Source of the DNA: Candidatus Thorarchaeota archaeon
GTDB taxonomy: Archaea; Asgardarchaeota; Thorarchaeia; Thorarchaeales; Thorarchaeaceae
DNA length: 16,122 nt
Direction: 5' to 3'
Assembly: GCA_011364905.1 (NCBI GenBank)
Contig: RDNZ01000054.1
Coordinates: 1 to 16,122, forward strand
Part shown: positions 1 through 16,122 of the stretch, one piece after another
How the letters are laid out: each line of letters starts with the position of its first letter
Numbering within the stretch: the first letter of the stretch is position 1
Notes under the pieces: generated by a model
Database searches by the model: none
Told to the model about the DNA's origin: nothing
Seen by the model: only the letters and a program-made list of their open reading frames with translations
Position numbers and translations under genes: made by a program

Positions 1-44
1 TACAACACCGCTCATATCCTGTGTTGGAATGAGTATTCTAGTTG

Positions 45-521
45 TCACCTGTTCCACCCCCCTCTACGACGACCTCGTCCACCACCACGACCCCCACCTC
101 GTCCCATCCCCATCCCGTAGCCATATCCCATTCCGAGTCCTCGGCCTGGACCGCCCTGGCCCCTTCCGACATTCGAGGGTCCTGGGGTTGCTAGTTCCTG
201 CAACATGTTCTTGTTATAGTTCTCTATTACTGATCTGATTGTGCCTGAAACGCCAGAAAGTATTCTGACTCCTGCGTCTTTCAACGCAGGAAATGCATTC
301 GGACCAACACTTCCAGTGAGAACAGCTTCGATATTCATAGATGTGACAGTCTGGGCCGCTCTTATTCCAGCACCTCCTGATGTCATTGCTGCCTCATTTG
401 ATACAGCCTCAAAGTCGAGTGTTTCAGGATCTGCAATTATGAAATATGCACACCTACCAAATCGAGGGTCGACCATTGAGTCCAAGGTCGGTCCCGATGA
501 GGTTACACAGATTTTCGTCAT
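45..521 (-). CDS. NifB/NifX-family (dinitrogenase FeMo-cofactor biosynthesis-like, MTH1175/COG1433-type) protein with Gly/Arg-rich tail
   Basis: Motifs KICVTS, VDPRFGRCAYF, GGAGIRAAQ, VLTGSVGPNAF; C-terminal GRGGGRGGGRG tail. Start moved from 557 to the ATG at 521: it has a GAGGG SD-like site upstream, and the 557 ATG lies inside an operator-like palindrome. Confidence 0.88.
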   Translation of the reverse strand: MTKICVTSSGPTLDSMVDPRFGRCAYFIIADPETLDFEAVSNEAAMTSGGAGIRAAQTVTSMNIEAVLTGSVGPNAFPALKDAGVRILSGVSGTIRSVIENYNKNMLQELATPGPSNVGRGQGGPGRGLGMGYGYGMGMGRGGGRGGGRGRRRGGWNR

Positions 522-541
522 TATTTCTTTCCCTCTTAATA

Positions 542-586
542 ATGAATCTATATTCATTATTAATTATGAATCAGGATTCATATAAA
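542..586 (-). promoter_or_regulatory. Tandem palindromic operators ATGAAT-N4-ATTCAT (ArsR/SmtB-like) next to a TATA box
   Basis: ATGAATCTATATTCAT (542-557) and ATGAATCAGGATTCAT (566-581), 24 nt apart. Minus-strand TTTATA at 581-586. Confidence 0.65.
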
Positions 587-636
587 GTCATCGATACATC
601 ATCACACTAAAGTGCAATCAATTACTGTACAATACT

Positions 637-798
637 ATGACAAAGGAAGTAAATGGACTGTTCATGTGCGAAGAATGTCATCTTCTCTACAAGAACAAGG
701 ATCTTGCCCAAAAATGCGAAGACTGGTGCAGAGAGAAGAAGTCATGCAATCTTGAGATAACTAGGCATGCAGTGAACAAGTCCGAACTGTCTCTCTGA
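637..798 (+). CDS. Small Cys-rich zinc-finger-like protein, 53 aa (not in ORF track)
   Basis: MTKEVNGLFMCEECHLLYKNKDLAQKCEDWCREKKSCNLEITRHAVNKSELSL. ATG 637, TGA 796-798, CxxC-x12-CxxxC pattern; fills the gap before the acyl-CoA synthetase. Confidence 0.8.
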   Translation: MTKEVNGLFMCEECHLLYKNKDLAQKCEDWCREKKSCNLEITRHAVNKSELSL

Positions 799-850
799 TT
801 TTGGAAATCCTGTAATCACTACCATGATATAGGAGATTGCATACCTCTGG

Positions 851-2848
851 ATGGTTACAGATTCAAATTTCAAACCTATAGAGGCTTGTCCATTGAAAGA
901 AACTTTTGAGTTCGGAGGCGAGATTGTCTGGCGGCCGACGCCAGAACATGTGAAGAATGCCAATCTCACAAGGTTCATGGAGCAGCACAACATAGATAGC
1001 TTTGATGAGCTCCTGAAACGCTCCACCGAAGATGTCAGTTGGTTCACTGATGCAGTTCTCAAGTTCCTAGACATTCGATTCTATGAACCATATACGAACG
1101 TTGTAGACCTCTCACGAGGCATTGCTTGGCCAAAATGGTGTGTCGATGCGAAGATGAACATTGTTCACAATTGCCTTGACAAGTATATCGGGACAGAAGT
1201 CGAGAAGCGAAACGCTTTGATTTGGGAGGGAGAGGATGGAACTACTAGATTGATGACCTATGGCGAGTTGTATAGAGAAGTGAACAAGGCTGCAAATGGA
1301 CTTCGTTCAATTGGACTTGGTTGTGGAGACCCTATTGGAATCTACATGCCAATGGTTCCAGAAACCGTAGTGGCGTTACTTGCAATAGCTAAGATCGGTG
1401 GAGTAATACTGCCTCTGTTCTCAGGCTTCGGAGTTGATGCTATTGTGGAGCGACTGTCCGATGCTGACACGAAGGCGCTCTTTACAGTTGATGGAGCTGT
1501 TCGCAGAGGAAGTATCATTCCTATGAAACCTGTGGCTGACGAGGCTGCAAAACGAATCCCGACTCTCAAGCATATGATAGTTCTGAATCTCTCAGACGCC
1601 TCAATTCATATAGATTCTCGCCATGACCACTGGTGGGAAGAACTGATAACAAATCAACCTGCAACTGCATCCACGGAAATCACTGATGCTGAATCTCCTT
1701 TGATGATAATTTATACTTCTGGGACCACTGGTTTGGCAAAAGGAGCTGTTCATACCCATTGTGGATTCCCTGTGAAATCAGCACAAGACATGTCTTTTGG
1801 CACAGACCTGCACAAAGGCGAAACTATCTGGTGGAACTCTGACCTTGGCTGGATGATGGGGCCTTGGCTAATCTTCGGGTCTCTGATACTGGGTGGAACT
1901 TTTCTGCTCTATGATGGTGCTCCGGACTATCCTGGCCCAGGTCGAATGTGGGAGATTGTAGAGAAGCATAAGATCTCGATACTCGGGGTTTCGCCCACAC
2001 TGATTCGGCTCTTGATGACTCATGGAGAGGATCCTGTAAGGCCTCATGACCTGTCATCTCTCCGTTACTTTGGTTCCACAGGTGAACCTTGGAATCCGAA
2101 TCCATGGATGTGGCTCTTTGAAACCGTTGGGAAAAAGAGAATTCCAATAATCAATTACTCTGGTGGGACGGAGATATCAGGGGGCATTGTGATGGGAAAC
2201 CCACTCTTACCTCTGAAGGCCTGTGCATTCTCTGGACCGTGTCCAGGAATCGCTGCGGATGTGTTCGACGAAGATGGTAAATCGATACGGAATAAAGTAG
2301 GAGAGTTGGTCATAAAATCCCCCTGGATTGGGATGACGCGCGGATTCTGGAAGAATCCCAAGAGGTATGAGAACACATACTGGTCCCGGTGGGAAAATGT
2401 CTGGGTTCATGGTGATTTTGCTGCGATTGATTCCGATGGGCTTTGGTACATTCTAGGAAGATCTGACGACATCATTAAAGTGGCTGGGAAACGATTCGGA
2501 CCTGCTGAGGCTGAATCCGTGCTAGTCAGTCATCCTGCTGTGGCTGAGGCAGCAACAATAGGTGTACCACATGAGATCAAACTCAACGAACTTGTGGTCT
2601 TCTGTGTACTTGTCCCAGGCGTGGAGCCTTCAGAGGAACTAAGAAAAGAGCTCAAACAGTCTGTTGCGATTGCAATGGGGAAGCCTCTGACACCAAAGGC
2701 GGTCCTCTTTGTGTCCGATTTACCCAAGACTAGGAACGCAAAAGTGATGCGAAGAATGATACGCGCTGCCTACTTGGGCGAAGATCCAGGTGATACATCA
2801 TCACTAGTGAATCCTGATGCTGTCGAAGAAATCAGACGTGCCAAATGA
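851..2848 (+). CDS. AMP-forming acyl-CoA synthetase (acetate/acetoacetate-CoA ligase-like)
   Basis: YTSGTTGLAKG, TGEPWN, YSGGTE, HGD, GRSDDIIKVAGKR and PKTRNAK (A10 Lys) motifs; N-terminal NIVHNCLD. Confidence 0.93.
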   Translation: MVTDSNFKPIEACPLKETFEFGGEIVWRPTPEHVKNANLTRFMEQHNIDSFDELLKRSTEDVSWFTDAVLKFLDIRFYEPYTNVVDLSRGIAWPKWCVDAKMNIVHNCLDKYIGTEVEKRNALIWEGEDGTTRLMTYGELYREVNKAANGLRSIGLGCGDPIGIYMPMVPETVVALLAIAKIGGVILPLFSGFGVDAIVERLSDADTKALFTVDGAVRRGSIIPMKPVADEAAKRIPTLKHMIVLNLSDASIHIDSRHDHWWEELITNQPATASTEITDAESPLMIIYTSGTTGLAKGAVHTHCGFPVKSAQDMSFGTDLHKGETIWWNSDLGWMMGPWLIFGSLILGGTFLLYDGAPDYPGPGRMWEIVEKHKISILGVSPTLIRLLMTHGEDPVRPHDLSSLRYFGSTGEPWNPNPWMWLFETVGKKRIPIINYSGGTEISGGIVMGNPLLPLKACAFSGPCPGIAADVFDEDGKSIRNKVGELVIKSPWIGMTRGFWKNPKRYENTYWSRWENVWVHGDFAAIDSDGLWYILGRSDDIIKVAGKRFGPAEAESVLVSHPAVAEAATIGVPHEIKLNELVVFCVLVPGVEPSEELRKELKQSVAIAMGKPLTPKAVLFVSDLPKTRNAKVMRRMIRAAYLGEDPGDTSSLVNPDAVEEIRRAK

Positions 2849-2854
2849 GTTGTA

Positions 2855-2903
2855 CAAAAAGAGAAGAAGATCGGAAATTCATCCTTAGAAGGAGAATCTC
2901 CGA
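2855..2903 (-). terminator. Hairpin plus pyrimidine/U tract; likely 3' end of a minus-strand transcript
   Basis: Minus strand TCGGAGATTC-TCCT-tcta-AGGA-t-GAATTTCCGA (2903-2871; the G-U pair forms only on the minus strand), followed by TCTTCTTCTCTTTTTG. Confidence 0.55.
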
Positions 2904-3053
2904 CCTCATGATATTGCTTCTTCTTTTCAACAGAAGGTGTTCCAGTCTTGGTTGTCTTCTAGGCTAGTGTGTCTTAGACAGAACACCCCATCCTATGTCA
3001 AGACCTAGACAAGATAGGAAGACTGCTACTAGGCTGGATAAGACGCTCTGGAA

Positions 3054-3137
3054 TTACCAGTCGTCGTCATCATCGTCTTCCCAGTCATCGTCGTAGTCGT
3101 CGTCGCCATCCCAAGTATCTTCATCATCGAAGTGCAT
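3054..3137 (-). CDS. Hyper-acidic Trp-containing microprotein 1, 27 aa (not in ORF track)
   Basis: MHFDDEDTWDGDDDYDDDWEDDDDDDW*. SD GAGGTGA (3142-3148) 4 nt before ATG; mixed GAT/GAC codons; paralog at 7361-7441. Confidence 0.78.
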   Translation of the reverse strand: MHFDDEDTWDGDDDYDDDWEDDDDDDW

Positions 3138-3404
3138 GATGTCACCTCATACAATGAGTCACCCAATAAAGAGTAAAATTATTCTAATGTTTACTAGTCC
3201 CATCAAAAAGTTCAAAATGATAGAAAAGAGGTTTATAAGCTCTAGAAAAATATTCTAAAGGTCTATCAAGGCATTTTACCAAGATACAAGTATTTAAACA
3301 TGCTAGACAAAGATATTAACGACTATTGTAGTCGCCCAATTGTGTCACCAAAGACTCCATAATATTTCTTATAACAATTCGAAGGGACCACGTGCTATTG
3401 AACA

Positions 3405-4244
3405 ATGACAGAAGTAAGTGTTAATGAAATCCTTCAAGCGGAATCCGAACTGAAAGGCGATTCCAGATTGGTCATTTTACTTGGTTCTCCCGAGGGAATA
3501 AAAGGCATTTCCAAAAAGCTGTCTGCTCTGGAAGGAGTCATAAGGATCAGAAAGGGCTCGTTTATCATCCATGGATTCTCGGAAATCCACGAGGCAATCT
3601 TGGAATCTCAAAAACGGGTTTCGTTCATTAAGACACGAGAAATCCCCACAGTACGAACGAAGTTAGAGGATCCATACACAGAGAGAGTCTACTCACTTGT
3701 TTCATTTAGTTACAACAATCCAACAGCACAACAGAAGAAGTACGTGGAGCGTCTTCTCAGAAAGACCACTGGAATCCGACTCAGACCTGGTGTGATTCTC
3801 TTTCCACTTCTCAGGTCCAAGGAACAGCGGAGGATTCTAGGGTCTGAGGATTCTAGGGTGTTAATTGATTCAATAGACTTCAGTAAAATGGTTCGTGAGA
3901 ATGGAGGCAAAGCGTTACGCTGGTCTCGGCTTAAGATTGTCAATTGTGAAGGGAGTTCTCATGTCAGGCACGCTGTTGAACGTACCCTTCATACAGACTT
4001 GAGTGCTCTAGAGGAGAAAATACGGTCTCTCCGGGAACACTGCAAAAATCCTACCACTCCAATTGGTAAATTGAAGAAGAACTATACAGTACTATCACGC
4101 AACTTTCGAAGACTGAAAACGAAATGGATGTTGGCAAAGAAGCTTTGGTTCTATGATGCAGAAAAGGCACTCAAACGAACTTACAATATGCTGATCAGTA
4201 CAAGACGCGCCATCTCAACTGTGGAAACCTTGCGGACTGGTTGA
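3405..4244 (+). CDS. Basic hypothetical protein; possible Cas2/PaaX-central/ChrB_N-like ferredoxin-fold domain(s) plus helical C-terminus
   Basis: 279-aa ORF, TTATAA at 3369-3374. Segment YSLVSFSYNNPTAQQKKYVERLLRKTTGIRLRPGVILFP follows the beta-alpha-beta-beta pattern of PaaX/ChrB_N. Confidence refers to the CDS; the fold call is weak. Confidence 0.75.
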   Translation: MTEVSVNEILQAESELKGDSRLVILLGSPEGIKGISKKLSALEGVIRIRKGSFIIHGFSEIHEAILESQKRVSFIKTREIPTVRTKLEDPYTERVYSLVSFSYNNPTAQQKKYVERLLRKTTGIRLRPGVILFPLLRSKEQRRILGSEDSRVLIDSIDFSKMVRENGGKALRWSRLKIVNCEGSSHVRHAVERTLHTDLSALEEKIRSLREHCKNPTTPIGKLKKNYTVLSRNFRRLKTKWMLAKKLWFYDAEKALKRTYNMLISTRRAISTVETLRTG

Positions 4245-4266
4245 CATCCATATCCTGACCATTCCA

Positions 4267-6276
4267 CTATGAATCACAATTTTGGCATCCAGGATAGAGA
4301 ACCTGAACTCCACCCAGGCATCCATCCCTGAACACTGTTGTTCCTTTGAGATGAAGTTGGTTGGCTAGCATGAATATCCTCTCAATGTCCTCAGTTGTAG
4401 CGCTGTTCGGAAGATTGACCGTCTTGCTCACAGCATTGTCTGTGTGCTTCTGAAACGCTGCCTGCATTCGAATGTGCCATTCAGGATCTATCTCTTGAGC
4501 TGCTTTGAAGACCTGTTTGACATCATCGGGGATTTCATCAATGTGCTGGACAGAGCCAGTCTTTGCAACCTCACTTTCAATGGTATCATTCCAGAAACCT
4601 CTTTCGACTGCAGCCTTTTCAAATAAGGGACTTACCTCACTGAGATAGATTCCTTCTGCCAGCATCCGACTGTGCGCAATGGCAAATAGAGGTTCAATTC
4701 CGCTGCTAGTCTGGGCAATCAAGCTAATGCTGCCCGTTGGTGCGACAGTTATCAAAGAGGCATTTCGTTTCCACTTATTCCGCTTCTTCAACAACGCGAA
4801 GTTCTCAAAGTTCCCTCTAATCTTTGCCAACTCACTTGATGCTCTCTCAGCCCTTTGACGTATGAAGGACATCACTTCCTCAGCTTTCTCAAGGCCCTTC
4901 TCGGAGTCATAAGGGATTCCCAATTTAATCAGGAGCTCTGCGAAGCCCATTATTCCCAGTCCAATCTTTCGGTTTGCTTTTGTGACCTGCTCAATCTCCC
5001 TCACTGGATAGACATTCAAGTCGATGATGTTATCCAAAAAGCGAACCGCAAGTCGAACCACTTCTTCAAGTCTTTGCCAATTGATTTCTCTCTCTTTTAC
5101 CATTCGCGAGAGGTTGATACTTCCAAGCACGCAAGACTCGTAGGGTAGTAGTGGTTGTTCGCCGCACGGGTTGGTTGATTCAATCAAATCCCCGCTTAGT
5201 GGATGTTCATCATTGATACGGTCTATGAATATGATCCCGGGGTCTCCAGTGCTCCAAGCATTATGTACGATTGCATCAAACACTACTCTTGCACTGATGC
5301 TTTGAGTCACCTCACTGTTATTAGGAGCTACCAATTCGATATCTTCGTCTTTCTGTAGAGCATCAATGAATTTCTCTGTCAGAGCTATTGAGATGTTGAA
5401 ATTCCTGAAAGATTGCTTATCAGACTTGCATGAGATAAACTCCATGATGTCTGGATGATCGCATCGAAGTATGGCCATGTTTGCCCCTCTACGGCGTCCT
5501 CCCTGTTTGATAATCTCGGTTGCAGTATCATAAACTCTCATGAAAGAAATCGGACCGCTTGCAACCCCTCCCGTGGTCCCGACAGTTGACCCAACCGGTC
5601 TTAGTCTGGAGAATGAAAAGCCGGTGCCTCCACCTGATTTCTGGACCACAGCCATATGTTTGAGCGATGTGAAAATAGAATCCATGTTATCTTCGATTGG
5701 CAGTACAAAACATGCACTACATTGACCAATCTCAGTACCAGCATTAAACAGAGTCGGACTGTTTGGCAGAAATTCGAGATTTGCCATCATGTAGTAGAAC
5801 AAATCATCATACTCTTTCACATCAGCAGTCTCATCATACTTTTTCTCGATGCTTGCTACTGCTCCTGAAACTCTCCGAAAAAGCTGTGAAGGGGTTTCTG
5901 TTGGATTACCATCCTCATCTTTGAGAAGATATCTTGACAGCACAGTTGCTGCATTTGGTCCAAACTTAAGATCATCAACAACTCCCATCATCTGGAGTAT
6001 CTTTCGAGCCTCATTGTGTTTCTCACGATACTTCATGTATCGACGAGCAATCTCAGTGAATCCCCGTAGCATGAGTGTGTCTTCTACAATGTCCTGTATC
6101 TCCTCAATATGGATTATTTCGCGATTTTTTTCGTGAATGATTTGGACTACCTCTTTCGTCAGACCTCGAACCGGACCAGTGTCGGCATTGATTGATTCGA
6201 AGGCCTTTGTAATAGCTGCCTCAATCTTTGAATCATCAAACTCCACTATTCTCTTGTCTCGTTTCTCTACTTTCAA
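4267..6276 (-). CDS. nrdJ: Adenosylcobalamin-dependent (class II) ribonucleotide reductase with N-terminal ATP-cone
   Basis: ATP-cone VEKRDKRIVEFDDSKIEAAI; PNSPTLFNAG, CSACFV, GGGTG, TNPCGEQPL, APTGSIS, KGTTVFRDG; C-terminal CQNC. TTG start with GAGGAG SD. Confidence 0.94.
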   Translation of the reverse strand: MKVEKRDKRIVEFDDSKIEAAITKAFESINADTGPVRGLTKEVVQIIHEKNREIIHIEEIQDIVEDTLMLRGFTEIARRYMKYREKHNEARKILQMMGVVDDLKFGPNAATVLSRYLLKDEDGNPTETPSQLFRRVSGAVASIEKKYDETADVKEYDDLFYYMMANLEFLPNSPTLFNAGTEIGQCSACFVLPIEDNMDSIFTSLKHMAVVQKSGGGTGFSFSRLRPVGSTVGTTGGVASGPISFMRVYDTATEIIKQGGRRRGANMAILRCDHPDIMEFISCKSDKQSFRNFNISIALTEKFIDALQKDEDIELVAPNNSEVTQSISARVVFDAIVHNAWSTGDPGIIFIDRINDEHPLSGDLIESTNPCGEQPLLPYESCVLGSINLSRMVKEREINWQRLEEVVRLAVRFLDNIIDLNVYPVREIEQVTKANRKIGLGIMGFAELLIKLGIPYDSEKGLEKAEEVMSFIRQRAERASSELAKIRGNFENFALLKKRNKWKRNASLITVAPTGSISLIAQTSSGIEPLFAIAHSRMLAEGIYLSEVSPLFEKAAVERGFWNDTIESEVAKTGSVQHIDEIPDDVKQVFKAAQEIDPEWHIRMQAAFQKHTDNAVSKTVNLPNSATTEDIERIFMLANQLHLKGTTVFRDGCLGGVQVLYPGCQNCDS

Positions 6277-6401
6277 CTTGGCTTCTCCTCACCGGCGGAT
6301 GTTCTCTCACATGTCAAACTGCTTGTACTCCTATAAGCCCCCCTTCTATATTTGCTTCCCGTTATCCATCTCTTGGGGTATTGGAATCTAGAGCATCTAC
6401 A

Positions 6402-7196
6402 CTATTTACAGGTCGCTCGAACAAAATACACTGGATCAGCTTTCGAATATCGGAATCCCATATTCTCATAGAGATTCTGTGCTGCAAGGTTGTCAGCAAA
6501 GTAGTGTAGGACAGCCAATTCAGAGGTTTCCAGCACATCTTCAACAACGGCCTTGACACAAGCAGCTGCATACCCTTTTCGTCTGTGACTAGGATGTGTA
6601 GCTATGTTCCCTATCTCTGTCCCATAGGGAGTGACATAGTGAACCCCTGCAACTGAAGTAATCTCTCCATCATCTTCAACAATTCCGTAGAATGGTCCCA
6701 AGTCCATAGCATTTGGAGTCCATGCCGGTGTTCCACTGATTCTATACAATTCTCTAAGTGGCTTTGCATCTTTCATGGTTAACCTGACTGGTGATGATTT
6801 ACAATCACAGTGTAGTTCAGTGGTTCGATCAGCGACCATCTGTCGCTCCTCAATTGGCTTTAGAATAACACAAGCGCTTTCGAATTGGTCAAGCTGTTCC
6901 TTAGTGCATATTGCCACAAACTCCTTTCCAACCAGTCTATCTGAATAATCATTCATGATTTGTTGCAACGACTTAACATTTCTACACCAAAATGCAGTGG
7001 CCAAGAAGTTCAAGTCGCTATAGAGTGAGAAGACTGCGTCAACTCGGCTGTCAGTGGTCAATACTCGGACATCGCACCACTGCCTAAGCTGTGTGCAATC
7101 GGCAATCAGTACGATGTTAGATAAAGACTCCTTCGAAAGAGTCTTCAGCACATCATCAACTAAGGCATCAGTTAGCTTTCGAATTCGTTGAGCCAT
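6402..7196 (-). CDS. GNAT-family N-acetyltransferase (FR47-like C-terminal domain)
   Basis: EIGNIATHPSHRRKGYA (acetyl-CoA motif A) and NLAAQNLYENMGF (motif B). Confidence 0.88.
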   Translation of the reverse strand: MAQRIRKLTDALVDDVLKTLSKESLSNIVLIADCTQLRQWCDVRVLTTDSRVDAVFSLYSDLNFLATAFWCRNVKSLQQIMNDYSDRLVGKEFVAICTKEQLDQFESACVILKPIEERQMVADRTTELHCDCKSSPVRLTMKDAKPLRELYRISGTPAWTPNAMDLGPFYGIVEDDGEITSVAGVHYVTPYGTEIGNIATHPSHRRKGYAAACVKAVVEDVLETSELAVLHYFADNLAAQNLYENMGFRYSKADPVYFVRATCK

Positions 7197-7360
7197 AACA
7201 AGACTTGGTTGTTTTCACCTTAAATCAGTGGCTGTTTAATCAAGATGGTTAGGTGGAGTATACCGAAACCAGTGGTTGTTTCAACTGGCTTATTTGAAAC
7301 TCTACTCCGCCTTTGTGATGAATTCCAATCCAGGAAATCTCATACAATTGCTGATATGGG

Positions 7361-7441
7361 CTACCAATCATCATCATTGTCATCCCAGTCATCATCGTCC
7401 CATTCTTCCTCTTCTAAAAGATCGTCTTCATCGAAGTGCAT
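7361..7441 (-). CDS. Hyper-acidic Trp-containing microprotein 2, 26 aa (not in ORF track)
   Basis: MHFDEDDLLEEEEWDDDDWDDNDDDW*. SD GAGGCGA (7446-7452) 4 nt before ATG; paralog at 3054-3137. Confidence 0.78.
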   Translation of the reverse strand: MHFDEDDLLEEEEWDDDDWDDNDDDW

Positions 7442-7506
7442 GTTTTCGCCTCGGAAATCAAGAGCTGACAAGATAATTGCACATTGGAGCTTTAATGGAT
7501 TTCTGA

Positions 7507-8319
7507 TTAATAGACATCCAAATCATGACCTGAAATAATCTTTCCACTATACAATTCAGAGACCTCTGACAACAGGTCTTTCTCTGTGCGTCCCCATAGA
7601 AGTTGATGATACATTATCAAAAGACCTGGCTTGACCTGATTGACAATACCCGCCAATTCGTAGGATGATGTATGGACCGTTGAATGGTACCTCTGCCATG
7701 CCTCGGTTCTGCTCTCAAGTCCAACAGCAGAGTATACCTCATGAATCAGAACATCGCACCCCTTTGCCACTTCGATGAGTTTCTGCGACGGACTAGTGTC
7801 CCCTGAAATAACGTAGGTCCTATCCGGAGTCACAAACCTGAATCCATAGGCTTTCAATGAACCATGATTGACCCGGAATGCATCAACCTCAATACGGTCA
7901 TCTTGGTAGATTTTTCCCTCCGCTATCTCATGTGTATTGACAATGTAAGAAGCCATTACAGCTGGTTCTAAACCACTGACGCGTTCATTCACATCCGCCT
8001 CGTAGGCTGCCATGATATGATTGGTCATGTTAGTGAGCCCCTGAGGGCCATATACTTCAAGGGGGTCCGTTCTCCCAGCTACTCCAGGTGTGAAAATGAG
8101 GTCCGGATATCCTATGGTGTGGTCTGAGTGGAGATGGGTTAAGAAAGCTCTAGTGAGTTTCGTGACATCAAGACCGGCTTGCACTGCCCGTCGTACTACA
8201 CCTGTACCAAAGTCAATGATGTAAACTAATCCATTCACTGCTATTGCTATTGAAGGACCTGCCCTATTAGCATCTGGATTTGGAGTTCCAGTTCCTAAGA
8301 GAATGAGCTTGCTTTTCAA
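7507..8319 (-). CDS. MBL-fold metallo-hydrolase, RNase Z/arylsulfatase-like
   Basis: LLGTGTP, IDFG, THLHSDH (HxHxDH), VNHG, SGDT, LIHE, HTS, YH motifs. Confidence 0.9.
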   Translation of the reverse strand: MKSKLILLGTGTPNPDANRAGPSIAIAVNGLVYIIDFGTGVVRRAVQAGLDVTKLTRAFLTHLHSDHTIGYPDLIFTPGVAGRTDPLEVYGPQGLTNMTNHIMAAYEADVNERVSGLEPAVMASYIVNTHEIAEGKIYQDDRIEVDAFRVNHGSLKAYGFRFVTPDRTYVISGDTSPSQKLIEVAKGCDVLIHEVYSAVGLESRTEAWQRYHSTVHTSSYELAGIVNQVKPGLLIMYHQLLWGRTEKDLLSEVSELYSGKIISGHDLDVY

Positions 8320-8352
8320 GTAGGATCCCTCGTAGAGTGTCGCCTGTTTGAA

Positions 8353-8793
8353 TCATTGTTCCTCATGTTTGATCAGATTGTCTAGAACCCTCTCAAGGAA
8401 TGTTTCAAACTGATCTATCTCTTCAGGCTGAAATCCTTTGTAAAACACGTTTGTCATTTCAACAGAAACCTCGATGTAGACGTTGAGCATTTTTCTGGTT
8501 TTATCAGTCAGTACAACCAGTACTTTTCGTCTGTCTTCATCAGATTGGACCCGTTTCACATGGCCATCACTCTCAAGATTGTCTAACAATTCGCTCAGTG
8601 TCGACTTTCTGAGTAGTGTTTTCTTAATCAGCTCTTTTATTGGAACCCTGTCCTTCTCCCAGAGAGTAAACAGAATCCTGCCTTGTCCTGGGCCTATGTC
8701 GAGACCTCGCTCCTTGAGAAGGTCTGAGAAGACTCTTCTTCCAAGATGATGTATTTGCGTTACTAAAAAGCCGCCCCTTCTCTGAGACATCAT
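8353..8793 (-). CDS. MarR-family transcriptional regulator
   Basis: GQGRILFTLW, KSTLSELLDNLE, wing motif DEDRR; ATGA overlap with the upstream gene at 8790-8793. Confidence 0.92.
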   Translation of the reverse strand: MMSQRRGGFLVTQIHHLGRRVFSDLLKERGLDIGPGQGRILFTLWEKDRVPIKELIKKTLLRKSTLSELLDNLESDGHVKRVQSDEDRRKVLVVLTDKTRKMLNVYIEVSVEMTNVFYKGFQPEEIDQFETFLERVLDNLIKHEEQ

Positions 8794-9263
8794 TTCATAT
8801 CACCTAGCACCAATCTGAATGTCATACTTCCTGTCCAGCCTTTAGCGACTGTTGGTATGAGCCTGAGAACAGTGTGGTCAGGATCATCGTATCCTGTTGG
8901 GTAGTACCTCTCCCAACCATCGTGCCAAATTTCTTTCTTCAATCTTGCATCTTCAACTACCTCAAATTCTCCACCAAACATCACACCCTGTGTCGCTTCC
9001 GGCTTACAATAATAGACAGAGGCTGCAGGTCTTGCTAAAATCTCTCTAACTTTAGTGGAGGATGTGTTTGTAGAGAATAACATCATGAAGTCATCACGAT
9101 GCTTGGTAAATAGCGAAGCCAACTTTGGATACCGTTCTCTATTCCGAAGATTAAACATCGCTCTTGTCTGCGGAAATCCTCTCTCGTCAACTGTTGTCAC
9201 ATATGCTGGCCATCCAGTATCCAGAAGGTTGTGACACATCTCTCTGATTTCATGCTCGTCCAA
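8790..9263 (-). CDS. Pyridoxamine 5'-phosphate oxidase-like FMN-binding split-barrel protein (general stress protein 26-like)
   Basis: TTVDERGFPQTRAM, FSTNTSSTKV, YYPTGYDDPDHTVL. Start moved from 9296 to TTG 9263 because 9278-9315 is an operator region next to the TATA box. Confidence 0.85.
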   Translation of the reverse strand: MDEHEIREMCHNLLDTGWPAYVTTVDERGFPQTRAMFNLRNRERYPKLASLFTKHRDDFMMLFSTNTSSTKVREILARPAASVYYCKPEATQGVMFGGEFEVVEDARLKKEIWHDGWERYYPTGYDDPDHTVLRLIPTVAKGWTGSMTFRLVLGDMK

Positions 9264-9277
9264 TGCAGACACCACAA

Positions 9278-9327
9278 AAGTTCGGACCCTAATCAACTAG
9301 TTCGGGTCCTAACTAATTAAGCTTTTT
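9278..9327 (-). promoter_or_regulatory. BRE/TATA promoter with tandem MarR-like operators
   Basis: TAGTTCGGGTCCTAACTA (9298-9315, imperfect palindrome) and degenerate copy AAGTTCGGACCCTAATCA (9278-9295). Minus-strand AAAAAG-C-TTAATTA at 9327-9314. Confidence 0.65.
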
Positions 9328-9413
9328 GGTCTATGAAATATCTCGCTTTATTTTGCATATTCTGTCCCCTGTTTTTCATCCATATTATATACTAAAATTG
9401 AGAGGGTCTTCCT

Positions 9414-9719
9414 ATGACCGAATCCAGATATGAAGAAGTGCAACAATCAGCAAGACGAGTTCTAACTGAACTTGGCCTTCCTGATCAGACGCAGAAAAGA
9501 TGTTTTTCACTACTGAATGACAGAAGAACAAAAGAAATTTTGACTGAGAAGAATGTAGATGGAATCATTGCAGGCGCAATCTACATCGCTGCAATTCTGA
9601 CAGAGAACCGACTTCCACAGCATCAACTCACTGAAGTTATGAACATCTCTGCAGCAACAATTCGCAAGTACTATGTAATGTTAGTCAAGCTACTTGAGTT
9701 GAAAAAGAAGAAAATTTAG
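9414..9719 (+). CDS. Stand-alone TFB/TFIIB-like cyclin-box (single repeat) protein
   Basis: ELGLP...IIAGAIYIAA...RLPQHQLTEVMNISAATIRKYY matches the TFIIB repeat pattern including its HTH. No Zn ribbon and no second repeat. Confidence 0.8.
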   Translation: MTESRYEEVQQSARRVLTELGLPDQTQKRCFSLLNDRRTKEILTEKNVDGIIAGAIYIAAILTENRLPQHQLTEVMNISAATIRKYYVMLVKLLELKKKKI

Positions 9720-9789
9720 CTCTCTCTTAGCAATTCGCTTGTTTCTCACCTTCTCCATGAACTCAGGAGTGATACGACACGAAATCAAG

Positions 9790-9830
9790 AATAAAAAAGA
9801 GGTGTGAGGAAGCAGTTGATCTGCCTCCTC
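9790..9830 (-). terminator. Hairpin plus U tract downstream of the exported-protein gene
   Basis: Minus strand GAGGAGGCAG-atcaa-CTGCTTCCTC (10 bp with one G-U), then ACACCTCTTTTTTATT. Confidence 0.6.
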
Positions 9831-9841
9831 TGGTTTGTGTA

Positions 9842-10789
9842 CTACCTTCTCCTTAGCAGCACCACTGCTAGGATTACTATGGCTGCGGCTCCAGCCACAA
9901 TGCCAAGAGTCATCGGGTCAAGGATTAGACCTGGTTCGGAGGGAAGAATACCAAGTACCGGATCGTACTCGAGAGTTTCATCGCCGAAGTTCTCAAAAGA
10001 GAGATAGATTGCGTTTCCAGAATAACTTCCTGGAGCATCACCAAAACTGGATTTGACTTGGAGAGTGTTGTTGGCTGCGAGAGCGGTTTCCTCATACTCA
10101 AAGTAGCCATTCTCAAACTGGAACTTGGTCCCGACCTTGTGAAATCCTGATGGATCATTGTCTCCTTGATTCTGATTATGTGCACTCTCAGTCACTGTGA
10201 ACATGAGAACCAAAATGGAGTCCTCATAGGTCCAACTCCAACCTTCAACAACAAGATCAAACTTGAACTCACCTGGTTTATCTAGGTACATATGCACATT
10301 GATACTCACGTTGACATCGAAAGCAGGTAGACTTGGCAAGTGGCCATAGTCCGTCCCGGTGCCCTCTGGACGAGGATCAAAGGTGGCTTCTGTGGTGAAG
10401 TTGAAATGCACCTCAGTGATGTTCCCATCGTCTGACACAGTATCAAAACCACTAAAGTCCCAGCCTATTGTGGGTAGAACGAATGGGGCACCTATCACAG
10501 TGTCTGTGCCGTTTTCGAAAATACCGTCTGAGTTGGTATCATTCGCCTCAAACATCCTCACAAACATGACATGATAGTCCACATCTGGAGTGTTGGGATC
10601 CCACCAATGAAAGTGTGGAGCCTGATCGTTTCCAGTGACCTTGATTGCGATGTTGTCTGTTTCAAGCGACACGATTCCAGCAGAATATTGGTATAGTATT
10701 CCTGTGCTCTGCGCGGCAGCAAGCGGCACTCCTACCCCTACCAACATAAGGGCAAAGAGTGCAAGTGATGTTTTCTTGTAGATTTCCAT
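9842..10789 (-). CDS. Exported, C-terminally membrane-anchored beta-rich protein
   Basis: Signal peptide (KK, hydrophobic core, AAA|Q); DTNSDG Ca-loop-like motif; N-x-T sequons (NDT, NGT, NIT, NFT, NNT); C-terminal TM helix followed by RRR. Confidence 0.85.
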   Translation of the reverse strand: MEIYKKTSLALFALMLVGVGVPLAAAQSTGILYQYSAGIVSLETDNIAIKVTGNDQAPHFHWWDPNTPDVDYHVMFVRMFEANDTNSDGIFENGTDTVIGAPFVLPTIGWDFSGFDTVSDDGNITEVHFNFTTEATFDPRPEGTGTDYGHLPSLPAFDVNVSINVHMYLDKPGEFKFDLVVEGWSWTYEDSILVLMFTVTESAHNQNQGDNDPSGFHKVGTKFQFENGYFEYEETALAANNTLQVKSSFGDAPGSYSGNAIYLSFENFGDETLEYDPVLGILPSEPGLILDPMTLGIVAGAAAIVILAVVLLRRR

Positions 10790-10932
10790 TGAATCACCGA
10801 AACAAACCTCGAATTATTATTATTAAAGGAGTGTTGAACAGTAAAGGGATTAATAAAAATAGAAAAGGCTTATCACCCCTTTTTTGTCTGTTTAAAGGTT
10901 TATGAATGCTTGAAATCCTTTGATGAATGAAA

Positions 10933-12936
10933 TCAATTTTCAAGCAATCGCTGCGCTTTTTCCAAGATGTTCTCTACAGTGAATCCATACGCCTCGAAGA
11001 CCACCTTTGATGGCGCAGATTCTCCAAATTTATCAACAGAGTGGATATCGCCATAATCTCCAACCCATTTTCTCCAACCTAGTGACACACCAGCTTCTAC
11101 AGCAAGGCGGGCTTTGATTCCAGCTGGAAGAACAGAGTCCCGATACTCTTGAGTCTGACTCTCAAATAACTCCCAGCTTGGGAACGACACGAGCCGCACA
11201 CTTACTCCATCAGCATACAACCTCTCTCCAGCCTCAACTATTAGTGCCACCTCGGAGCCAGTAGCCATCAAAATGATCTCTGGGTTCTCTCCCAGGTCCG
11301 CAAGTATGTATGCTCCTTTTCTAAGACCAGCTGCTGAGGCGAATTTGTTCCGATTCAGAATTGAAACACCCTGCCTTGTCAACGCCATGAGAGTTGGACC
11401 TTTGGTTCTCTCAATTGCGATTTTCCATGCCTCTACAACTTCATTCGCATCTGCTGGACGGACTACAACAAGACCTGGAATGGCCCTTAGCGACGCTAAC
11501 TGCTCAACAGGTTGGTGCGTAGGTCCATCTTCTCCAAGACCAATGCTGTCATGTGAGAAGACCCAAATGCTTCTATGTTTCGAGAGCGCTGACAAACGGA
11601 TTGCAGGACGCATGTAGTCAGAAAAAATGAGGAACGTCCCACTGAATGGTATCACCCCTCCATGAGCCGCCATTCCATTCACACATGCAGCCATCGCATG
11701 CTCACGGACACCATAGTGGATGTTTCGACCATGCGGTGAATCACGTTGAAATGACGGGCTATCATTAATCCATGTTTTATTCGAAGGTGTAAGGTCTGCT
11801 GAGCCTCCAATCATTTCCGGAAGTCTTTCAGCAAGCGTGTTTATTACCTTTCCAGATGCAACTCGTGTCGCGAGCGGCCCCTCCTCTTCACTAAAACTTG
11901 GCAAATCGCTGTCCCAGCCCTCTGGAAGTTCTCGCCTCATTACTCGTTCTAGCTCAGCTGCTAGCTCGGGGTGAACCTTGACATAGGCTTCAAAACGTCT
12001 TTTCCATTTGTCTTCTTCTTCTGTACCTCTTTCACCTGTTTTTCGATAGAATTCTAGAACGTCATCTGGAACGTAGAACTTTGGTTCCAACGGCCAACCA
12101 AGTTTTTTCTTTGCGCCTTCTACCTCTTCCTCGCCTGCAGGTTCGCCATGTGCTTTTGCGGTGTCTTGCCTGGTTGGTAATCCGTATCCAATGTGAGTCC
12201 TGCAAAGGATCAGCGAGGGCCGTGGATCCTTTTTTGCATTCGCAATCGCATTGTCTACAGCATCTACATCGTTCCCATCAGGAATGCGTTGGATATGCCA
12301 TCCAAGCGCCTCAAACCGTGCGCCTCGATCTTCGGTGAAAGCCAACTCCGTACTTCCATCAATTGAGATATGATTGTCATCATACAAAAGAATGAGTTTT
12401 CCAAGACCAAGATGTCCAGCAAGTGATGCGGCCTCAGAGGAGAGTCCCTCCATCAAGTCCCCATCTGTTACAATTGCATAAGTATAATGGTCGACTATTT
12501 TGTGGTTCGATTTATTAAACGTAGCAGCAAGGTGAGCTTCGGCTATCGCCATTCCCACAGAGTTTCCCAGTCCCTGTCCCAGGGGCCCGGTGGTCACCTC
12601 AACTCCTGGAGTACAGATGTTTTCAGGGTGTCCCGGTGTCTTGCATCCCAATTGTCTGAAGTCCTTGATGTCATCCAAGCTAATATCATACCCAGTGAGA
12701 TATAGTAATGAATAGAGAAGCATTGATCCATGACCCCCGGATAGAATGAAACGGTCTCTATCCCACCAATCCGGATTCTGTGGATTAAAACGAAGATGTC
12801 GGGTCCATAGTGCATAAGCCATTGCAGCTGCGCCCATTGGCATTCCTGGGTGTCCTGATTTTGCACGTTGGACAGCATCTGCTGATAGGAAACGGATCGC
12901 ATTAATTGAACAGTCTTGGAGCGTTGCTTCAGGCAT
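10933..12936 (-). CDS. tkt: Transketolase (single-chain)
   Basis: [39 protein letters not shown] motif GDLMEG...[33 protein letters not shown]. Confidence 0.97.
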
Positions 12937-13027
12937 CAGGTCTGTCTCCTAGCAATCATCGGGGGACAATCATGCGGCTTGACACCATGACCTCTTATTG
13001 ATTGTTGTGTTTTAATCTCAATCCGCT

Positions 13028-13597
13028 TCAGGGCTCGCCTACTACAGTTCCAGCTGGATAACTCTTGAAGAACTCATCCTTGAGTATATCCATCACAATA
13101 AAATCCTGAAAAGCACCATTGACAAAAGCGCCTTGTCTATGCACCCCTGCTTTCCTAAAGCCTGCTTTCTCATAAGCACGCTGTCCCCGTTTATTCATAT
13201 CGAGTGTCACAAGGTAGACGCTGTTGAGTCCAAGGACATGAAACGCAACCCAGAGCATTACTAGAGTGGCGTCTGTGCCAAATCCTTTCCCGAGATTCTC
13301 TGGGTTATGAATTGCAATTCCAAATTCAGCTCGTTTATTTTGTTTGGAGATGTTGAAGAGACTTACTGTACCTAAGAACTGGCCAGCCTTCTTGTCCTCA
13401 ATGGCTAGAGTCATTGCACCATCCCTCCAGGGATCCAATTTAGTTGCTCGTTCCAACCACTGTTGTTCTGCATTTCTTGACATAGGTATCTGATTGTTCA
13501 AATACTGGCGAATCTCAAGATTGTTGAAGTATTTTAAAATGATATCAAGATCCTCCATTTCAAGTGCTCTAAGACGGACCAACTCACCATAATACAT
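13028..13597 (-). CDS. GNAT acetyltransferase, RimJ/RimL family
   Basis: VRLRALE, AEFGIAI, GKGFGTDA, NKRGQRAYEKAGF. Confidence 0.9.
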   Translation of the reverse strand: MYYGELVRLRALEMEDLDIILKYFNNLEIRQYLNNQIPMSRNAEQQWLERATKLDPWRDGAMTLAIEDKKAGQFLGTVSLFNISKQNKRAEFGIAIHNPENLGKGFGTDATLVMLWVAFHVLGLNSVYLVTLDMNKRGQRAYEKAGFRKAGVHRQGAFVNGAFQDFIVMDILKDEFFKSYPAGTVVGEP

Positions 13598-13699
13598 ACT
13601 TTGGACTAACCACTGCTTGAAGATAAAGATGTCTTAGAAATAGCATCGTTCGATAAACTCTTTACATTTTCACATTACTGCTACCAAATGAAGGTCTAG

Positions 13700-14305
13700 A
13701 TGATGAGCTCCAGAAGAGAATACTTTGATGAACCACTTGTCAAGGTCGATTTTCTGAAGGTTCACTTTCCCAAGATTTGTCCTGTCTGTGGTGCTCCAGC
13801 CACGAAGTATGCTCTTTTGAAAATTGCCAAGAATGGTAAGCAATCTCTAAGAAGATCCTGGGACTATAGCTACGCTCTTTATCCAAGACATGAGATGGGA
13901 AATAGATTCTCAGAGATGAAAGTTCTACCAATACAGGTATGTGATAACCACGCCCATCCGGACGATGGCACTGATAGGTATCAGACTCTCTGCTTAATAG
14001 TCGATGGTTTGCTCATAGTTCTTATGATTTTTAGTTTCCTAATCATTGGAGATAGAATTTCAAGGACACGACCAATTCCGTTCTGGTCATATCTATACAT
14101 ACTTCTATTCGTGGTGGCAATTCTATCAACAAAAATAGCATTTAGGCCAAACGCACTCGAACGGGCAGTGAGAATCATTGGTTTTGACCCCGGGATGCAG
14201 CATGTTTTGATTTTGTTCAGGCGCACAGAATACCGGGAGCAATTCCTACTTGAGAATCAAATGAATGCAGAACTAGTAAACTGGATTACGCGCATAAATG
14301 ATTGA
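13700..14305 (+). CDS. Membrane protein with N-terminal CPxCG Zn-binding module and two TM helices
   Basis: FPKICPVCG plus distal VCDNH (likely C3H ligand set); hydrophobic segments LIVDGLLIVLMIFSFLII and FWSYLYILLFVVAILS. Confidence 0.8.
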   Translation: MMSSRREYFDEPLVKVDFLKVHFPKICPVCGAPATKYALLKIAKNGKQSLRRSWDYSYALYPRHEMGNRFSEMKVLPIQVCDNHAHPDDGTDRYQTLCLIVDGLLIVLMIFSFLIIGDRISRTRPIPFWSYLYILLFVVAILSTKIAFRPNALERAVRIIGFDPGMQHVLILFRRTEYREQFLLENQMNAELVNWITRIND

Positions 14306-14322
14306 GAGAGACGAGATTGATA

Positions 14323-14367
14323 AAAATCAGCAGGAAGTGCTCATGTTGCTTCCAACGCAAGCACTTC
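14323..14367 (-). terminator. Hairpin over the stop of peptide C followed by a U tract
   Basis: Minus strand GAAGTGCT-TG-c-GTTG-gaag-CAAC-a-TG-AGCACTTC (14367-14334), then CTGCTGATTTTT. Extra G-U pairs favour the minus strand. Confidence 0.45.
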
Positions 14368-14454
14368 AGTCACAGAGAGGGCGCTACCATCTCTGGTCTT
14401 GTTATTCTGAGCCTCATTCGAGGATTTTTGTGCCGACGAGTCTGCCTTAGCCAC
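14341..14454 (-). CDS. Microprotein C, 37 aa (not in ORF track)
   Basis: GTG start; MAKADSSAQKSSNEAQNNKTRDGSALSVTEVLALEAT*. SD AGGAGGT (14463-14469) embedded in the end of ORF B. Confidence 0.5.
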   Translation of the reverse strand: MAKADSSAQKSSNEAQNNKTRDGSALSVTEVLALEAT

Positions 14455-14460
14455 TCAGGT

Positions 14461-14556
14461 CTACCTCCTGAAGTAGCTACGAGCGATCGCGTCAGTCGAC
14501 ATTCTCTTTCTGAGATGAGTTTCCATGTGTTGTTTCTCAACATTAGCAAGAGCCAT
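14461..14556 (-). CDS. Microprotein B, 31 aa (not in ORF track)
   Basis: MALANVEKQHMETHLRKRMSTDAIARSYFRR*. SD GGAGGT (14563-14568) embedded in the end of ORF A; resembles ORF A. Confidence 0.65.
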   Translation of the reverse strand: MALANVEKQHMETHLRKRMSTDAIARSYFRR

Positions 14557-14560
14557 GAGA

Positions 14561-14662
14561 TTACCTCCGATAGGTGTAGGCATAGGTCAGAGCAAAGGTC
14601 GAGACCTTCGCTTTCTCGTTCTTCAGCACAGATGTTGGTCGTGAGTTAGTTGTTAGAGCCAT
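14561..14662 (-). CDS. Microprotein A, 33 aa (not in ORF track)
   Basis: MALTTNSRPTSVLKNEKAKVSTFALTYAYTYRR*. TATATATA at 14695-14702 about 33 nt upstream (short or no leader); resembles ORF B. Confidence 0.6.
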   Translation of the reverse strand: MALTTNSRPTSVLKNEKAKVSTFALTYAYTYRR

Positions 14663-14694
14663 GATATTTCACAAGAAATAGTACTCAGATTTAG

Positions 14695-14749
14695 TATATA
14701 TAGCGAAGCCACTTGAGAGGGTCACAGGACGAAGTCACATATTGTGACT
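14695..14749. promoter_or_regulatory. TATA box plus perfect palindrome AGTCACA-TAT-TGTGACT
   Basis: TATATATA 14695-14702; 7-3-7 inverted repeat 14733-14749; extra GTCACA half-site 14721-14726. Confidence 0.45.
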
Positions 14750-14872
14750 ATCAACAACTCTTCAAGAACCAGAAGAAAACTGGCTTCAACTATCAGAATG
14801 TGTGTATGACTAGAAAGAAAGCGCTGATGGGCCGCTTGAGTACGACCCTTTTCCAGCTAATATTGAACTAGT

Positions 14873-15256
14873 CTATTTGAGCTTGAGTTGAGTCTCACTC
14901 TTCCAAAGACCATGAATATTGCAAAGTGATGTAGCCATCAGTGTACCTGGTTTAGTGGTCTTGAAGACGAAGTGCGCAACGGGTTCGCTAAAGACGCCAC
15001 TGGTGTCAGGTCCTTGTGCGGACGCGCCATGACTGTCATATGAACAGTAGCCTATCTCATACGGAAACTTCTCTCCATCAGGCCATAGGAAAAGATCTAT
15101 CCATTTTATGTGGTGCGCTGTTGTATTTGGATGCGGAATCTCCTTGCCAACAGTCACCGTGACACTGACCTTTCCATCTTTGATTTCTTCTATTTCAATA
15201 ACAGGAACGTGCTTCTCGCTCTTCCAATCTGCGGTTTGCAACCATTTTTTCGACAT
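14873..15256 (-). CDS. sor: Superoxide reductase, neelaredoxin (1Fe, class II) type
   Basis: EKHVP, PHPNTTAHHIKWI and CNIHGLW iron-ligand motifs; no desulforedoxin domain; GAGGT SD. Confidence 0.95.
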   Translation of the reverse strand: MSKKWLQTADWKSEKHVPVIEIEEIKDGKVSVTVTVGKEIPHPNTTAHHIKWIDLFLWPDGEKFPYEIGYCSYDSHGASAQGPDTSGVFSEPVAHFVFKTTKPGTLMATSLCNIHGLWKSETQLKLK

Positions 15257-15457
15257 TGTTCCCTACCTCTATATTCTATTATTAGTGCCGCAGCTGACTA
15301 TCTCTGCTGCAGGTATTGCGATGATATACGTCAGTTGTTAAAAAAGTGCGGTTACAACCCTAACCTTCCCAAAACAATGCAATATCTCTCATACGCTCAA
15401 AGTTATATGTATCCACTTTGCCGATGACTTGTCGGTATCGTGAAAGGTGTCCAAACA

Positions 15458-16045
15458 ATGGAGCTGGAGTACTTTCGACCCATAGGGAAGAATACTGCGA
15501 TCAATATTACCCTGCTTGCCATAATGACTGCACTCGCTGCAGTTATGACCCTCGTGATACGAATTCCATATCCTGGAACTGGCGGTTATTTCAATCTTGG
15601 AGATACGGCTGTGATGCTAAGCGGTCTTCTTCTTGGACCTGTTGGTGGATTTGTTGCAGGGGGCGTCGGGTCAGCCTTAGCGGATATAGCTGGTGCTTAC
15701 GCCTACTGGGCACCAATCACGCTTTTCGTCAAAGGATTCGAGGGCATGGCAGTTGGGTTCTTCAGTTTTAGAGTCAGGAAGAACATCAGGTTAAGTAGGT
15801 GGGACATCTCCGGGGTTTTAATTGCAGCAATTATTATGTTGACAGGTTATTTTGTAGCTGAAGCAGTCCTTCTTGGGATGGTCGTTGCAATTGGAGAGCT
15901 TGTGACTATCAACTTAGCACAGGTGACCATTGGTGGTCTTGTAACAATTTTGATTGGACCCACAATCAGATCATACCTTCGTGCTGCAGGACTTGAATCT
16001 CCTGAATCCCTAGAGGAATCAACGGATACCAATGACAATGCATAA
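15458..16045 (+). CDS. ECF transporter S-component (substrate unknown)
   Basis: RIPYPGTGGYFNLGD, GPVGGFVAGGVGSALADI, WAPITLFVKG and multiple TM helices. ATG 15458 with AGGTG SD preferred to GTG 15440. Confidence 0.9.
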   Translation: MELEYFRPIGKNTAINITLLAIMTALAAVMTLVIRIPYPGTGGYFNLGDTAVMLSGLLLGPVGGFVAGGVGSALADIAGAYAYWAPITLFVKGFEGMAVGFFSFRVRKNIRLSRWDISGVLIAAIIMLTGYFVAEAVLLGMVVAIGELVTINLAQVTIGGLVTILIGPTIRSYLRAAGLESPESLEESTDTNDNA

Positions 16046-16122
16046 TTGATTTGCTAGTTGGAATCGTTTTTTAGGATGTGGCTTCCTCTGGACATGTGGT
16101 CATCCCGACCATCATGTGCTTG

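Follow-up and report, generated by a model that had tools for sequence, protein, structure and literature searches.

Several kinds of described systems resemble the locus analysed here in part. Multi-peptide leaderless bacteriocin operons (aureocin A70, garvicin KS, enterocin L50/DD14; PMC6131525) and the staphylococcal psm-alpha operon contain several tandem ORFs of about 20-35 codons, each with its own ribosome-binding site, whose cationic products lack any signal or leader peptide, are overlooked by gene callers and are expressed from one regulated promoter, sometimes together with a transporter. Small-molecule-sensing leader (arrest) peptides that block termination, such as TnaC, SpeFL and PepNL (PMC8450073; bioRxiv 10.1101/604074; PMC11890864), and probably also the leaderless Cys-rich attenuator sORFs of mycobacteria, are short ORFs located upstream of regulated genes, including transporters. 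Termination-reinitiation coupling, in which the Shine-Dalgarno (SD) sequence of one cistron is embedded in the preceding one, is known from archaeal and bacterial operons (PMC12548453), and archaeal proteins of fewer than 50 residues that act as stand-alone gene products have been surveyed in Haloferax (PMC10117724), although none of the characterised ones is reported as a multicopy, SD-chained three-gene operon with a fixed operator, nor is there any sequence relation to them. Asgard archaea are the closest known relatives of eukaryotes, yet their genomes are annotated almost without genes shorter than 50 codons.

The window analysed here is a 16,122-nucleotide stretch of contig RDNZ01000054.1 of a Candidatus Thorarchaeota archaeon (GCA_011364905.1), an uncultured organism represented by a MAG. 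In its apparently empty 567-nt gap between a 201-aa Zn-ribbon membrane protein (13700-14305, plus strand) and SOR (14873-15256, minus strand), three chained smORFs lie on the minus strand at 14341-14662: A at 14561-14662 (ATG start, 33 aa), B at 14461-14556 (ATG start, 31 aa) and C at 14341-14454 (37 aa). Their starts are 106 and 102 nt apart. The last codons of A (CGG AGG TAA) and B (AGG AGG TAG) provide the GGAGGT located 7-8 nt before the next start, so that the SD of B (GGAGGT, 14563-14568, minus strand) and that of C (AGGAGGT, 14463-14469, minus strand) are formed by the last Arg codons and the stop codon of the preceding cistron; the same arrangement is seen in the orthologues and paralogues that were read (an anti-SD check gave nothing, since the 16S 3' end is absent from this MAG). 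The initial annotation, which had proposed a duplicated, translationally coupled peptide cassette with a TATA box in front of A and a hairpin plus U tract behind C, is supported in its core, with the corrections that C starts with GTG, not ATG, that the B frame is also open from an upstream ATG at 14583, a by-product of the Y-A codons of A, and that the hairpin does not follow C but overlaps its end. It could not be seen from the sequence alone that the unit is multicopy, that it is restricted to one archaeal family, that it carries a fixed operator-promoter and that in other copies the last cistron is an MFS transporter.

The layout is not a matter of chance. The whole 419-nt unit recurs at 92% identity on another contig of the genome (C11), and its promoter together with the 5' part of A recurs on two more (C78 and C17). 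Using transketolase as the anchor, we found the cassette at the same position, about 1.5 kb upstream of this gene, in at least 8 Thorarchaeota species (L033, L035, L036, L037, L041, L044 and L059, and L043). Frames, starts, SDs and stops are conserved in these relatives, though some B-type ORFs lack a canonical start (CTG or an overlapping GTG in L044, and ACG or an upstream ATG in L043). In-frame pN/pS is 0.54 for A, 0.44 for B (pS 0.71) and 0.71 for C, against 0.87-1.18 in shifted frames, and there are 0 in-frame stops (in 10 orthologues in the case of A) against 11-32 in shifted frames (16-32 in the case of C). A paralogue on contig C23 keeps the A-B-C layout, the SD chaining and the T-tract at only 27-61% amino-acid identity to A, B and C of the window. 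The three ORFs are therefore under purifying selection and are genuine genes, although C is only weakly constrained outside its C-terminus, which is also constrained as RNA.

These data largely refute the reading of the locus as a repeated non-coding RNA or mobile-element end, or as a site where the real gene is the 115-codon plus-strand ORF at 14302-14649. In favor of this reading, the unit is repeated four times in the genome, the transcript folds slightly better than shuffles (z = -1.95), and a long antisense ORF exists here and on C11. However, the antisense frame is open only in these two places and is broken by 2-6 stops in the C23 paralogue and the seven orthologues, substitution patterns are codon-like in the three named frames only, and diverged paralogues keep the ORFs but not the nucleotide sequence. 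No Rfam hit was obtained at gathering score, the only one at E<=1 being a snoRNA model at 17.5 bits against a cut-off of 50, which we take as chance, and no tRNA was found. The repeats lack transposase or terminal-repeat context and sit at conserved chromosomal positions.

A and B are paralogues belonging to one previously undescribed family of basic microproteins of about 30 residues (type 1; M-A-L ... S-T-D-A-L-x-Y-A-Y-x-Y-R-R-stop), recovered by the family profile with E-values of 9e-17 and 3.6e-14, respectively. The family was found in 24 of 24 genomes of the genus and in 77 of 85 genomes and 15 of 16 genera of the host's GTDB family; in a further comparison, the profile hit 70 of 76 genomes of this family, with up to 13 copies each, and 0 of 224 genomes from 29 other Asgard families. 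Only 53 hits were obtained among 1.84 billion protein representatives. Stop-to-stop frames of the hits are mostly 29-42 codons long, with a few of up to about 75, and the copy number of the unit varies from 1 to 3 per operon. Pfam, NCBIfam, PHROGs, PADLOC and PDB sequences gave no hits, the ESM Atlas gave no usable hit, and our literature searches for Asgard or Thorarchaeota small proteins found no description of the family. Type-1 products have a median charge of +5 (about +5 for A), GRAVY of -0.62 and one predicted helix, which AlphaFold2 placed over residues 10-31 of A (pLDDT 73), leaving the N-terminal third unstructured. The caution of the initial annotation that the terminal RR may only reflect the SD is partly right, since the two overlap; even so, the motif in front of it (S-T-x-A-L/I-x-Y/H-A-Y) is conserved at the protein level with synonymous variation. 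C represents a second, acidic type (type 2, median charge -2) ending in E-V-L-x-L-E-A-T; in C itself the N-terminal part is acidic or polar and variable, while the C-terminus E-V-L-A-L-E-A-T is conserved.

The cassette is preceded by a fixed operator/promoter module. A perfect operator-like palindrome AGTCACA-N3-TGTGACT (14733-14749, minus strand), expected 0.10 times per window by chance, starts 87 nt upstream of the start codon of A, and is followed by a third half-site TGTGACC at -64 (14720-14726, minus strand) and by a BRE-like GTGGCTTCGC plus a TATA box TATATATA at -40 (14693-14712, minus strand, the TATA box being at 14695-14702). The palindrome and the third half-site occupy the same positions in 44 of 57 loci from several genera, and a TATA-like element lies at about -38 to -41 in most of the 57 loci, including all these 44. 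The genome contains three TBP matches in two genes, whereas a scan for bacterial promoters and terminators was uninformative, the host being archaeal. From the archaeal TATA-to-start spacing of about 26 nt we infer that transcription starts within the conserved CTTGTGAAATATC, leaving a short SD-less leader of about 8-10 nt (14663-14672, minus strand). The same operator and TATA box precede an MFS gene without peptides (contig C45), a bactofilin-like gene (C10) and a membrane protein (C32); this module, with or without type-1 cistrons, drives two kinds of MFS transporter genes. We infer that the palindrome binds a dimeric repressor or activator, so that the operon would belong to an inducible regulon shared with efflux pumps; however, no regulator has been identified, and a MarR gene at 8353-8793 is 5.5 kb away, with nothing linking it to the other copies.

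The last cistron is of type 2 in 33 of the 57 loci and an MFS transporter in 11, and type-1 ORFs were never seen in this position. We consider it somewhat more likely than not, in the absence of expression, TSS or peptide data, that the locus encodes a stoichiometric intracellular basic/acidic peptide module of an efflux-linked inducible regulon. The link to MFS pumps suggests a stress or export function. Ribosomes terminating on A and B would re-initiate on the next cistron, giving roughly equimolar A, B and C; in comparison with the known cases of such coupling, the stop codon likewise lies 4-9 nt from the next start, and stop and start overlap in some orthologues (GTGA in L041 and L044), but the coupled cistrons are themselves only 31-37 codons long, and the SD is supplied by conserved terminal Arg codons that are also part of the protein motif. 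Having no signal peptide or membrane segment, the products probably stay in the cell, where the basic type-1 helices probably act together with the last-cistron product, which would neutralise (acidic type 2) or export (MFS) them. A complex between types 1 and 2 is suggested only by charge complementarity and coupled translation. A evolves about as slowly as transketolase (94% identity to its L035 orthologue, against 82% for transketolase), which fits a conserved cellular partner. Among the functions offered by the initial annotation (regulatory peptides, precursors for enzymes encoded elsewhere, small basic nucleic-acid binders), the precursor option is the least supported.

The consistent location of type-1 ORFs upstream of something else on the same strand fits equally well cis-acting leader peptides, whose translation would gate the last cistron, and we cannot exclude this possibility, although we regard it as clearly less likely. 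The 13 residues just before the stop codon, which would sit in the exit tunnel at termination, are the best conserved (though their terminal RR doubles as the SD), the SD of the next cistron lies under a terminating ribosome, the first cistron has almost no leader, and the size of the ORFs (27-36 aa) is that of TnaC (24 aa) and SpeFL (34 aa), which block termination in response to a small molecule (PMC8450073; bioRxiv 10.1101/604074). Efflux and resistance genes of bacteria, moreover, appear to be often controlled in this way. On the other hand, two or three near-identical sensors in series would be unusual, the only "cargo" in most loci is another tiny, weakly conserved peptide, the N-terminus (M-A-L-T/A-x-N) and the basic character of the middle part are conserved too, a stalled ribosome would hide rather than expose the next SD, no alternative RNA fold was found, and we know of no archaeal precedent. 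A still more speculative, and in our view unlikely, version is that each type-1 ORF stalls its ribosome at the stop codon in response to a metabolite or xenobiotic through the conserved S-T-D-A-L-x-Y-A-Y-x-Y-R-R segment, two or three of them in series forming a translational gate for MFS efflux pumps and the type-2 peptide alongside the operator-controlled promoter; this would extend nascent-peptide sensing to archaea.

It is less likely that the peptides are leaderless secreted products (a multi-peptide archaeocin, a PSM-like peptide or a signalling peptide) with the MFS pumps as exporters and type 2 as an immunity or helper peptide. The tandem cationic ORFs with their own SDs and without hydrophobic N-termini do recall aureocin A70 and garvicin KS, a shared regulated promoter would suit density- or stress-controlled secretion, and seven of the 11 MFS transporters are of the MFS_3 "secretion effector" type. 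However, type-1 peptides are hydrophilic, with a low hydrophobic moment (0.25) and one predicted helix, and lack the amphipathic, hydrophobic-core helices needed for membrane action (PMC6131525); there is no sequence similarity, no transporter lies next to this copy or most others, and no ABC transporter or immunity gene was seen. The family is also near-universal, syntenic and slowly evolving within one archaeal family, while bacteriocins are typically patchy and fast-evolving. Even more doubtful is a role as RiPP precursors with a Tyr-rich C-terminal core and modifying enzymes encoded elsewhere, in spite of the many scattered copies per genome, the conserved Tyr/Arg-rich C-terminal motif and the occasional MFS exporter: no radical-SAM, YcaO, lanthipeptide, ATP-grasp or peptidase gene was seen next to the cassettes whose neighbours were read or scanned against Pfam, the neighbours (SOR, the Zn-ribbon membrane protein, GNAT, YbaK, a methyltransferase and HTH proteins) differ between loci, no Pfam or NCBIfam precursor family matches, and the conserved C-terminus with a variable middle part reverses the usual pattern of a conserved leader and a variable core.

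One more interesting feature is a conserved RNA hairpin (10 + 4 bp; 14334-14367, minus strand), present in the MFE structure and built from the last 8 codons of C, its stop codon and the next 7 nt, and followed 8 nt later by a T5 tract (14322-14326, minus strand), an archaeal termination signal; T5-T8 tracts lie at the same place in most of the 31 aligned loci. Over these loci 86.9% of cells are paired, against 45% or less with slid partners, and 18 cells have changes on both sides, against 5.4 in shuffles. Compensatory GTG/GCAC to GTA/GTAC changes occur, and Leu CTC/CTT covaries with the second base of the stop codon. RNA covariation was found only here, where it coexists with codon-level conservation (the Thr codon before the stop uses all four ACN codons across the 31 loci), making this a clean natural case of dual RNA and protein constraint at the 3' end of a gene.

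Finally, apparent B-C fusion proteins of about 70 aa, with Q at the position of the TAG stop of B, were retrieved. All of them come from single ENA contigs of 0.5-1.6 kb, and one also reads a second TAG as Q; we interpret them as gene calls made under a TAG=Q table, not as natural fusions. In the window, the stop codon of B is followed in frame by a TGA.

On the minus strand, the 567-nt gap between a convergent gene for a Zn-ribbon membrane protein (13700-14305, +) and a superoxide reductase gene (14873-15256, -; Desulfoferrodoxin, E 2.5e-27) holds the three small ORFs proposed in the initial annotation: A at 14561-14662 (ATG start, 33 aa), B at 14461-14556 (ATG start, 31 aa) and C at 14341-14454 (37 aa), the latter having a GTG start rather than ATG. 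The starts are 106 and 102 nt apart; A ends with CGG AGG TAA and B with AGG AGG TAG, so that a GGAGGT lies 7-8 nt before each following start. The convergent gene encodes a 201-aa protein with an N-terminal CxxC...C Zn-ribbon (a weak rubredoxin-like match) and a membrane segment; it matches no Pfam family above the cut-off and is the conserved convergent neighbor of the cassette in many relatives (loci L014, L018, L022, and L026). A MarR-family regulator gene (8353-8793, -) and a 101-aa ORF matching a single TFIIB repeat (9414-9719, +) also lie in the window, but no link between them and the cassette was found. The genome is a 3.08-Mb, 81%-complete MAG, which carries TBP genes and whose transketolase is 69-83% identical to those of 'Candidatus Thorarchaeota' MAGs; the host is therefore an Asgard archaeon, and the interpretation of the upstream element as a TATA box is appropriate.

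The unit is repeated in the genome. Positions 14336-14754 of the window recur at 92% identity on another contig, C11, while the promoter and part of A recur at 89-91% on contigs C78 and C17, where different sequence follows. Within the genome, only the promoter and the 5' part of A (14576-14750 against C78 and 14613-14750 against C17) stay about 90% identical between loci whose downstream parts differ. The synonymous divergence of A between species is lower than that of B (pS 0.41 against 0.71), which fits either extra nucleotide-level constraint on the promoter-A module or gene conversion among copies. A search with a peptide HMM revealed two further, much more diverged loci, namely an A-B-C cassette on contig C23, which has only 27-61% amino-acid identity to A, B, and C of the window but the same SD chaining, ORF lengths and T-tract, and a single peptide on contig C47. 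In total, 12 ORFs of the family comprising A and B (type 1) were identified in six loci of this genome.

Several lines of evidence show that the ORFs are coding. The cassette sits at the orthologous position, about 1.5 kb upstream of the transketolase gene and on the same strand, in the related loci L033, L035, L036, L037, L041, L044, and L059, and it also occurs in L043. In codon alignments of these orthologues, the in-frame pN/pS is 0.54 for A, 0.44 for B and 0.71 for C, whereas frames shifted by 1 or 2 nt give 0.87-1.18; no in-frame stops are present, against 11-32 in the shifted frames, and the third codon position is the most variable. An alternative candidate, the 115-codon plus-strand ORF that overlaps the cassette, is open only here and on C11, being broken by 2-6 stops in the C23 paralogue and in the orthologues. 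Rfam and tRNA scans found nothing of note.

A and B are paralogues of one family, type 1, with 27-36 residues, which begins with M-A-L-(T/A)-x-N, has a variable Lys/Arg/Asn/Thr-rich middle, and ends with (S/T)-T-(D/E/F)-A-(L/I)-x-(Y/H)-(A/S)-Y-x-Y-R-R. Its median net charge is +5, GRAVY is -0.62 and the hydrophobic moment is 0.25; AlphaFold2 with the 49-sequence alignment predicts one helix over residues 10-31 at moderate confidence (pLDDT 73). C represents a second family, type 2, with a variable, polar and net-acidic N-terminal part and a conserved end, (L/I)-(S/T)-x-x-(E/D)-V-L-x-(L/M/W)-E-A-T. Neither type matches Pfam, NCBIfam, PHROGs, PADLOC, PDB chains or the ESM Atlas, and we found no description of these families in the curated libraries or in the literature searched. 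A profile search of 1.84 billion protein representatives returned only 53 hits, almost all of them 29-73 residues long. Seven proteins of about 70-90 aa from the public protein collection (P0006, P0010, P0018, P0022, P0027, P0039, and P0047) consist of type 1 and type 2 joined by Q exactly where the TAG stop lies. All of them come from single ENA contigs of 0.5-1.6 kb and are probably gene calls made under a TAG=Q table rather than natural fusions; B and C are in frame in most cassettes, which follows from the SD-to-start spacing.

The type-1 profile hits 24 of 24 genomes of the genus, as well as 77 of 85 other genomes and 15 of 16 genera of the GTDB family, with up to 13 copies each. In a phylum-wide draw, it hits 70 of 76 genomes of that family, while it was not found in any of the 224 genomes searched from 29 other Asgard families, although absence in incomplete MAGs does not prove absence. 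A evolves about as slowly as the neighboring transketolase, their identities to the L035 orthologues being 94 and 82%, respectively.

In 44 of 57 loci, drawn from this genome, its congeners and five other genera, the first type-1 ORF is preceded by the same module at fixed distances: the palindrome AGTCACA-N3-TGTGACT at -87 (14733-14749 in the window), TGTGACC at -64 (14720-14726), GTGGCT(T/C)CG followed by TATATATA at -40 (14693-14712), and CTTGTGAA at -17. With the usual archaeal spacing, the transcript should start about 8-10 nt before the ATG of A; in this case A would be a short-leader cistron without an SD, while B and C would be SD-led internal cistrons. The same operator palindrome, a TGTGRCC half-site and the TATA architecture also precede a 505-aa MFS gene without any peptide ORF (locus at 7985-9614 of contig C45), a bactofilin-like gene (locus at 61472-62070 of contig C10) and a gene for a 362-aa membrane protein (locus at 20024-21254 of contig C32), which suggests a wider regulon under one unidentified regulator. 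In contrast, the diverged cassettes of the C23 type (C23, 19525-20928, and loci L119, L121, L133, and L139) use a different promoter (AAACCTTATAT). Across genera they are paired divergently with a gene for a 250-280-aa protein that has a weak HTH_20 (ArsR-like) match and is a candidate local regulator, and a Zn-ribbon plus UbiE-type methyltransferase gene lies convergent to them.

The last eight codons of C, its stop codon and the next 7 nt form a 10 + 4-bp hairpin (14334-14367, -), which is followed by a T5 tract at 14322-14326; the C-terminal motif E-V-L-x-L-E-A-T of the type-2 peptide and its stop codon make up the 5' arm and the loop. In an alignment of 31 loci, 86.9% of cells are paired, against 45% or less when the partners are slid. 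There are true compensatory changes, as Val GTG pairs with GCAC and Val GTA with GTAC, and the third base of the Leu codon covaries with the second base of the stop codon (TGA against TAA/TAG). At the same time, the Thr codon before the stop uses all four ACN codons and the Leu codons in the loop vary synonymously; the peptide end is therefore constrained as protein as well as RNA, a clear case of dual constraint. This is the only place where RNA covariation, raised in the initial annotation as an alternative to codon conservation, applies, and here it adds to the coding interpretation rather than replacing it.

The expression logic of the unit (an operator-controlled promoter, the short-leader cistron A, SD and termination-reinitiation coupling to B and C, and a hairpin/T-tract end) is well supported, although it is still inferred from sequence, in the absence of expression or peptide data for this uncultured organism. 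As to the peptides themselves, whose function is open, we favor the view that they are trans-acting intracellular microproteins made in fixed proportion, in a regulon shared with efflux pumps, and that the last cistron would partner, neutralize or export the basic type-1 helices. The arguments are as follows. The whole peptide is conserved, not only the tunnel-proximal part; the family is near-universal, syntenic and slowly evolving; there is no signal peptide or membrane segment; and most operons have no larger gene to regulate. However, the possibility that type-1 ORFs are leader or arrest peptides, comparable to TnaC and SpeFL (PMC8450073; bioRxiv 10.1101/604074), is a serious rival, considering the conserved residues next to the stop codon, the position of the next SD under the terminating ribosome, the link to efflux pumps and the fact that in our sample type 1 is never the last cistron. 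The analogy with leaderless bacteriocins or PSM peptides extends to the form of the operon (PMC6131525) but fails on amphipathicity, fold, adjacent transporter or immunity genes, and evolutionary pattern, while a RiPP-precursor role lacks any linked enzyme next to the cassettes whose neighbors were read or scanned against Pfam.

Type-1 ORFs number one to three per chain, and the chains differ in their endings, though the sample of 57 loci was drawn from best hits and is not unbiased. Of these loci, 33 end in a type-2 ORF, plus two or three with a degenerate one, 9 have other or unclear endings, and 4 are cut by contig ends. Eleven are followed by an MFS gene. In seven of them, a 446-aa MFS_1/MFS_3 (PF05977) protein starts within about 6 nt of the last type-1 stop; in one more (locus L115), an MFS_3-type gene follows with its first ATG about 180 nt on; and in three (four by the automatically assigned label), a second MFS type lies 200-600 nt downstream. 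In MFS-linked operons (loci C17, 31757-32224, and C78, 67765-68115), the first type-1 peptide ends with Y-A-Y-(L/M/I)-T-V-(V/T)-R instead of Y-x-Y-R-R and is followed by a spacer of 140-250 nt, which holds further GTGAC/GTCAC motifs and a possible third kind of small ORF that overlaps the stop (GTGA).
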